NCBI GenBank assembly: GCA_965223265.1
Contig: OZ244999.1
Location: 7,712,001 to 7,776,000, forward strand
Direction of reading: 5' to 3'
DNA from: Planctomycetota bacterium
Lineage (GTDB): Bacteria > Planctomycetota > UBA8108 > SXIK01
Length of the DNA stretch: 64,000 nucleotides
Shown piece after piece: positions 1-64,000 of the stretch. The notes under the pieces are model-generated. The model had not been told where the DNA came from. It worked only from the letters and a program-made list of their open reading frames with translations, and searched no databases. Every line of letters begins with the position of its first letter. The stretch's first letter is position 1. A program made the translations under genes and the position numbers.

Positions 1-1
1 A

Positions 2-3000
2 ACACTCGTAACCGATGTCGTCAGTCGTGAAGAAACTTCGATCACCTTCCGCACTCCCGTCGGCGAGATCCCGGTAGATACGGTCGACGTGACCGTCGCC
101 ATCGGTGGGACGCGTTTCGCCGCCGGCACTTACACGTACTTGAACGAGCCCCCCGTAGCCATTGCCCACCCCGACGGCCCCGGCGCCGGGTATGCGGTCA
201 ACACCGGCGCCGCTCTGATCCTCGACGGCACTGCGTCGTTTGATCCCAACTCGGCCGCCGGCGATAGCGTCGTGCGCTACGAATGGAATCTGAGCACAAC
301 CCCGACGGTCGACCGCGAGGGCGCGATGGTGACGCTCAGCGCCGAAGAGCTTGCCAGCCTCGGACTCGGTCAGCCCGGGTTTTACTCCGTGACGCTACGT
401 ACCACGGACGCCAGCGGCGATGTCAATGAGGACACTGCGTCCATTCGCGTCGCCGACATTCAACTGGACGAGACGATGGGAAGCGTCAATGGCGGGTTCC
501 CGATCTTCATCCGCGGACCCGGCCTCCAAGGCGTCACCTCAATCCTTTTTGACGGTCGACCCGGACTCGATCTCGCGGTGTTCGACCCAGAGATCGTGCG
601 CATCACTGTACCGACCGGCACGGTTCCCGTCGGGCCAGTCGACGTCACATTCGTCTTCGACTCAGGAAACGTCGTGCTCCCGGACGCGTTCACATACACC
701 AACGACCCACCGATTGCGCGTGCCATCGGGCGCGAGGATGGCAGCTCCTACAGCATTCGCATTGGCGACTCGCTGTTGCTCGATGGCAGCCGATCATCCG
801 ATCCGAACGACGTCGCAGGGGACTTCGTCGCTCGCTACGCCTGGGACCTCGACGGCGACGGGAGGTTCGATCGACGCGGCGCGAAGGTGCGACTGACGCC
901 CGAAGAGCTCAAGTCTTTCGGTCTGGCGCAGGCCCGCGAGTTTATCGTCACACTTCGAGTGCTCGACACCATGGACGCCGAAGACACGGACTTAGCGACG
1001 GTCGAAGTCAAACCGAGCGCACAGAGCTTTCCCAACGAGGACTTCAGCGACTGGGAAGGCGACGAGGACGGTAACAAGATCGACGATGCACTCGACGAGA
1101 AGGAGCCCGCCGAGTTAGTCGACGTTGTGGTGGTGTTTGACGCTGGCACGAATCTCAACAACGCAGCGACGCGACTGGCGCCGCTGAGCGCGACGCCGCC
1201 AACCCTGATACCGCTCATCTCCGCGCTTTGCCTGCAGGGCGTCGAAGCCGGTGCTTTGAAGGCCGCGCTAGCGGCCGAGGGCGAACTCTTTCGCGCCGAG
1301 GAAGACATTCTCATCGAGCCTGACGTCGATATCAGCGCAGCCTCCATCCGCGCGCACGCCAGCACGCTCTTCAGCCCAGAGACCGCCGAGGATCTGGGCG
1401 TCACCGGCGCCGGGGTCAACATCGCCGTCCTCGACAGCGGCGTAGACGACGAGCACGTGGCGTTCACCGGAAAATTCGTCGCTGGCTTCAACGCCTTCGT
1501 CGACAACCCAGCCGCGCTCGGCAGCCAGTCCAACCCCGACGACGACCTCAGCTTCGGGTCGATCTTTCACGGTACGCACACGGCCGGCGTCGCGCTCGGT
1601 AGCGACGCCAGCTTCCGCGGCGTGGCTCCGGGTGCCAAGCTGATCGATGTCAAAGTGCTCAACAGTCTCGGTCAGGGAAGCTCAGGCTCGCTTCTCGCCG
1701 GTATCCAATGGTGCATCAACAACAGAAACCATGCCTGGGCCGGAGAGTCCGCGGAGCACCACGGAATTGACATTCTCAGTTTTAGCCTCGGCAGCAAGAA
1801 ACGCAGTGATGGCAAGGATGTCATCAGCATGGCTGTTGACGCTGCGGTCGCACAGGGTCTCGTCGCAGTGGCATCGGCGGGAAACACTGGCAGCACGCAA
1901 TCCGGGTTCGGTACGCCCGGCGCCGCCGATGGTGCAATCACCGTCGGTTCGACGGACGATGGCGGCACGGTAGACCTCGACGACGACGTTCTCGCACCCA
2001 GAACAAACTTCGGGCCGCGGCTCGATGACGGGGACGCCGACTTTATCGATGAGCTCAAGCCGGACCTGGTGGCGCCGGGGGTTGCGATCAACGCGCCCCT
2101 GGGAAACATCAACCCATTGCCCGCGGTCGGATTTCGCGAACACACGGGCAGCTCGATCGCGTCGGCGCACGTCGCTGGTGTCGCCGCACTCATCCTCGAG
2201 CTGTCACCTGATCTCGACCCAGCGTCGGTCAAAAGCGTCATCCGAAACACCGCGGAGCCGCGTGGCACGCCGTTCGATGTCGATCTCGACCCAACGTGGA
2301 ACGTCAGCTGGGGTAAGGGAATCGTTGACGCGTTCGCGGCGCTGCCGACCGACCTGGGTGCGGTCAATGCCGTCTGGGTGTCGAGCTCGCTCGACGACAA
2401 CGTCATCGCGATCGATCCGGCAGACCCAACACCTCCGGGCGGTGGCGGCGGTAGTCACACTCTCGGTGGTGGACGCGAGCCGGTGGGGATTAGCGTCGAC
2501 GGCAGCGGCGGTGTGTGGCTCGCGTGCCGTCGCAACGCGACGATCACGAAGCTGAACTCGGTCGGTCAAGTACGATTCGCCGTCGACCTTGGTGCGGCGA
2601 TCGGCGCGCTCCCTGACGTCGACCTCTTTGGCGTCGCGGCTGACAAAGACGGCAGCGCGTGGCTGACACTCGAAGACGCCGGTGTGATTGTTCGAGTCAA
2701 CTCGATCGGTGTCGTCGACGCGGCGTTCTACCCGGCCGGCGTCGATCCCGTTGCCATTGCCGTCGATGCGGACGACAACAAGTGGATCGCCAACTCCGGC
2801 GGCAGCAACGTCACGAAGCTGGACGCGGCGGGAAGCGAGGTCGTGGGTTCACCATTCGCAGTTCAGAACGAACCCAACGGCATCGTCTGCGATCGCGATG
2901 GACGCGTCTACGTCGCCAACCGTGGCTCAGACTCCGTCACGATCTTGGAAGGCGACGGCACTCTCGTGGGACACTTTCCCGCCGGCTTGAAGCCGATTGA

Positions 3001-4219
3001 GATCACCCTCGACTTCGACGGCAATATCTGGGTCTCGAACGATTTGCAGCTGAGCGTGACGCGGTTGCAGGCAGATGGGAGTGATCCGCAGACGTTCACG
3101 GTGGGCGCCGCACCGCGCGGCATCACCACTGCTGGCGATGGTACGCTCTGGGTCTCGATTCACACCGTCGGCGTCGGGGAACTCGTCAAACGGATCGACA
3201 CGGACGGAAACGTTCTCGACTCGATCGGCGTCGGTCTCGCTCCGATCAATCGCGGCGATGGCTCGGGGTTCGTGCACGCCAACTCGGTCGATCCGCTAGG
3301 TGACGCGGATGATGACGGCTGGGCAAACGGTGACGAGATCGATGCGAAGGCGAACCCCTTCGACGCATCGTCGCACCCTGTGACTGTCACAAGCCTGAGC
3401 CCGGCGAGCGGCTCCGTCAGCGGCGGCACGATCGTCCGCCTCGAAGGCAGTGGACTCGATCCAGGTCTAGAAGTCTTCTTTGGCGGCGCACCCGCTACGG
3501 TCGAATCGGCGAGCGGCGATGCAGCCGACGTGAGAACGCCGTTCGGCGCCTTTCCTCCGGACGGTATCCCGGTCGATGTGCTGGTGCAGTTCGGTCCGTC
3601 CGGCGGTTTGACGCTTGTCGACGCCTACACTTTCCTCAACGACCCGCCGATCGCCGATCCGGATATCGATCCAGAAAATGACGGTTACTTTATCTTCGTC
3701 GGGGACGACCTCGAACTCGACGCGTCGGCGTCGACCGATGTCAACGCACTGCTCGGCGATAGCATCGTCCGGTTCGAGTGGGACCTGAACGGCAACGCCG
3801 TCCTCGGATCTCAAGTCACCGTCACCGCGGCCGAACTGACGACGTTCGGCATGGGGGCGGTCGGAGTCTATCCGCTCATGCTGACTGTGGAAGATTCCCT
3901 TGGAGCCGAATCGAGCGAAACCGTCGACCTGAACGTAGTGGTCCCACAGCTCAACTTTGTTCGCGGTGACGCCAACCAAGACACCAAGATCGACATCTCC
4001 GACGCGATCTTTCTTCTCAACTGGCTCTTCACTGCCGACAGCGGCGAGCCGCCGTGTCATGAAGCCGCAAACTTCAACGCCGACGTTCAACTCGACATCG
4101 CCGACGCAATCTTTCTCATCAACTTTTTGTTTGTTGGTACGCGGCAGCCCTTTGATCCGTATCCGAATTGCGGCATCGGCATCTCTGAGGTGGGCTGCTT
4201 GAGCTCTGTCTGCCCTTAA
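2..4219 (+). CDS. 5'-truncated large extracellular S8 (subtilisin-like) serine protease with IPT/TIG and PKD repeats, a beta-propeller and a C-terminal dockerin-like domain
   Basis: Frame is open from base 2, so the gene starts before the window. S8 triad motifs VAVLDSG, HGTHTAG and GSSIASAHVAG, plus oxyanion AGN. Three PKD-like units (NxPPxA...LDxSxSxD...YxWDL), IPT-like units and Vgb/NHL-like repeats. C-terminal RGDANQD...DISDAI...NFNAD...DIADAI. Confidence 0.88.
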   Translation, partial: TLVTDVVSREETSITFRTPVGEIPVDTVDVTVAIGGTRFAAGTYTYLNEPPVAIAHPDGPGAGYAVNTGAALILDGTASFDPNSAAGDSVVRYEWNLSTTPTVDREGAMVTLSAEELASLGLGQPGFYSVTLRTTDASGDVNEDTASIRVADIQLDETMGSVNGGFPIFIRGPGLQGVTSILFDGRPGLDLAVFDPEIVRITVPTGTVPVGPVDVTFVFDSGNVVLPDAFTYTNDPPIARAIGREDGSSYSIRIGDSLLLDGSRSSDPNDVAGDFVARYAWDLDGDGRFDRRGAKVRLTPEELKSFGLAQAREFIVTLRVLDTMDAEDTDLATVEVKPSAQSFPNEDFSDWEGDEDGNKIDDALDEKEPAELVDVVVVFDAGTNLNNAATRLAPLSATPPTLIPLISALCLQGVEAGALKAALAAEGELFRAEEDILIEPDVDISAASIRAHASTLFSPETAEDLGVTGAGVNIAVLDSGVDDEHVAFTGKFVAGFNAFVDNPAALGSQSNPDDDLSFGSIFHGTHTAGVALGSDASFRGVAPGAKLIDVKVLNSLGQGSSGSLLAGIQWCINNRNHAWAGESAEHHGIDILSFSLGSKKRSDGKDVISMAVDAAVAQGLVAVASAGNTGSTQSGFGTPGAADGAITVGSTDDGGTVDLDDDVLAPRTNFGPRLDDGDADFIDELKPDLVAPGVAINAPLGNINPLPAVGFREHTGSSIASAHVAGVAALILELSPDLDPASVKSVIRNTAEPRGTPFDVDLDPTWNVSWGKGIVDAFAALPTDLGAVNAVWVSSSLDDNVIAIDPADPTPPGGGGGSHTLGGGREPVGISVDGSGGVWLACRRNATITKLNSVGQVRFAVDLGAAIGALPDVDLFGVAADKDGSAWLTLEDAGVIVRVNSIGVVDAAFYPAGVDPVAIAVDADDNKWIANSGGSNVTKLDAAGSEVVGSPFAVQNEPNGIVCDRDGRVYVANRGSDSVTILEGDGTLVGHFPAGLKPIEITLDFDGNIWVSNDLQLSVTRLQADGSDPQTFTVGAAPRGITTAGDGTLWVSIHTVGVGELVKRIDTDGNVLDSIGVGLAPINRGDGSGFVHANSVDPLGDADDDGWANGDEIDAKANPFDASSHPVTVTSLSPASGSVSGGTIVRLEGSGLDPGLEVFFGGAPATVESASGDAADVRTPFGAFPPDGIPVDVLVQFGPSGGLTLVDAYTFLNDPPIADPDIDPENDGYFIFVGDDLELDASASTDVNALLGDSIVRFEWDLNGNAVLGSQVTVTAAELTTFGMGAVGVYPLMLTVEDSLGAESSETVDLNVVVPQLNFVRGDANQDTKIDISDAIFLLNWLFTADSGEPPCHEAANFNADVQLDIADAIFLINFLFVGTRQPFDPYPNCGIGISEVGCLSSVCP

Positions 4220-4557
4220 CAGCCCGTTGAAAAAGTGCTTCGAGCTCAAAAATCTTGTCGCTCGCGTCCAGATCGGCGGCCACCAACGTGGGCCATCTCG
4301 CCATCTTCTAGCGCGGCCATAGGGAGCAAACGACACCGAAAAGCGCGTGCGACCTTGGGCGTTTTCGTGCACGCAAAGCTCTTACGATTTCGCGAAAGAA
4401 GCGTCAGAGGACATTGGCGCGCACGCAACTTCAGGACTCGTGGTAGAAACCCGCGAGAGATGCGGGTAAACCTGATCGTCACGTGGCAGGCGACTGAATC
4501 GCCGCCGCGCTCGCGCTCATCGAACTCCGCCTCGATCTGACTCATTGGAGATCTCGT

Positions 4558-5979
4558 ATGCACCGTTCGGCGACCATCACCTTCTTCGCGCTTGTGACCT
4601 TCGGCAGCGGCGCCTGCACCGCTGCGCCACCCGAGCTGGCATCCCGTACCGTACTCGACACCTATGTGCACGCCTCCGATCCTGCCTATCGCTGGACGCT
4701 GGAGAGTCGGCGCCAAGAAAACGGCGTGACGGCGTTCGTGATCGACCTGCGCTCGCAGACATGGCTCAGCACAAAAGAGGTCGACAAGCCGGAGTGGCAA
4801 CACTGGCTGACGATCGTCCGCCCTGACACCCTCGCGAGTGACAAAGCCCTTCTGATCATTGGCGGTGGCTCCAATGGTCGGGGGACTCCCAACCGCATCG
4901 ACAAAATGGCACACAAGATTGCGCTCGCCACACGCTCTGTCGTCGTCGAGCTGCGCACGGTACCGAACCAACCACTCGTCTTCAAGGGAAGCGACGGCAA
5001 ACCACGCTATGAGGACGACCTCATCGCGTTTGCGTGGACGAAATTCTTCGCCACCCGTGACCACCGTTGGCTGCCACGGATGGCCATGGTCAAGAGCGCC
5101 GTCCGCGCGATGGACGCGATCCAGGAGTTCATGAAGAGCGACGACGGAGGTGGAATCGACATCAACAGCTTCGTCGTCGCCGGCGGCTCGAAACGCGGCT
5201 GGACGACGTGGCTGACCGGAGTGGTCGACGAACGCGTCATCGCGATCGCTCCCATTGTCATTGACGTTCTCAACGTCGAACCGTCGATGCGCCACCACTA
5301 CGCAGCCTACGGATTCTGGGCGCCAGCGATTCAAGACTACGTCAATCACAACGTCATGGAGAGAACCGGCAGCCCTGAGATGCAGGCGGCGCTCGATTTG
5401 GTGGATCCCTATTCCTATCGCCATCGGCTCACGCTGCCGAAATTCTTGATCAACGCCACTGGCGATCAGTTCTTCTTGCCGGATTCGTCGAAGTTCTACT
5501 GGTCGGGACTGCGCGGCGAAAAACACGTGCGCTACGTGCCCAACGCCGATCACGGCCTCAAGGGAAGTGACGCGCCTGAAAGCCTCGCGGCGTTCTATCA
5601 CGCTGTCATCACTGGGAAAGAACGCCCCAAGTTCGATTGGACGATCCTCCCGGACGGCTCGATTAAGGTGGAGACGGAAGATCAACCGAAAGCGGTCAAC
5701 CTCTGGTGGGCGATTAACCCGGAGACGCGAGATTTCCGCCTCGAGACGATTGGCAAGGTCTGGAAGAGCGCGCCGCTGACGGCAAAGAAACAGGGCGTCT
5801 ACGTCGCAGAGGAGCGAAGGCCACCAAAGGGTTGGAAAGCGTTTCTTGTCGAGCTGGTTTTCGACAGCGGTGGGGTGGCTCCTTTCAAATTCACGACCGG
5901 AGTGAGCGTGCTACCCAACACGCTCCCGCACGCTGAAGCAGCCGCGAAGATCGGCAGTCAGAGTTCCTCAACCGACTAA
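4558..5979 (+). CDS. PqaA-family (PhoPQ-activated pathogenicity-related) alpha/beta hydrolase, exported
   Basis: Signal peptide with Cys. Motifs VPNQPL, EDDLIA, VRAMD, GGSKRGWTTWL, GDQFFLPD and VPNADH. Confidence 0.85.
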   Translation: MHRSATITFFALVTFGSGACTAAPPELASRTVLDTYVHASDPAYRWTLESRRQENGVTAFVIDLRSQTWLSTKEVDKPEWQHWLTIVRPDTLASDKALLIIGGGSNGRGTPNRIDKMAHKIALATRSVVVELRTVPNQPLVFKGSDGKPRYEDDLIAFAWTKFFATRDHRWLPRMAMVKSAVRAMDAIQEFMKSDDGGGIDINSFVVAGGSKRGWTTWLTGVVDERVIAIAPIVIDVLNVEPSMRHHYAAYGFWAPAIQDYVNHNVMERTGSPEMQAALDLVDPYSYRHRLTLPKFLINATGDQFFLPDSSKFYWSGLRGEKHVRYVPNADHGLKGSDAPESLAAFYHAVITGKERPKFDWTILPDGSIKVETEDQPKAVNLWWAINPETRDFRLETIGKVWKSAPLTAKKQGVYVAEERRPPKGWKAFLVELVFDSGGVAPFKFTTGVSVLPNTLPHAEAAAKIGSQSSSTD

Positions 5980-6050
5980 GGTTGTAGCCCGCCGCTCTCG
6001 CGAACCGCGGTGAGGCCGAAACGACCACTTCGAACTGAGAGCAAACGACG

Positions 6051-7667
6051 ATGACAATGCGTCAAGTGACGCGGTGGCTGCCGGTCGTCCTCGTGGGCGC
6101 GGCCAGCGTCTATGTCACCTGGACCTGGTTCGTCCTCGACACGCAGCGGCAGAACAAAGTCCTTGCCACGGGGGCGTGCGCGGTCCTGCTCGCTGCGGCG
6201 CTCCTGCTCTGGGCCGTTTTTCTTAGTGGGTGGCGCTGGCGGACGCGTGGAGTCCTAGTCGCGGGCGTCGTTGTTGGCGCGCTCGTCGCCGGCGCCTTGG
6301 TCCGCATCGACGGGGTCGACGGCGATCTGGTGCCCATCCTCGCTTGGCGATCCGCGCCGTCACATGACGCGCAGCTCGCGGCGGAAGCCGCCAGCGACAC
6401 TGCCGCGGGCGCCAAGGCAGTCACCGGCGGACAGAGCACCAAGGCGAGTGGGGAGACGAGTGATGTCCAGTCCCGCCCGCGCGCAGTCACCCTGAATGAC
6501 TACCCGCAATTCCTCGGGCCCGAGCGACGCGGCACGGTCCAGGGCGTTCGCCTCCGCCGCGACTGGAGTGACCCGCCGCGTGAGTTATGGCGGCGTCCAG
6601 TCGGCGCCGGTTGGTCAGGGTTTGCCATTGCCGCTTCCATTGCAGTGACCCAGGAGCAGCGCGGCGATACGGAAATGGTTGCCTGTTACGACCTCCTTAG
6701 CGGTGAGCCGCTTTGGACGCATAGTGACGTAGCCCGATACGACACCGCCATCGGCGGCGTCGGCCCACGCGCGACGCCGACGGTGAATGCTAACCACGTC
6801 TACACGATCGGCGCGACGGGCCGACTCAACTGTCTGCGCCGCGACTCCGGAGACCTCGTCTGGACGCACGACATCTTCGCAGAACACGGCGGCAAGACAC
6901 CGGCTTGGGGTCTCAGCATGTCGCCACTCGTTCGCGACGACGTCGTGATCGTCGTTGCCGGTGGCCGCGAGGATTACTTTCTCGTCGGCTACGATGCGAC
7001 GAGCGGTGAGCTAGCATGGCACGCAGGCAACGAAAGGCTATCGTACAGCTCGCCGACTTTGATGACAGTCGCCGGCCGTTCGCAGCTCGTGCTCCTCAAC
7101 CACAAAAGCGTCACCGGACACGATCCAACCAGCGGCGCCCGCCTCTGGCGTGCGGAGTGGCCTGGAGGGCAACCGAAAGTCGCTCAACCGGTCCAGGTAA
7201 ACGCGGACGCGATCGTCGTCTCAAGTGGCTACGGCGTCGGCTGCGCACTCTACCGCATCGAGGCGACAGGTAGTGGCGAGTCGCAGAGCTTCTCCGTAAC
7301 GCAGGAGTGGAAGTCACTCAGCCTCAAGGCGAAGTTCACAAACTTCGTCCACAAAGACGGGTTCTTGTACGGACTCGACGATGGCATCATGACATGTGTC
7401 GATGTGGCGACGGGCAAGCGGCGCTGGAAGCGCGGTCGCTTCGGGCACGGGCAAATGATTTTGGTCGAAGATCTTCTTCTCGTGACCACCGAGAACGGCG
7501 AGGTTCTCTTGATCGCGCCGTCCACCGACTCCCTCGAGGAACTCGGACGATTTCGGTTCACCGACGGCAAGACTTGGAACTCGCCCGCATTCGCCGCGCC
7601 CTATCTACTCGTGCGGTCACACAAGGAAGTCGCCTGCTACGAGCTCCCGCTGCGTCAGAGCGACTGA
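6051..7667 (+). CDS. PQQ-binding-like (BamB-like) beta-propeller membrane protein
   Basis: Three N-terminal TM helices. Motifs DYPQFLGPxRxG, GxGWS, GPRATPT, YSSP and KTWNSPA, typical of planctomycete PQQ propellers. Confidence 0.85.
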   Translation: MTMRQVTRWLPVVLVGAASVYVTWTWFVLDTQRQNKVLATGACAVLLAAALLLWAVFLSGWRWRTRGVLVAGVVVGALVAGALVRIDGVDGDLVPILAWRSAPSHDAQLAAEAASDTAAGAKAVTGGQSTKASGETSDVQSRPRAVTLNDYPQFLGPERRGTVQGVRLRRDWSDPPRELWRRPVGAGWSGFAIAASIAVTQEQRGDTEMVACYDLLSGEPLWTHSDVARYDTAIGGVGPRATPTVNANHVYTIGATGRLNCLRRDSGDLVWTHDIFAEHGGKTPAWGLSMSPLVRDDVVIVVAGGREDYFLVGYDATSGELAWHAGNERLSYSSPTLMTVAGRSQLVLLNHKSVTGHDPTSGARLWRAEWPGGQPKVAQPVQVNADAIVVSSGYGVGCALYRIEATGSGESQSFSVTQEWKSLSLKAKFTNFVHKDGFLYGLDDGIMTCVDVATGKRRWKRGRFGHGQMILVEDLLLVTTENGEVLLIAPSTDSLEELGRFRFTDGKTWNSPAFAAPYLLVRSHKEVACYELPLRQSD

Positions 7668-7711
7668 GTCGAACCATCACGAGGCTCACCAAGGAAACCG
7701 ACGGAGTCACC

Positions 7712-10066
7712 ATGTCTGCCCTCGCTTGTCGGCCGTTCACGCTTTTCGTGACGTACGCGTCGTTGATCGCAGCGCCATCGATGCTCGTAGCCGACGACAC
7801 GTTCGTCGGCACCGCACCACTGAACATTGAAGGCGACATCGCCTCGCTCATGATCGACGAGCTCGATGCGTTCCTGCTGCGCGAGACGGGCGCAGCCATG
7901 GCGCGCCGCGCTCGCCACTGGCGCCGCGACACGACATCAGCCGCAGCCTACGAGACGTCGATCGAGCCGAATCGCGATCGATTCAAGAAATCCGTTGGCA
8001 TTCAGGAAGAGCGCTTGGCGACTGCAGCTTTACAGCTCGTCGCGTCGACGTCTGCGCCCGCGCGCCTAGCCAGCGGACCAGGTTACGAAATCGTTGCGGT
8101 GCGTTGGCCCGTCTTTCACGGTGTGCACGGCGAGGGGCTTCTCTTGCGACCGACCGACCGGCAACCGGTCGCGCACGTCGTCGCCATTCCCGACGCGGCT
8201 CAGACACCAGAAATGATCGCTGGCATCGCCCCAGGAATCGCACCCGAGTCGCAGTTCGCCGCTCGACTTGCAGCTATCGGCTGCGTTGTCGTGGTGCCGA
8301 CGCTCATCGACCGCGGCGATGAGTTTTCAACTATGTCGGCCGACCTCGTCACATTCGATCCGTCGGTCGGCCGCAAGATCGACCTGACGCATCGAGAATT
8401 CATCTATCGGGCGGCGTTCGAAATGGGCCGCCACGTGATCGGCTACGAGATCCAGAAGGTCCTCGCCGCCGTCGACTGGTTCGAGAATCGAGATGCAGCG
8501 CTGCCGCGCCTCGTCGTCGGCTACGGCGAAGGTGGACTCTTGGCGCTCTACGCCGCGGCGATCGATCGCCGCATCGCCGTCGCCGGAGTCAGCGGTTACT
8601 TCGAGTCAAGACAAGAGCTGTGGCGAGAACCACTGGATCGCAACGTCTTCGGTCTCCTCGATGAGTTCGGGGACGCTGAAATCGCCAGCCTCATCGCGCC
8701 TCGCGCACTCGTCGTCGAGGCAAGTCGCGGTCCAGAGTTTGCGATTGAACCGCAGAAGTCGCGCGGCGGACCAGGGCGCTTGCGCACGCCCCCGTTATCA
8801 TCGGTGCGCGCGGAGCTTGAACGCGCGCGTCGTTTAGTAGGCGCACTCAAGCCAAGGCCGGCCCTCGAGTTGGTCGTCTCCGGCGACGGAACAGGGGCGT
8901 TCGGCAGTATCGAATTCCTGCAGCGAGTGCTTGAGCTCGCCGGCGTTCAAGAGAAACCGCCCGAGTCGAGTCCTGCAGCGCGTGTGGTCCGTAGCATCGA
9001 CACCGCTCGAAGGCAGCAGCGGCAAGTGCTCGAGCTCGACGCGTTTTCGCAGTTTCTCCTGCGCGAATCCGAAGGCCGACGCGACGCCTTCTGGTCGCGG
9101 GCCGACCGCAAATCGCGTTCGGTGGAAAAATGGCTCGAGAGCGTCGAATTCTATCGGCGGTATTTGTACGACGAAGTCATCGGCCGCTTTGCACAGTCAC
9201 TCACGGACCCGAAGCCTCGGACGCGAAAGATCTTCGCAACGTCGGCGTTCACGGGCTATCAAGTCGTGCTCGACTGTTTTCCTGGCGTGTTTGCCTACGG
9301 CATCCTTCTGGTACCGAACGATGTGCGCTCGGGTGATCGACGCCCGGTCGTCGTTTGCCAACACGGACTCGAAGGCCGCCCGCGCGACGCGGCCGACCCG
9401 AGCATCGAGAGTCCATACTACCATCAGTACGCCTGTCGCTTGGCAGAGCGCGGCTTCATCACCTACGCACCGCAGAACATCTATATCTTCGGTGATCGGT
9501 TCCGCACTCTGCAGCGCAAGGCGAATCCGCTCAAGAAGACACTCTTCTCGATCATGGTGCCGCAGCACCAACAGCTCGTGAACTGGCTCGCGACACTGCC
9601 CATAGTCGACCCGGAACGGATCGCGTTCTACGGGCTCTCATACGGCGGCAAGACGGCGATGCGGGTCCCACCGCTCGTCGACGGTTACTGTCTGTCGATC
9701 TGCTCCGCGGACTTCAACGAGTGGATCTGGAAGAATGTCTCGACGCGAAGTCGATATAGTTACGTCGGCACCGGCGAATACGAGATCTTCGAGTTCGATC
9801 TCGGCAACACGTTCAACTACGCTGAGCTCGCCGGCCTGATCGCACCTCGGCCGTTTATGGTGGAGCGCGGACACCACGACGGCGTCGCGCCCGACACGCA
9901 GGTGGCGTACGAGTTCGCGCGCGTTCGTCGCCTCTACACCGACCTTCGCATCCCCGAGCGTACCGAGATTGAGTTCTTCGATGGCCCGCACACCATCCAC
10001 GGCGTCCGGACGTTCGAGTTCCTTCACAACCATTTGCGCTGGCCACGGCCGACGGGACGCGAGTGA
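7712..10066 (+). CDS. Two-domain alpha/beta hydrolase (dienelactone hydrolase / acetylxylan esterase-like), exported
   Basis: ATG 7712 follows GGAG and starts a signal peptide. C-terminal domain has nucleophile GLSYGG, an HDG acid and GPH His. N-terminal domain has degenerate GYGEGG. Confidence 0.8.
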   Translation: MSALACRPFTLFVTYASLIAAPSMLVADDTFVGTAPLNIEGDIASLMIDELDAFLLRETGAAMARRARHWRRDTTSAAAYETSIEPNRDRFKKSVGIQEERLATAALQLVASTSAPARLASGPGYEIVAVRWPVFHGVHGEGLLLRPTDRQPVAHVVAIPDAAQTPEMIAGIAPGIAPESQFAARLAAIGCVVVVPTLIDRGDEFSTMSADLVTFDPSVGRKIDLTHREFIYRAAFEMGRHVIGYEIQKVLAAVDWFENRDAALPRLVVGYGEGGLLALYAAAIDRRIAVAGVSGYFESRQELWREPLDRNVFGLLDEFGDAEIASLIAPRALVVEASRGPEFAIEPQKSRGGPGRLRTPPLSSVRAELERARRLVGALKPRPALELVVSGDGTGAFGSIEFLQRVLELAGVQEKPPESSPAARVVRSIDTARRQQRQVLELDAFSQFLLRESEGRRDAFWSRADRKSRSVEKWLESVEFYRRYLYDEVIGRFAQSLTDPKPRTRKIFATSAFTGYQVVLDCFPGVFAYGILLVPNDVRSGDRRPVVVCQHGLEGRPRDAADPSIESPYYHQYACRLAERGFITYAPQNIYIFGDRFRTLQRKANPLKKTLFSIMVPQHQQLVNWLATLPIVDPERIAFYGLSYGGKTAMRVPPLVDGYCLSICSADFNEWIWKNVSTRSRYSYVGTGEYEIFEFDLGNTFNYAELAGLIAPRPFMVERGHHDGVAPDTQVAYEFARVRRLYTDLRIPERTEIEFFDGPHTIHGVRTFEFLHNHLRWPRPTGRE

Positions 10067-10154
10067 TTGACGAAGGGGTGTCAACGCGGCGAAACTGGAA
10101 GTCCGGCAAACGCGTCGTGTCCTTCCGGCGTGCGAGCGAGCTCGCTGCGCGCCG

Positions 10155-11669
10155 TCAGTGCCGCTCGCCGTCGTACGAGGCCGCGAACGCCCTGCCTTCG
10201 CGGCGCCAGCGGCGGATCTCCTCGATGACCTCGGCGTGCGACTTACTGAGCGGCACGACCTCGTCGATCGCGTGCAGGAGATCCTCCTGACGCACCTCGC
10301 GGTGCTCATCAGCCAGCGCCGTGAACTGCGCCTCACGCACGACCTGCTCGATCTCGCGACCGACGAATCCCTTCGTTCTCTCGACGAGCTCCTTCAGCTC
10401 GAAGCGGCGCTCTGGGAAGGCCTCTCCGGCCTTGCTCAGGTGAATCGAAAAGATCTGCTTTCGTTCGTCGGCGCGTGGCAAGTCGAGAAAGAACGTACGG
10501 TCGAATCGACTCATGAGCTCAGGTGGCAAACCCTCGACGTCGTTCGCCGTGGCGAAGACAAAGACCGGCGACTTACGCTCCTGCATCCACGTCAGGAAAG
10601 TCCCGAAGACGCGCGACGCGGCGCCGCTGGAAAGACCGCTCGCGGCCACTGACGAGCCGGCGAACGCCTTTTCCATCTCGTCGATCCACAGAATGCACGG
10701 GCTCACAGTTTCCGCCAACTGAATCGCCTGGCGCATGTTGCCCTCTGACTCGCCGACGTACGCTCCAAAGAGTGCGCCGACGTCGAGACGCAAAAGCGGC
10801 ATCTTCCACAGCCCGGAGAGCAGCTTCGCGCACAGGCTCTTTCCCGTGCCAGGAATGCCAATCAACGCAACGCCACGCGGGTAAGGCACGTGCGCGGCGC
10901 GCGCCAGCGGCGTGAAACCGACGGCACGCTTCTTCAGCCACGCCTTCAGAGCCTCCAAACCGCCAACGCTCGCCTCACCCTCTTCCGCCGGCCAATACTC
11001 AAGCGCGCCGTTTTCGCGAATGATCTCCCGCTTCGTCGACGTCACGATCTCGATGCCGCGATCATCGAAGCAGCGGTATCGCGCCATGACGCGCGAAAAC
11101 GCCAGCCGCGCCTGATTCGTCGTCAATCCGAGCGCCGAGGAAATCAGACGCTCCTTGACGGCCTGGTCAGGGAGTACGCTGTCGAGCAGATGCGCCGTGA
11201 GTTTGTCGAACAGCGCGGTCAGCTCCTCCTCGTCGGGCAGCGGCACGTGCGTCACGACCACATCGTCGCGCAGCTCAGCTGGCAGCTCCGAGCACGGCGT
11301 CGTGAAAAGCAGAAAAATCCGGCGGGCACGCAGCTGCGGCGCCATGTTACGCAGCTTCCGCGTGGTCACCGCGGGGAATTGGCGCCAGACCTGGTGAAAA
11401 TCGCGCAGGACGAAAATGTGACCAGTCGGTGAACTGTCGTGAATGTAACCAAGCACACCGTCGGGACTGCAGTCGCGGTGCGGAAACGCAGCCTCGCCTC
11501 GACGAATCGATCGAAAACCGTCTGCGATGTCCCAAACAGTAATGCCCAGCTTTTCCGCCGCCTCAATCGCTCCAAGCAGCCGCACGATGCGATCTTCCTC
11601 GTAGGTGATCAGATTCACCAGAGGTACGCCGGCGGCAAGAAGCGAAGAGAGCTCGTCCTTAATACTCAC
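10155..11669 (-). CDS. Ycf46/SpoVK-like AAA+ ATPase (degenerate N-terminal AAA domain plus an active domain)
   Basis: Walker A GIPGTGKS, pore loop YVGESE, Walker B ILWIDEMEK, sensor ATAN and LPPELMSRFD. N-terminal TYEEDR...LRDFH as in the Ycf46 family. Confidence 0.9.
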   Translation of the reverse strand: MSIKDELSSLLAAGVPLVNLITYEEDRIVRLLGAIEAAEKLGITVWDIADGFRSIRRGEAAFPHRDCSPDGVLGYIHDSSPTGHIFVLRDFHQVWRQFPAVTTRKLRNMAPQLRARRIFLLFTTPCSELPAELRDDVVVTHVPLPDEEELTALFDKLTAHLLDSVLPDQAVKERLISSALGLTTNQARLAFSRVMARYRCFDDRGIEIVTSTKREIIRENGALEYWPAEEGEASVGGLEALKAWLKKRAVGFTPLARAAHVPYPRGVALIGIPGTGKSLCAKLLSGLWKMPLLRLDVGALFGAYVGESEGNMRQAIQLAETVSPCILWIDEMEKAFAGSSVAASGLSSGAASRVFGTFLTWMQERKSPVFVFATANDVEGLPPELMSRFDRTFFLDLPRADERKQIFSIHLSKAGEAFPERRFELKELVERTKGFVGREIEQVVREAQFTALADEHREVRQEDLLHAIDEVVPLSKSHAEVIEEIRRWRREGRAFAASYDGERH

Positions 11670-11899
11670 GGTGCGATTCGCTTTTCAAAAACCAACCAAG
11701 ACCCAATCAGATGATCGAACACAACGATTCGCCAACGAAGCATGGCGCTCGGCGGAGTCTCGAGAACGCACCGAGCGGCCCGCGCTCGAGTCACGCGGTG
11801 ATGCGCTGGACTCTTCCGCAGAGCGCGCGAAGAACTGCTGGCGATCTACGAGCGGACGGGGAATCAGGCCGTGAGTTGGCGGGCGCCGCAGGCAGTGAG

Positions 11900-13567
11900 T
11901 TACAGACGAACGACAGGATGATCGACCAGCAGAACGCGATCGGCCAACTGATCTTCGACGGTAACAAGGAGGCGGCGCATGGAATCGATGCAAAACGTGC
12001 ACAGAAACCGGCGCGCGTCACGGCTCATTTCGATCGGTGGGTCAGCAATGATGAACGTCGGATTGTTGTGATTCAGGCAAATGTATTCGTACTGTGACGC
12101 AACGCGACTCAGATCGCGCAGCGCGCCGCTCTCGTCGACAAGCGCCATGTCGAGACCACGCTTCTGCATTTGCGAGACCTCAAACACCTTGATGCCGATG
12201 CGGCGCATTCCATCGTAGCTTCCTTTCGCCCAAAAGCGAACTCGCTCGCTTTCAGAAGTGGGATATTCGGCACCGCAATGAAACAGGGCCTTGAACTCGT
12301 AGTCGCGCCGTTCGCTGCTGTAGCTTTCCACGGCGTAGTCGTGCTGCAGGATCGGCGTGACAACACCCTTACAAGCGCCACACGCTACAGCGGCGAACGG
12401 ACTCTCCAAGGCGACTTTGTTCGGAAAGGCCTCGGCAAGGAAGGCGCGCACCGCCGGCACTAAGCTCGTACCACCGGTGACCAAGACGCGCCGAAGGTCG
12501 CTACGGCGAACGCCGGCCTTGATCGCGGCGTTCTCGAGGGCTCGATCTACGGTTTCCCGAACGAGTCGAAGAAAGTCGTGCCGACCGAGTAGGCATCCAA
12601 GGCAGGAGGTCAAATCGTCAGCAACCTCGGGGTGAACGGTCCGCGAACTCTGCTTTGATGCCACACCGCAGCGAGGACAACTGCGGACGTATGTCGTCCG
12701 CAGTGGTGTCGAGACGCCATCGGCCGCGCGTCGAGTCGCAGCGGGAAGTACAAGATCCTGCGCTTCGACGCTGGGACGCGAAAGGTCCATCTTCACCTGC
12801 TCGGCAGCAACCAAAAGCACCGGCTCAAGGCGACGCCTGGCGGCTGCATCGATCTCGTGGCGCTCGCAAAAATCGGCGACCATCCAGGAATCGATGTCCA
12901 TGCCGCCAAGGTCCAGGCCAGCCTTGCCGAGCTGAACGGCCTTGCGCCCGCTCGCGCTCTCGAGGTCGAGCCGTACCACGGAGACGTCAAGGGTTCCGCA
13001 GCCGAAATCGAAGATGAGAAAGCGATCATCCCGCCGCGCCGTGACGTCGTGACCGAGGATGCACGCGGTCGCCTCGTCGAGAGGTCGCACCCGCCGCACG
13101 CCGATCGATTCTGCGACACCGAGGAGCCAATCCTCGAAGTCCTCAAAGGCCTCGACCGGAGCGGTCAACGTGAACTCGTCGTCAGCGAACGATATTTGAT
13201 CCTGGAGATAGTTAAGGGTCAGGGTCAAAAAATCCGCCGCGGCCTGCTGAGCTGTTTTAGGGCCATTCGGGGTTTTCTTGACCTTCGTCGACCCGATCGC
13301 AATGCTGCGTTTCATCCAACGAAACGTTTGCGGATGTTCGACGAGATCGCCCGCGACAACCTGACCGCCGATCAGCGTACGCTCGCCCTGGTAGTGAATC
13401 AGAGTTGGAATCAAGTGGATCGTGCGAACGTCGTCTTCGGAACGCATGCGATAGCGAACAGCGCGCGAAATCCCCGGCAGCGCCAGCGATTGGACGTCAC
13501 CGCTGTCGGCGTCGAGCCGAGCCACGAGGGTGTTGCTAGTGCCAAAGTCGACCGCGATATGGCTCAT
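11900..13567 (-). CDS. Atypical Hsp70-family ATPase
   Basis: Motifs VDFGTSNT, LDEATA, FDFGCGTLDVS, LGGMDID and VTGGTSLVP. The C-terminal region is short and non-canonical, with no DnaK lid. Confidence 0.88.
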   Translation of the reverse strand: MSHIAVDFGTSNTLVARLDADSGDVQSLALPGISRAVRYRMRSEDDVRTIHLIPTLIHYQGERTLIGGQVVAGDLVEHPQTFRWMKRSIAIGSTKVKKTPNGPKTAQQAAADFLTLTLNYLQDQISFADDEFTLTAPVEAFEDFEDWLLGVAESIGVRRVRPLDEATACILGHDVTARRDDRFLIFDFGCGTLDVSVVRLDLESASGRKAVQLGKAGLDLGGMDIDSWMVADFCERHEIDAAARRRLEPVLLVAAEQVKMDLSRPSVEAQDLVLPAATRRAADGVSTPLRTTYVRSCPRCGVASKQSSRTVHPEVADDLTSCLGCLLGRHDFLRLVRETVDRALENAAIKAGVRRSDLRRVLVTGGTSLVPAVRAFLAEAFPNKVALESPFAAVACGACKGVVTPILQHDYAVESYSSERRDYEFKALFHCGAEYPTSESERVRFWAKGSYDGMRRIGIKVFEVSQMQKRGLDMALVDESGALRDLSRVASQYEYICLNHNNPTFIIADPPIEMSRDARRFLCTFCIDSMRRLLVTVEDQLADRVLLVDHPVVRL

Positions 13568-14892
13568 CGTCCTGCGGAGCCTCCGGCGGTCTCGTCTCGA
13601 CCGTGCTCATCCGACTCCGACGCGGCAAGCTCGAGTTCGTCGACCGGTTCGAACTCACCGACGTCGTAGTCAACCTCGACGACCAGCGGCTCAAAGCTCC
13701 CGGTCGTCATGCGATAGGTGAGCACCAGTTGCAGAAGCCCGCGGGCGACCCCGAGAGATCCGCGCCACGCCTCCGGCGGCGCTGCGGCGAGACGTTCGAG
13801 CACGCTCGGCGTCGCGCGCGACGGTGGAAGCAGAAGCACGTGAGCGTCGGCGGGCAGCGCGCCAACCCAGCCCACCGGATCGATGATCTCGTCGTGGGTT
13901 ACGTCGTAGGTAACCCCTGTCAAGTAGCCGGCCAACCGCACGAGCCAGTGGCCGTGCTCTTCGACGGCCGCCGCGGCGTCGCTCAACGGTGACAATCGAC
14001 CCGCCAACGCGCCGACGATGCGCACTCCCTCGACCGGCTCGCAACTGTCGAGTCGTTCAAGGAGCACGCTGATCGATTCAGAAGCCAAAGCGCTGTCCCG
14101 GCCCTCGCGCAGCCACCCGTCGATGAGCGGATGAATGCTCGCAGCTGGACGAGGAGTGGGTGGTATGAGATCGCCCAAGCAGTCAAGCAGATCCTGCAGC
14201 AACTCGCGCTGCAGCGCGTCGTCGGGCTGCCAGTTAGCACGACCAAGGACGCGCAGCGCAGGGATGCCGTGGACAAGCGGCACTTCGATGATCGCACAGA
14301 AGAGTCGGTGCCAATCCTGATGCTTGATGAACGAGCGCACCGCAGCCTTGATCTCACTGTCGCTACACTCCGCGAGTGGTTTACGCTGCGCGAAAAAGCC
14401 GATGCAACGTCGATCCCCGCCGCGAACGATCTCGAGAACCTGTTGACGCAGTTCACCGCAGCCTCGCTCATACTCGAGGCGCAGGTTCTGAAAATTGCAG
14501 TCGGAGTCAAAATAGGCATCCATCTGCCGAGTGAGAAAGAGGAAAAGTGACGCTCTCTCGTCGTCGCGGGGTCGCATCCCGGTCTTGATGCAGATGCGTG
14601 CCGCGGCGCCGTGAGGGTCCTGGATCGCGGCTTCACACAACGCGTCGATGGCAACGTCACTCTTGAGTGACGCGAGCGCGTTGTGTGCTGTCGACGCAAC
14701 AGAAGCATCGATATGCTCAAGCGCTTCCACGAGAAGAGGAACCGCCTGTGGACGCTCACGATGCAGCACGAGCTTCCGCGCGGCGTGTCTCCAGCGCCAA
14801 CCGCGGAGAATCGGCAAGCGAGAGCCAAGACGCGACCGTAAGCGAGCGAGATCCCGATCTAGGGTGCTCGTTTGATCGTTTGGGACTCTCAT
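13564..14892 (-). CDS. Hypothetical alpha-helical (HEAT/ARM-repeat-like) protein
   Basis: HEAT-like segments (AVPLLVEALEH..ASVASTAHNAL; HWLVRLA). Its stop overlaps the Hsp70 start (ATGA). Confidence 0.65.
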   Translation of the reverse strand: MRVPNDQTSTLDRDLARLRSRLGSRLPILRGWRWRHAARKLVLHRERPQAVPLLVEALEHIDASVASTAHNALASLKSDVAIDALCEAAIQDPHGAAARICIKTGMRPRDDERASLFLFLTRQMDAYFDSDCNFQNLRLEYERGCGELRQQVLEIVRGGDRRCIGFFAQRKPLAECSDSEIKAAVRSFIKHQDWHRLFCAIIEVPLVHGIPALRVLGRANWQPDDALQRELLQDLLDCLGDLIPPTPRPAASIHPLIDGWLREGRDSALASESISVLLERLDSCEPVEGVRIVGALAGRLSPLSDAAAAVEEHGHWLVRLAGYLTGVTYDVTHDEIIDPVGWVGALPADAHVLLLPPSRATPSVLERLAAAPPEAWRGSLGVARGLLQLVLTYRMTTGSFEPLVVEVDYDVGEFEPVDELELAASESDEHGRDETAGGSAGR

Positions 14893-14894
14893 CG

Positions 14895-15680
14895 TCAGCG
14901 CCTTCTGAACGCGCCACGGCGCTCGTCCATGGCGACGCGGAATCCGTAGTGGGTGTCGCCCTCGTCAGGCTCGTGTCCATGACGGTACGCGGCCCGAAAG
15001 TTCTCCGCTGCGGTGTTGAACCAGGAACCGCCGCGCGCAACGCGAAGGCGGTCAGTCTCTGGGACGGAAAAGTCGCCGCGGGCATAGCGCTTGTACGCGG
15101 TAGTCTCGAATCCGTCGACACACCACTCCCACACGTTACCGCTCATTTGATAGCAGCCCCAAACGCTACAGCCCTGGGGATAATCCCAGACGCCGGTGGT
15201 CGTCAAGTGGCGTCGAGTGAGATCATTGTGGCAGTGGCCTTCATGCCAGCCGCGTCCCCACGGATAGACTCGTCCGTCATCCCCGCGCGCACCCTTTTCC
15301 CACTCGAGCTCGCTCGGAAGTCGTGCACCCGCCCACTGACAGTAGGAGGTCGCCTCGTGCCAGGTGACGCCGACAACTGGGTGGTCAGCCTTTTCGGGCG
15401 GCAGCGAATCGGCGCTCCACTCGTTTCGATCGAGTTCGCTACGCAGCGGCGGTGACTCGCCCGTGGCATCGAGATAGAGCTTGTACTGCGCGTTCGTCAC
15501 AGGATGCAGTGCTAGATAGAATGCTGGGAGATCGACCCAAAACGGCTGGCAGTCACCTTCGTGAAAACTAGTCCCGCCAGCGAGAAACGGGCCGCGGGGA
15601 ATGCGCACAAGGAGTGTGCCGTCCTGATCGTTCCGTGCGAGCCAATCGACGCGCTCGCGAAGGGGGGCGGTGTCGGGCAT
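14895..15680 (-). CDS. FGE-sulfatase (SUMF1 / C-type lectin fold) domain protein, cytoplasmic, probably non-catalytic
   Basis: Motifs PVTNAQY, HPVVGVTW, RLPSELEWEKGARG, YPWG, MSGNVWEW, RGGSW and GFRV. No signal peptide, and the FGE catalytic Cys pair is absent. Confidence 0.9.
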   Translation of the reverse strand: MPDTAPLRERVDWLARNDQDGTLLVRIPRGPFLAGGTSFHEGDCQPFWVDLPAFYLALHPVTNAQYKLYLDATGESPPLRSELDRNEWSADSLPPEKADHPVVGVTWHEATSYCQWAGARLPSELEWEKGARGDDGRVYPWGRGWHEGHCHNDLTRRHLTTTGVWDYPQGCSVWGCYQMSGNVWEWCVDGFETTAYKRYARGDFSVPETDRLRVARGGSWFNTAAENFRAAYRHGHEPDEGDTHYGFRVAMDERRGAFRRR

Positions 15681-15977
15681 GGTTCAGTGATGTGTTGCAG
15701 CGGTGTGTTGCAGCAGCGGGTGAGACAAAAACTCAGTTCCGTCGCACCAGCGCGCGGATGACTGTCCGGCGCCCAGTGTGATCGTTTATAGTATCACATG
15801 CTCGGGTGGGGATCCCGTTCTCGGACGGCGCACTGCCGTCGTTCTCACATCTTTCGCGTTCATGCTTTCGGCAGGTCGTGACCTCGCGCGCCGCGACCGC
15901 TCTCTCGAAGCCGCATCCTCATCGTCGCCCGATCACCATCTCAACACACTGAACGACGCCACCGAATCGAGGCCGCA

Positions 15978-18026
15978 ATGTACCCGATCCTTAACACCCG
16001 CAAATGGGCGACCCTGTTCTCTTTCATCAGCGCGACTCTGACCTTTGGCGCGCTTGGGCACGTTTTCGCGGCCGACGAACCGAAAGTTCCGCCTGTTGCT
16101 CGCGTGCTGAAGACTGACGCAGGTCCTGGTGAGTTTCACGTCTCTCCGGATTTCGGCATCGCCGGCGAATGGGGCACGTGGATCATCACTTATCGCGTTG
16201 GCGCACAAGGTATCGCTCGCGGTGGCGGCATCCGTGTGCAACTGCCTGACACTTGGCACTCCGGAGCGCGCAATTCCGCGAACCGCTTGCAGGCGACGGA
16301 TCCTACCGACAACCACCATGTCAGCTCTACCTGTTCACGATCCGACGTTCGCCTGCGCACAATCGTTGAAGCCGAGACTCCTCGCAAGTTGGTCAAGCAT
16401 GGAAAGCCGTCGCTCGACGGACGGTTGGAGCGCTACGTCTTCGTCGTGCGCGTCGTTGTCGCCGCGGGCTCACTCGCGGCCGGCGACCAGATCCAAGTGG
16501 TTTACGGCGATCGCCGCGGCGGCGGACGCGGCATGCTTGCTGGCGTTGTTGCGGCCGGACCCGAACCGGTGCTCGTTGCGCTCGATAGCGCAGGAACTGG
16601 CGAGTTTCGACTCCACGCGCGCCGCGACGTCTTGATGGAGTGCCTTCCTGGACCGGCAGTGGAGATGCTTCTGCACCTGCCGTCGAGCGCAGTGGTGAAC
16701 GAACGCGTTACCGGCCACGTCGCCCTTGTAGATCGTGAGAAGAACCCTGTCGCGCACAGCGCTGAGGTACACCTTGAGTTGACCCAAGGCCACGCAGCGT
16801 TTCCCGCCACCGTCGAGATCGAGCCTGACCGCGGCTACGCGACGTTCTCACTCGACGCTCAGTCGGTCGACGTCATTCGCCTTAGCGCCGAGGCGCACAC
16901 GCGCGGGCTCGCTGCGACCAGCAACCCACTCGAGGTGACGCCAGGAATCGGTTCGCGCGAGCGCTTGTTCTGGGGTGACCTCCACTCACACACGCACTAT
17001 AGCTGGGATGGGGTCGGCAACGACGCTTTTCGTTACGCGCGCCGTGTCTCCGGTCTCGACTTCTACGCCATGACGGATCACTCCAGGGCGCCGCAGGACG
17101 GCGTCACGCGGGGACTCGGGCACCACAATTGGGAGGCCTACAAGAAAGCGACCGACAATCACAACGCGCCCGGGGAGTTCGTGACGCTGCACGCATACGA
17201 ATGCTCCATGGGTCGACCGTACGGTCACCACAACGTGTTCTTTCGCGACCGCCCAGGTCCGCTTTACTACCCGTCAAAAAGCACACTACCACAGCTGTGG
17301 CGAGCGCTCTCCGCAGGTCAAGCCTTGACGATTCCGCACCACACCGGAAAGTTCCCTGCTGGTGTCCTCTTTCGGCCGCAGGACGACATGCTGCGTCGCA
17401 ACTTCGAGATCTACTCTGGCCACGGCCTCAGCGAAGCTTATGACCCAAAGCACCCATTGGCATTCGAGCACAGCCTCTTCACGTCCGATTCAAAAAGCTT
17501 ACGCGAGTCGACGTTCGCGCAGGACGTGTGGCGACAGGGCATCCTCTTATCGACGATCGCGGCCTCCGATGATCATCGCGCCCAACCAGGTCAGCCCCAC
17601 TACGGACTTGTCGCCGTTCGCGCCCACGAGCTGACGCGCGACGGTATCTTCCAGGCTCTCTTCGATCGCCGCACCTACGCTACGACTGGCGCGAAGATCA
17701 TCCTCGAGTTCTCCGTCGGCGGCCACCCAATGGGCTCGACTGTCTCTCTGAGCAAACCACCGAAAGTTCGCGTGCGAGCCATCGGTACGGACACAATCGC
17801 CTGGGTCGAAGTACTCCGCCTTGACGAGCGCGATGGCGAATTCGACGTCATTCAACGGTGGGAACCTCGAAGGGCTGAGTTTGAAGGCGCGTTCGTCGAT
17901 GAGAGCTATCGCCCTGGCTCGGTGTACTACACGCGCCTGCAGCAGGCTCGCGACATCCGCGAGCGCGCGGTGATGGCATGGTCGACGCCCGTCTGGACGA
18001 TGTTACTGAATGACGTCGAGCGCTAG
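15978..18026 (+). CDS. DUF3604 / PHP-like metallohydrolase domain protein, exported
   Basis: Signal peptide. Motifs WGDLHSHT, TDH, YE, GHHNV, IPHH, SDDH, TYATTG and WSTPVW. Confidence 0.82.
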   Translation: MYPILNTRKWATLFSFISATLTFGALGHVFAADEPKVPPVARVLKTDAGPGEFHVSPDFGIAGEWGTWIITYRVGAQGIARGGGIRVQLPDTWHSGARNSANRLQATDPTDNHHVSSTCSRSDVRLRTIVEAETPRKLVKHGKPSLDGRLERYVFVVRVVVAAGSLAAGDQIQVVYGDRRGGGRGMLAGVVAAGPEPVLVALDSAGTGEFRLHARRDVLMECLPGPAVEMLLHLPSSAVVNERVTGHVALVDREKNPVAHSAEVHLELTQGHAAFPATVEIEPDRGYATFSLDAQSVDVIRLSAEAHTRGLAATSNPLEVTPGIGSRERLFWGDLHSHTHYSWDGVGNDAFRYARRVSGLDFYAMTDHSRAPQDGVTRGLGHHNWEAYKKATDNHNAPGEFVTLHAYECSMGRPYGHHNVFFRDRPGPLYYPSKSTLPQLWRALSAGQALTIPHHTGKFPAGVLFRPQDDMLRRNFEIYSGHGLSEAYDPKHPLAFEHSLFTSDSKSLRESTFAQDVWRQGILLSTIAASDDHRAQPGQPHYGLVAVRAHELTRDGIFQALFDRRTYATTGAKIILEFSVGGHPMGSTVSLSKPPKVRVRAIGTDTIAWVEVLRLDERDGEFDVIQRWEPRRAEFEGAFVDESYRPGSVYYTRLQQARDIRERAVMAWSTPVWTMLLNDVER

Positions 18027-18380
18027 CGTCTCACGCGACCACTTCTCAGGTTTTGCAACCGCGTGATTCGCCCTGACGGGGTCCAGGCCTTGGCGAGTTC
18101 GCTCGGAGATTCTCCCTCGGAGACCCTCATCGAGACGCGATCTCGGGACATGCGCGTGTCTGGTATGGCAGCCACAGGAGGCTCTGGGGAGAAGGGGTTT
18201 GACGATCGCGGCCTCGAGGCGAAGATGCCGGAAGAACTTCGCCGCGTTTTCCGATCAAAGAGTGAAGCCTGAGCGAGTTGACCTTTCCGGAACCATCGTT
18301 CTTGACCCCACCACCCGCAGAATGACGGCAAGAACGTCCTCGGCTTTACTTGCAGACGTGTTGGAGCTCGATCCGTCAAA

Positions 18381-19598
18381 ATGAAACCAACATCGAACGA
18401 CAAAAGCCTGGCACAACGCGTGAAGAAGCAGCGCCGGAGCGGTACCGTGGGCGCGCTCCTTTTCTTCTCCGTCTTCTTCCTCATCGGTGCCGCCGGTACC
18501 TGGTTCCTCCTGGTCAACCCGTGGATCAAAAGCGGGAAGGCGCGGCAGTGGCACGAGGTGGAGTGTGAGATCGTCTCAAGCCAGCTGAAACGGCACACAG
18601 GCAAGTCCTCGACGTACAAAATCGACATTCACTTCCGCTACGACTACGAGGGGCGCTCTTATCGATCCGAAAGCTACAACTTCACCAGGTTCGCGTCGAG
18701 CTCGTACGAGTGGAAACGCGAAATCGTCGACACCCATCCGGCAGGCCGATGGACGACTGCGCTCGTCAATCCGTCGAATCCGGCCGAAGCCGTCATCGAC
18801 CCAAGCCTCACACCAGATGCCTGGTTCGGCCTGATCCCTTTGACGTTCTCTATCGTAGGACTGGCCGGGATCATCTGGAGCCTCGCGAAGCGCCGCGCGC
18901 TCCGGCGACGTGGCGATTCGATCGCCGCGAACCTAGAACTTCACGGGAAGCACCGTGAAAGCGTCTCTGACGTTCTCCCGGACTACCGCCGGAGCGAGGA
19001 GCCCATCGAGCTCAAGACCGAGTCCTCCCGTCGGGCGAATTTTATCGGCTGCCTCGTCGGCACCGTGCTCTGGAACGGGATCGTTGTTGCGGTCATGGTC
19101 GCACGCGGTGGAATGCCAACGTTTATGTTCGTTCTCTTCGGACTGGTGGGCGCCGTTCTGATCGTTTGCTGCGTCTACTTCTTCCTCGCACTGTTCAATC
19201 CGCAACCGATCGTCATCGTCAGCAGCGAAGCGATCCAACCGGGTCTTCCGCTTGGTGTCGGGTGGCAGCTCGACGGCCGTGTCGAGTCCATCACACATCT
19301 ACGCATCGACCTTGAGGGACGCGAACAGGCGACCTATCGACGCGGCACGAAGACTCGCACTGAATCGGAAGTCTTCGCGAAAGTTCCTGTGCTTGACACG
19401 ACGGATCACCAGGCGATGCGCAGCGGTCGTGAGAAGTTGACGATACCACGCGGCACCATGCACTCGTTCGAAGCAGAGAACAACAAGATCATCTGGACTC
19501 TCCGTGTACACGGTGACGTTCGATTCTGGCCGGACATCAAGGACGCGTTTCGCCTGGTCGTCATCCCATTCGCACTGAGCGAGGAAAGCGTCACGTGA
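18381..19598 (+). CDS. DUF3592-domain membrane protein with a C-terminal arrestin/SpoOM-like beta-sandwich
   Basis: TM, then W..VECEIVSS...YDYEGRSY...VNPSNPAEAV, then TM (DUF3592 pattern). Two further TMs and a soluble C-terminal domain. Confidence 0.75.
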   Translation: MKPTSNDKSLAQRVKKQRRSGTVGALLFFSVFFLIGAAGTWFLLVNPWIKSGKARQWHEVECEIVSSQLKRHTGKSSTYKIDIHFRYDYEGRSYRSESYNFTRFASSSYEWKREIVDTHPAGRWTTALVNPSNPAEAVIDPSLTPDAWFGLIPLTFSIVGLAGIIWSLAKRRALRRRGDSIAANLELHGKHRESVSDVLPDYRRSEEPIELKTESSRRANFIGCLVGTVLWNGIVVAVMVARGGMPTFMFVLFGLVGAVLIVCCVYFFLALFNPQPIVIVSSEAIQPGLPLGVGWQLDGRVESITHLRIDLEGREQATYRRGTKTRTESEVFAKVPVLDTTDHQAMRSGREKLTIPRGTMHSFEAENNKIIWTLRVHGDVRFWPDIKDAFRLVVIPFALSEESVT

Positions 19599-19972
19599 AC
19601 ACCATCTCTCTCAAGACCGAAGGCGACTCCCGTGGCTTCGCACCAGGCGAGGTCGTCCGTGGTGAGATTACTTGGGATCTAGAGTCAGAACCTGAGCACA
19701 TCGAATTGCACGCCATCTGGCACACGGAAGGAAAGGGGACAAGAGACGCCGGTCTCGTGGTGACGCGGCGCTTCGACACGGTGTCGCGACGTGACGAGGT
19801 CCACTTCGAGATCAAGATGCCGCAGGCGCCCTACTCCTATGAGGGGAACTTGATCTCCATCGTCTGGCTTCTCGAAGCCGTGGCGATGCCGTCGGGCAAG
19901 GCGACTCAGGTGCCCATCACGTTGGGGCCGGACAGGGCGGCAATCACCGCTGCAGGCGCAAACACACCATGA
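19595..19972 (+). CDS. Small arrestin/SpoOM-like beta-sandwich hypothetical protein
   Basis: GTGA overlap with the upstream gene, with GAGG upstream. Pattern F.PGE.V.G...W...W.TEGKG...P..PYSY.G.LISIVW.L. Confidence 0.75.
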   Translation: MNTISLKTEGDSRGFAPGEVVRGEITWDLESEPEHIELHAIWHTEGKGTRDAGLVVTRRFDTVSRRDEVHFEIKMPQAPYSYEGNLISIVWLLEAVAMPSGKATQVPITLGPDRAAITAAGANTP

Positions 19973-19979
19973 TCCTGTG

Positions 19980-20582
19980 ATGCCGCGTCTCCCGGCCCAC
20001 GAGAATCCCTTTCGCGTCGCACGCTTAGAGGCGATCTCCTATCGCGCCGCCGGCCACTGTTGGGAACGTCTCCTTGATGTCCTCCGCGCCTCGGAGTGGC
20101 GCGGCGCCATCGTCGGGCCGCAGGGCAGCGGCAAGACGACGCTTTTCGACGAGCTGGCGCGGCGCATCGACGCCATGTCACCCGACATCAAGGTGCACCA
20201 CCTACCAGTCCTGCGTGAGGACGAGCCGCCATGGAGTTTCAATCGACTGAAGGAGCTCACAGCCGACATTTGCGCACACCATGTCGTCTTCTTCGACGGC
20301 GCCGATCACCTGCCACGCCCCACCTGGTGGCTGCTCCGTTGGCGCGTGAAGCACGCTCGGGGGTTCGTCGTCACAACTCACAGTCCAGGCCTCCTTCCGA
20401 CGTTGGTGAGGACAAGCACCAGCCCGGCGCTTCTTGACGACTTGGTCGCGGAACTGCTGGGAGAAATCCCCGCCTCCATTCAGGACCGGCTCGAAGAGTT
20501 GCACGGGCGACACAACGGTGACATCCGCGCAGCGCTCTTCGAGCTCTACGACATCTACGGCGGCCGCTCGACGCTGCGGTGA
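19980..20582 (+). CDS. Small P-loop NTPase (Hda/DnaA-like AAA+)
   Basis: N-terminal ENPF, Walker A GPQGSGKTT, Walker B VFFDGAD and C-terminal GDIRAALFELYD. Confidence 0.75.
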   Translation: MPRLPAHENPFRVARLEAISYRAAGHCWERLLDVLRASEWRGAIVGPQGSGKTTLFDELARRIDAMSPDIKVHHLPVLREDEPPWSFNRLKELTADICAHHVVFFDGADHLPRPTWWLLRWRVKHARGFVVTTHSPGLLPTLVRTSTSPALLDDLVAELLGEIPASIQDRLEELHGRHNGDIRAALFELYDIYGGRSTLR

Positions 20583-20814
20583 GCCGGCCCTCCAGACAAA
20601 GCACCGATTGGACGCCCCGCGGTGGTTGTGATGATGCGGTCGACACGTGTAGTCTCCGCAGGGCGACGCAGCGCGCGGGGCGATCTTTTCGTCGTTTCAT
20701 CGCAACTCTTTCAGGTTACTCTGGAGCCTGACGAAGCGTCCGCCGCAAAACGGGTGGCGCTCGCTGCACGCTGCATCCATTCGTGAACATCAAGTCACCG
20801 AGAGTCTCTTGGAG

Positions 20815-23800
20815 ATGGCTATGTCCGCTTGCTCACGACGGCGCTTTCGATCTATCGCCTTCGCACTGCTCGTATCGATCACCTCAAGCCAGGCGATCGC
20901 CGCTGACGCGCCGGGTGACGTCGTGGGACGTTTCCTCGACGAAGTCAATCTCGACCGCGGCATCGTGTCGCTCGTCACGCTAGGGGACGGTCATTTGGCG
21001 ACGACTGTTGCCGAGCTCGGCGAATTCATGGTGCATGGCTGGGAACCGGATGCAGCGCGCGCTCAAGCGGCTCGCGAGCGCGCAGTCGCCGATCATCGCC
21101 ACGGGCGGACGATCACGATTGAGCGCGGCGACTTGGAACGTCTCCCGTACGCTGACAACACGGTCGACATCATCATCGCCGCCCATTTGACGAAAGCCCA
21201 ACTGCAGCGCCTCAGAGCTGAGGAGGTTCTTCGCTGCCTTCGACCTCGCGGGAGCGCTTTCGTCGGCAGTTTCGAGACCCGCGGGAGCAACTACGTCGAC
21301 GCCGCGGCGCTCAATGCCTGGCTGAAGCGCGGTGAGCAGGACGACACCGTAGCAAGGGTGACTCCCAGCGACGGCACGTGGGTCAAGTTGACGAAGGCGC
21401 CACTCGAAGGAGCGGACGATTGGAGCCACTGGGAGCACGGCCCGGACAACAACCCGGTCTCGAACGACGCGATCGCGAAGGCGCCGTACATGACACAGTG
21501 GCTCGGTCGACCCTACTACATCGCCATGCCTGCGGTGACGACCGCCGCCGGTGGCCGCATCTTCATCGCCATGGGCCACATCGCGCATCACGAACGCGAA
21601 GAGCCGTGGCTCAACACCCTCATGGCGCGCAACGGTTACAACGGCACGATCCTTTGGCGTCGCAAGCTTCCCGACGGATACCTCGTCCACCGCTCGGCGT
21701 TCATCGCCACCGCGCAAACCTTTTACATGATCGATATGGACGGAAGTGGTTGCCTGCTCCTCGATCCAGAGACGGGAGATGAGAAGGGGCGGATTCGAAT
21801 GCGTGCGGCACGCGGGCAGTGGAAATGGATGGCACTGAAGGACGGAATACTCTACGCGCTCATCGGGGCCCAGAAGGATCCACCACAAACGACCATCGTG
21901 CGCAGCTCGATGTCGCACTGGAGCTGGGCTGAGCTGAGCAAGGGGTATTACTCGCAGCAGGTGCCATGGGGATTCGGGAAGACGCTCGTTGCCTACGATG
22001 TGGCCGCTGAGTCGGTTGTCTGGAAACACGTTGAGACGGCACCGATCGATTCCCGTTCCATGACGATCGGATCGGACAGCGTCTACCTCTACGCCCCCGG
22101 TTCACGCGCCGTCGCGCTCGACGTCAAGAGCGGTGCACCGCGGTGGGAGAATCGCGACGCTTCCGTCACGACACTCATCGAGGAGTCGGGTCGCGGGCTG
22201 TCGTCGACACCGGGGTTCCGCACCATGAACTTTTGCCTCTACACTCCAGAGGCGCTCGTCTTCCAAGCCCAGACGCGCATGAACGTCGTCGCCCTGTCGC
22301 CAGCAACCGGCAAGCTCCTTTGGCATCGTCCGAAGACGAGCAGCAACCCAAACGCTCTCTACGTCGGCGAGCAACTTGTCGTCGGCATCGGGGAGAACGG
22401 CGAGAATCTTATGGTGGACGCCAAGACTGGGAAGACGCTCGCCAGCCTGAAATTCTCAAAGCGCGCCTGCGCACGGCTCACCGCGACGGCGGATTCACTT
22501 TTCTGTCGCGGCTGGCCGGATGGATTGACGCGATTTGACCGCTACACCAAGGAAGTGCAGGCGAACGGTGCGGTGCGCCCGTCGTGCAACGACGGCGTCA
22601 TCGCGGCAAACGGTCTCCTCTACATGGGACCTTGGTTGTGTGATTGCAACCTGACTCTGATGGGTCGTGTCGTCATGTGCGCCGCTGGCGACTTCGACTT
22701 TGATGGCGCGCACCGACGCACGCCAGCTCTCGAGGTTGCCGCGACGGAGCTCAATGCAGCGCCCCTCGAAGTGACTCCAGCCGACTGGTCATCGCACCGT
22801 GCAAACGCAGCGCGCAGCGGCAGCTCGCCGGTCACTCTCGACGAAACGCTCTCTTGGGTTTGGGATCGCGCCCCGGCAGCCGCTGACTCCTTCGTGCCCA
22901 CGACGATGACAAGCACCGGCAATCTGCTTCTGATCGGCGGCGACGACGGAAGCGTGCGGGCGTTCGAGACCGTGATGGGAAACGAAGCATGGCGATTCCA
23001 CACCGCTGGACGCATCATGCAGCCCCCAACGGTGTGGGAGGGCAGAGCCTTCGTCGGCTCTGGCGACGGCTACGTCTACGCCCTGGAGGTGCGCACCGGC
23101 AAACTCCTGTGGCGTTTTCGCGCTGCACCGGCCGAGAGGCGCATCCCGGTGTACGGCCACCTCTCTTCGACCTGGCCGGTGCACGGCGGAGTGCTGGTCG
23201 CCGATGGCGTCGCGTACTTCGCGGCGGGCATTATCGACTACGACTCGACACATGTTTACGCCGTCGACGCGCGCAGCGGCAAGCTGCTTTGGCATAACGG
23301 ATCGACGGGACACCTCGATCCGAAACTGCGCAAGGGAGTCTCCGCGCAGGGCAATCTGACCCTGGCGGGAGGACGCCTATGGCTCGCAGCTGGTAACGTC
23401 TGCTCGCCCGCAGCCTTCGACCTTGCGAGTGGTCGCTACGTCGGCAAATCAGCCGGCGATGGCGCGCCGCAAACGAATCGGGGCGAAGAGATCGCGGTTT
23501 TCAAGAACCGCCACGTCATCTTGGGAGGTCGCCTGCGGTTTTCAGCCACGAAGAACGTGGTGAACCCCGGCTTCTTCGAGACCCATGCCCTCACGGACAC
23601 CGGCAGCAAGAATCCCGTCCACCTCGCCAGCGGCAAGATCCCTCCTGTCTGGAATGATGACTACTTTGTCGCCGTCGATGGTCGACTCGAGCCCGCGGTT
23701 TGCTACAGGACGAGCGAGGTCGAGCGAGCCTTCGACGCGGGAGAGCGTCTGCGCACCTTGACGCCGGTGTGGAGTGCCGAGGCCCTCAAAGAAAAGAACA

Positions 23801-24726
23801 TTGTCTCGCTCGCCCTCACGGTGAAAGACCTCCTCGTGGTCTTCGAGGAGAAACAAGCTCGTAGCCTCGCGACGAAGTGGCACATTGCCGCATTCGCACT
23901 TGAAGACGGCACCGAGAAGTGGCGCCAAGGGCTCGACAAACCCGCCGCCACAGGCGCTCTTCTCGTCGATCGCTCCGGGCGTGTCGTCGTCGCATTCCAG
24001 GATGGCGGACTTGTCTGCTTTGGGCCACGGGCGGCGTTCGATGCGATCGTCGACGATATCTCGAAGCGCGCCAAAAGCGACACGGACCTTGCGTGGCGCA
24101 AGAGCGCGATCGGCCAACTCGAGAAGCTTCTCGACACCGCTGCTGATGGCGACCTGACGGTCGAAGTACTGAAGCGTCTGAAAGAATTCGGCGTCGATCC
24201 CACAGCCGCGGGCAGACGTCACGGCGCAGTCACGATCTGGCGTACCACCGGACCAGTACCATGGACCGAGGACGCCCCTGCTGATCACGTGTTCGTCGGT
24301 GAGCCGTATGTGGATGTCCATCGCGCCACTGAGTTCGGTGGCAGACAATTGAACTGGAATTTGCGCGTGTCGACTGATCGCTACGGTATGGTCGATCTCG
24401 CGCCGCGCTATGGCCGTCTGGGTCAGGCCGCCGTCTACGCGCACGCCGAGATCGTTTTGCCGAAAGCTCAAAGGATGGTCATGCGTCTTGGTTCGAACGA
24501 TGGCTTCAAGGTTTGGTTCAACGGCCAGGAGATTGGAAAACTCGAGAGCGGTCGTGGCTACATCCCCGATAGTGACGCTTTCGAAGTTGAGGGCCGCGCC
24601 GGTGCTAACGAGGTGTTGATCAAGGTCCTCAACTTGGGCAACCTCTGGTCGTACGGTGTTCGTTTCACCGACGCCGAAAAGAATCCAATCGCGTTCGAAC
24701 AGACTCTCTCTCTGGAATCGCCCTAA
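20815..24726 (+). CDS. Large exported protein: methyltransferase-like N-domain, two PQQ-type beta-propellers and a C-terminal PA14/galactose-binding-like domain
   Basis: Signal peptide. LPYADNTVD..EVLRCLRPxG (MTase-like), DDWSHWEHGPDNN, GSGDGYVYAL, STWPVHGG and GSNDGFKVWFNG. Start could be 20815 or 20821. Confidence 0.82.
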   Translation: MAMSACSRRRFRSIAFALLVSITSSQAIAADAPGDVVGRFLDEVNLDRGIVSLVTLGDGHLATTVAELGEFMVHGWEPDAARAQAARERAVADHRHGRTITIERGDLERLPYADNTVDIIIAAHLTKAQLQRLRAEEVLRCLRPRGSAFVGSFETRGSNYVDAAALNAWLKRGEQDDTVARVTPSDGTWVKLTKAPLEGADDWSHWEHGPDNNPVSNDAIAKAPYMTQWLGRPYYIAMPAVTTAAGGRIFIAMGHIAHHEREEPWLNTLMARNGYNGTILWRRKLPDGYLVHRSAFIATAQTFYMIDMDGSGCLLLDPETGDEKGRIRMRAARGQWKWMALKDGILYALIGAQKDPPQTTIVRSSMSHWSWAELSKGYYSQQVPWGFGKTLVAYDVAAESVVWKHVETAPIDSRSMTIGSDSVYLYAPGSRAVALDVKSGAPRWENRDASVTTLIEESGRGLSSTPGFRTMNFCLYTPEALVFQAQTRMNVVALSPATGKLLWHRPKTSSNPNALYVGEQLVVGIGENGENLMVDAKTGKTLASLKFSKRACARLTATADSLFCRGWPDGLTRFDRYTKEVQANGAVRPSCNDGVIAANGLLYMGPWLCDCNLTLMGRVVMCAAGDFDFDGAHRRTPALEVAATELNAAPLEVTPADWSSHRANAARSGSSPVTLDETLSWVWDRAPAAADSFVPTTMTSTGNLLLIGGDDGSVRAFETVMGNEAWRFHTAGRIMQPPTVWEGRAFVGSGDGYVYALEVRTGKLLWRFRAAPAERRIPVYGHLSSTWPVHGGVLVADGVAYFAAGIIDYDSTHVYAVDARSGKLLWHNGSTGHLDPKLRKGVSAQGNLTLAGGRLWLAAGNVCSPAAFDLASGRYVGKSAGDGAPQTNRGEEIAVFKNRHVILGGRLRFSATKNVVNPGFFETHALTDTGSKNPVHLASGKIPPVWNDDYFVAVDGRLEPAVCYRTSEVERAFDAGERLRTLTPVWSAEALKEKNIVSLALTVKDLLVVFEEKQARSLATKWHIAAFALEDGTEKWRQGLDKPAATGALLVDRSGRVVVAFQDGGLVCFGPRAAFDAIVDDISKRAKSDTDLAWRKSAIGQLEKLLDTAADGDLTVEVLKRLKEFGVDPTAAGRRHGAVTIWRTTGPVPWTEDAPADHVFVGEPYVDVHRATEFGGRQLNWNLRVSTDRYGMVDLAPRYGRLGQAAVYAHAEIVLPKAQRMVMRLGSNDGFKVWFNGQEIGKLESGRGYIPDSDAFEVEGRAGANEVLIKVLNLGNLWSYGVRFTDAEKNPIAFEQTLSLESP

Positions 24727-24738
24727 GGAGAATTCGTC

Positions 24739-25911
24739 GTGCTGGAGAACTGCGTCACAAAGCAGCCGTTTACGAACGCTCAGGGCACGGCGTGGTCTAG
24801 TGCGTGTCGTACGATCGCCGGCTGGCTCCCTCTCCTGTTCGCCACACTTGGCACCCCCCCCATGTCGATCCAGGCGTGCGACGACATGACCGTGCGCGAC
24901 GCGGCCTTTCAGGAAGCCCGTGACCTGCATCGACTCTGCGTCATCGCAAGCCCGGAGAGCCCGGAACTCGGACGTATCCATCAGCGCCTTGGCGCTTGGT
25001 TGACCAGTGCTGGAAAAGACCTGAACCTCGAGCTGACGACCATCGACGTCGATAGTCCGGAGGTTAAGTGGGAGAGCTTCGGCGTGCCTGGGCGGCCTCC
25101 CAGCTCGCCTGTCGTGATGCTCTCCGGTTTTCAGCGTGCTCACGGACGCGGTTTCTTCATCGACCACTGGGATCCGGAGCCGACCGAGGCGGACCTCGAA
25201 ACACTCGCCTCGTCCCCGACCAGAAAGCGTTTGCGAGAACTCCTGCCGACCAAAATCGCAGTGCTCGTCTACGCACCAGCGGCGATGTCGACCACGGGCG
25301 CGGAGGTCGCGGCGGAACGGCAGCGCATTGACGACGTGCTCGCCGGCAGCGTCAAGCGCTGGTCGGAACACGCGCTCGGCCTCGCTGTCCTGCGCCTTGA
25401 CCGCAGCGACCCGCGCGAGCGAACGCTCGCTTCCTTTTGTGGTCTCGCTCCGGACGGACCCGCCTGGGTCGGCGTCGTCTTCGGCCGCGGCAAGTTCGCA
25501 GAGCCACCACTGGCGGCGACGGAGATCACACGCGCCGCCATCGACGAGCTGATCGAAACCATTCTCGCCAAGTGCACGTGTCTGTCGCAAGCGGCAAAGC
25601 TCGGCGTCGACCTGCCGATGGTTTGGCGTGAAGCCGACGACAAGCGCGTGCTGCCAACGATCAAAGCTGGCGCTGTCGCAGAAGGATCGACGGATGCCAC
25701 GGACGCCTCCGCTACCCCGGATCTCATCGCGGCGATGTTTCCCAAGGGCGCGCCCGCGGCACCGACCGCATCGCTGGTCGATGTAACGGAGCCCGCACCG
25801 CGCCAACGCGGTGGTTTTTTCGCTGCTGCACTTTGGCTGCTCGGCGCTGGCGCGCTCGCGCTCTTCGTCGGAACCATCGTGATCGTGCGACGGCGCACAG
25901 TAGCGTCGTAG
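24739..25911 (+). CDS. Exported, C-terminally anchored hypothetical protein (thioredoxin-like fold suspected)
   Basis: AAGGAG RBS before GTG. Motifs VFGRG and CTC...GVDL. C-terminal TM followed by RRR. Confidence 0.7.
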   Translation: MLENCVTKQPFTNAQGTAWSSACRTIAGWLPLLFATLGTPPMSIQACDDMTVRDAAFQEARDLHRLCVIASPESPELGRIHQRLGAWLTSAGKDLNLELTTIDVDSPEVKWESFGVPGRPPSSPVVMLSGFQRAHGRGFFIDHWDPEPTEADLETLASSPTRKRLRELLPTKIAVLVYAPAAMSTTGAEVAAERQRIDDVLAGSVKRWSEHALGLAVLRLDRSDPRERTLASFCGLAPDGPAWVGVVFGRGKFAEPPLAATEITRAAIDELIETILAKCTCLSQAAKLGVDLPMVWREADDKRVLPTIKAGAVAEGSTDATDASATPDLIAAMFPKGAPAAPTASLVDVTEPAPRQRGGFFAAALWLLGAGALALFVGTIVIVRRRTVAS

Positions 25912-25979
25912 CATCGCTCGGACCCTCAAGCGCTCGAGACGCAGGCGGGCGAGGCACCGTTTGCGCATCGGACGTTTCC

Positions 25980-26093
25980 GTGGGAGTGGGAGTCGAGTGG
26001 GAGTCGAGTGGGAGTCGGAGTGGGCGAGTGCGTTTGCGAGTGCGTGGGCGTGGGCGTGCGAGTCGGAGTGGGGGTGGGAGCGGGAGTCGGAGT
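25980..26093 (+). repeat. Degenerate G-rich hexamer tandem array (GGGAGT / GCGAGT / GGGCGT / CGGAGT)
   Basis: Read directly. About 19 imperfect units, roughly complementary to the array at 26253-26468. Confidence 0.85.
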
Positions 26094-26252
26094 AGGACCC
26101 TACAGTTGCACAAGTTCTCCGCGGAGGGAGCCAGAAATCAGAAACCCTTGTCCTCAGGTTCGATCGACGGCTGTAGGGCGTCGCGGCGGGTTTCATGCTT
26201 GGTGAGGATTGCCGGTGTGCGATGGACCGAACCGGCGCCGACCCGTGTCTCG

Positions 26253-26468
26253 CACACGCAAACTCTCACTCTCACGCACACTCTCACGCACACTCTCACG
26301 CACACTCTCACGCACACTCTCACGCACACGCACACTCTCACGCACACGCACACGCACACGCACACTCTCACGCACACTCTCACGCACACTCTCACGCACA
26401 CTCTCACGCACACGCACACGCACACCCACACCCACACGGTCACGCAATCGCAATCGCAATCACGCACG
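26253..26468 (+). repeat. Tandem array of the 12-mer CACACTCTCACG interspersed with CACACG hexamers, ending in CAATCG units
   Basis: Read directly. About 36 hexamers, with no stop codon in any frame. Confidence 0.97.
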
Positions 26469-26525
26469 GCCTTGAAACGCTTCTTTTGCAGCTTGGAGTG
26501 GGAGTGGGTGGCGGTGATCACCGTA

Positions 26526-26579
26526 CGGCGGCGGTCATTGTCGAGCGTACGCGGTGCTCGGAACCGTCAAGGGTGCCCT
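26526..26579. repeat. Left arm of a ~54-bp imperfect inverted repeat (partner 27265-27318)
   Basis: Reverse complement AGGGCACCCTTGACG...TACGCTCGACAATGACCGCCGCCG matches AGGGCACCCGTGACG...TACGCTCGACAAT-ACCGCCGCCG at 27265. Confidence 0.9.
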
Positions 26580-26656
26580 GGAACGGCACACGGAGTGTGC
26601 CGGCTACTATAAAGACGTCGCCTACTCGATCTTAGGCACGCTCCGTGTGCCGTTCC
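26580..26656. repeat. REP-like inverted doublet (REPIN-like)
   Basis: GGAACGGCACACGGAGTGTGCC (26580-26601) and GGCACGCTCCGTGTGCCGTTCC (26635-26656) are 21/22 reverse-complementary. Each is itself a hairpin, with CTAC or TAG next to it. Confidence 0.8.
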
Positions 26657-26809
26657 GAAGGTGAACGCCAAGCGTGGACCGGGAGTTGCGCTGGCGCGCT
26701 CCAAAAAACTTCACAGCTCGGCTGTGCTTGCTACTTAGGAGAATGCCTCTGGTGCCCCCCGCCTCAAACCCGCCGCGCGAAAAAGCACGACGGGCCCAAA
26801 ACCCCAAGC

Positions 26810-27133
26810 TCAGCGCGTCAGCTTCCAAAGCATCGCCTGCAGCTCGTCGACGTCCGCAAGCACCGAAGCTGTCTCCTGCGCATCGACGTAACCCCAAGCT
26901 TCAGCAACACGAAGCGCCGTACGCACCTCTTCGGCACTGCCTGAAGCAACACGCCAAAGATGCCCGCGGTCACGACCAGAGCGCCGATTGCCCTCGCCCA
27001 GATTCAGCGCCACGGAGGACCCCGCGTCGCGCAGCTGAGCGGCAAGCCTCGAGTCATGACGACGCACAGAAGCTACAAGCGGACGCAACTGACGAACGAT
27101 GCCAACAGAGTGATCCAAAGCGAGAAAGCCCAT
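26810..27133 (-). CDS. Four helix bundle protein (23S rRNA IVP / Avd-like fold)
   Basis: 107 aa. QLRDAGSSVALNLGEG...VASGSAEE matches the family pattern QxxRAxxSxxxNIAEG...AxGSxxE. GGAG lies 7 nt before the ATG. Confidence 0.9.
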   Translation of the reverse strand: MGFLALDHSVGIVRQLRPLVASVRRHDSRLAAQLRDAGSSVALNLGEGNRRSGRDRGHLWRVASGSAEEVRTALRVAEAWGYVDAQETASVLADVDELQAMLWKLTR

Positions 27134-27140
27134 GAGAAGA

Positions 27141-27212
27141 CTCCGGTCAACCGGTTGAGTGAAACTCTCGCCGCACGCCCGACGCGGCGGCGTTTCACTC
27201 CCCGAGCCGGAG
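27141..27212 (-). promoter_or_regulatory. Structured 5' leader of the four-helix-bundle gene (nested stems that could sequester the RBS)
   Basis: GAGTGAAAC (27157-27165) / GTTTCACTC (27192-27200) stem, with an inner CGCCGC/GCGGCG pair. Palindrome TCAACCGGTTGA (27147-27158). CTCCGG (27141-27146) / CCGGAG (27207-27212) covers the RBS. Confidence 0.55.
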
Positions 27213-27264
27213 GGCGGACGGGGTGCGGTCACTCTCAGAAGGCGCGAAGCGCCGAGCGTCAGCG

Positions 27265-27318
27265 AGGGCACCCGTGACGCCGTCCGCACTCCGGCTACGC
27301 TCGACAATACCGCCGCCG
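27265..27318. repeat. Right arm of the ~54-bp imperfect inverted repeat (partner 26526-26579)
   Basis: See the left arm. 14/15 identity at one end, 23 nt with a 1-nt indel at the other, and a divergent middle. Confidence 0.9.
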
Positions 27319-27346
27319 CAAACGCCCCTTGGCGGCACACCTCTTC

Positions 27347-27610
27347 TCTGCTTCTGTCTCTGCTTCTGTCTCTGCTTCTGTCTCTGCTTCTGTCTCTGCT
27401 TCTGTCTCTGCTTCTGTCTCTGCTTCTGTCTCTGCTTCTGTCTCTGCTTCTGTCTCTGCTTCTGTCTCTGCTTCTGTCTCTGCTTCTGTCTCTGCTTCTG
27501 TCTCTGCTTCTGTCTCTGATTCTGTCTCTGATTCTGTCTCTGCTTCTGTCTCTGCTTCTGTCTCTGCTTCTGTCTCTGCTTCTGTCTCTGATTCTGTCTC
27601 TGATTCCGAC
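27347..27610 (+). repeat. Tandem array of the 12-mer TCTGCTTCTGTC, 22 units
   Basis: 14 perfect units, 2 TCTGAT variants, 4 perfect, 1 variant, and a final degenerate TCTGATTCCGAC. Confidence 0.98.
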
Positions 27611-27683
27611 CAATCGCCGTTTTCGCTTCGCCTACCGTGTGCGTGCTAGCTTTCCGCCTCTATCTCAACACGCTGTTCAGCGA

Positions 27684-29507
27684 TCAAGGCGCGGTGCGAG
27701 CCAGCACGCAGCGAAACCCCACGGCATCGTCGCGCAGGTCCCGCGGCGCACCGCGGCGCGCTGTGCTGGTGCAGCCGACCGCGCTATCTTTCCAACTGCC
27801 ACCACGCAGGACGCGCTGGCTGCCGCCACTGGCGTGCCGGGCGGAACCGTCGACCGGCGCGCCGTCGTGGGTGTCATGCCAAACGTCTTCGCACCACTCC
27901 CACAAGTAGCCGTGGACGTCGTAGAGCTGCCAAGGATTCGGGAGCTTGGCACCAACCGGTGGGTCGTTGCCCTTGGCATTGCCGCGGTACCAACCAAAGT
28001 TCGTTAAATCCTCTTCGCCGTCACCGAACGAGTAGGTTGTGGTCGTGCCGGCGCGAGCGCAGTACTCCCACTCGGCCTCGCTCGGGAGCCGCACGACTTC
28101 GTCGGCTGCGATCAATCCGGCGGCACGCAGCAACGCCGTCGCGCGCGCGCAAAAAGTACGCGCCGCATCGAACGACACCATCTCGACTGAGTTGCGAGCA
28201 CCCTGCCAGCGACTCGGGTTGCGGCCCATCACGGCGGTCCAAAGGTTTTGGTGTACTTCGTACGCCGCTACCGAGAACGGCGTTTCAAAACGCACGCGCG
28301 ACGCGGGTCCTTCGCTGGACGGTCCCCCGTCACGGCCACGCATGAACTCCGACGCGAAACCGTCGCTCCCAACCTCGATCGGCACAAACTCGCTGCGAAA
28401 GATCGTTAGTACCCGTTTCTCCTCGTTGGACAGCAGGCGATGCCCCGTCACATTCAGTGGGATGCGGTAAAGGCTCAAATCAACCGTGATGTAGAGAACG
28501 TGACTCTCGTCGCCGCGGCCAAAACAGCAGTTGCTGGGCAGCCCAACGGGTGCTGCAGCACCCGGCTGGGAAGGTCCCGTCGGGATGAAGGCGACCTCAG
28601 TGCCTTTTGAATCGATCACGAGAACGCCCGGTCGCCCTGGATCGCGCAGCGTGATGTAGACATTGCCGAGGCTGTCGATGGTCATTCCATCGCAGCCGGC
28701 ACGCGTACCGAAGTCGACCAGCGTGAAACGTTCGCCCGTCGCCAAGCCGTCGGCGTCGAGGGGAAAGGCATAGATCTTCATGGCGCCGGGTTTCGGCTTC
28801 GGCGCGGTCGGATCTATGCGGTCCGTGCCGTTGTTGTGGTCCGCAACGTACAGCGTCCGCTCGTCGGGGCTCAAAACGATGCCGTTCGGTTTCTCGACGT
28901 TGTGGGTGATCTCCTGAATCTTGCCGTCGGGATTCAGACGATAGACCGCGCGATGCTCCAGCTCGCGAGGCTCGGTGCCGACGTAGCGCGGATCGGTGAA
29001 GTAGATCCGCCCGCCGCTGTCGATGACGAGATCATTCGGAGCGTTCAGTCGTTTGCCATCGAACGAATCGACGAGCACTTCGCTCGTTGCGGTTTCAACG
29101 TTCCACCGCACCACCGCGCGACCACCGTGGTCGGAACCTTGGCAGGCAACGAGATCACCGTCTGCGTCAAACATGAGCCCGTTTGACTTACCACTATCGG
29201 CCGTGAACACGGTCGTCGCGCGCGTACGCGGGTCGAATTGAAGAATCATGCCGCGATCAGCGCCAAACGGAATGTCGGTGAAATAGATCGTACCGTCCGG
29301 AGCCACGGCTGGACCCTCCGTCAGACCGCCGTCGATGGCGACGCTCCGTGTGTAGAGTAGCTCCAGTTTGGCATCAGGCGAGACGATGCTGTCGCCGGAC
29401 GGTCGCAGCTCAACGGCCTCCACCGCGGCGAACGAACCAAGCAACAGAGCGAGGGCGAGAGTGATCACCGGTAAAACAACGGTCACGCGAAAAGGGAAAA
29501 CGTCCAT
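27684..29507 (-). CDS. SMP-30/gluconolactonase beta-propeller fused to a C-terminal FGE-sulfatase (CLec-fold) domain, exported
   Basis: Signal peptide after ATG 29507. SMP-30 motifs TEGP, SNGL, LNAPNDL, YFTDP, PNGI, CDGM and SNCCFG. FGE motifs RLPSEAEWEY, LYDVHGYLWEW, RGGSW and GFR. Confidence 0.88.
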   Translation of the reverse strand: MDVFPFRVTVVLPVITLALALLLGSFAAVEAVELRPSGDSIVSPDAKLELLYTRSVAIDGGLTEGPAVAPDGTIYFTDIPFGADRGMILQFDPRTRATTVFTADSGKSNGLMFDADGDLVACQGSDHGGRAVVRWNVETATSEVLVDSFDGKRLNAPNDLVIDSGGRIYFTDPRYVGTEPRELEHRAVYRLNPDGKIQEITHNVEKPNGIVLSPDERTLYVADHNNGTDRIDPTAPKPKPGAMKIYAFPLDADGLATGERFTLVDFGTRAGCDGMTIDSLGNVYITLRDPGRPGVLVIDSKGTEVAFIPTGPSQPGAAAPVGLPSNCCFGRGDESHVLYITVDLSLYRIPLNVTGHRLLSNEEKRVLTIFRSEFVPIEVGSDGFASEFMRGRDGGPSSEGPASRVRFETPFSVAAYEVHQNLWTAVMGRNPSRWQGARNSVEMVSFDAARTFCARATALLRAAGLIAADEVVRLPSEAEWEYCARAGTTTTYSFGDGEEDLTNFGWYRGNAKGNDPPVGAKLPNPWQLYDVHGYLWEWCEDVWHDTHDGAPVDGSARHASGGSQRVLRGGSWKDSAVGCTSTARRGAPRDLRDDAVGFRCVLARTAP

Positions 29508-29732
29508 GTCGCATCTCTTTTGGCAGATCAAGTCAAACGTCGTGAATCGTGCGAAAGCAACCCCGCCGGTAGGAATCCCTCGAGATCCCGGGCGCCCCCT
29601 GCGGCGTCGGACCGTCTCAATTGCGGCACGACCCTGCACTTCGAAGCTCGGGCGGCGTGTCAACACGGCGGGCACCGGGGGCACGGTATCGGACGAACCC
29701 CTGCGCCGTCCAAACGAAATCGCCGAGAAAGA

Positions 29733-31976
29733 TCACCCTTCCGTGCCGAGTGCCGCGTTGAGCGTCGGAACGCGCTGCCTCACGAAGACGCGAAGAAACG
29801 CGTAGGCGTCGATGATGCGCTGACGCGCGGCGCCGTCGGCCTCTCCCTTGAACGTGTCAAGGAGTGAAAGATCCGCGAGCAACAGTGCCTCGAGGGAGTC
29901 GATCTCTGCGGTCAGGAATTCAACCGAGAGCGGCTCTCCCGGAGCTAGGAGGTCTCTGAAGCGACTACGAAAAGCAGCCGCCAGATCTGGTTGACCATGA
30001 AACGGTTTCAACACCTCCCCGCCAGCCATCATCGTCGGAGGCGCCGACGGTGATCCGAAACACATATCAAGATCCCATGGCACCAGTCGCCAACGCCCTT
30101 CAGGCGTGGTTTCGCGGTAGAGGAAGTGATTGTTACCGACGCCGTCGCCGTTCACCGTGAACGCGCCGCCGATCGAAAAGTGGCTCATGGCGCTGAAGTC
30201 GTACGTCTCGAGGATCATGTCACGGATCTCTGCAGCAGGCTTCTTGATCTCTTGTCGGAAGGCTAAGAACTCGGAGAGCCCGGTTTCCGGGTTCGTCTTC
30301 TTCTCCCAGCTATTCTTGTTGTTCTTGTAGATGTCACCGGAATCGTCGAGATCGTTGAGTCGCATGAAGCGTTCATTGACTTGCTGGATCGTGATGCGCT
30401 GTGTGTGCTTGTGCACAAGCTCCGCCGGCCTCACGACGCGATACCACTCCGAGCGCGGCGCCAGCGCACCGATGAAGCGGTGAATCTCGAAGGCGAAGTG
30501 TTCGGTGTGCGTAGCAAGGGGTCCACCGGTGGCCTCAGGTTTGCCGTCCGGCGGCATGAGATTGAGCGTGCGCTGCTCGGCGAACTCTTCGCCTTTAAGA
30601 AATGTTAGCTTGCTGAATCCGGAGATGGTCGGGCGCGTCGTCGCGCCGTGGAGCACCGGCGCAGGGTCGCCAGGCCGCTGCACGGCGACGACGCTGAATT
30701 CGCGCTCGCCGTCTGCAAGACCCGATGGCGCAGGAGGGTCGAAGACAAACATGAGCGGCAAGAGAGTCTCGATCTCGCGGTCGTACGTGAGGTAGTTGAG
30801 GACCGGCGCCGGTTCCGCCTCGTGCGGCAAATCCAAGACCTCGCCGCCATCGAGCTCGACCTTCAAACGATACCGCGTCAGGGTTTGCGTCGGTGCTGCC
30901 GGCAGCGTCGCGCTCAGCGTCGTACTCGCAGTTTGCGACTCCGTGACAGCCATCTCCACTGAACCGCCCGCCTCGACGGTTCGGGCAACGCGCTCCCACG
31001 TCAGCGTCACGCGCGCGATCGCACTCGCTGGCGCGTCGAGCGTGACGCGGACCTCCGGGCTGTCCGTGGAAAACGGTGTCGCGGGCACCGTCTCCGCCGC
31101 AGCGATCACCGGTCGCACTGGCGTTCCGAGCGTCGAGTTCTCGGCACCGGGCGTGCCGGCTTCGGACAGAGAGGCGCGCCAAGTGTGAAAATCGTCGCTC
31201 GGCGCAGCGACATCGATTCGCTCGAGCGAACGCCCGTAACCGTCGGCACCGACGGCCCAGGGGGCGCGATCGTCGTAACGCACAGAATCCTCATCCGCTA
31301 CGCTGCCTTCGCCGCAGCCGGGTGCCGTGAGCGTCAAGCGTTCCCCGCCGTTGGCAAGCTCACCTTCATAGGGTCCGACGACGGGCGCTGCGGGCTCGCG
31401 CCAAATCGCACGTTCTGGAACCTTGGCGACGATGAGAAAACCGCCGGCAGGCAGCATCGTTCCATCGGGAATCGTAAAACGGACGCCGTTGGTGAACGCG
31501 TAGCCGCTCACATCTATGTCGGCGCTAGAGCGGTTGTGAAGCTCAACGAACTCGTTGCGCTGATCGTTGCGGTTGTTGTTGATGGGATCGTACTGGATCT
31601 CGCTGATGACTACGGCGGGTGGGGCGTCCGGGGCGTCAGCGCAATCGAGCGCATCACACGTCGAGTCTGGCCCGAGTTCTGCGTTCGGCAAGCCCGCCCG
31701 ATCGCTGCCGAAAAGAAGCTGAAGCGTCGCCAAGGCGTCGTCGATGTTCAGGAGACCATCGTCATTTGTGTCCGCGGCGTCGCGGCAACGAAGCTCGACG
31801 CCACCGGAGAAGAGAAAGAGCAGCTGCGTGACGGCGTCCGAAACATTGACCCGGCCATCCCTGGTTGCGTCGCCGCGACGAAAGTCAGCAGCGGCAGGAG
31901 AACTCCCTAACGCGGCAAGCGCCAAGGCAGCAAAAACAATCGCCAAACGGCGGCAGAAGGCATGGTATCGTCTCAT
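29733..31976 (-). CDS. Exported protein: dockerin-like domain, lamin-tail domain and CotH-like kinase domain
   Basis: Signal peptide from ATG 31976. Dockerin FRRGDAT..DAADTND. LTD VVISEIQY..EFVELHN..LANGGE..GRSLER. CotH-like NNHFLY..WRLVPWDLD. Confidence 0.85.
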   Translation of the reverse strand: MRRYHAFCRRLAIVFAALALAALGSSPAAADFRRGDATRDGRVNVSDAVTQLLFLFSGGVELRCRDAADTNDDGLLNIDDALATLQLLFGSDRAGLPNAELGPDSTCDALDCADAPDAPPAVVISEIQYDPINNNRNDQRNEFVELHNRSSADIDVSGYAFTNGVRFTIPDGTMLPAGGFLIVAKVPERAIWREPAAPVVGPYEGELANGGERLTLTAPGCGEGSVADEDSVRYDDRAPWAVGADGYGRSLERIDVAAPSDDFHTWRASLSEAGTPGAENSTLGTPVRPVIAAAETVPATPFSTDSPEVRVTLDAPASAIARVTLTWERVARTVEAGGSVEMAVTESQTASTTLSATLPAAPTQTLTRYRLKVELDGGEVLDLPHEAEPAPVLNYLTYDREIETLLPLMFVFDPPAPSGLADGEREFSVVAVQRPGDPAPVLHGATTRPTISGFSKLTFLKGEEFAEQRTLNLMPPDGKPEATGGPLATHTEHFAFEIHRFIGALAPRSEWYRVVRPAELVHKHTQRITIQQVNERFMRLNDLDDSGDIYKNNKNSWEKKTNPETGLSEFLAFRQEIKKPAAEIRDMILETYDFSAMSHFSIGGAFTVNGDGVGNNHFLYRETTPEGRWRLVPWDLDMCFGSPSAPPTMMAGGEVLKPFHGQPDLAAAFRSRFRDLLAPGEPLSVEFLTAEIDSLEALLLADLSLLDTFKGEADGAARQRIIDAYAFLRVFVRQRVPTLNAALGTEG

Positions 31977-32173
31977 GTTGCGCTCACTCAGCAGCGAAGA
32001 AGAGCCCGACCCCGTGTCCCCGTGCCGCCCCTGCCTCTCAGGGGCCACGACCGTACTGCGGCGCGGAAAACGAAGACGTAGCGATGGAAGGTCGATTATA
32101 GCCCAACGACCGAGGGGTGCGAAAAGTTCTGTGCTTCGGATCACCGAACCCCCCGGGATCCGCACGTTTTCGT

Positions 32174-32203
32174 TTGACTCCTTTTTTTTGAGGGTGGTAC
32201 GAT
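32174..32203 (+). promoter_or_regulatory. Putative sigma70 promoter for the 32500 gene
   Basis: TTGACT-N18-TACGAT, with TG immediately upstream (extended -10 position). Confidence 0.55.
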
Positions 32204-32499
32204 CGAACGTCTCATTTGGGTTGTTAGGCGTAGGTCAAGAAGCGGCTCCCGGCTGAATCCGCGTTGATGCGGTTTGTCTTCAACTGCGCCGAGCTACTTG
32301 TTCTTCAAGTATCGCTGCAGGATGAGAAAGGAGGCGCGTTTCGTACCCTATGGCGAGAAATGAGCAAACGAGGGAATGAAAGGAACGCTCTAGGGTTCAC
32401 GGCTCGAGAAAGGGTGAGGCCTGTGTCGCGGTGACACCGGGCCAAGGAATTACCACAGTATCTTTATCTTTCCCAATTCTCTTGAGGGAGGGTTTTCAT

Positions 32500-34368
32500 A
32501 TGCTGAGATTCAGCACGCTTGTCGCCGTCATGTGCCTGACGACGACCTTCACGTTCGCGCAGATTACTCCTGGTGGCCTGCCGGGAGGTCAAGCGCGTAT
32601 TCTTCCTGACTACATTCCGCATATCGACGTTCGCCTCGACAAGCCGGACAACTCCTTCTGGGAAACGTACCAGTCGGGTCCGATCGGAACGGATGCTTTC
32701 GTTGTCTCGGTGAACGTCGCGGTCGTTGACACCGACAGTGTCGACACTCTGATGAGCGCCGGTGCGGTGATCGCGCCCGTCGACGGTAGCGCGCCGCTCG
32801 ACACGAATTCGTTCTGGGTCGATGACTTCAGCGCTGCGTACCTCGGCCAGATCAACGAGACGCGCCAAAGCGGTAACCCCGGCCGCGCGGCTGGCGACGC
32901 CCGCCCCGGCGGTACCTTCTGGATCGGCGGTATGGAAGCGAATCCTCACTTCTACGAGGAGTTCCAGGCCGACAACCGCTGGGACCTCGGACTGATCTAC
33001 GGTGACGGCGTCAGTGACGGCCGTTACGGTGCCGTCCAGGGTCACAACTATGACGCGGGGACCAACACCTCCGCGCCGGCGTTCCGTGCCAACAGCGGTA
33101 TCCTCAAAGACGAGACGTTCGGCGACCTGACCGGAAACGGCCAGATCGGGCGTTTCGGCGGCGAGATCACGGTCCTCGACGACGGCAATGCCGTTGTCCT
33201 GATTGACGACCGCTCCGGACTCTTCGACGCTGGCACCGCTGCGACCGCGATCATCATGGACCAGGAAGGCAACACTGTGGTGCCGACGCAGGTCCTGTCG
33301 ACCGGCGACCCATGGTCGAACATGACGTCGACCGACGGTGGCTTTGCCGTTCGTCGCGGTAACTTCGAAGGTGGGCAGATTTTCTTCTACGATAACAATG
33401 GCGATCTGCGCGGTCAGATCTCGCAGAACGGTGATGCTGACGAAGTCATCAACCTCGCGGGTGGTGGTTTCGACGGCGGTCGCGGCGACGGTACCCGCAT
33501 CGGCGGCCACGTCAACCACCAGTTCGTCTTTCTCGCTGGTACGATCACCCGCACGGTGGACGAGCAGCCGCAGGAAAACGTCTGGGTCGCAGCGTTCAAC
33601 GCTACCGACGTCAGTTTCGTGAACGCCGTCAATGTCAACGAGCTGAACGAAGACAACGGCGGCACGGATTCCGACAACTTCCTGGCTGATTTCGATCGCG
33701 TTGCGGTCGCTACGGACGCTCTCGGCCGCCTCACGGTGGCTTGGGATACGATCCTGCCGGGCGTGACGACGCAGAACCAGTGGGTCGGTCGTCACCTGGC
33801 GTTCGACGCCACGGACGGTAGCTTCGCCTACCAGTCGCCGTCGTACTTCGTCTTCGAAAACCACCAGACCGGTGACACCGGCGAAGCTCCGATTCGCACG
33901 ACGCAGGGCTCGGTCGCCATGACCACCCGCGAGGTGTGCTTCGGCGCCAAGGGTGAGGTCAACACCGACAACGATCCGAGCCAGGGTGCCAACACCCCGG
34001 GTCAGGTCAACGTCATCACGATCGTCGCCCACCCCGATCCGCAAGACGATCCGACGCCTCCGGCCGGTACGAAGGTCAAGCCGGGCGATGTCAACCTCGA
34101 CGGTGGGGTCGATATCTCCGATCCGGTCGCCGACCTCAACTTCCAGTTCGCCGGTATCGCGCTTGATCCGTGCCTCATCGACGGTATCTCGATCAGCGCC
34201 GGCGGTCTGCCGCTCGTCGACTTCAACGGTGACGGCGGACACGACATCTCCGACCCAGTGGCGTCGCTCAACTGGCAGTTCGCCGGTGGCGGCAACCCGC
34301 CGCACGTCCTCGGCCTCAACTGTACGACGTTCGCCATTGACTGCGACGTCGATTGCAGCGACGGCTAA
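32500..34368 (+). CDS. Secreted acidic Gly/Asp-rich protein with a C-terminal dockerin-like domain (probably highly expressed)
   Basis: GAGGGAGG RBS and signal peptide. C-terminal PGDVNLDGGVDISDP...DFNGDGGHDISDP. Strong C/T-ending codon bias and its own terminator. Confidence 0.85.
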   Translation: MLRFSTLVAVMCLTTTFTFAQITPGGLPGGQARILPDYIPHIDVRLDKPDNSFWETYQSGPIGTDAFVVSVNVAVVDTDSVDTLMSAGAVIAPVDGSAPLDTNSFWVDDFSAAYLGQINETRQSGNPGRAAGDARPGGTFWIGGMEANPHFYEEFQADNRWDLGLIYGDGVSDGRYGAVQGHNYDAGTNTSAPAFRANSGILKDETFGDLTGNGQIGRFGGEITVLDDGNAVVLIDDRSGLFDAGTAATAIIMDQEGNTVVPTQVLSTGDPWSNMTSTDGGFAVRRGNFEGGQIFFYDNNGDLRGQISQNGDADEVINLAGGGFDGGRGDGTRIGGHVNHQFVFLAGTITRTVDEQPQENVWVAAFNATDVSFVNAVNVNELNEDNGGTDSDNFLADFDRVAVATDALGRLTVAWDTILPGVTTQNQWVGRHLAFDATDGSFAYQSPSYFVFENHQTGDTGEAPIRTTQGSVAMTTREVCFGAKGEVNTDNDPSQGANTPGQVNVITIVAHPDPQDDPTPPAGTKVKPGDVNLDGGVDISDPVADLNFQFAGIALDPCLIDGISISAGGLPLVDFNGDGGHDISDPVASLNWQFAGGGNPPHVLGLNCTTFAIDCDVDCSDG

Positions 34369-34414
34369 GTACACTCGCACGACGTGACCTCCGGGTCACG
34401 CCGAGCGTTGGGTG

Positions 34415-34453
34415 AAACACCCGAGCGACACGACGTCGCTCGGGTGTTTTTTT
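34415..34453 (+). terminator. Rho-independent terminator
   Basis: AAACACCCGAGCGAC-loop-GTCGCTCGGGTGTTT running into a T7 tract. Confidence 0.9.
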
Positions 34454-34520
34454 GTATCGAGTCGGGAGACAAACGGGTAGTGATGGCGCGCCGAGGGTAG
34501 AACGGCTCTGACACACGGAT

Positions 34521-35594
34521 ATGACGGGCAAAAGCTCTTACAACATCGCTCTCTTCCCCGGCGACGGCATCGGTCAAGAGGTCACCCGCAGCGCCGCGGC
34601 GGTGCTCGCCCGGGCCTCCGAACAGCATGGACTCAAGCTGCAGCTAACGCAGTTTCCGTGGGGCGTCGACTACTACGAACAGCACGGTCGCGTCGTAGCA
34701 CCTGACTACCTCGAGACGCTGCAGGCCTTCGATGCGATCTTCCTAGGCGCGGTCGGTTATCCGTCACGGCTGGCGGATCACATCACCCTGGCACCCCTCG
34801 TCGAGATCCGTCAACGTTTCGATCAGTACGTGTGCCTGCGGCCGGCGAAGCTTCTCTCGGGAGTTCGTTCACCGCTGCGTGACGTCGAGAGCGATGCGCA
34901 GTCCGTCGACATGGTGATCCTGCGCGAGAACTCCGAGGGCGAATACCTTCCTGTCGGTGGCCGCTGCCGTGTCGGTGCTCCGGAAGAAGTTGCAGTGCAG
35001 ACGGCGATTCACAGCCGCCGCGGTGTGGAGCGTGCCCTGAGGTTCGGGTTCGACCTCGCTGCCAAGCGGCGCAAAAAACTCACCATGGTGACAAAGTCGA
35101 ACGCGCTCCGTTACGCCTTCGTTCTCTGGGACGAGGTACTCGAGAGTGTTCGCGGCGACTATCCAAACGTCGCCGCCGAGCGCCTCCACGCCGACGCGGC
35201 CGCGATGGATTTCGTGCGGCGACCGGGAGATTTCGACGTCGTCGTCGCCTCAAACCTCTTCGGTGATCTCCTCACCGATCTCTCCGCTGTGATCGTCGGC
35301 GGTTTGGGCCTCGCGCCGAGCGCCAACATCAATCCCGAGCGCAAGTTCCCATCACTGTTCGAGCCGGTGCACGGCTCCGCGCCTGACATCGCGGGCAAAG
35401 GCATCGCCAACCCCGTCGCCGCGATTCTCAGCGCCGCGATGATGCTGGAGTGGCTCGAGCAACGCGGCGCGGCCGAGCGTATTCGCGCCGCGGTCGAAGG
35501 GGCGCTGCGCGACGGCTGCCGCACGCCCGACCTCGGCGGCGACTTGACGACGACGGGGATGACGGATGCCGTCGTGGCGCGGTTGGCGCGGTGA
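34521..35594 (+). CDS. Tartrate/D-malate dehydrogenase-like member of the isopropylmalate dehydrogenase family
   Basis: Motifs PGDGIGQEV, IFLGAVG, DHITL, RENSEGEY, TKSNA, SNLFGDLLTDL and EPVHGSAPDIAGKGIANP. Confidence 0.88.
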   Translation: MTGKSSYNIALFPGDGIGQEVTRSAAAVLARASEQHGLKLQLTQFPWGVDYYEQHGRVVAPDYLETLQAFDAIFLGAVGYPSRLADHITLAPLVEIRQRFDQYVCLRPAKLLSGVRSPLRDVESDAQSVDMVILRENSEGEYLPVGGRCRVGAPEEVAVQTAIHSRRGVERALRFGFDLAAKRRKKLTMVTKSNALRYAFVLWDEVLESVRGDYPNVAAERLHADAAAMDFVRRPGDFDVVVASNLFGDLLTDLSAVIVGGLGLAPSANINPERKFPSLFEPVHGSAPDIAGKGIANPVAAILSAAMMLEWLEQRGAAERIRAAVEGALRDGCRTPDLGGDLTTTGMTDAVVARLAR

Positions 35595-35666
35595 GGAACG
35601 ATCTCGACGCTGCGAAAAGTAGCTGGCCCACGCCTGTGTGCCGTCCGTGCCTAGCGCCACGAGTAC

Positions 35667-35861
35667 GCGCCACCTGTCTTCTTTCAGAGGGCGCGCGCCC
35701 AAAAGGACACCTGCCTTCGTTGTCTCCGTTACCTTCTGTTCGATTCCCACTGCGATCACGCTGAGGAGTTCTTGACAGAAAGAAACGGACGAAACAGACG
35801 AAACGAAGGCACGACGACAACGACTGCCACCCTCCCGAGTGGGCGCCACCTGTCTTCTTTC
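35667..35861. repeat. Intergenic element: 19-bp direct repeats enclosing an imperfect inverted repeat
   Basis: GCGCCACCTGTCTTCTTTC at 35667-35685 and 35843-35861. TGCCTTCGTT...TTCTGT (35712-35739) pairs with ACAGAA...AACGAAGGCA (35775-35811). Confidence 0.8.
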
Positions 35862-35897
35862 GGGGCGCCCGTCGGGGCACGACATCGGTCTCAGCAG

Positions 35898-36980
35898 TCA
35901 CCGCTCCTCGTCGTCCTTGCCGAGCGCACGCTCAACGAACTCGCGTAGCTCGTTCACCTCGTCGCGTAGGCGCTCGATCTCGTGCCAGACGCGGCGGTGC
36001 TCGCGATGCTCCCGATGGCGACGCTCGTCGTGACGCCGCTCCGCGTCGCGATCGCGCCGACGCTCCAAAGCCATCTCCGTACGCTCAGCTTCCTCGGCCA
36101 GCTCACGCGCCTCGTCGAGCCGGCCGCGCAGCCTCGCCCGCAGCGACTCCTTGCGCAGCTCGCCGATGTGCTCGATGGCCTCTTCGAACTCACGCTCGCG
36201 ACGCTCTGCATGACTGTCGTCGTGACCGCTGCGGCGCTCCAGTTTTCGCAGCTGGTGTTGCAGTCGATCGATCTCACGCTCAAGAACCTCGGCCTCGTGC
36301 CGGTTCTCTGCGGCGCCCTCGTCGTCACCACGGTCCTCGGCCCTGACAAGCTCAGCATGCCTGAGCTCCAGTTGTCGTTTCTCTTCTGTAAGCCGCGCCA
36401 AGAGCTCGCGGTGCTCCAATGATCGGGCGTGCGCTCTGTCGCGCTGGCGCGCCATGCGGTACTCGGTCTCAGCGTGTGCTGTCTCGCGCTGGCGCTCGAG
36501 CTCTTGGCGTCGCCACTTGATCATGCGGTTGAGGTCGCTGAGTTGAAGATCGAGCACGCGCACTTCGTCCTCACGCCCGAGGCGCTTGAGCTCACTCATC
36601 TCGGCCGCTTTCTCGTCTACGAGGCGTTCGAGCTCCGCTAGCGGCGGCAGCCGAGCCGCGTCCGGGCGAGCCTGCGCGGCGGAGGCCAGCTCTCGTGCCT
36701 TCTTCAGCTCCGCTTCCAGGGCCCCGAGTCGGAACGAAAGCGCGAAAACCTGCTGGCGCAAAACGTCGACCTCCCGTTCGGGCGCCTTCTTCCGCGCAGC
36801 GGCGGACGCATCCTCCGCATGATCGATCGCACCCGCCGCCTCAGACTCAGGTTCACGGAGTTCACGAAGACGCTCGACCTTTTCGTCTTCGGCCTGCGCT
36901 AGGCCAAGGTCATCAAGTCCGATCAAAAGGAGGATCGCAGCTGTGGCGCCCGCGGCTGAAAGCTGGACAAGTCGTTTCAT
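35898..36980 (-). CDS. Exported long coiled-coil hypothetical protein
   Basis: GGAGG RBS, signal peptide, and E/R/L-rich heptads throughout. Confidence 0.75.
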   Translation of the reverse strand: MKRLVQLSAAGATAAILLLIGLDDLGLAQAEDEKVERLRELREPESEAAGAIDHAEDASAAARKKAPEREVDVLRQQVFALSFRLGALEAELKKARELASAAQARPDAARLPPLAELERLVDEKAAEMSELKRLGREDEVRVLDLQLSDLNRMIKWRRQELERQRETAHAETEYRMARQRDRAHARSLEHRELLARLTEEKRQLELRHAELVRAEDRGDDEGAAENRHEAEVLEREIDRLQHQLRKLERRSGHDDSHAERREREFEEAIEHIGELRKESLRARLRGRLDEARELAEEAERTEMALERRRDRDAERRHDERRHREHREHRRVWHEIERLRDEVNELREFVERALGKDDEER

Positions 36981-37038
36981 GATGAAAACCTCCGGTTGAG
37001 GGAACAGTTCGAAATCAGCATTCCTCGTGGCGACGTAC

Positions 37039-37803
37039 TCACGGTTGGCTCGCTTGCGTCGCTCGTTCAGACTCTCCGGGTTCGCGCACCACACCGCCAC
37101 TCGGTTCGAGAGTGTCACCGGCGCGTTCGACAGCTGCGCGTGGACCCGCCTCAAGTCGCTCGACATGGGCGGAAAGCTCCTCGAGAAGCGCCTGACAACG
37201 CTGCAGGCGCTCTTGCCCGATTTCACGTGTGCCGCGGTGCGCACGCGGAATCTGCTCGATACGGTCGTGAAGCGCCTCGAGTTCTGTCGCTAGTTGCACG
37301 AGTTCCCGGCGAGCATCGGCGAGCGACGCGTCAATCTTCGCAATGGTGCCGCCGTCGTCATCAACTCTCAAAGGAGTCTCTTCCCACGGGCGTGAACTGC
37401 TCGCCATGTTCGCCAAAGCGTCGCGCGGCGCACGCTGCGATGGCGCCACCGTCCGCGACTCTTCAGTCGAACGAGCGTCCAGAGCGTCGGGAGCCTTCGG
37501 GTTGAGCAAGGGTGACTGCGATGACTGCGCCGCGTCCGAATCTGTAGCGGCCAGATCTGGTACTTCTGAAACGTTCGGCACCCCCGCAGTACGAGAAGCC
37601 GGCGCGATCCAGGTGAGCGCCGCAGCGAACAAAGTGCCTGCAGCCAGCCCGACGCTCAGGAACCAGCTCCTCTGCCGTACGCGCCGCCGACGGAGCGCCT
37701 CGGCTTGGGCGATCAAACAGATGCGTGCGCGAGCCTCGTCCGACGGTCGCTGACACTCGACGCCCGCAAAGAGATCTGAGCCGCGATCGAATTCAGCTGT
37801 CAC
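37039..37803 (-). CDS. Putative single-pass membrane anti-sigma factor
   Basis: GTG after AAGGAG, overlapping the end of the ECF sigma gene. RRRR-TM then a periplasmic coiled coil. Confidence 0.65.
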   Translation of the reverse strand: MTAEFDRGSDLFAGVECQRPSDEARARICLIAQAEALRRRRVRQRSWFLSVGLAAGTLFAAALTWIAPASRTAGVPNVSEVPDLAATDSDAAQSSQSPLLNPKAPDALDARSTEESRTVAPSQRAPRDALANMASSSRPWEETPLRVDDDGGTIAKIDASLADARRELVQLATELEALHDRIEQIPRAHRGTREIGQERLQRCQALLEELSAHVERLEAGPRAAVERAGDTLEPSGGVVREPGESERATQASQP

Positions 37804-38362
37804 GATCTCTCCTTCTTGCCGTCGCCAACAAGGCGCGCCGCAACTTCTCGATGCCGGCGCGATAGCGCGACACGACCGTGGCTTCCGGCACCTCAACGAC
37901 AGCCGCGATGTCGATGAACTTCATGCCGGCGAGATCGCGAAGAACGACCGCTTCGCGCTGCGGATCGGGGAGCTCGTGCAGCTGATAGCTCAAGTCCTCG
38001 GCGTCGACCACAGCACCATCGCGCGAGCACGACACCGGTTCAGCCCGAAAGAACGGATCACGCGAACGACTCTCGAGAGCAGTGCGGCCTCGCATTTCGC
38101 GCCGATGCCAATCGATCGCCAAGCGCCGCGCTGCCTGGAAGAGGAAAGGTCCCATGTCCTCACGCGTTTCGAGACTGCCAAGGCTTCGCAGGAGACGCCC
38201 GAACGTCTCCTGCACCAAGTCCTCAGCGACCTCGCGCCGGCGCACAAACGCCAACACAAAGACGTAGAGCGCTGCGGCGTGACGGTCGTAGAAGGCGGTG
38301 AAAGCCGCCTCTTTGCCACGCTGGTAGGCGAGGATCAGGTCGCGGTCGCTGCCTTGGTTCAT
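37793..38362 (-). CDS. ECF RNA polymerase sigma factor
   Basis: Region 2 AEDLVQETF..FLFQAARRLAID..R. Region 4 LPDPQREAVVL..IA..PEATVVSR. Confidence 0.92.
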   Translation of the reverse strand: MNQGSDRDLILAYQRGKEAAFTAFYDRHAAALYVFVLAFVRRREVAEDLVQETFGRLLRSLGSLETREDMGPFLFQAARRLAIDWHRREMRGRTALESRSRDPFFRAEPVSCSRDGAVVDAEDLSYQLHELPDPQREAVVLRDLAGMKFIDIAAVVEVPEATVVSRYRAGIEKLRRALLATARRRDRDS

Positions 38363-38919
38363 TTGCGAGGTAGAACGCTTGGGCCCAGCGAAACCTTTGA
38401 AAAAAGCGCTGTCAGCCATTGTGCCCGCCGCCATGGGCCGGAAACACATCTTCGCCGGCCGGCAAAAAATGAAGGCATGAAATGCCTCGACTCGCTGTTT
38501 TTGCAGGCGTGGGATCTGAATCGGCGTTCAGTCCCGCAAATTGTGTGTTCTGTATCTGTTAGTGCCGGACAAGCCGCCTCGAGGGGGCGCCGCAAACGCC
38601 TCCCAAACGCGCGTCCAAACGGCCAACGTGAACCCCTCACATCCCTCTGCGAGAAGCGCCAGGGCACAAACTATATCTTTCAAAAAAAGCCGTTTCTTGC
38701 GTAGAATAGCGCCGCTACGCGGCGTGCGCCTGGGATTGGGCGGCGTAGCAGGGGACTCGCCGTTTGTGCGCGCGTGGGACGTCGTCGACACGGCTCCCGC
38801 GGCCACTCTAGCGCGTTGAAGGCCATCCGATGCGGATCGGATCGCCCCGCCCCGGCGTCTCTCACGACCACGCCGCTCTTCGCTTCGGCAACCCATCCGA
38901 GAATCGGAGGTCAGAGACC

Positions 38920-40389
38920 ATGTTGGTCATCCCTGGAGATCAAGGCAGAGTCACTTGTGACGGCATCACGCGGCGCGAGCTGCTGCGCATTGGTGGATCA
39001 GCGATGCTAGGCGTCGGCCTCTCACAGCTTCTCGAACTTCAAGAGGCGCAGGCCGCCGCCGCGGTGGCCAAGTCGGTCGGAGCCCCGGGCTGGAACAAGG
39101 CCAAAAGCGTCATCCTGATCTATTTGCAGGGCGGCCCCAGCCACATCGATCTGTGGGACCCAAAGGTCGATGCGCCTTCCGATGTCAAAAGCATCTACTC
39201 GACGATCAAGACCAAGGTCCCGGGCACTCAGGTGACCGAACTGCTGCCAAACCTTGCGAAGGTCACCGACAAACTGACGCTCGTTCGGACGATGAGCTAC
39301 ACGCCGGTGGGCCTCTTCAACCACACCGCGGCGATCTACCAGATGCTCACCGGCTACACGGCAGACAAAGTCAGCCCATCAGGTCAGCTCGAGCCACCAT
39401 CGCCGAAGGATTTTCCGAACGTTGGCTGCAACGTCGTCAAAGAAAAGCCGCCGGAAGTTCCCATGCTTCCGTTCGTCATGATGCCCCGGCCGCTCCAAGA
39501 GAGTAACGTTGTCGGCAAGGGCGGTACCGCCGGCTTCCTGGGCCGCGCGTTCGATCCGTTCTATCTCTACCCCCCGGGGGATGACTACGACAACACGAAG
39601 ATGGACAAGATTAAGGTCGATGATCTCACCATGCGACCGGAGATCTCGGTCCCGCGGCTGAAACGTCGGGCGAACGTGCTCGCAGCGCTGAACGAAGGCA
39701 TGCCGGCACTCGAGAAGGCGGTCGCCAAATACGATCTCGACGAGTACACGGACAGAGCGCTCAGCCTCGTCCTTTCTGGACGGGCACGGACGGCATTCGA
39801 CCTCAGCGCCGAGCCCGACAAGCTCCGAGACGAGTACGGCCGCAACACCTTCGGGCAATGCTGCCTGCTGGCTCGTCGACTCGTTGAGGCCGGTACACGC
39901 TTCGTCGAAATCAACTGGCCGAAGATCGCCAACTCGGATCGCCACTCATGGGACGTGCACGCCGGCCTTCCAGAGCGCATGAAGAAGCTCTCTGGACCGA
40001 TGCTCGACCCTGGCCTGGCGACCCTGATTCGGGATCTGGATGATCGCGGACAGCTGGACGAGACACTCGTCGTCGCCGTGGGTGAGTTCGGTCGTAGCCC
40101 GAAGCGAGGCGTCAGTACGTCGGGCAACAGCAACTCTGCTGACGGCCGTGACCACTGGCCGTACTGTTACACCGCGGTCCTCGCCGGCGCGGGCATCAAA
40201 CGCGGCGCGGTCTACGGCGAGTCCGATGCAACCGCCTCCGCACCGCTCAACAACCCAGTCAGCCCACAGCAGCTGCTGGCGACCATCTATCACACTCTGG
40301 GAATCGAACCTCACTCGATTGTTTACAACCACTTGAATCAGCCTCGTGAGCTCGTCAAAGGCGAAGCGGTTCTCGACCTGTTCGCTTGA
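38920..40389 (+). CDS. DUF1501 domain protein (Tat-type signal)
   Basis: GGAGG RBS and TRRELL. Motifs [35 protein letters not shown] and GRDHWP. Confidence 0.93.
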
Positions 40390-40501
40390 GAGCCGGCAGA
40401 TTCGCCAAGCATTCGTCCCTTCAATCGCTAACTTCGCGCGGCGTACGAATGATGTAATGTCGCTGCGCGAGGTGCTCTCGGCTCGACGACCAATAGCCGC
40501 C

Positions 40502-42025
40502 ATGATCACTCGCCTCCGCTGCCTACTCATCTGTTCGCTCTTGACGTCATCTGCTGTCTTCGCGGCGGAAACGAACCCGGCGCCCGTTGAAGCTTCGACC
40601 AGCTTCTTTCGCGACGTGCTGCCGATTCTTCGCGAGCATTGCCAAGGGTGTCATCAGCCCGCAAAGGCAAACGGGAAGCTCGTCCTCACTGACTACGCCA
40701 GCCTCATGCAGGGTGGGCGTAGCGACGACGCCATCGTCGTCCCGGGTAAGCCTGACGAGAGTCTTCTGATCGCGGAGATCACACCAGACTCCGAAGGCAA
40801 AGCCTCGATGCCAAAGAAGGCGCCGCCGCTTTCGGCGCCCGACATCGAGGTCGTGCGAAAGTGGATTCTCGGCGGCGCCGGGAACGACACGCCGGCGGCG
40901 GCGGCGCGCCAGTACGACATGGACAACCCTCCAGTGTATCAGCGCCTGCCGGTGCTCACCGCGATCGACTTCTCGCCGGACGGCAACCTCGTCGCCGTCT
41001 CGGGCTATCATGAAGTGCTTCTGCATCGCGCCGACGGCAGCGGCGTGGTGGCGCGTTTGGTTGGCGCGTCGGAACGGATACAGTCTCTATCGTTTTCGCC
41101 GGACGGGAAACTGATCGCGGTGGCCGGCGGCTCACCGGGGCGCTTCGGTGAGATTCAGATCTGGGATGTCGATAAGGCGAAGCTTCGCCATTCGATCTCA
41201 AAGACGCACGACACACTCTACGGTATCAGCTGGTCGCGAGACGGCAGTAAACTGGCGTTCGGCTGCGCCGACAACTCCGTGCGCTCAGTTGACGTCAAGA
41301 GCGGAGAAGAAGTTCTCTTCAACGGCGCTCACAACGACTGGGTGCTGGCGACCGCGTTCTCGACGGACGACTCGCACCTCGTCTCGGTCAGCCGTGATCG
41401 TTCGCTGAAGCTGATCAAGGTCGATACGCAGCAGTTCATTGACAATATCACGAGCATCACGCCGGGCGCGCTCAAAGGCGGACTCATGGCCGTCGATTGC
41501 CATCCGAAGCGCGACGAGTTGCTGGTCGGCGGCGCGGACGGTGCACCCAAAATCTATCGGATGCACCGCGTCAAGGCGCGCCGGATCGGCGACGACTACA
41601 ATCTCATCAGCAGTTTTGACGCCGCACCCGGCCGCATCTTTTCGGCTCGCTTCAGCGCCGACGGCCAACGTTTCGCGGTCGGCAGCAGCTACAACGGCAG
41701 CGGTGAAGTGCGCTGCTACACGAGCGGACCGAGCGCCGAGGAACGTGACTCCGAAGAGAAAGCCAAGAAAGAGGCGGAACAGAATCAGGACAAAGAGGAG
41801 AGCGAGGACCAGAAGAGTCAGCTCGTAGAGGGCAAACTCGTCTGGAAAGTAGAGCTCGACACAGCGGTCTACTCGGTCGATTTTCATCCAGATGGCAACC
41901 GAGTTGCGGCAGCGGGATTCGACGGCAAAGTGCGTCTTTTCGACGCCAAGACGGGTGAACTCGTCAGCACGTTTGTCCCCGTTCCGCTCGTGGAGTCCGA
42001 AAAGGCGCGAACGCGCCTTTTCTAG
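40502..42025 (+). CDS. Planctomycete cytochrome c domain plus WD40 repeat protein
   Basis: FFRDVLPIL..CQGCH..PGKPDESLL..MP..WI (one haem). FSPDG-type WD40 repeats. Confidence 0.9.
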   Translation: MITRLRCLLICSLLTSSAVFAAETNPAPVEASTSFFRDVLPILREHCQGCHQPAKANGKLVLTDYASLMQGGRSDDAIVVPGKPDESLLIAEITPDSEGKASMPKKAPPLSAPDIEVVRKWILGGAGNDTPAAAARQYDMDNPPVYQRLPVLTAIDFSPDGNLVAVSGYHEVLLHRADGSGVVARLVGASERIQSLSFSPDGKLIAVAGGSPGRFGEIQIWDVDKAKLRHSISKTHDTLYGISWSRDGSKLAFGCADNSVRSVDVKSGEEVLFNGAHNDWVLATAFSTDDSHLVSVSRDRSLKLIKVDTQQFIDNITSITPGALKGGLMAVDCHPKRDELLVGGADGAPKIYRMHRVKARRIGDDYNLISSFDAAPGRIFSARFSADGQRFAVGSSYNGSGEVRCYTSGPSAEERDSEEKAKKEAEQNQDKEESEDQKSQLVEGKLVWKVELDTAVYSVDFHPDGNRVAAAGFDGKVRLFDAKTGELVSTFVPVPLVESEKARTRLF

Positions 42026-42081
42026 TCGTCAATCGCCGCGCGAGATGAGCAAGCAAACGCGAATCGTTAACGGGTAAGAGA

Positions 42082-45000
42082 ATGAACGTATGTCGATGGA
42101 TCACGCGGTGGCTGATTTGCTCCTTCCTTTTCATCGTTGCATCCGCCTTGAGCCTATCGAACGTGGTAGTCGCTGCAGAGGCGGGAGAAAAGGAATCGTT
42201 GCCGACGGGAGCTGAGGTTCAGAGCCTGAAAGTGTTCCCAGAGTCGGTCGCGCTGCCGCACAAGTTCGCTTATCGCCAGCTGCTGGTAACGGCCACGATG
42301 AACGGCGGTGACGAGGTCGACGTGACGCGCATGGCCAAGATCACGGTCGACACCGACTTAGCAGAGGTGAACGCCCGCGGCTTTGTGACGCCGGTGAAGG
42401 ACGGGACAGGCTCCATCGAAGTTTCCTTGGGCGGTCAATCGCTCGCTGTGCCGATTGAAGTGACGGGTCAAACAGCGCCATACCGTGTGAGTTATGTTCA
42501 AGACGTCATGCCGATCATGTCACGTATCGGCTGCAACGCCGGCACGTGCCATGGCTCCGCCCAGGGTAAGAACGGGTTCAAACTGTCGCTGCGCGGATAC
42601 GACCTCCTTTTCGACTACCGTGCGCTCACCGATGACCTCGAAAGCCGACGCTTCGACCGCGCCTCACCTGACAACAGCCTTTTTCTGCTCAAGATCACCG
42701 GCGTCGTGCCCCACGTCGGTGGAGCGCTTGCTAAGCCAGGGGAACCATACTACGAAGCGCTTCGGGGCTGGGTTGCGGACGGCGTGACTCTCGACCTCGA
42801 GAGTCCGCGCGTCGAGTCGATCCGTGTGTTCCCGGAAAGCCCGATCATCCCGCTGCCTGGGATGCGGCAGCAAATCGCGATACTGGCGACCTTCAGCGAC
42901 GGCAGCGTCCGGGACGTGACGCGCGAGGCGTTCGTCGAGTCGAGCAATATCGAAGTGACGAGCGTCGATCGCCCTGGGTTGATCACAGCTCTCAGGCGCG
43001 GCGAAGCGGCCGTTCTCGCACGCTATGAAGGCCGCTATGCGGTAGCGCAATTGACCGTTATGGGAGACCGCAGCGGATTCGAGTGGAAGGAAGTTCCTGA
43101 GTACAACTACCTCGACACCCTCGTCTACAAGAAGCTGAAAAAGATCAAAGCCCTTCCGAGCGGCGTGTGCACCGACTCCGAGTTTCTGCGTCGCGTCTAC
43201 CTCGACCTTACCGGTCTGCCACCAAGACCGAAGGAAGTGCGCAATTTTCTCTTCGACCGGCGCAACTCAAAGGTCAAGCGAGACGAACTGATCGACCGAC
43301 TGATCGGCAACTCCGAATTCGTCGATTTCTGGACGAACAAATGGGCCGATTTGCTTCAGGTCAATCCGAAGTTTCTCGGCAAAGACGGCGCCGCGGCGCT
43401 ACGGCAGTGGATTCAGCAGGGCGTCGCCAGCAACGTGCCCTACAACGAGTTCGTCGAGAGCATACTGGCCGGCACTGGCTCGACCCTGAAGAATCCGCCG
43501 GCGGCGTATTACAAAATCCTCCGCACGCCGGAGGATGCGATGGAGAACACGACGCAGCTCTTTTTGGGCGTGCGCTTCAACTGCAACAAGTGCCACGACC
43601 ACCCGTTCGAACGTTGGACTCAAAACAACTACTGGCAGTTGTCGTCGTTCTTCGCGCGCATCGGCCGCAAGAACGCTCCTGGGTCACCGATCATGCCGCG
43701 CCAGGCCGCGACACAGACGGAACGACCTGCGTTCGAAGAGATCATCTTCGACAAGGAGGACGGAGAGGTTACGCCGCCGTACGGTGGCACCGTGACCGCC
43801 ACGTTCCCCTACACGCACCCCGGCACGGTCCCGAGCGAAAGCCCTCGCCGTCAACAACTGGCCGCGTGGCTCGCTTCCGCCGACAACCCGTACTTCGCGA
43901 AGAGCTTCGTCAACCGCTTGTGGAGCTACTTCTTCGGCGTCGGGTTCATCGAGCCCGTCGATGACATTCGCGCCGGCAATCCTGCCAGCAATCCAGAGCT
44001 GCTCGACCGATTGACCAAAGAATTCATCGACACCGGTTTCGACGTGCGGCACTTGATGCGTCTGATCGTGCGCTCGCGCACTTACCAACACTCGATCAAG
44101 ACCAACGAGTTCAACGCCGAAGACACGACCAACTTCTCGCACGCCCTGGCGCGCCGGCTGCCGGCCGAGACGCTCTTCGATGCCTTGCACCAAGCGACGG
44201 GAGCGAGGGCCAAACTCCCAGGTGTGCGAGCAGGAAGCCGCGCCGCAGAACTCACCGACCCGAAAGTGAAAACCAACGACGGTTTTCTCGACCTCTTCGG
44301 TAGACCGCCGCGCGAAAGCGCCTGTGAGTGTGAACGATCGAGTGGCATGTCGCTTGGTCAATCCCTCAACCTGGTCAATGGTCCAACCGTCGCCGAAGCA
44401 ATCCGCAGCGAAGGGAACGCCATTGCCGATCTGGTCGCCGTCGAGTCGAGGCCTGAGAGACTCGTCGAAGAACTCTTCGTATCGTTTCTGAGTCGATTAC
44501 CGACCGAGGCAGAAACGAAGAGCCTCGTGCCTCTGTTCGCGCACGAAGAGCGAGCCAACCTCGAGGCACTGGCACCTGGCGACAAACAGGCGATCGATGA
44601 GGCACTCGTCGCTTACGAACGCGAGCAGAGCATCCCTGAGTGGAAGACTCTTAAGCCGGATCTTTTGCGGTCCACCGTCGACGGCGTCGAGTTCACCGTC
44701 CAAGAAGATGGTGCGGTTCTCGTCTCCGGCGCTGATACGCCGAAGGACGTTTATACCTTCGTCGCGTCCACCGATCTCGAGGGTATCACTGGCGTTCGCA
44801 TCGAGGCGCTGACAGACGAGAGCTTGCCGAAGAAGGGTCCGGGTCGGCGCGACACCGGCAGCTTCGACCTGACGAACTTCACCGTGGCCGCAGTACCCGT
44901 GACGGACGCAGCCAAAGCCGTCGGCGTCCAGCTTGAGAACCCCACGGCGACAGACAACCGCCCGGAACGCGCAATCGACGACGACCTCAGCCGAGGCTGG

Positions 45001-45360
45001 GAGCCTCGCGCGGGCCAGGATCACGAAGCCGTCTTCGAGCTCAAAGAACCCGTCGGCAGCAAGGGCGGCACATTGTTGACCCTTTCGATTGCACAGCAGC
45101 GCGGCGAGCATCGAGTGCTCGGAAAGTTCCGCATTTCGGTCACGACGTCGAAAAAGCCTGTACGCGTGCTGACCGTGCCGCAAGAGATCGCGGCGATCAT
45201 TGTTACGGCTCACGAGAAGAGGACGCCCGAACAGCAAAGTACACTCTTCAAGCACTTCATCGGCAAGCGTCGAGATCTTGCCGATCGAATTCGACTCAAC
45301 GCGGCTCAAGATCTTGCCTGGGCGCTGATCAACACACCCGCTTTTCTTTTCAATCGATAA
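42082..45360 (+). CDS. DUF1549/DUF1553 (PSD1) protein with Ig-like (Big_2) domains
   Basis: Motifs GCNAGTCHG, FLRRVYLDLTG, CNKCHDHPF, FVNRLWSYFFG, CECER and DLAWALIN..FLFN. Confidence 0.92.
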   Translation: MNVCRWITRWLICSFLFIVASALSLSNVVVAAEAGEKESLPTGAEVQSLKVFPESVALPHKFAYRQLLVTATMNGGDEVDVTRMAKITVDTDLAEVNARGFVTPVKDGTGSIEVSLGGQSLAVPIEVTGQTAPYRVSYVQDVMPIMSRIGCNAGTCHGSAQGKNGFKLSLRGYDLLFDYRALTDDLESRRFDRASPDNSLFLLKITGVVPHVGGALAKPGEPYYEALRGWVADGVTLDLESPRVESIRVFPESPIIPLPGMRQQIAILATFSDGSVRDVTREAFVESSNIEVTSVDRPGLITALRRGEAAVLARYEGRYAVAQLTVMGDRSGFEWKEVPEYNYLDTLVYKKLKKIKALPSGVCTDSEFLRRVYLDLTGLPPRPKEVRNFLFDRRNSKVKRDELIDRLIGNSEFVDFWTNKWADLLQVNPKFLGKDGAAALRQWIQQGVASNVPYNEFVESILAGTGSTLKNPPAAYYKILRTPEDAMENTTQLFLGVRFNCNKCHDHPFERWTQNNYWQLSSFFARIGRKNAPGSPIMPRQAATQTERPAFEEIIFDKEDGEVTPPYGGTVTATFPYTHPGTVPSESPRRQQLAAWLASADNPYFAKSFVNRLWSYFFGVGFIEPVDDIRAGNPASNPELLDRLTKEFIDTGFDVRHLMRLIVRSRTYQHSIKTNEFNAEDTTNFSHALARRLPAETLFDALHQATGARAKLPGVRAGSRAAELTDPKVKTNDGFLDLFGRPPRESACECERSSGMSLGQSLNLVNGPTVAEAIRSEGNAIADLVAVESRPERLVEELFVSFLSRLPTEAETKSLVPLFAHEERANLEALAPGDKQAIDEALVAYEREQSIPEWKTLKPDLLRSTVDGVEFTVQEDGAVLVSGADTPKDVYTFVASTDLEGITGVRIEALTDESLPKKGPGRRDTGSFDLTNFTVAAVPVTDAAKAVGVQLENPTATDNRPERAIDDDLSRGWEPRAGQDHEAVFELKEPVGSKGGTLLTLSIAQQRGEHRVLGKFRISVTTSKKPVRVLTVPQEIAAIIVTAHEKRTPEQQSTLFKHFIGKRRDLADRIRLNAAQDLAWALINTPAFLFNR

Positions 45361-45387
45361 CACCGCGGTCGCGAACCGGAAAAAAAC

Positions 45388-45425
45388 AGGGCGCCGTCGC
45401 TGATGGGCGACGGCGTTCTTCTTTT
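45388..45425 (+). terminator. Probable Rho-independent terminator
   Basis: GGGCGCCGTCGC-TGATGG-GCGACGGCGTTC followed by TTCTTTT. Confidence 0.7.
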
Positions 45426-45458
45426 CGACGCAGCCTCGCTTCACGGAGAACGCACAAC

Positions 45459-47744
45459 ATGCAATCGATGCGTTTCGGTCTTGTCAGTTTCGCTCTCATT
45501 AGCGTGGTCTTGGGTCTTCGTGTCGCGTCAGGGGCACCTCGGGCAGCTGACTTCGATCCGAGCGCATACACTCCGATCGATACGTCGAACCTTCTAGGTT
45601 CCCCGGATCCCCTGCCGCCGCTCGTCGTTGAGCCGGCGTTTCCAAACCTCAAGTTCTCGCGCCCCGTCGTGTTGACGCACGCTGGCGACGACTCGGGGCG
45701 ACTCTTTGTTTGCGATCAGCCCGGCATCGTCTATGTGTTCGAGAATCGAGATGACGTCGGCGAAGCCAAGGTCTTTCTAGACATCCGCGACAAGACGCTC
45801 ACACAGCACTTCGAAGAGGGTCTCCTCGGTCTCGCGTTCCACCCCCGGTACCGTGAGAACGGCGAGTTCTTCGTCTACTATTCGACGCCGCCACGTGCTT
45901 CGATTGTCGCGCGTTACCGCGTCTCGGAGTCGGACCCCAATCGTGCCGACCCCGAGAGCGAAGAAAGGCTGCTCGAGGTCGAGCAACCTTTCGGAAACCA
46001 CAACGGTGGCAGCATTGAGTTCGGCCCGGACGGCATGCTGTACGTCGCCCTCGGTGACGGCGGTCGCCGCGACGACCCGTTCGGCAACGGTCAGAACCTT
46101 GAGACGCTGCTCGGGTCGATCCTGCGCATCGATGTGGAACACAAGCAAGCGGGAAAAAACTATGCCGTGCCGCGCGACAATCCTTTTGTCGGGCGCGGCG
46201 AGAACGTGCGTGGCGAGATTTGGGCGTACGGCATCCGCAATCCATGGCGCATGACGTTCGACTCGAAGACCGGCGATCTCTGGGTTGCCGATGTCGGCCA
46301 AGATCTCTGGGAGGAAGTCAACGTTATCGTCAAGGGCGGCAACTACGGCTGGAGCGCCCGCGAAGGCCATCACCCACTGGTGCCGCGCCGCCAGCCGGTC
46401 AAGCCGAATCGTCCGAGCGAGGATCCGATGACCGAGGCGATTCACGTCTATCCACGACATGAGGGCAAGTCGATCACCGGTGGTCACGTGTACCGCGGTC
46501 AAAGTCTTCCGGCGTTCGCCGGTGCGTACTTCTACTCCGACTTCGTCAACTTCAATATCTGGGCGTTGACGTACGACGGCTCCAAGGTCACTTCGAATCA
46601 GCGCGTCGCGCGATCACCTTCACCGGTGACGTCGTTCGGAATCGATGACAAGGGCGAAATCCTCTTCACCACCTTCGAAGCGGCTGAGCCCGGTGAAATG
46701 GATCGACTCTCGATGGGCGACTACTTCAGGCTGACGCGCGGTGGCGTCTATCGTCTACGCCGACGCAGCACGCCGACCACCGTCGCGGCGCCATTTCCAC
46801 GACGGCTATCCGAGACTGGCCTGTTCACAAACGTCGAGGAACTACTCCCGGCGCGCGGACTGGTGCCGTACAGCGTCAACGTGCCCCTGTGGTCGGATGG
46901 CGCGGACAAGGAGCGCTACGTCGCAATGCCGGCAGGCGCCAAGATCGACTTCAGCGCCGACGGTCATTGGAAGTTTCCGCTTGGCACAGTGCTCGTGAAG
47001 ACGTTCACGCTCGAGAACACTCCGGGTCGCCCCGCGAGACGCCTCGAGACGCGCCTTTTGGTCAAGGCAGGCCACGGTTGGAACGGCTACACCTACGTCT
47101 GGAATCACGGCCAGACGGATGCAGACCTGCTGGACGGCGCGGCAGCCCGGGAGGTCGCGAAACCCGGCCAAGCCGACGGCCGCATGTCGTGGTACTTCCC
47201 AAGTCGTTCCGACTGCAACGCCTGCCACACTAAGACCGCCGGGTTCGCGCTTGGTCTCAACACACGCCAGATGAATCGCGTCCATGACTACGGCGACGTC
47301 AGCGCCAACCAGCTCGCCATGTTCGACGCGCTTGGCCTTTTCAGCCAGCGCCTAGCGAAATACCCGCACGACTTCGACGCCTACCCTGAATGGGGCTCCC
47401 GCACTGCAGACACCGCCTCCCTCGCGCGAGCCTATCTCGACGTCAACTGCGCCCTCTGCCACGCCCCGGGCGGCACCGGTGTGGCTAAGGCCGACTTCAG
47501 GTTCCACACGCCGCTGGCCAAAGCCGGCGTGCTGAACGAGACGCCGGGCCAGCTGCGCCTCGGCGCAGTCGACAGTGCCGTCGTGGTTCCCGGCGCGCCG
47601 CAGCGCTCCGAGCTACTCTTGCGCCTCATGGTGCGCGGCCCCGGTCGCATGCCAACGTTAGCCACTTCCGAGATCGACTGGGAAGCGGTGCGCGTTCTCG
47701 GCGAGTGGATCTCAGGTCTGACACCGACCGCGACCAACGAGTAG
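45459..47744 (+). CDS. PQQ-dependent sugar (glucose/sorbosone) dehydrogenase fused to a di-haem cytochrome c-like domain
   Basis: Motifs GLLGLAFHP, NHNGG..FGPDG, GIRNPWR, DVGQ..EEVN and GGNYGW. C-terminal LSETG..PLWSDGA, with CNACH and CALCH. Confidence 0.88.
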   Translation: MQSMRFGLVSFALISVVLGLRVASGAPRAADFDPSAYTPIDTSNLLGSPDPLPPLVVEPAFPNLKFSRPVVLTHAGDDSGRLFVCDQPGIVYVFENRDDVGEAKVFLDIRDKTLTQHFEEGLLGLAFHPRYRENGEFFVYYSTPPRASIVARYRVSESDPNRADPESEERLLEVEQPFGNHNGGSIEFGPDGMLYVALGDGGRRDDPFGNGQNLETLLGSILRIDVEHKQAGKNYAVPRDNPFVGRGENVRGEIWAYGIRNPWRMTFDSKTGDLWVADVGQDLWEEVNVIVKGGNYGWSAREGHHPLVPRRQPVKPNRPSEDPMTEAIHVYPRHEGKSITGGHVYRGQSLPAFAGAYFYSDFVNFNIWALTYDGSKVTSNQRVARSPSPVTSFGIDDKGEILFTTFEAAEPGEMDRLSMGDYFRLTRGGVYRLRRRSTPTTVAAPFPRRLSETGLFTNVEELLPARGLVPYSVNVPLWSDGADKERYVAMPAGAKIDFSADGHWKFPLGTVLVKTFTLENTPGRPARRLETRLLVKAGHGWNGYTYVWNHGQTDADLLDGAAAREVAKPGQADGRMSWYFPSRSDCNACHTKTAGFALGLNTRQMNRVHDYGDVSANQLAMFDALGLFSQRLAKYPHDFDAYPEWGSRTADTASLARAYLDVNCALCHAPGGTGVAKADFRFHTPLAKAGVLNETPGQLRLGAVDSAVVVPGAPQRSELLLRLMVRGPGRMPTLATSEIDWEAVRVLGEWISGLTPTATNE

Positions 47745-47992
47745 CCTGTACCTGCGAGACCTCCCTGCCAGTTTTTCGGACAGAGGACGACCGTCGCGCG
47801 AAGAAGCGGCCAGTCAGTGACTTCCGAGAATCCTCGTGAAGTAACAACGTTGCGCCCGTTGTTTTCAGGCTCTTGGGTGGTGACGCGAATCTGCCCGGTA
47901 GCGTCTCCTTTAGACAGACGCACCCTAGCTCCGAAGAGAAGGTATTGCAGTGATCTTTTCCGCCGTAGCCCCCTCAGTCGCCTGAGCAGCTC

Positions 47993-49060
47993 ATGACGAC
48001 GAGCGCATCCATAGAGCCCCAACCAGCAGCCTCGGCGGCGGTGAAGACCGCGCCCGTAACAGCGCTCATTCCGCTCTACAATCGCCGCAAGACCCTCAAG
48101 GCCGGTCTCGACTCGATCGCCGCGCAAAGCGTACGTCCCACCGAGATCCTGATCGTGAACGACGGTTCCGACGATTTCGAGGCATCTGAGCTCGAGGAGT
48201 TCATCGCCGCCTATCCGGGCTGTCGCGTGATTCATCAAGCCAACGCTGGCGTATCAACGGCAAGAAACGTCGGCTTGCTAGCTGCCGCAAACGACGTGAT
48301 TGCGCTACTCGACTCCGACGACGCCTGGCAACCCCATCACATCGAAGATGCTATCACGGCACTCAAGGCGCATGAAAACGTCGCCGTCGTCGTCGGGCGC
48401 TACGAAGTGAGTGATCCCGGCGGAGTGTTCAACGAAGCGGAACTTGCAGCGAAAGAAGAACGGCAACGCTCATGGGCGAGGGCTGCCCAAAGCGAACACG
48501 AAATCGGCTACCTGGTGAGCGGCGCCGCGGCGCTCGATCGATTGCTCAAGGATCAGGCCGGGTTCCATCTGTCGTCGCTAGTGGTCGACCGCACGCGGTT
48601 GAAGCGGGCGGTGTTCTTCGACGAAAACCTCAGCATGTACGAAGATATCGACTACCTATTGCGGCTGGTCTCCATGGGCGACCTGTTCTATATCAAACGC
48701 CCGCAGACATTCTACAATTTCCACTCCGGCAACACCGTGACGCCGTCAGGGTTCACGCTCAAAGGTCAATTCTCGACGCTTCGTAACCATTGCCGCTTCC
48801 GCCAAAAACGCTTCATGTACTGCAGCACGCCGCAGCAGGCGAAAAGCTGTCGCACGAGCCTTGCGGAGGACTACTACCTGATGGCGCAGAGCCTGTCGGA
48901 CTCGGGTCGTTTCGCCGAATCGTTGGATTGGTACTGGCAGAGTTTCACCCTGTGGCCGCGTTGGCGTACGCTCAAGCACGTCATCGCATACAAGCTGCTG
49001 CCCGAATCGGTGCTGCGCCACCGTCTGCACCGACTCGCACGACATCAAAGCGGCAAATAG
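47993..49060 (+). CDS. Glycosyltransferase family 2
   Basis: Motifs LIPLYN, VNDGS, NAGVSTARN, LDSDD and EDIDY. Confidence 0.92.
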   Translation: MTTSASIEPQPAASAAVKTAPVTALIPLYNRRKTLKAGLDSIAAQSVRPTEILIVNDGSDDFEASELEEFIAAYPGCRVIHQANAGVSTARNVGLLAAANDVIALLDSDDAWQPHHIEDAITALKAHENVAVVVGRYEVSDPGGVFNEAELAAKEERQRSWARAAQSEHEIGYLVSGAAALDRLLKDQAGFHLSSLVVDRTRLKRAVFFDENLSMYEDIDYLLRLVSMGDLFYIKRPQTFYNFHSGNTVTPSGFTLKGQFSTLRNHCRFRQKRFMYCSTPQQAKSCRTSLAEDYYLMAQSLSDSGRFAESLDWYWQSFTLWPRWRTLKHVIAYKLLPESVLRHRLHRLARHQSGK

Positions 49061-49092
49061 GCAACATCGGGCAGACCGCCGAAGGCAAGACG

Positions 49093-49929
49093 TCAGTGAA
49101 TCGCCGGCGGGACGACGGCGTTCGAAACGTCAGCACAGACCCGAGCTCGCGCGATGAGCCCCTGTTCCTTGCGGAGATGCGCGCTCGCCTCCACGTCTGG
49201 AAATGAGTGACAGACGATGCCGGCAACGTGACGTCTATGAGACACCACTGATCCATCGGGGCGAGCGATGCACGCCGCCAGCCTCGAGTGGCGCGCAGAG
49301 GAGTTGGCGGCAATGATCCACATCTGGTGATCGGACGCCCGCACACGAAGCTGAGAGACCATCAATTCGTCGAGGACGCCGGGGCCTTTCGCGCGACTGC
49401 GAGCGTTGTAGTAGGAGTGCAGCAAGATCGAAACGCCCTGAGCGTGGTAGGACTCGTAGAGTTCTGGGAAACACGAGTCATAGCAAACGAGAAGGCCGAT
49501 GCGATAGCCGCGAAGAGTGAAGGTCGCACCGTCGCTGCCGGCGGAGAAGTGGTCGGCCTCTCGTCCATAAAGTCGGCGCTTGTCGTATCGAGTCCGCACG
49601 CCGCCCGAGTCTGAAATGACGTACAGACAGTTGGTCGGACGATAACCGCCGCCGACGTCGTGGCAAGAACCAACGACGGTCCAAAGCTCGAGCTCCGACG
49701 CCAAATCTCGAATAGTCTTCGTCTCAGAATCAAGAAGCGACCAGTCGAAAGCGTCAAAGGAGCAAAAGTCAGTGCCGAGATAACCGCACAACGCCGATTC
49801 GGGAAACTGGATCAGGTCGACAGCTTCCGCGGCTGCAGCGCGCATGAAACGTTGAATGTACTTTGAGTTCTTAGAAATGTCCGCCGACACGGGAAACTGG
49901 CACGCTGCCACTTTGAGGCGTTTCTGCAT
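49093..49929 (-). CDS. Carbon-nitrogen hydrolase (nitrilase/amidase superfamily)
   Basis: E-K-C triad contexts FPES, YDKRRL and VCYD. Confidence 0.88.
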   Translation of the reverse strand: MQKRLKVAACQFPVSADISKNSKYIQRFMRAAAAEAVDLIQFPESALCGYLGTDFCSFDAFDWSLLDSETKTIRDLASELELWTVVGSCHDVGGGYRPTNCLYVISDSGGVRTRYDKRRLYGREADHFSAGSDGATFTLRGYRIGLLVCYDSCFPELYESYHAQGVSILLHSYYNARSRAKGPGVLDELMVSQLRVRASDHQMWIIAANSSARHSRLAACIARPDGSVVSHRRHVAGIVCHSFPDVEASAHLRKEQGLIARARVCADVSNAVVPPAIH

Positions 49930-50220
49930 GAAAAGAACTCGGCCAAAAAAAAGACGTTTCGGAACGGCCAGAGTATATCCGCGGTGAGCGGCGAATCCAG
50001 TTTTCGCACTTGTGGCACCGACACATGAGCTTACGGCGAAGACGAAAGAAGAAACGCTGGCACGGCGATTGCACCCCCACGAACGTCGTAGCTCGTTGCT
50101 CGACCGTCGTTACCCACGCGTGAACTGCGCCGAAGAACTGCGGACTCGACTCCAAACACACGCAATCCGCAGGGCAACGGCGCCAGGACCAAAACCGACG
50201 AGTTTCGTCCACAATTTGGA

Positions 50221-50955
50221 GTGCTCGTGCACGCCGAAAAAAAGCGATTAGATCCTTTGGCGCGGCTGGTTCGCGCGTTCTTCGCCGTCGATTGCGGCCT
50301 CTGCATCGCTTACCTCGCCAATGCCGCGGCAGGCGAGCCGTTCTGGAAGATCACCACGCTCCTCGACCTCGAGGGTGAGAACAACATTCCCGCGTGGTAC
50401 TCCTCGATGCAGCTTTTCGTCGTCGCCTGCCTCTTTGGTCTTTTCGCCCGGGCGAGCTTCGACCGCCGCCAGTGGAGGAGCTGGCTGCTGGCACTCTTTC
50501 CACTCATTCTCCTAGCCATGTCGTGCGACGAAATCGCGCAAGTGCACGAGTGGCTTGGAGAAAAGTCCGACGTTCTCTTCGCTTCTGGTTCGCGACTCGG
50601 CAGCAGGTTCTGGTACACGGGTGTTTGGATGTTTGTGATCGGCGTGCCGTTCACACTAGGCGTGGGCCTCCTTTTCCTGCAGCTCACTGCTTTTTTTCGC
50701 CAGTCGCCAGGCGCAACGATCAAATTCCTCGCTGGCCTCCTGGTGTTCGCCGGTTCGGCGGTGGGTGTCGAAGCTCTCGCTAACTTCACCCTGAGCGGCA
50801 CACTCGCCAGAACGGCGCAGGTCAGCTGCGAAGAGTTCGGCGAAATGCTCGGCGTAACAATCTGGCTCTCCGCCACCTGTGACCTACTGCGCGCGAGCGG
50901 CTTTCGCATCCGATGGCAGCAGCAGGAGCGGAGCCGGGTGCGTGAGCTCGTTTGA
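50221..50955 (+). CDS. Multi-pass membrane hypothetical protein
   Basis: About six TMs. Motifs DLxxExNIPAWYS, SCDE...HE and EEFGEMLG. Confidence 0.75.
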   Translation: MLVHAEKKRLDPLARLVRAFFAVDCGLCIAYLANAAAGEPFWKITTLLDLEGENNIPAWYSSMQLFVVACLFGLFARASFDRRQWRSWLLALFPLILLAMSCDEIAQVHEWLGEKSDVLFASGSRLGSRFWYTGVWMFVIGVPFTLGVGLLFLQLTAFFRQSPGATIKFLAGLLVFAGSAVGVEALANFTLSGTLARTAQVSCEEFGEMLGVTIWLSATCDLLRASGFRIRWQQQERSRVRELV

Positions 50956-51253
50956 CCCGCGACTCGCGGCTGCAAAGTTCTACCACCGCGCGGGCGAGCG
51001 GGCGCCTACTACCGAGAAGGGTGCGATTGAGTGTGCAACCACCAATACCGTCACCCCGTACACACGCCAAAAAGCGTTGCCTTGGTTTGCGGGCCCGCTT
51101 ACCATCGATCAGGTCGTATCGACGCGTTCACAGCGAGGAGAACGGTCAACGTGCGAAGCAGGGGGACGCCCCCGGGGTGCATTCAAGTAGCTTGGTGACA
51201 TGCGCCTCGGTGTCTGACACGCTACTGGTTTCGCCGACGCTCGGAGTGTACCC

Positions 51254-51871
51254 ATGACCGAAGCTCTTCGGCCCCTCATCGAATCGGCGCAAGCGGGAGA
51301 TCGTGAAGCGCTCGACAAGCTGGCTGGCTGTGTCGACCGTTTCGTGCGTATGTTCAGCGGCTCGCTGTCGCGGTACCTCAGAAGAACACAAGGCTCGACT
51401 CTCGACTTCGTCAATGAGGGTCTAGCTGAGGCGCTTGCCCATCTCGACAAGTTCGAGTACCGCAGCGACGAGGAGTTCTACGGCTGGGTCGCCCGACTGA
51501 TTCGCAGCCGCATACTCGACGCGATCCGACGCGAGAAACGCCAGAAGCGCGATGGGCGGCCGTTTCATCTCGACACACGCTGTGGCGTGGCCGCCGCAGA
51601 TCCGACGCCGTCTCAGATCATCTCGATGGCGGAAGTTCGCGAAACTGTGAAGACTTCAATGCTGCGGCTCCAACTCGACTATCCAAGCGAAATGGAAGCC
51701 GTTCTTCTCAAGATCTTTGAGGGTCACTCCTGGCCCGAAATACAAACGAGCATGAATCTCGGCTCCCAGAAACGGGCACGAACACTGTGCGCGCGCGGCC
51801 TCGATCTACTACGCCCGCGCGTCGAGAAGGCCGTCGGCCAGCAGGCGTTCGGGGAGTTTCTCGGGCTGTGA
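51254..51871 (+). CDS. ECF-type sigma factor, kinase-associated
   Basis: Motifs AQAGDREAL, FYGWVARLIRSRILD, TPSQ and HSWPEI. GTGA overlap with the kinase gene. Confidence 0.8.
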   Translation: MTEALRPLIESAQAGDREALDKLAGCVDRFVRMFSGSLSRYLRRTQGSTLDFVNEGLAEALAHLDKFEYRSDEEFYGWVARLIRSRILDAIRREKRQKRDGRPFHLDTRCGVAAADPTPSQIISMAEVRETVKTSMLRLQLDYPSEMEAVLLKIFEGHSWPEIQTSMNLGSQKRARTLCARGLDLLRPRVEKAVGQQAFGEFLGL

Positions 51872-54417
51872 ACGTCGAGGAACTCTACGAGGACTTCGTC
51901 ACGCGATACTTCGAAGGTGGCGAACGCGAGATTCCAGAGGCGTGGCCCGTAGAGCTGCGCAAGCGCTGCCTCTTTTTTCTCCGCATGGTTGAAGCGGAAG
52001 GATCACCGGGCGAGGGAGTTCAGAGTATTCTAAGCCAACTAGAACGACTCGGCGCCTCGGCCAGCGACATGCGCACGTCATCGGTTTCTCTCGAGCCGCA
52101 CGCAAGCGATTTCGACCTTAGCACCAACGGCGAGCGCTACCGCGTTGAGCAAGAAGTTGCGCGTGGTGGCATGGGAAGAATCCTCTTGGCGTATGATCGC
52201 GATTTCCGTCGTCGCATCGCAATGAAGGTGATGATCGGATCGGTAGACGAAGTCGTCCGCAGTTCTCGATTCATCCAGGAGGCGCAAACAACTGCGCAGC
52301 TGGAGCACCCGAACATCGGTCCGGTCTACGATATCGGAATCGACGCCGACTCGAACCCGTTCTTCACCATGAAGTGGATCCGCGGCCGCAATCTCGCGCA
52401 AGTGATCCGCGAGCAACGCGAAAACTTCTCGCTCATCCGCTTCGTCCAAACCCTCCAGCAGGCCGCGATGGGCGTTCACTTTGCCAACAGCAAGGGCGTC
52501 ATCCACCGTGACCTTAAGCCGCAGAACATTATGGTCGGAGACTTCGGCGAAGTGCTCGTCGTCGACTGGGGTCTCGCGAAAATCCTCGGCGCCAACGGCT
52601 CCGAAGAGCTGATCGGGACTGAGCTCGTGCCCGAGGAGTCGATCTCGACGACGCGCGTCGATCACGATCAAAAAACCCTCGAAGGATCGGTTCACGGCAG
52701 CATCCCTTACATGGCACCGGAACAAGCGCGAGGTGAAGTGAGTGAAATCGACCACAGAACCGACGTGTTTGGGCTCGGTGCGATCCTCTATGAAGTCCTC
52801 ACTGGCGCACCGCTTTACGTAGAAGACAGCCTGAAGGTGGCCCTGGCGCGCGCGCGCCGTACGGAGATCGTGCCGCCGCTTGAGAAATCCCCTGAGCGTT
52901 CAATCCCGCGCCTGCTGGCAGAAATCTGCTCGCGAGCGTTGGCAGCAGACAAAAGCCAGCGTTACCAGTCTGCCAAGGAGTTTCATGACGCCCTACAGGA
53001 ATACATCGAGGGAATCCACCACGCGGAGCGACAGACGGCAGAAGCGAACCGACTCGTCTGGGTGGCGGAAAAACTCCGCTCTCAGCTTTTCGAGGCGGAA
53101 AGAAAGTTGGCTCAGCTACGCCAAGAGGAAAGCGAGCTGAGAGAGCGCGTCAACAGCTACGACCCCGAGGAAAGGAAAAAACCGCTTTGGGAACTCACCG
53201 AAAAATGCGATCAAGCAGAAGAAACCGTCGACAGTGAGTTCACGAACACCACGGCGGCCTATCACGCGGTGTTGAGCATCTCGCCGCAACACCCAGAGGC
53301 ACGTCGTGCCCTCGCCGACATTTTCTATCGTCGCCTCCTCGCATCTGAGGAGCGCGGTGAGACCGAGGCAATGAGCCTGTATCGTAACCTCGTCGAGCAG
53401 TACGATGACGGCCACTATCACGCAGAACTGAGCGGCGAAGGTGTGCTCCGGGTCGAGACGGACCCGGCAGGTGCGACCGTGCTCCTGTGTCGTTTCGAGA
53501 AGAGAGGCTTGCTGCTCGCCGAAGGCAAATGGGAAACCGCGGGTACAACACCACTCGAATGCAGCCTACCTCAGGGCTCGTACTTGATCCTACTATGGAA
53601 GGAAGGATTCGACGAGGCCCGCTATCCGTTCGTCATCGATCGCAGCGGGCCACATAAGGCACGCGTCCGTCTCGCCAAAGCGGGCGCGATCCCCGAAGGA
53701 TTCGTTCAGATCCCGGGCGGACCGACCATCGTTGGGTCGGATCAGACAGACTTCAACGCCCTGCCGCGGCGCTCGATCGAGGTGGGAGATTTTTTTGCGG
53801 CGCAGTACCCCGTAACGTTTGGGGACTACTGCTCGTTTCTTAACGAGCAGTTTGGCACCGACGCCGACGTTCCAACCGAACTCGGCTCCTTTTTCGGGAA
53901 AGAACGCTACATCGTGCGAGATGAGCACGGCAAGTTGGTTCCGCAGGAGAAACTCGATCCACGCATGGCTGTCGCTGCCGTGAGCGCCGAAGGCGCCGGA
54001 GCTTATTGTGAGTGGTTAGGCAACAAGCTGCGTAAACCGATCCGTCTCCTGACCGAAGAAGAGTGGGAGCGCTGCGCGCGTGGTGCGGACGGACGGCTCT
54101 ACCCGTGGGGCAATGGATTCGACTGGGCACTTTGCAAAGGCGCTCCGTCACGCCAAGGCCGACCGTTCCCCGACCCCGTGGGCACGTTCGAAAGAGATGT
54201 CTCGGTGTTTGGCGTGCGTGACCTCGCTGGAACGATCCGCGAGCTCTGCGCTGGCACCGTCAGTGAAGGCTACGGTCCGTGCCGAGGCGGCTCGTGGTTC
54301 CTCCACTTTCCGTTCGTCTTCCGCAATGACTTCCGCACGCTGCAGCGCAGCACCGACCGATTCACCGATTGCGGCTTCCGGGTTGGCTACTCCGATGAGA
54401 GTGGAAACGAACGATAG
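51868..54417 (+). CDS. Hanks-type Ser/Thr kinase with coiled coil, PEGA-like and C-terminal FGE-sulfatase (CLec) domains
   Basis: Kinase motifs RGGMG, AMK, HRDLKPQN, DWGLAK, YMAPEQ and DVFGLG. PEGA-like LRVETDPAGA. FGE motifs EWERCARG, YPWG, RGGSW and GFR. No TM helix evident. Confidence 0.92.
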   Translation: MNVEELYEDFVTRYFEGGEREIPEAWPVELRKRCLFFLRMVEAEGSPGEGVQSILSQLERLGASASDMRTSSVSLEPHASDFDLSTNGERYRVEQEVARGGMGRILLAYDRDFRRRIAMKVMIGSVDEVVRSSRFIQEAQTTAQLEHPNIGPVYDIGIDADSNPFFTMKWIRGRNLAQVIREQRENFSLIRFVQTLQQAAMGVHFANSKGVIHRDLKPQNIMVGDFGEVLVVDWGLAKILGANGSEELIGTELVPEESISTTRVDHDQKTLEGSVHGSIPYMAPEQARGEVSEIDHRTDVFGLGAILYEVLTGAPLYVEDSLKVALARARRTEIVPPLEKSPERSIPRLLAEICSRALAADKSQRYQSAKEFHDALQEYIEGIHHAERQTAEANRLVWVAEKLRSQLFEAERKLAQLRQEESELRERVNSYDPEERKKPLWELTEKCDQAEETVDSEFTNTTAAYHAVLSISPQHPEARRALADIFYRRLLASEERGETEAMSLYRNLVEQYDDGHYHAELSGEGVLRVETDPAGATVLLCRFEKRGLLLAEGKWETAGTTPLECSLPQGSYLILLWKEGFDEARYPFVIDRSGPHKARVRLAKAGAIPEGFVQIPGGPTIVGSDQTDFNALPRRSIEVGDFFAAQYPVTFGDYCSFLNEQFGTDADVPTELGSFFGKERYIVRDEHGKLVPQEKLDPRMAVAAVSAEGAGAYCEWLGNKLRKPIRLLTEEEWERCARGADGRLYPWGNGFDWALCKGAPSRQGRPFPDPVGTFERDVSVFGVRDLAGTIRELCAGTVSEGYGPCRGGSWFLHFPFVFRNDFRTLQRSTDRFTDCGFRVGYSDESGNER

Positions 54418-54739
54418 ACTCTCATGCACTTCGTCGCCTCCGAAGTCGGTTGGCGACCACCTTGAGATTCGCGTTTTCGTGCCTTTTCGACGAGCCTCCC
54501 GCCTGGGTTCAGCCTTAAAATGGCGAAGCAGGGTCGACAAGGGGGGAATAGATCGCCCGCGTTCAATTCGGGTGAGGGGTCCGCAGGTTTTTTTAGAAAA
54601 CGTCGATTTCGTCGGGCAGGGCAGACGAAAAACAACGTTTCATCCGACGACGGGCTCTGCGGACGTACAGCGCACGAACAGAACCTTTTTTCGCCCGTGG
54701 CATGTCCAACCGACGCCACACAAGGAGATCGAAGGACGC

Positions 54740-56962
54740 ATGATCTCACTCAGCCAAACAGTCGACCGAGGCTTCCGAGTCTACCTCGGCGAACGAAGTG
54801 CGCAGCGGCCAAGGGCGGCTGCCGTCCTCCTTCTCAGTATTTTCATCTGCACTCAAGTTTCAGGCGCTGAAGGCGGCGGCGGCGTCCCAGAGCGTGAGTT
54901 CCTACGGGGCGACGTCAACGTGGACGGACGCGTCACCCACAGCGACGCTCTCCTCCTGTTTTCTTCGCTCTTTTCGAACGGTGTTCGAACTTGCGATGAT
55001 GCTGCTGACGTGAACGACGACGGTATCGTCAACATCACCGACGGCACAAATCTTGTACGCTTCGCCTTCATCGCTGACGACGCAACACCTCCGTCGCCGC
55101 CGTTTCCTGACCCCGGCACAGATCCCACCGCGGACGCACTCGACTGCGCCGAACCGCAGGTGGTTCCGCCTGAGGTCGTAGAAGGATTCTCACTGCGTTG
55201 GGATGCCCCGAGCACGATCCGCTCCGGTGCTCGACAGGTCGAAGCGTTCTTGAACGCGTCGACAGCCGAACCGATTGCATGCCTCACTGCCGCGTTTCGC
55301 ATCGACCGTCGATTGGCCTCGCTCTGTGAGATTGACACGGAAGGAACCATTCTCCCTGAAGAACTCCGAACGGGGTTCGAACTCACTCGCCTGCGTGTCG
55401 TTGTCTCGGACGCGTTCGATCCGCGCTTCTCGCTCGTTCGCGTCCTCGCGCTCTACGACAACGGGACAGAAGATCCCATCGCTTTCCCGGCAACCGAGCG
55501 CGCGCTGGTCGATGAACCTCTTCTCCGCGTAGTCTTTGATGTCCGGGAAGACGCAGCCATTGGAGCCGACCGCAGCATCATTTTGCCCGCTCTGCCCGAG
55601 GACCTTCCAGCTGAAGAGCCAGGCGGACTCAACGAGTTCTGTACGGGCTTCGACGCCGTTCTGCCGGAGAGCGTTGGCACGCTCCAAGCAGCGATCGTCG
55701 AGCCACCAAGGTTCATTCGCGGCGACGTCAACCTCAACGGTCAGGTCACTGGCGTCGATGCCCGATTGATGCTCGATGTTCTCTTTTTGATCAGCGGCTC
55801 GTTTCGCTGCGACGACGCCGCCGACGTCAACGACGACGGTATCGTTAACATCACCGATCCCGTCTCACTCCTGTCGTTCATCTTTCTTTCCAGCGTGCCA
55901 CCCCAGGCGCCTTTCCCTTTTCCCGGTCCTGATCCCACCGACGATGACCCGCTCGACTGCGCCGATTCGAACATCGTTCCGCCGGTCCTCGATTTCGACT
56001 ATGAGATCGCGTGGGAAACCGATCCGGAAGTTCTCCAGAGCCAGAAGAATGTCGACATCTACCTGCTCGCCACCACCGAGGCGGCCATAGAGTGCTTCTC
56101 GATTGCGTACCGCTTTCGAGCCGACATCGTTGAGAATATCCGCGTCGACTTTGAGGACACGGTGATGCCGCCCGAAGTGCGAGCAAGCTTTGAGTCATCA
56201 GACTTTTTCACAGTTGAGCTAAGCCCCGAAGGCGACCTCCTGCAAGTGGGAGCACTCTTTGTGGACAATAGCCTCGTGCAGCTCGAGTTCGCCGCCACCC
56301 AGCGACCTCTGGCTCGCGAACGCCTGCTGCACATTCGCATTGACATAGCAGACGACGCACCGCCGGGAGACAATGTCGTGCTCTTTTCAGCTGTGGAGCC
56401 AGGCGACCTCCCGAAAGACAATAAGTTCTTCAACGAATTCTGTCGCAACGGTGCTAACGCCGGCGGCGGCGGTGCGTTCGCTGCGATCGAGCTCGGCGCC
56501 GGCGATACCGAAAGAGGGGACGGGGGCGGAGGAATCGAGGACGAAGCGCAGAGCGTTCAACCGAAAACCGACAACGTCGAAATCAACATCATTGGTGGAG
56601 GGGAGTTCCTTCGCGGCGATGCGAACGGAGACAGCGCGCTTGACATCAGCGACGTTCTTTTCATCGCCAACGCACTCTTTTCGCAGGGTGCCGAGCAGCC
56701 CGTGTGCCTCGATGCCGCAGATGCGAACGGTGATCGCGTTTTGGATATCAGCGATCCGCAGTACCTAGCCAACTGGATGTTTCTCGGACTGACCATGCCC
56801 GAGCGCTACTCGCCACCGCCTCCTCCGTTCAACGTTGAGGGGATCTGCGAGCTCGACGTTGTGTTTCTCGGTTGTGAGACACCACTGACAAGTTGCTGCC
56901 GCTGCCCACAGGACGCTCTGGAACCCGCGTGTCAGGCGGTATGCGCCGGAGGATCCAACTGA
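54740..56962 (+). CDS. Secreted scaffoldin-like protein: three dockerin-like modules alternating with two cohesin-like beta-sandwiches
   Basis: ATG 54740 after GAAGGA, then a signal-like segment. Three F.RGD.N.DG...C.DAAD.N.D...D modules. Two homologous ~150-aa spacers (TxExI.C...A.R...LLR/HI..D...DA..G). Confidence 0.78.
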   Translation: MISLSQTVDRGFRVYLGERSAQRPRAAAVLLLSIFICTQVSGAEGGGGVPEREFLRGDVNVDGRVTHSDALLLFSSLFSNGVRTCDDAADVNDDGIVNITDGTNLVRFAFIADDATPPSPPFPDPGTDPTADALDCAEPQVVPPEVVEGFSLRWDAPSTIRSGARQVEAFLNASTAEPIACLTAAFRIDRRLASLCEIDTEGTILPEELRTGFELTRLRVVVSDAFDPRFSLVRVLALYDNGTEDPIAFPATERALVDEPLLRVVFDVREDAAIGADRSIILPALPEDLPAEEPGGLNEFCTGFDAVLPESVGTLQAAIVEPPRFIRGDVNLNGQVTGVDARLMLDVLFLISGSFRCDDAADVNDDGIVNITDPVSLLSFIFLSSVPPQAPFPFPGPDPTDDDPLDCADSNIVPPVLDFDYEIAWETDPEVLQSQKNVDIYLLATTEAAIECFSIAYRFRADIVENIRVDFEDTVMPPEVRASFESSDFFTVELSPEGDLLQVGALFVDNSLVQLEFAATQRPLARERLLHIRIDIADDAPPGDNVVLFSAVEPGDLPKDNKFFNEFCRNGANAGGGGAFAAIELGAGDTERGDGGGGIEDEAQSVQPKTDNVEINIIGGGEFLRGDANGDSALDISDVLFIANALFSQGAEQPVCLDAADANGDRVLDISDPQYLANWMFLGLTMPERYSPPPPPFNVEGICELDVVFLGCETPLTSCCRCPQDALEPACQAVCAGGSN

Positions 56963-56993
56963 ACCTCGCCTCCGCCGCGTCATCCTTTCAGCC

Positions 56994-58277
56994 ATGATGA
57001 ACGAAGATTCTCTGGCTGCCGTTGATCGAACGCTCTCGGGAGGAGCGTTCGTGCAGCCACGGTACGAGTCGTACTGTTTCGCCCGCATCCCGGGCACCAT
57101 CGAACGTCTGCTGACGGGAACTTCAGCACAGCCAGCACTACCAGAAGCCGCTTTCACGTCGCTGGCGCCGCAGTATGACCAAGTCATCGTTTTCCTCGTC
57201 GACGCGTTTGGTTGGCGCTTCTACGACGCCTTCGCACCTGGCATTCCGTTCCTGCAGAGAATCAGCGCCTCCGGGGTCGTCAGCAAATTGACGTCTATGT
57301 TCCCGTCGACAACAGCGGCACACGTCACGTGTATGCACAGCGGACTGCCGGTGGCACGGTCTGGAATCTACGAGTGGTACATGTATGAGCCGCTTGTCGA
57401 CCGCATCATTAGTCCACTGCGATTCTGCTTCAGCGGCGATTCCGGTCGCGACACTCTACTGCATGCGGGGGTCTCGCCTCAGGATCTCCTTCCTCCCTGT
57501 TCATTCTATTCGTCGCTTCGCAATCACGGCGTTCACTCGTTCGTTTATCAGGACGTTTCATACGCCCGCAGTGCGTACAGTCGATTCGCTACGACTGGAG
57601 CCGAAAGTGTTCCTTGCATAGGCCTCCGCCATGGTCTCGAACAACTTCATGCGAACGCCACTTCTGGACCAAAGCCGGCATACCACTTCTTCTACGTCGA
57701 CCGGTTCGATTCCTACTGCCACGAGCATGGTCCCCTCGGCCAAAACCTCAAGGACGTCGCCGACGCCATCTTCGCCGCGGTCGATGAATACTTCGCGCTG
57801 CCGGCGCAGGGCAAGCTGCCGAGCACGCTCCTCATCGTCACGGCCGACCACGGCCAGGTAGAGGTCGATCCCCTCACGTGCCTCTACCTTGACGAGGAGT
57901 GGCCGAACATCGGCGCTTACTTGGAGTCAGACAGACATGGAAACGTCATCGCACCGGCCGGCTCAGCCCGCGATTTCTTTCTCCACGTGAGGGCGGACTG
58001 CATCGACCGTATCGCGACAGAGCTGCGGGATCGTCTCGATGGACGAGCGGCGGTCCAAAGAACTGCGGATCTCGTCGCGGCGGGTGTCTTCGGTCCAGAT
58101 CCGCTCGACGATCGGCTCATTTCGCGCGTTGGGAATCTGGTTGTGCTGCCATTCGCCGGGGAGAGCGTGTTTTGGGCAGGCGACGGCGGCGCCTTCAAGC
58201 ACAGTTTCCGCGGTCATCATGGTGGGTTGACGCGGCAGGAAATGGAAACCGTGTTCATCGCTTGCGAACTGAACTGA
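56994..58277 (+). CDS. Alkaline phosphatase superfamily / nucleotide pyrophosphatase-phosphodiesterase
   Basis: Motifs FLVDAFGW, FPSTTAA, DxxxHxxG, TADHG and GHHGG. Confidence 0.88.
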   Translation: MMNEDSLAAVDRTLSGGAFVQPRYESYCFARIPGTIERLLTGTSAQPALPEAAFTSLAPQYDQVIVFLVDAFGWRFYDAFAPGIPFLQRISASGVVSKLTSMFPSTTAAHVTCMHSGLPVARSGIYEWYMYEPLVDRIISPLRFCFSGDSGRDTLLHAGVSPQDLLPPCSFYSSLRNHGVHSFVYQDVSYARSAYSRFATTGAESVPCIGLRHGLEQLHANATSGPKPAYHFFYVDRFDSYCHEHGPLGQNLKDVADAIFAAVDEYFALPAQGKLPSTLLIVTADHGQVEVDPLTCLYLDEEWPNIGAYLESDRHGNVIAPAGSARDFFLHVRADCIDRIATELRDRLDGRAAVQRTADLVAAGVFGPDPLDDRLISRVGNLVVLPFAGESVFWAGDGGAFKHSFRGHHGGLTRQEMETVFIACELN

Positions 58278-58355
58278 CACGACCCGGCGAGCTTAGCCGC
58301 CAAAGGGAGCAAACACTGCCGGCAAAAACGTCACTGTCTTGTTCCGGCGTTTGGA

Positions 58356-59912
58356 TCAGAGTAGCGGTGACAACAGACGGCAAATCCCGTCGACTAGTAA
58401 GGAAACCCGGCCGATCTTGAGATTCTCGAGCGTGACTGCGTGGCCTTCCTGCGCGCGCTCCTCGATCATACGCTCACATGCCGCGCAAATCTCCCGATCC
58501 CCGAGCGACACGATACCCACTTCAAAGTTGTAGACGAAACTGCGCTGGTCAAAGTTTGCACTACCCAGATACAGCGTCTTACCGTCCACGATCACGAGCT
58601 TGGTATGATTGTAGTGCGGACCTGACTCGACGATTTGGATGCCGGCTTCAAGAAGCCGCTGATAGTAAGAGCGACCTGCACGATACACGATCGCATTCTC
58701 GGTCTGGGGACTGTTGAGGAAGAGCTTCACCCTAGCGCCACGCGCTGCCGCAGCAATCAGAGCCGTCGTCATCACCAGATCGGGAATGAAGTAGGGCGAG
58801 CTGATCAGAACGCTGTGCTCGGCGTGCGCGATCATCTCGAACAGTACCAGCCGTAGGCGGCGCTGCTCGCGGTCCGGGCCGTTCTCGATGCCGACGACCC
58901 ACGAATCGCCGACACTTTCTGTTGGCCCGAGGTAGGCGCTCACCGCGAGGTCCTCGCTTGCTGCCGTGTACCAGTCCTCCACGAAGACCCGGTGGAGCTG
59001 CTGAGTCACCGGGCCGCGCACTCTCACCATGACGTCGAACCAGTTCCCTTCGCCGTCGAGCTGCACATCGGTGGCGTACTCGACGCCGATATTGCGGCCG
59101 CCGGTGAAACTCGTGTGTCCGTCGACGACGACGAGCTTACGATGATTGCGCAAGTTGAGCGTCAACGGACGCTTGTGCCAGAAAAACGGCAGATACGCGT
59201 GGGCTTTGCCACCGGCACGCCGCAAACCCTTGAGCGCCTTGTCGCTGAGCCACCAGCTGCCCAAACTGTCGTAGAGGAGGCGCACCTCGACGCCTCGCTC
59301 TGCGGTCGCGGTCAACAAATCCAAGACGCGCTTGCCTGCGGCATCGGGCCGGAAGATGTACGTCTGGATATGAACGAACTCCTTCGCCTCCTCGACCGCG
59401 GCCTCGAGCGAGGCGAAAAAACTCTCGCCCGATGTCAGCAGCTCCAACTGGTTGCCCGCCACTGGACCGTCGTAGTCGAGGTGCTGAAAAAAGCGTTTGG
59501 AAAGGAAACGGCTGGTGCTTTCAGTTTCGCCGCCGCTCGGCGCGAGCTCGACAAGGCTGTCCTCGATGCCCGCCAGACGTGTGCGCCGAGTCCTCAGACG
59601 CCGTAGGCGCAAACGATGCGGCAGCAGGTAGTAAAACACTAGCCCCAGATAAGGAACGAGAAGAACGAAGAGCAGCCAGCTCAACGTTGTCGCCGGTGTG
59701 CGATTGGCGGTGAGCAGCTGGAACAGGACGAACCCGATCGCGATGACGTAGCCGGCAAAGAGAATCAGCCACGCGCCCTCCCAGCTCAGGAGGTCGCCGA
59801 ACGAGAAGGCCAAGACATCACTGGTCCGTAGAATCGCCGAGAGTTCGAGGGCCTTGCCCGTCAAGGTCGTCACCTCCAGCCGACTGAGACACACCGTGTA
59901 TGCAACCAGCAT
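58356..59912 (-). CDS. cls: Cardiolipin synthase (start uncertain)
   Basis: N-terminal TMs (SWLLFVLLVPYLG). Two HKD motifs, RNHRKLVVVDG and HTKLVIVDG. Also SPYFIPD and GSANFDQRS..NFE. Confidence 0.9.
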   Translation of the reverse strand: MLVAYTVCLSRLEVTTLTGKALELSAILRTSDVLAFSFGDLLSWEGAWLILFAGYVIAIGFVLFQLLTANRTPATTLSWLLFVLLVPYLGLVFYYLLPHRLRLRRLRTRRTRLAGIEDSLVELAPSGGETESTSRFLSKRFFQHLDYDGPVAGNQLELLTSGESFFASLEAAVEEAKEFVHIQTYIFRPDAAGKRVLDLLTATAERGVEVRLLYDSLGSWWLSDKALKGLRRAGGKAHAYLPFFWHKRPLTLNLRNHRKLVVVDGHTSFTGGRNIGVEYATDVQLDGEGNWFDVMVRVRGPVTQQLHRVFVEDWYTAASEDLAVSAYLGPTESVGDSWVVGIENGPDREQRRLRLVLFEMIAHAEHSVLISSPYFIPDLVMTTALIAAAARGARVKLFLNSPQTENAIVYRAGRSYYQRLLEAGIQIVESGPHYNHTKLVIVDGKTLYLGSANFDQRSFVYNFEVGIVSLGDREICAACERMIEERAQEGHAVTLENLKIGRVSLLVDGICRLLSPLL

Positions 59913-60045
59913 GCCGACCTTTCCCCGCCTTCCACCCAGCCGCTTTCATCAGCGACCGGCTCAGGCCACGCCGATTTGCCGGTTTGGCTCCAGTAATCTA
60001 TACTTTTTCGGTCGCCAACCCGAAAACAGGGGAGAGAAAAGAACG

Positions 60046-60291
60046 ATGTCCCAGCAAGACTTCGGCATTGGGCGTGTGTTTGGGATCGGAATCCTGGCCG
60101 TGGCGACGGTCATCGTGGGCGTCCTCGTCGTCGGGTCGATGCGACGCGGGGTCGACGCGAAGCAGGAGGTCGAGCGCGCCCGAAGCGACGTGAAAGCAGC
60201 CCTCAAAGTGCATCAGGAGACGGTCGAGAGCCTGCGACAAACTCAAGCGGAGGCCCTAGGCCTGCCTGGCCAGCTGCAACAGACCAGATAA
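60046..60291 (+). CDS. Small single-TM hypothetical protein
   Basis: GGGGAG RBS, then a TM helix and a short coiled coil. Confidence 0.6.
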   Translation: MSQQDFGIGRVFGIGILAVATVIVGVLVVGSMRRGVDAKQEVERARSDVKAALKVHQETVESLRQTQAEALGLPGQLQQTR

Positions 60292-60474
60292 CTTATTATA
60301 AACAAATTACTTAGGAAAACCTCCCTTTTTTTATCCGAGGGCCCTTGTGTGGAGGGCAGCTATTGAACGCCCGGTTTTCTGAAAGAGCCGGGCGTTTTTT
60401 TCGTGCGCCACCAGGGCTTTTTGGCCTGGGCGGACAACGTCCGCTGACCGGCAGCCCCCCTTCAAAGGGAGCCG

Positions 60475-61935
60475 TCAGGTGCCGTGGGCTCCTTGGAGAA
60501 GCGCCCGCAACTCCGCGAGGTCCTCCGCCAGTCCGACGCAGCGGTTCGGGTGAGCGGAGCCACGATTGCCGCCAAGCAGCTCCCTCTGGCGCCTGGCGCG
60601 TTGACGCACGTCCGTTAGCGCAGGAGCGTGGTAGACGAGCTCACCGCCGCGGAACACCGGCACGAGTAGGTCGGCGGCCTCTACCCCCTCGGCCGGCACT
60701 TCCCAGGCGTCGCCGCCGGCGAGCGGGACCAATCGACGGAGACGTGGTGCCGGGCTCGTCTCGTTGTAGATACAGTCCGCCACGAGCCGGCCGTCGCGGT
60801 GGTAACGGCGAACTTGCTGGACGCCCGGAATCGAAGCCTTGGCCGTGTCGTCTGAAGACTTGACCACATACCGCCACCCCTCTTCATCGCGTTCATCGCG
60901 ACCGAGTGCCCCAAGCTTGTAGACGCCGCCGAGCGCCGGCTGGTCGTGGCCCGTCACGAGCCTGGTACCCACGCCCCAAACGCCGACGCAAGCGCCTCGT
61001 TTCTTGAGCTCTTCGATGGCGTATTCGTCGAGATCGTTACTGGCGACGATCGCCGCCTCCGTAAACCCGGCATCGTCGAGAATCTTGCGCGCTGCAATGC
61101 TGAGCGCCGCGAGATCCCCCGAATCGAGCCGCACGCCCACCATCTCTTGGCCGCGACGACGCAGCCACTTCCCAGCTTCGATAGCGTGCTCCAGTCCGGT
61201 GAGCGTATCGTAGGTGTCGACGAGAAAAACGCAGTTGTTCGGCATCACTTCGGCGTACGCCTTGAACGCCTCGAGCTCGCTTTCAAAGCACATCACCCAG
61301 CTATGCGCGTGTGTTCCGCGCACCGGAATGCCATAGAGTCGACCGGCGAGAACGTTAGAGGTCGCGCTACAACCACCGATATATGCGGCGCGGCTCGCCG
61401 TGAGCGCTCCGTCGATACCCTGGGCGCGACGCAAACCGAACTCAAGGACTGCATCATCGCCAGCGGCCTGACAGATGCGCGAGCTCTTCGTCGCAACCAA
61501 CGTCGAAAAGTTGACGAGATTGAGGAGAGCGGATTCGATGATCTGGGCCTGCAGGATCGGACCACGCACGCGTACCAAGGGCTCGTGCGCGAACACCGCA
61601 GTGCCCTCGGGGACTGCGTCGACGTCACAGGAAAACTGGAAGCGCCGGAGAAATCGAAGAAACTCCGGCTCGAACAACGGTTCGCCGTCGCGCCCCGGAA
61701 TCGAGGAGAGATACCTCACCGCATCGTCGTCGAATGAAAATGCAGTGAGAAAATCGATGGCTGCAGCTAGGCCAGCTGCGATCGCGAAGCTGCCACCGAA
61801 AGGGTTGGACCGAAAAAAAAGGTGGAACACCGCCTCGCGGTCTTGCTCGCCGCGCTTCCAGTACCCTGCCGCCATGGTCAACTGATAGAGATCGGTCAGC
61901 AGAGCCAAGGAGTAGCCGGGACAGGCACGGTGCAT
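60475..61935 (-). CDS. pncB: Nicotinate phosphoribosyltransferase
   Basis: Motifs [45 protein letters not shown] and GGVYKL. Confidence 0.95.
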
Positions 61936-62266
61936 ACGATTCGTCCGTTGGGGGGTGGTTTCAAAGTCGCCGGGAATCGACGCCAGGCGGCGCTTTCGTC
62001 CACGAGCCGAAGCGACCATCTTTCGACACGGCGCCGCAGATTGCAACCAAGGCGCTCCGGGTGATGAGGCTGCGGACGCGGCAGCGACCGCCGCCGCCGC
62101 CTACAAGCGGTTCGGCTTCACCACGGACCTGCGGCTGCCTGGCGCAGCATCGCGTGCGTGCGGCTTGACAGTCACCGAACGAAGCAAGATCATGTGCTCC
62201 GGCCCACTGCCGCAGAGCTCGTCCGGCCGCTGTTATTCCGCTTTTATTGATGCGAAAGGCGCGTGC

Positions 62267-63505
62267 ATGCTCCAACGATCCATATCGTCCTGCTTGATCA
62301 TTCTCATGCTGGGTACTGTGGCAGTTTCGTGTCGAACCTCCTCCCAACGGGACCGCGGTGACGTCATTCGCGACCTGACGGCCACTCTCGCGCAGCCCGG
62401 TGATCTGGTCATGTTGCGCGACGGCGATGCGACCGTGATCGTCAGCCCTCGGCTCCAGGGGCGGATCATGACGATGATGGCAAAGAATCTGCCGCCATCG
62501 GGCTTCGTCCCGCTGCAGACGATTCAAGAGGGCGAAGTGCATCCGCACATGAACAATTTCGGCGGAATCGACCGCTTCTGGATCGGCCCCGAAGCTGGCC
62601 AATACGGTATCTACTTCCCCCCCGGCGCCGAGTTCAACCGCGACACCTGGCAAGTGCCCGCCGCCTTTGACACCGGGAAGTTTCCAGTCGCTTTGCAGAC
62701 TGAACACAACGTCGTCATGGAACGTGACATGGCGGTGACGAACTATCTTGGCACAGTGTTTCACGTCAAGGTCATCCGCGAAATCGGCATCATCACAGCG
62801 GGCGAGTTGCCGCTGGCGCGAGAGCTCGGTATCGAGTTGCCTGAAGGAGTGAGCTATGTCGGTGCCTATTCCGACAACCGAATGACCAACAACGGACGCC
62901 AAACCTGGTCGAAGGAAAGTGGCCTCATCGGGATATGGATTCTCGGGATGCTTGACGCGTCCGATGCGAGCTGCATCATTGCGCCGATCAAACCGGCAGC
63001 CGCAGGACCGCAGTTCAACGACGAGTACTTTGGTAAGGTCAGCGAAGAGGCGCCGGAGCGCATCAAAGTCGTCGATAGCGCAGTTGTCTTCCGCGGCGAC
63101 GCCCGGCGCGTCGGCAAATTCGGTCTGCGCCAAGCGCGCACCACCGGCCGAGCCGGGTCGTATGACTTCGAGACGAACGTTCTGACGATCGTCAGATTCT
63201 CTTTGCCCGAAGACCCGCACCTCTACGGCAATTCTATGTGGCAAAAGAATCAGGCAGAGCCGTACGGCGGGGACGCGTTTCAAAGCTACAACAACGGCGG
63301 CGCCACACCAGGCGAACTCGCCGCAGACGCTTTCTACGAGCTCGAAAGCGCTTCGCCCGTGCTGCCGCTGAGGCCCGGCGAGTCGGTAGAACACCGCCAC
63401 GCGACGTACCAGTTCAGAGGCTCGTACGCGCAGATGAGGTCGCTGGCGCAGGAGACTCTCGGTGTCGATCTCGATAGGGTGCGCGACGCACTACTTGGCG
63501 ACTGA
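62267..63505 (+). CDS. DUF6786-like lipoprotein (galactose mutarotase-like fold suspected)
   Basis: Lipobox AVSC. Motifs SPRLQGRIMT, GGIDRFWIGPEAGQ, IWILGM, YFG, YxNSMW and FYELESASP. Confidence 0.72.
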   Translation: MLQRSISSCLIILMLGTVAVSCRTSSQRDRGDVIRDLTATLAQPGDLVMLRDGDATVIVSPRLQGRIMTMMAKNLPPSGFVPLQTIQEGEVHPHMNNFGGIDRFWIGPEAGQYGIYFPPGAEFNRDTWQVPAAFDTGKFPVALQTEHNVVMERDMAVTNYLGTVFHVKVIREIGIITAGELPLARELGIELPEGVSYVGAYSDNRMTNNGRQTWSKESGLIGIWILGMLDASDASCIIAPIKPAAAGPQFNDEYFGKVSEEAPERIKVVDSAVVFRGDARRVGKFGLRQARTTGRAGSYDFETNVLTIVRFSLPEDPHLYGNSMWQKNQAEPYGGDAFQSYNNGGATPGELAADAFYELESASPVLPLRPGESVEHRHATYQFRGSYAQMRSLAQETLGVDLDRVRDALLGD

Positions 63506-64000
63506 ACATCACCAAGGTCGTTCGCTGTGCAGAAGCCGCCCCAATGGCGCGGCTATGGATTTCCGTGGACGTTCACAGCCTGGCCTTCTCACACGACTGC
63601 GTCGCTCTGCACGTTCCTCAGTGTCGAGCCCTGCGGCGACTGCCGATCGCGCGGCGCGTCACGACGCTACTCGGAACTTACGCGGCTCGATCGCATTGAA
63701 TAACTCCCTTTGGCGCGCGTCTGATTCGTAGTTCGAGACAAAAAAGAGACGAACGCCGCCGCCGGCACAAGCCTTGCGCTGGTTCTCGTCTTTCATTTCC
63801 AGACGCTACCGCTCTGTCGTTCCCGGATCGTTGACGACGAGCGCTGCTCTTGCGAGGAGGTGTGATTCATATGAGTGTGACCCGCCCCCGACTGTCCCCG
63901 ATTCTGCTCGCTTTTGCCCTCTGCACTCCGATTCTACTCCAGGGATGCTCCAGCGGCGGCGGGGGTGGCCACTCTTTGGAGGAGCCGACTGAGTACGAGC

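Follow-up and report, generated by a model that had tools for sequence, protein, structure and literature searches.

When a small gene sits between inverted sequence arms and short-period tandem arrays, do the arms mark the ends of an element, or can such an arrangement arise in another way? The question is raised by positions 25960-27615 of a 64,000-nucleotide stretch of a Planctomycetota genome (the window). For this interval the first-pass annotation had proposed an element bounded by an inverted repeat, non-autonomous, with arrays made or maintained in trans by a reverse transcriptase (RT), a RAYT, or a similar enzyme, and with a protein that binds repeat RNA or single-stranded DNA. The gene in question encodes an S23p/four-helix-bundle protein, one of the commonest small gene families that, to our knowledge, have no assigned function. 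Members of this family are often present in dozens of copies per genome. Intergenic heptamer and hexamer arrays constitute a separate and long-standing puzzle, and the genome described here connects the two, since its S23p family is accompanied by arrays and by a covarying hairpin in 36 copies under selection.

The reading that we favor, with a probability of roughly 0.55, is that the locus belongs to a family of type-A and type-B units, that its B unit has decayed, and that the units are non-autonomous cassettes embedded in arrays and akin to the ORF-bearing intervening sequences (IVSs) of 23S rRNA. Below we present the evidence for this reading, together with the alternatives that it has to be weighed against.

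Two types of a four-helix-bundle protein

The gene at 26810-27133 (minus strand, intact, 107 codons plus stop) had been recognized as a four-helix bundle of the 23S-IVP kind, and profile searches bear this out with scores above the cut-offs of both PF05635 (E 1.1e-14, 55 bits vs. 33.8) and TIGR02436 (57.6 bits vs. 24). Because the match spans only positions 26-105 of the profile, the protein, which we term type A, represents a divergent PF05635 clade. Its AF2 model (pLDDT 97.2) is predicted to consist of four helices, at residues 4-24, 28-49, 53-80, and 85-106, and Foldseek aligns the model with 2GSC (TM 0.86), 2RLD (TM 0.89), and Avd 4DWL (TM 0.84); phmmer likewise relates the type-A protein to 2GSC (E 4.8e-6). 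A passage of PMC4990558 describes XCC0516 as a homopentamer.

The genome contains 39 PF05635 matches, 36 of them over the cut-off. They comprise 17 type-A genes, 19 type-B genes, and three remnants, with all 36 ORFs intact and the A and B proteins forming two types that are 50% identical to each other. Each unit follows the same plan, in which a short-period array is succeeded by a leader of about 200 nt with a long hairpin, the 107-codon gene, a further hairpin, and another array. Seven intact convergent A/B pairs occur, and the copies occupy unique, unrelated genomic sites. The distribution of the genes is patchy: matches number 38-39 here and 13 in one genome from the same order, and three genomes from the same taxonomic family have none.

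Both A and B proteins are under purifying selection; mean dS is about 0.5, and dN/dS is 0.14 for A (17 copies) and 0.13 for B. Selection this strong on 36 copies at this divergence is no less compatible with a host-beneficial family than with a selfish element. One alternative is that A and B are domesticated, cellular nucleic-acid-binding proteins, that the arrays are slippage-prone spacers or tandem operators, and that nothing is mobile today. The completeness of the ORFs and the low dN/dS, about 0.13, indicate copies that are old and kept; the conservation of the leader, with its GGAG before the start codon, and the fixed upstream distance of the arrays, whose copy number varies between paralogs, agree with this alternative as well. 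It accords less well with the patchy distribution, the unrelated sites, the decayed copies (the B stub described below and the three remnants), and the other mobile DNA nested in units, and on balance we consider it possible, if rather unlikely.

Structure of the locus and origin of the inverted repeat

The features listed in the first-pass annotation were recovered in place or a few bases away. The flanking ORFs, at 24739-25911 (plus strand) and 27684-29684 (minus strand), are convergent as described, and the cassette indeed lacks a transposase, recombinase, or RT, given that the nine other ORFs of the interval yield no Pfam family above its cut-off. All parts of 25960-27615 recur elsewhere in the genome, more than expected by chance, and the sequence immediately outside it is unique. 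An Rfam scan of 24000-29000 at E<=1 detected no known RNA family and only three sub-threshold matches, the best being mir-Ro6-3 (31 bits vs. 79) on the REP doublet discussed below. The interval has no sigma-70-like promoter site, and its two terminator-like sites compare with 1.6 expected.

The type-A unit fills the right part of the interval and is read on the minus strand. Its upstream array at 27345-27606, previously counted as 22 copies, comprises 21.8 according to TRF (TCTCTGCTTCTG, 98% matches; (CAGAAGCAGAGA)21.8 on the coding strand). The leader, delimited at 27134-27344 by the consensus of the copies, has a GGAG 7 nt ahead of the ATG (27141-27144), a small hairpin at 27157-27200, a long hairpin at about 27206-27294, and a conserved box at 27295-27317, followed by a subfamily-specific junction to the array. 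Leaders (about 190-206 nt) are more conserved than synonymous sites (K 0.147 for A and 0.134 for B, vs. 0.340 and 0.410 at third codon positions). The first-pass annotation had called the leader structured, and the comparison of 31 leaders upholds this, with compensatory double changes in 11 of the 33 predicted pairs; the hairpin of the leader is kept by such changes. Past the stop codon, the unit continues into a conserved 3' tail (26756-26809, minus strand) that includes a G+C-rich hairpin. The spacer beyond it, at 26657-26755, is by genome comparison nearly unique in the genome; its minus strand has a terminator-like hairpin (26726-26712), which is no excess over chance expectation.

The left part is composed of fragments of several kinds. 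A degenerate G-rich, hexamer-based array of the GTGGGA/GTGGGC/GAGTCG type lies on the plus strand at 25979-26097 (TRF periods 6, 12, and 24; 70-73% matches) and belongs to the class that occurs upstream of type-B units, on the B coding strand. The small stem noted earlier at 26098-26178 proved to be part of a dispersed hairpin repeat, M1 (26098-26225), which is closed by CCCTACAG...CTGTAGGG, has a predicted folding energy of -43.7 kcal/mol, and occurs in about 20 partial copies genome-wide (20 blastn hits, core at query positions 41-92). It is followed on the plus strand by a C/A-rich array at 26267-26461, made of 15 copies of CACTCTCACGCA (26267-26446; 90% matches in TRF) and then 3.2 copies of CGCAAT; it shares its class with the ACGCMM arrays flanking other units. 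The stub of a type-B unit at 26496-26579 (plus strand) matches positions 33-116 of intact A/B pairs; its parts are an 18-nt remnant of a GT-type array, a box of conserved sequence (GGCGGCGGT..TTGTCGAGCGTA), and the hairpin of the B leader, of which the 5' half remains up to a break in the apical region. The place of the lost B unit is occupied by an inverted doublet of REP hairpins, REPIN-like, at 26580-26656.

This layout accounts for the inverted repeat, whose arms pair 26537-26562 with 27283-27308 (81%) and 26565-26579 with 27265-27279 (93%). The left arm, contained in the stub, represents the opening 65 nt of the lost type-B unit's conserved leader; full-length blastn hits of its module number 14 and lie, in gene orientation, some 227 nt upstream of B genes. 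The right arm (27265-27318) belongs to the homologous stretch of the type-A leader. Over about 206 nt the leaders of A and B are 70-72% alike, and 26498-26579 and 26756-27345 align with positions 33-116 and 982-1561, respectively, of an intact pair. These alignments show the locus to be a convergent A/B pair whose B unit was cut inside its leader hairpin, with a loss of about 865 bp and the REP doublet in the gap. The claim that the inverted repeat is a cassette boundary therefore fails, because the apparent cassette is produced by two homologous leaders, those of the A unit and the B stub, facing each other.

The remaining units point the same way. Among the 17 type-A units, a strong inverted flank is found in this one alone (z 13.3), a by-product of the facing leaders that weighs against an element bounded by an inverted repeat, and direct-repeat flanks (z>4) are found in 16 of 17 A units and nine of 19 B units. 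The outer ends of units fall inside arrays, where no target-site duplication is readable. A MITE or TIR transposon was considered and rejected, as the units share no inverted termini and the cassette has no transposase. Six other B units carry a serine-recombinase element at the site equivalent to 26559/26560, which is uninterrupted in this stub; the element is an insertion into the B leader and no part of the unit.

Misassembled repeats could in principle have produced the arrays or the odd junction, given that arrays break short-read assemblies and that many of the copies in relatives lie at contig ends. The genome is nevertheless a single 9.18-Mb contig without N, the 12-mer array is found at seven loci with consistent junctions, and contigs of four public runs bridge 26518-26788 with no differences (two samples of one study, which is possibly the source of the assembly). 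The junction within 26518-26788 is not an assembly artefact, and such an origin for the locus is barely credible. Loose contig ends at 26560 were also observed in the public-run contigs.

An empty site was sought in the nearest genome compared, which has no synteny at this locus. A relative of the 666-aa neighbour is present there (59% identical), the other three neighbours are absent from the 18 kb around it, and only weak short tandem repeats lie near it, none at the 3' end of the gene.

Arrays and their relation to the units

The recurrence of gene, arms, and short-period arrays as a group, which the first-pass annotation had put forward, is seen throughout the genome. An array lies within 500 nt of 36 of the 39 gene matches vs. 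8.4% of random positions, and the two hexamer classes lie near 28 of 39 vs. 2.4%, both against a control not matched for intergenic location. Arrays are type- and strand-specific to the kind of unit, and their copy number differs between recent paralogs. A purine-rich array precedes 11 of 17 A units on the coding strand and a G/T-rich one precedes 10 of 19 B units. Arrays meet the leader at a fixed junction; in the seven copies of the A1 subfamily the same 12-mer adjoins the same junction in 26.8, 26.2, 25.6, 21.8, 20.0, 11.5, and about 1.5 copies. Between subfamilies and between genomes, the sequence of the array varies while leader and gene stay conserved, again as anticipated.

Recurrence as a group and conserved leaders and genes behind differing arrays are also what an element with trans-made arrays would exhibit. 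A single 12-mer common to seven A1 copies argues that arrays are inherited with the unit, not made anew. Templating of arrays by the leader found no support in the longest word shared between an array and the leaders. The mean is 10.8 for an array's own leader vs. 6.0 for other leaders, an excess due to cases in which the leader is cut short or its 190-nt window takes in part of the array; at this locus the values are 6 and 7.2, and the match of an array to its own leader is no clearer than to those of other units.

TRF arrays in the genome number 778 after merging, and some 160 hexamer-array loci are remote from every four-helix-bundle gene; arrays therefore need no gene in cis. In 13 of 18 pairs of neighbouring arrays, composites of the form [GAGRCR]n[ACGCMM]n keep a single order, and 11 of these 13 are far from any gene copy, in the layout that an A2 unit would leave behind.

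REP doublet and reverse transcriptases

The REP-like doublet was correctly identified, with inverted 22-nt arms at 26580-26601 and 26635-26656 that are 95% alike, GTAG on one arm and TTAG on the other, and it belongs to a separate REP family. Genome-wide there are 338 REP-like hairpins vs. 21 in a reversed-genome control, 263 with a GTAG head, and the doublet itself has 91 partial blastn hits. A RAYT-like gene at 4206881-4207093 (Y1_Tnp, 27.3 bits vs. 23) adjoins a REP cluster at 4207195-4207650.

Co-occurrence of the units with RTs or RAYTs was a check suggested in the first-pass annotation. The only RVT_1 genes are four identical ones, at 1895554, 3424405, 3516453, and 5913461, and the closest approach of any of the 39 matches to one of them is about 146 kb (2042486 to 1895554). 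With no RT near any copy of the unit, a DGR or retron was rejected. These observations, and the attachment of the RAYT-like gene to another repeat, the REP hairpin, count against trans-acting maintenance of arrays. The fold match with Avd, described in part of PMC10053308 as the partner of an RT on RNA, and the similar composition of arrays at the homologous position in related genera weigh in its favor, and altogether we regard an element bounded by the inverted repeat as doubtful.

The association beyond this genome

The link between this gene family and tandem arrays extends far beyond the present genome. Gene and array recur jointly in other Planctomycetota and in Myxococcota, and a different form of the link appears across more than 10 phyla; one search for related loci used a four-sequence alignment as the query. 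In other Planctomycetota of the same order and class, 6- and 7-mer arrays adjoin the relatives, and in related genera the array motifs have a similar composition at the homologous position. Among Myxococcota and other loci, an array lies within 600 nt in 66 of 80 (1.42 arrays per kb proximal vs. 0.47 distal). Upstream arrays at these loci stop roughly 250 nt short of the gene, and a long leader hairpin occupies the interval. Related units of Myxococcota have the same layout.

Canonical PF05635 genes display the other form. In Planctomycetota, inverted flanks accompany 27 of 30 loci. Among 80 loci sampled from more than 10 phyla, the gene lies between inverted heptamer arrays in 68, an arrangement seen at none of 74 displaced controls. 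Array density at these genes is 6.5 per kb within 150 nt vs. 0.7-1.0 per kb beyond, and 133 of 157 array periods are multiples of 7.

A coincidental accumulation of arrays, REPs, and small genes in permissive intergenic DNA, with no specific link among them, would be in keeping with the hundreds of arrays and REP hairpins in the genome (778 and 338), with the roughly 160 hexamer-array loci away from the gene, and with the interval being a mosaic of at least four kinds of repeat. It is difficult to reconcile with array type and strand that are specific to the unit, with a fixed junction, with the reappearance of the link, involving different array sequences, in further orders and phyla, and with an array density 8-fold higher within 150 nt and inverted flanks in none of the displaced controls, and we judge it very improbable.

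A proposed mechanism and its significance

Under the favored reading of a decayed A/B pair, the unit would be a non-autonomous cassette, selfish or semi-domesticated, of the same kind as the ORF-bearing 23S rRNA IVS. Judging from sequence, its hairpin and repeats would work at the level of the transcript, where they would most likely be a site of double-strand RNA processing or insulation, and they may also be a putative binding site of an oligomeric basic protein. As the cassette sits within direct-repeat arrays, recombination between like arrays could gain or lose copies; loss would leave solo composite arrays at unique sites, and array length would change through slippage. Recombination alone does not account for the origin of arrays at unique sites.

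A bolder proposal, which we offer as speculative and improbable, is that PF05635 genes and arrays form widespread self-propagating nucleoprotein elements. The protein would bind its own array with about one subunit per repeat, and would then either recruit an enzyme acting in trans, a polymerase or nuclease, to copy the cassette and lengthen the arrays, or protect and process the hairpin RNA. If true, this would explain both the function of S23p and a large share of the heptamer and hexamer arrays found between genes in many phyla. Should the link between array and gene be functional in any form, simple experiments could give roles to both the protein and the arrays.

Comparison with known systems

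REP/REPIN elements with a RAYT transposase (PMC2817692, PMC3116915, PMC3337134, and PMC3733652) share features with the doublet at 26580-26656 only, namely a GTAG-headed high-copy palindrome, an inverted pair, and a RAYT-like gene in the genome; the repeat family formed by the four-helix-bundle unit with its leader and arrays is a separate one. Avd of DGRs (PDB 4DWL, 8UBE) has the fold of the type-A protein at 11-12% identity, and part of PMC10053308 reports PF05635 as an Avd-like family, with Avd working with an RT on RNA; the type-A and type-B genes differ in having no adjacent RT.

Heptamer arrays have been described in passages on Xanthomonas (GGGAATC, in 70-75 convergent pairs) and Nostoc (GGGGA(C/T)T) (PMC4692102) and on Beggiatoaceae (TAACTGA; PMC4679880), and in Geobacter metallireducens paired inverted tandem 7-9-mers were interpreted as regulator sites (PMC2700814, in part). 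These bacterial arrays are likewise short, about 4-5 units, and intergenic, and the geometry of the Xanthomonas convergent pairs, as given in those passages, is that of the inverted arrays around canonical PF05635 genes. The passages of the three papers (PMC4692102, PMC4679880, PMC2700814) do not name a four-helix-bundle/S23p ORF as an enclosed gene; in the portion of the PMC2700814 supplements examined, the S23p family was not found. Passages of papers on UCYN-A, Arthrospira, and CRISPR clustering give the S23p/four-helix-bundle family name only. Our literature search found the pieces described separately, and no paper connecting the arrays with the PF05635 family.

The closest parallel is the 23S rRNA IVS. 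In addition to the case of Coxiella burnetii, an ORF-bearing IVS of 23S rRNA is known from Leptospira. The Coxiella IVS encodes S23p and has two to three tandem heptamers at its 5' end, at the point of RNase III cleavage; passages of PMC4990558 present it as selfish and patchy, with an ORF reported as decaying. The units described here have in common with it the four-helix-bundle protein family S23p/PF05635, the association of a small ORF with a strong hairpin and with short tandem repeats, and a patchy distribution. They differ in that they are not in rRNA, none of the 39 matches lying in the single LSU (23S) gene at 2007925-2010917, in having 36 intact copies under purifying selection where the Coxiella ORF decays, and in their long (100-320 nt), 6/12-mer-based arrays with direct-repeat flanks. 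The hairpin precedes the ORF and no stem encloses it; because the flanking arrays are direct and not inverted, units of this genome cannot form the stem that defines an IVS. Canonical PF05635 genes elsewhere, enclosed by inverted heptamer arrays, do share the plan of stem and ORF, and in more than 10 phyla they thus display the architecture of the rRNA IVS outside rRNA.

A family of four-helix-bundle genes with a conserved leader

All the features that the first-pass annotation had named in the interval 25980-27610, which it read as a four-helix-bundle gene inside an inverted-repeat cassette flanked by hexamer arrays, were recovered with Tandem Repeats Finder, a repeat search and profile matching. 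The interval opens with a degenerate G-rich array of 6-, 12- and 24-mers (25979-26097, 70-73% matches), followed by a dispersed hairpin repeat, M1, closed by CCCTACAG...CTGTAGGG (26098-26225), and by 15 copies of CACTCTCACGCA (26267-26446) running into three of CGCAAT. Two inverted arm pairs (26537-26562 with 27283-27308, 81%; 26565-26579 with 27265-27279, 93%) enclose a hairpin doublet (26580-26601 and 26635-26656, 95%) and the minus-strand four-helix-bundle ORF (26810-27133); an array of 21.8 copies of TCTCTGCTTCTG follows (27345-27606, 98% matches). Two neighbouring genes converge on the interval, one on the plus strand (24739-25911) and one on the minus strand with SGL and FGE-sulfatase domains (27684-29684). 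None of the nine other ORFs in the interval matches a Pfam family above cut-off, and no Rfam family reaches threshold. The entire stretch 25960-27615 recurs elsewhere in the genome, and the sequence immediately outside it is unique. About 20 copies of the M1 core are scattered over the genome, most of them well away from four-helix-bundle genes. Elsewhere in the window, and unrelated to the finding, a 1305-residue plus-strand ORF (20809-24726) carries a methyltransferase domain together with PQQ/BamB-like beta-propeller repeats.

The ORF at 26810-27133 matches PF05635 (E 1.1e-14, 55 bits, cut-off 33.8) and TIGR02436 (57.6 bits, cut-off 24). An AlphaFold model built from 17 aligned relatives predicts four helices (pLDDT 97), and its best structural matches include XCC0516 (2GSC, TM 0.86), BT_0352 (2RLD, TM 0.89) and the DGR protein Avd (4DWL, TM 0.84). 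The genome, a single contig of 9.18 Mb, holds 39 PF05635 matches, 36 of them exceeding the cut-off. These fall into two types of 107 residues each with 50% identity between them, type A (17 units, including that of the window) and type B (19 units), besides three remnants. All 36 ORFs are intact, and pairwise dN/dS is 0.14 among type A (136 pairs) and 0.13 among type B (171 pairs), with a mean dS of about 0.5. Copies so old and well kept would also fit a family of host genes, instead of the non-autonomous cassette, akin to the intervening sequence (IVS) of 23S rRNA, that we favor below.

Aligned in gene orientation, the units share one order. An array is joined to a conserved box (GGCGGCGGT..TTGTCGA.CGTA) through a short junction particular to each subfamily; a long hairpin and a small one follow, then the ORF of 107 codons, its ATG preceded by GGAG at a distance of about 7 nt, and last a G+C-rich hairpin, often with a second array behind it. 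The leader, a conserved stretch of about 200 nt between upstream array and gene, shows under half the divergence of third codon positions in both types (0.147 against 0.340 in type A and 0.134 against 0.410 in type B, over 190 nt and omitting five B units that carry an insertion). An RNAalifold consensus of 31 leaders, with the same five units omitted, has 33 pairs, 11 of which show compensatory double changes between subfamilies. Selection acts on both the protein and the leader.

Origin of the inverted repeat

Seven convergent pairs of A and B genes, spaced by about 500-750 nt, occur in the genome, and the inverted repeat derives from a pair of this kind. The left arm (26515-26579) has 14 full-length genome matches, which precede type-B genes by about 227 nt and share their orientation; the right arm is the equivalent part of the sequence preceding type-A genes. 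The A and B leaders of intact pairs are 70-72% alike along some 206 nt. Window positions 26498-26579 align with the start of a B leader (33-116 of one intact pair) and 26756-27345 with the A unit (982-1561 of the same pair). Relative to six aligned intact pairs, some 865 bp of the B unit are absent, running from the rest of its leader through its gene to its tail, and in their place stand the doublet (26580-26656) and a nearly unique stretch of about 100 nt. What remains as the left arm is the 5' half of the B hairpin, broken off in its apical part. The supposed cassette is therefore a decayed convergent A/B pair, and its arms are two homologous leaders face to face. A flank test over all units agrees with this origin, in that a strong inverted flank (z 13.3) was found for this unit only among the 17 A units, and direct-repeat flanks (z>4) for 16 of 17 A and 9 of 19 B units; the earlier proposal that the inverted repeat bounds a cassette does not hold. 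Contigs from four public runs span 26518-26788 with zero differences, and hence the unusual junction is not a misassembly, the runs representing two samples of one study that may be the assembly's own source.

Tandem arrays accompany the genes

Within 500 nt, 36 of the 39 gene matches have an array, compared with 8.4% of random positions, and 28 of 39 have an array of two author-defined hexamer classes, compared with 2.4%, the random positions being drawn without matching for intergenic location. The link between array and unit is specific. On the coding strand, a purine-rich array (GAGACA/CAGAAG-type) lies upstream of 11 of 17 A units and a G/T-rich array (GTGGGN/GTGTGC-type) upstream of 10 of 19 B units, the remainder having mostly composite arrays of the same kinds. 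The array-leader junction is fixed within each subfamily. The seven copies of the window's subfamily (A1) have the same 12-mer in 26.8, 26.2, 25.6, 21.8, 20.0, 11.5 and about 1.5 repeats, so arrays are inherited with the unit and then change length. We saw no clear sign that an array is templated by its leader.

The two classes total 102 and 117 arrays in the genome. About 160 array loci are more than 1.5 kb away from every gene copy, about half of them with unique flanks. In 13 of 18 adjacent array pairs [GAGRCR]n is followed directly by [ACGCMM]n, and 11 of the 13 are remote from four-helix-bundle genes. A unit of another type-A subfamily, A2, would leave just this layout if lost through recombination between its flanking ACGCMM arrays, and such composites may be empty sites or footprints of units. 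Examples, often with unique flanks, are found on the genome's contig (G000:C1) at 467572-467877, 1663447-1663560, 1840727-1841032 and 2592469-2592606. A run of GAGGCA arrays with an 89-nt repeat at a spacing of about 1.7-1.9 kb (487133-494513) resembles a tandem of larger units, just ahead of a four-helix-bundle gene at 496337. The hexamer arrays also show a 2:1 strand bias relative to replication: of the purine-rich arrays, 68 have their purine-rich strand leading and 34 lagging, and of the G/T-rich arrays, 79 have their G/T-rich strand lagging and 38 leading. Cumulative GC skew bottoms out near 7.9 Mb and peaks near 3.5 Mb. On visual inspection, many of the 39 gene matches appear to fall in the region from 6.7 to 9.2 Mb.

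Matches were found in 7 of 41 related genomes, counting the window's own: in none of three from the same family, and 13 times in one from the same order. Many of the relatives' copies lie at contig ends, and arrays of 6- or 7-mers of other sequence stand beside most of them. The closest relatives outside these genomes are mostly from Myxococcota, where 66 of 80 loci have an array within 600 nt (1.42 arrays per kb proximally against 0.47 distally). In loci of this kind the upstream arrays stop about 250 nt ahead of the gene, long hairpins fill the space between (-100 to -190 kcal/mol over 250 nt), about 20 of 53 have leader motifs in common at fixed positions, and, of 42 loci, 13 have direct and 6 inverted flanks. 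Adjacent copies in one long-read genome differ in their arrays, although their leaders are almost identical.

PF05635 occurs in 168 of 301 sampled Planctomycetota genomes, including the window's own, often in many copies. Among the best 30 Planctomycetota loci, from 30 genomes (L142-L171), short arrays adjoin the gene in all, and 27 have inverted flanks of 20-50 nt built of 7-9-mers. A further 80 loci (L172-L251) were fetched with an alignment of four such proteins, their record titles naming more than 10 phyla; 68 have inverted flanks (z>4), compared with none of 74 when the flanks were shifted 600 nt away. Arrays lie within 150 nt upstream in 73, downstream in 72 and on both sides in 66 of these 80 loci, at a density of 6.5 per kb compared with 0.7-1.0 per kb beyond. 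Periods are multiples of 7 in 133 of 157 arrays, and the heptamer varies by locus while the downstream array remains the reverse complement of the upstream one. The association of gene and arrays noted at the window thus recurs in this genome, in the Myxococcota-type loci and in both wider sets, and it crosses phyla.

Other mobile DNA in the units

The doublet at 26580-26656, earlier called REP-like, is indeed a pair of the genome's REP hairpin, which has 338 copies compared with 21 in a reversed-genome control and a GTAG head in 263. Many REP hairpins alternate with GT-type hexamer runs. Their likely mobiliser is a RAYT-like Y1 transposase match (contig 4206881-4207093, 27.3 bits, cut-off 23), directly adjoined by a REP cluster of 7.6 units (4207195-4207650).

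A separate 2.68-kb element, present in six copies 99.7-100% identical, carries the gene of a large serine recombinase of 702 residues (Resolvase, Recombinase and Zn_ribbon_recom domains) as well as an ORF of 149 residues matching no family. One copy lies at 6779123-6781800 (L252), and the others near B genes at 7189350, 2584131, 8597418, 8979156 and 8835222. All six interrupt the leader hairpin of a type-B unit at one and the same position, between GCGGTGCTC and AGGGGTGCC, and this hairpin is therefore the element's attachment site. The corresponding point in the window, 26559/26560, is uninterrupted; loose contig ends from public runs show the same junction. Reverse transcriptase genes are limited to four identical RVT_1 copies; among the four-helix-bundle matches listed, the closest to any of them is about 146 kb away.

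Comparison with known systems

We infer that the unit is a non-autonomous cassette resembling an IVS, whose hairpin and repeats would act on its own transcript and perhaps bind its own oligomeric protein. In this lineage the cassette would sit inside direct arrays, and recombination between arrays of like kind could remove or add it. Besides the age and good preservation of the copies, it counts against this reading that the arrays in this genome are direct, not inverted, and that many stand without a gene. The genome's single 23S rRNA gene contains no four-helix-bundle copy.

Tandem short repeats have been described in several bacteria. In Xanthomonas, GGGAATC arrays form 70-75 convergent pairs; immediately ahead of ORFs the arrays favor the non-coding strand, and immediately past stop codons the coding strand (Rehm et al. 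2015, PMC4692102). That article does not use the terms S23, helix bundle or intervening. Paired inverted tandem 7-9-mers are listed as putative regulator sites in Geobacter metallireducens (Aklujkar et al. 2009, PMC2700814), and heptamer arrays of Beggiatoaceae are described, in the available text, without the four-helix-bundle family (MacGregor 2015, PMC4679880). In literature on PF05635, TIGR02436 and S23p, with subscription journals largely uncovered, we found no paper tying arrays to the gene family. The Coxiella IVS is described as a selfish element with an S23p ORF and a 28-bp terminal stem that RNase III cuts at the 5' end, where 2-3 tandem heptamers lie; the same authors cite the idea that the IVS ORF might serve mobility (Warrier et al. 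2016, PMC4990558). Canonical PF05635 loci have the same architecture as the IVS, a stem and an ORF, but lie outside rRNA.
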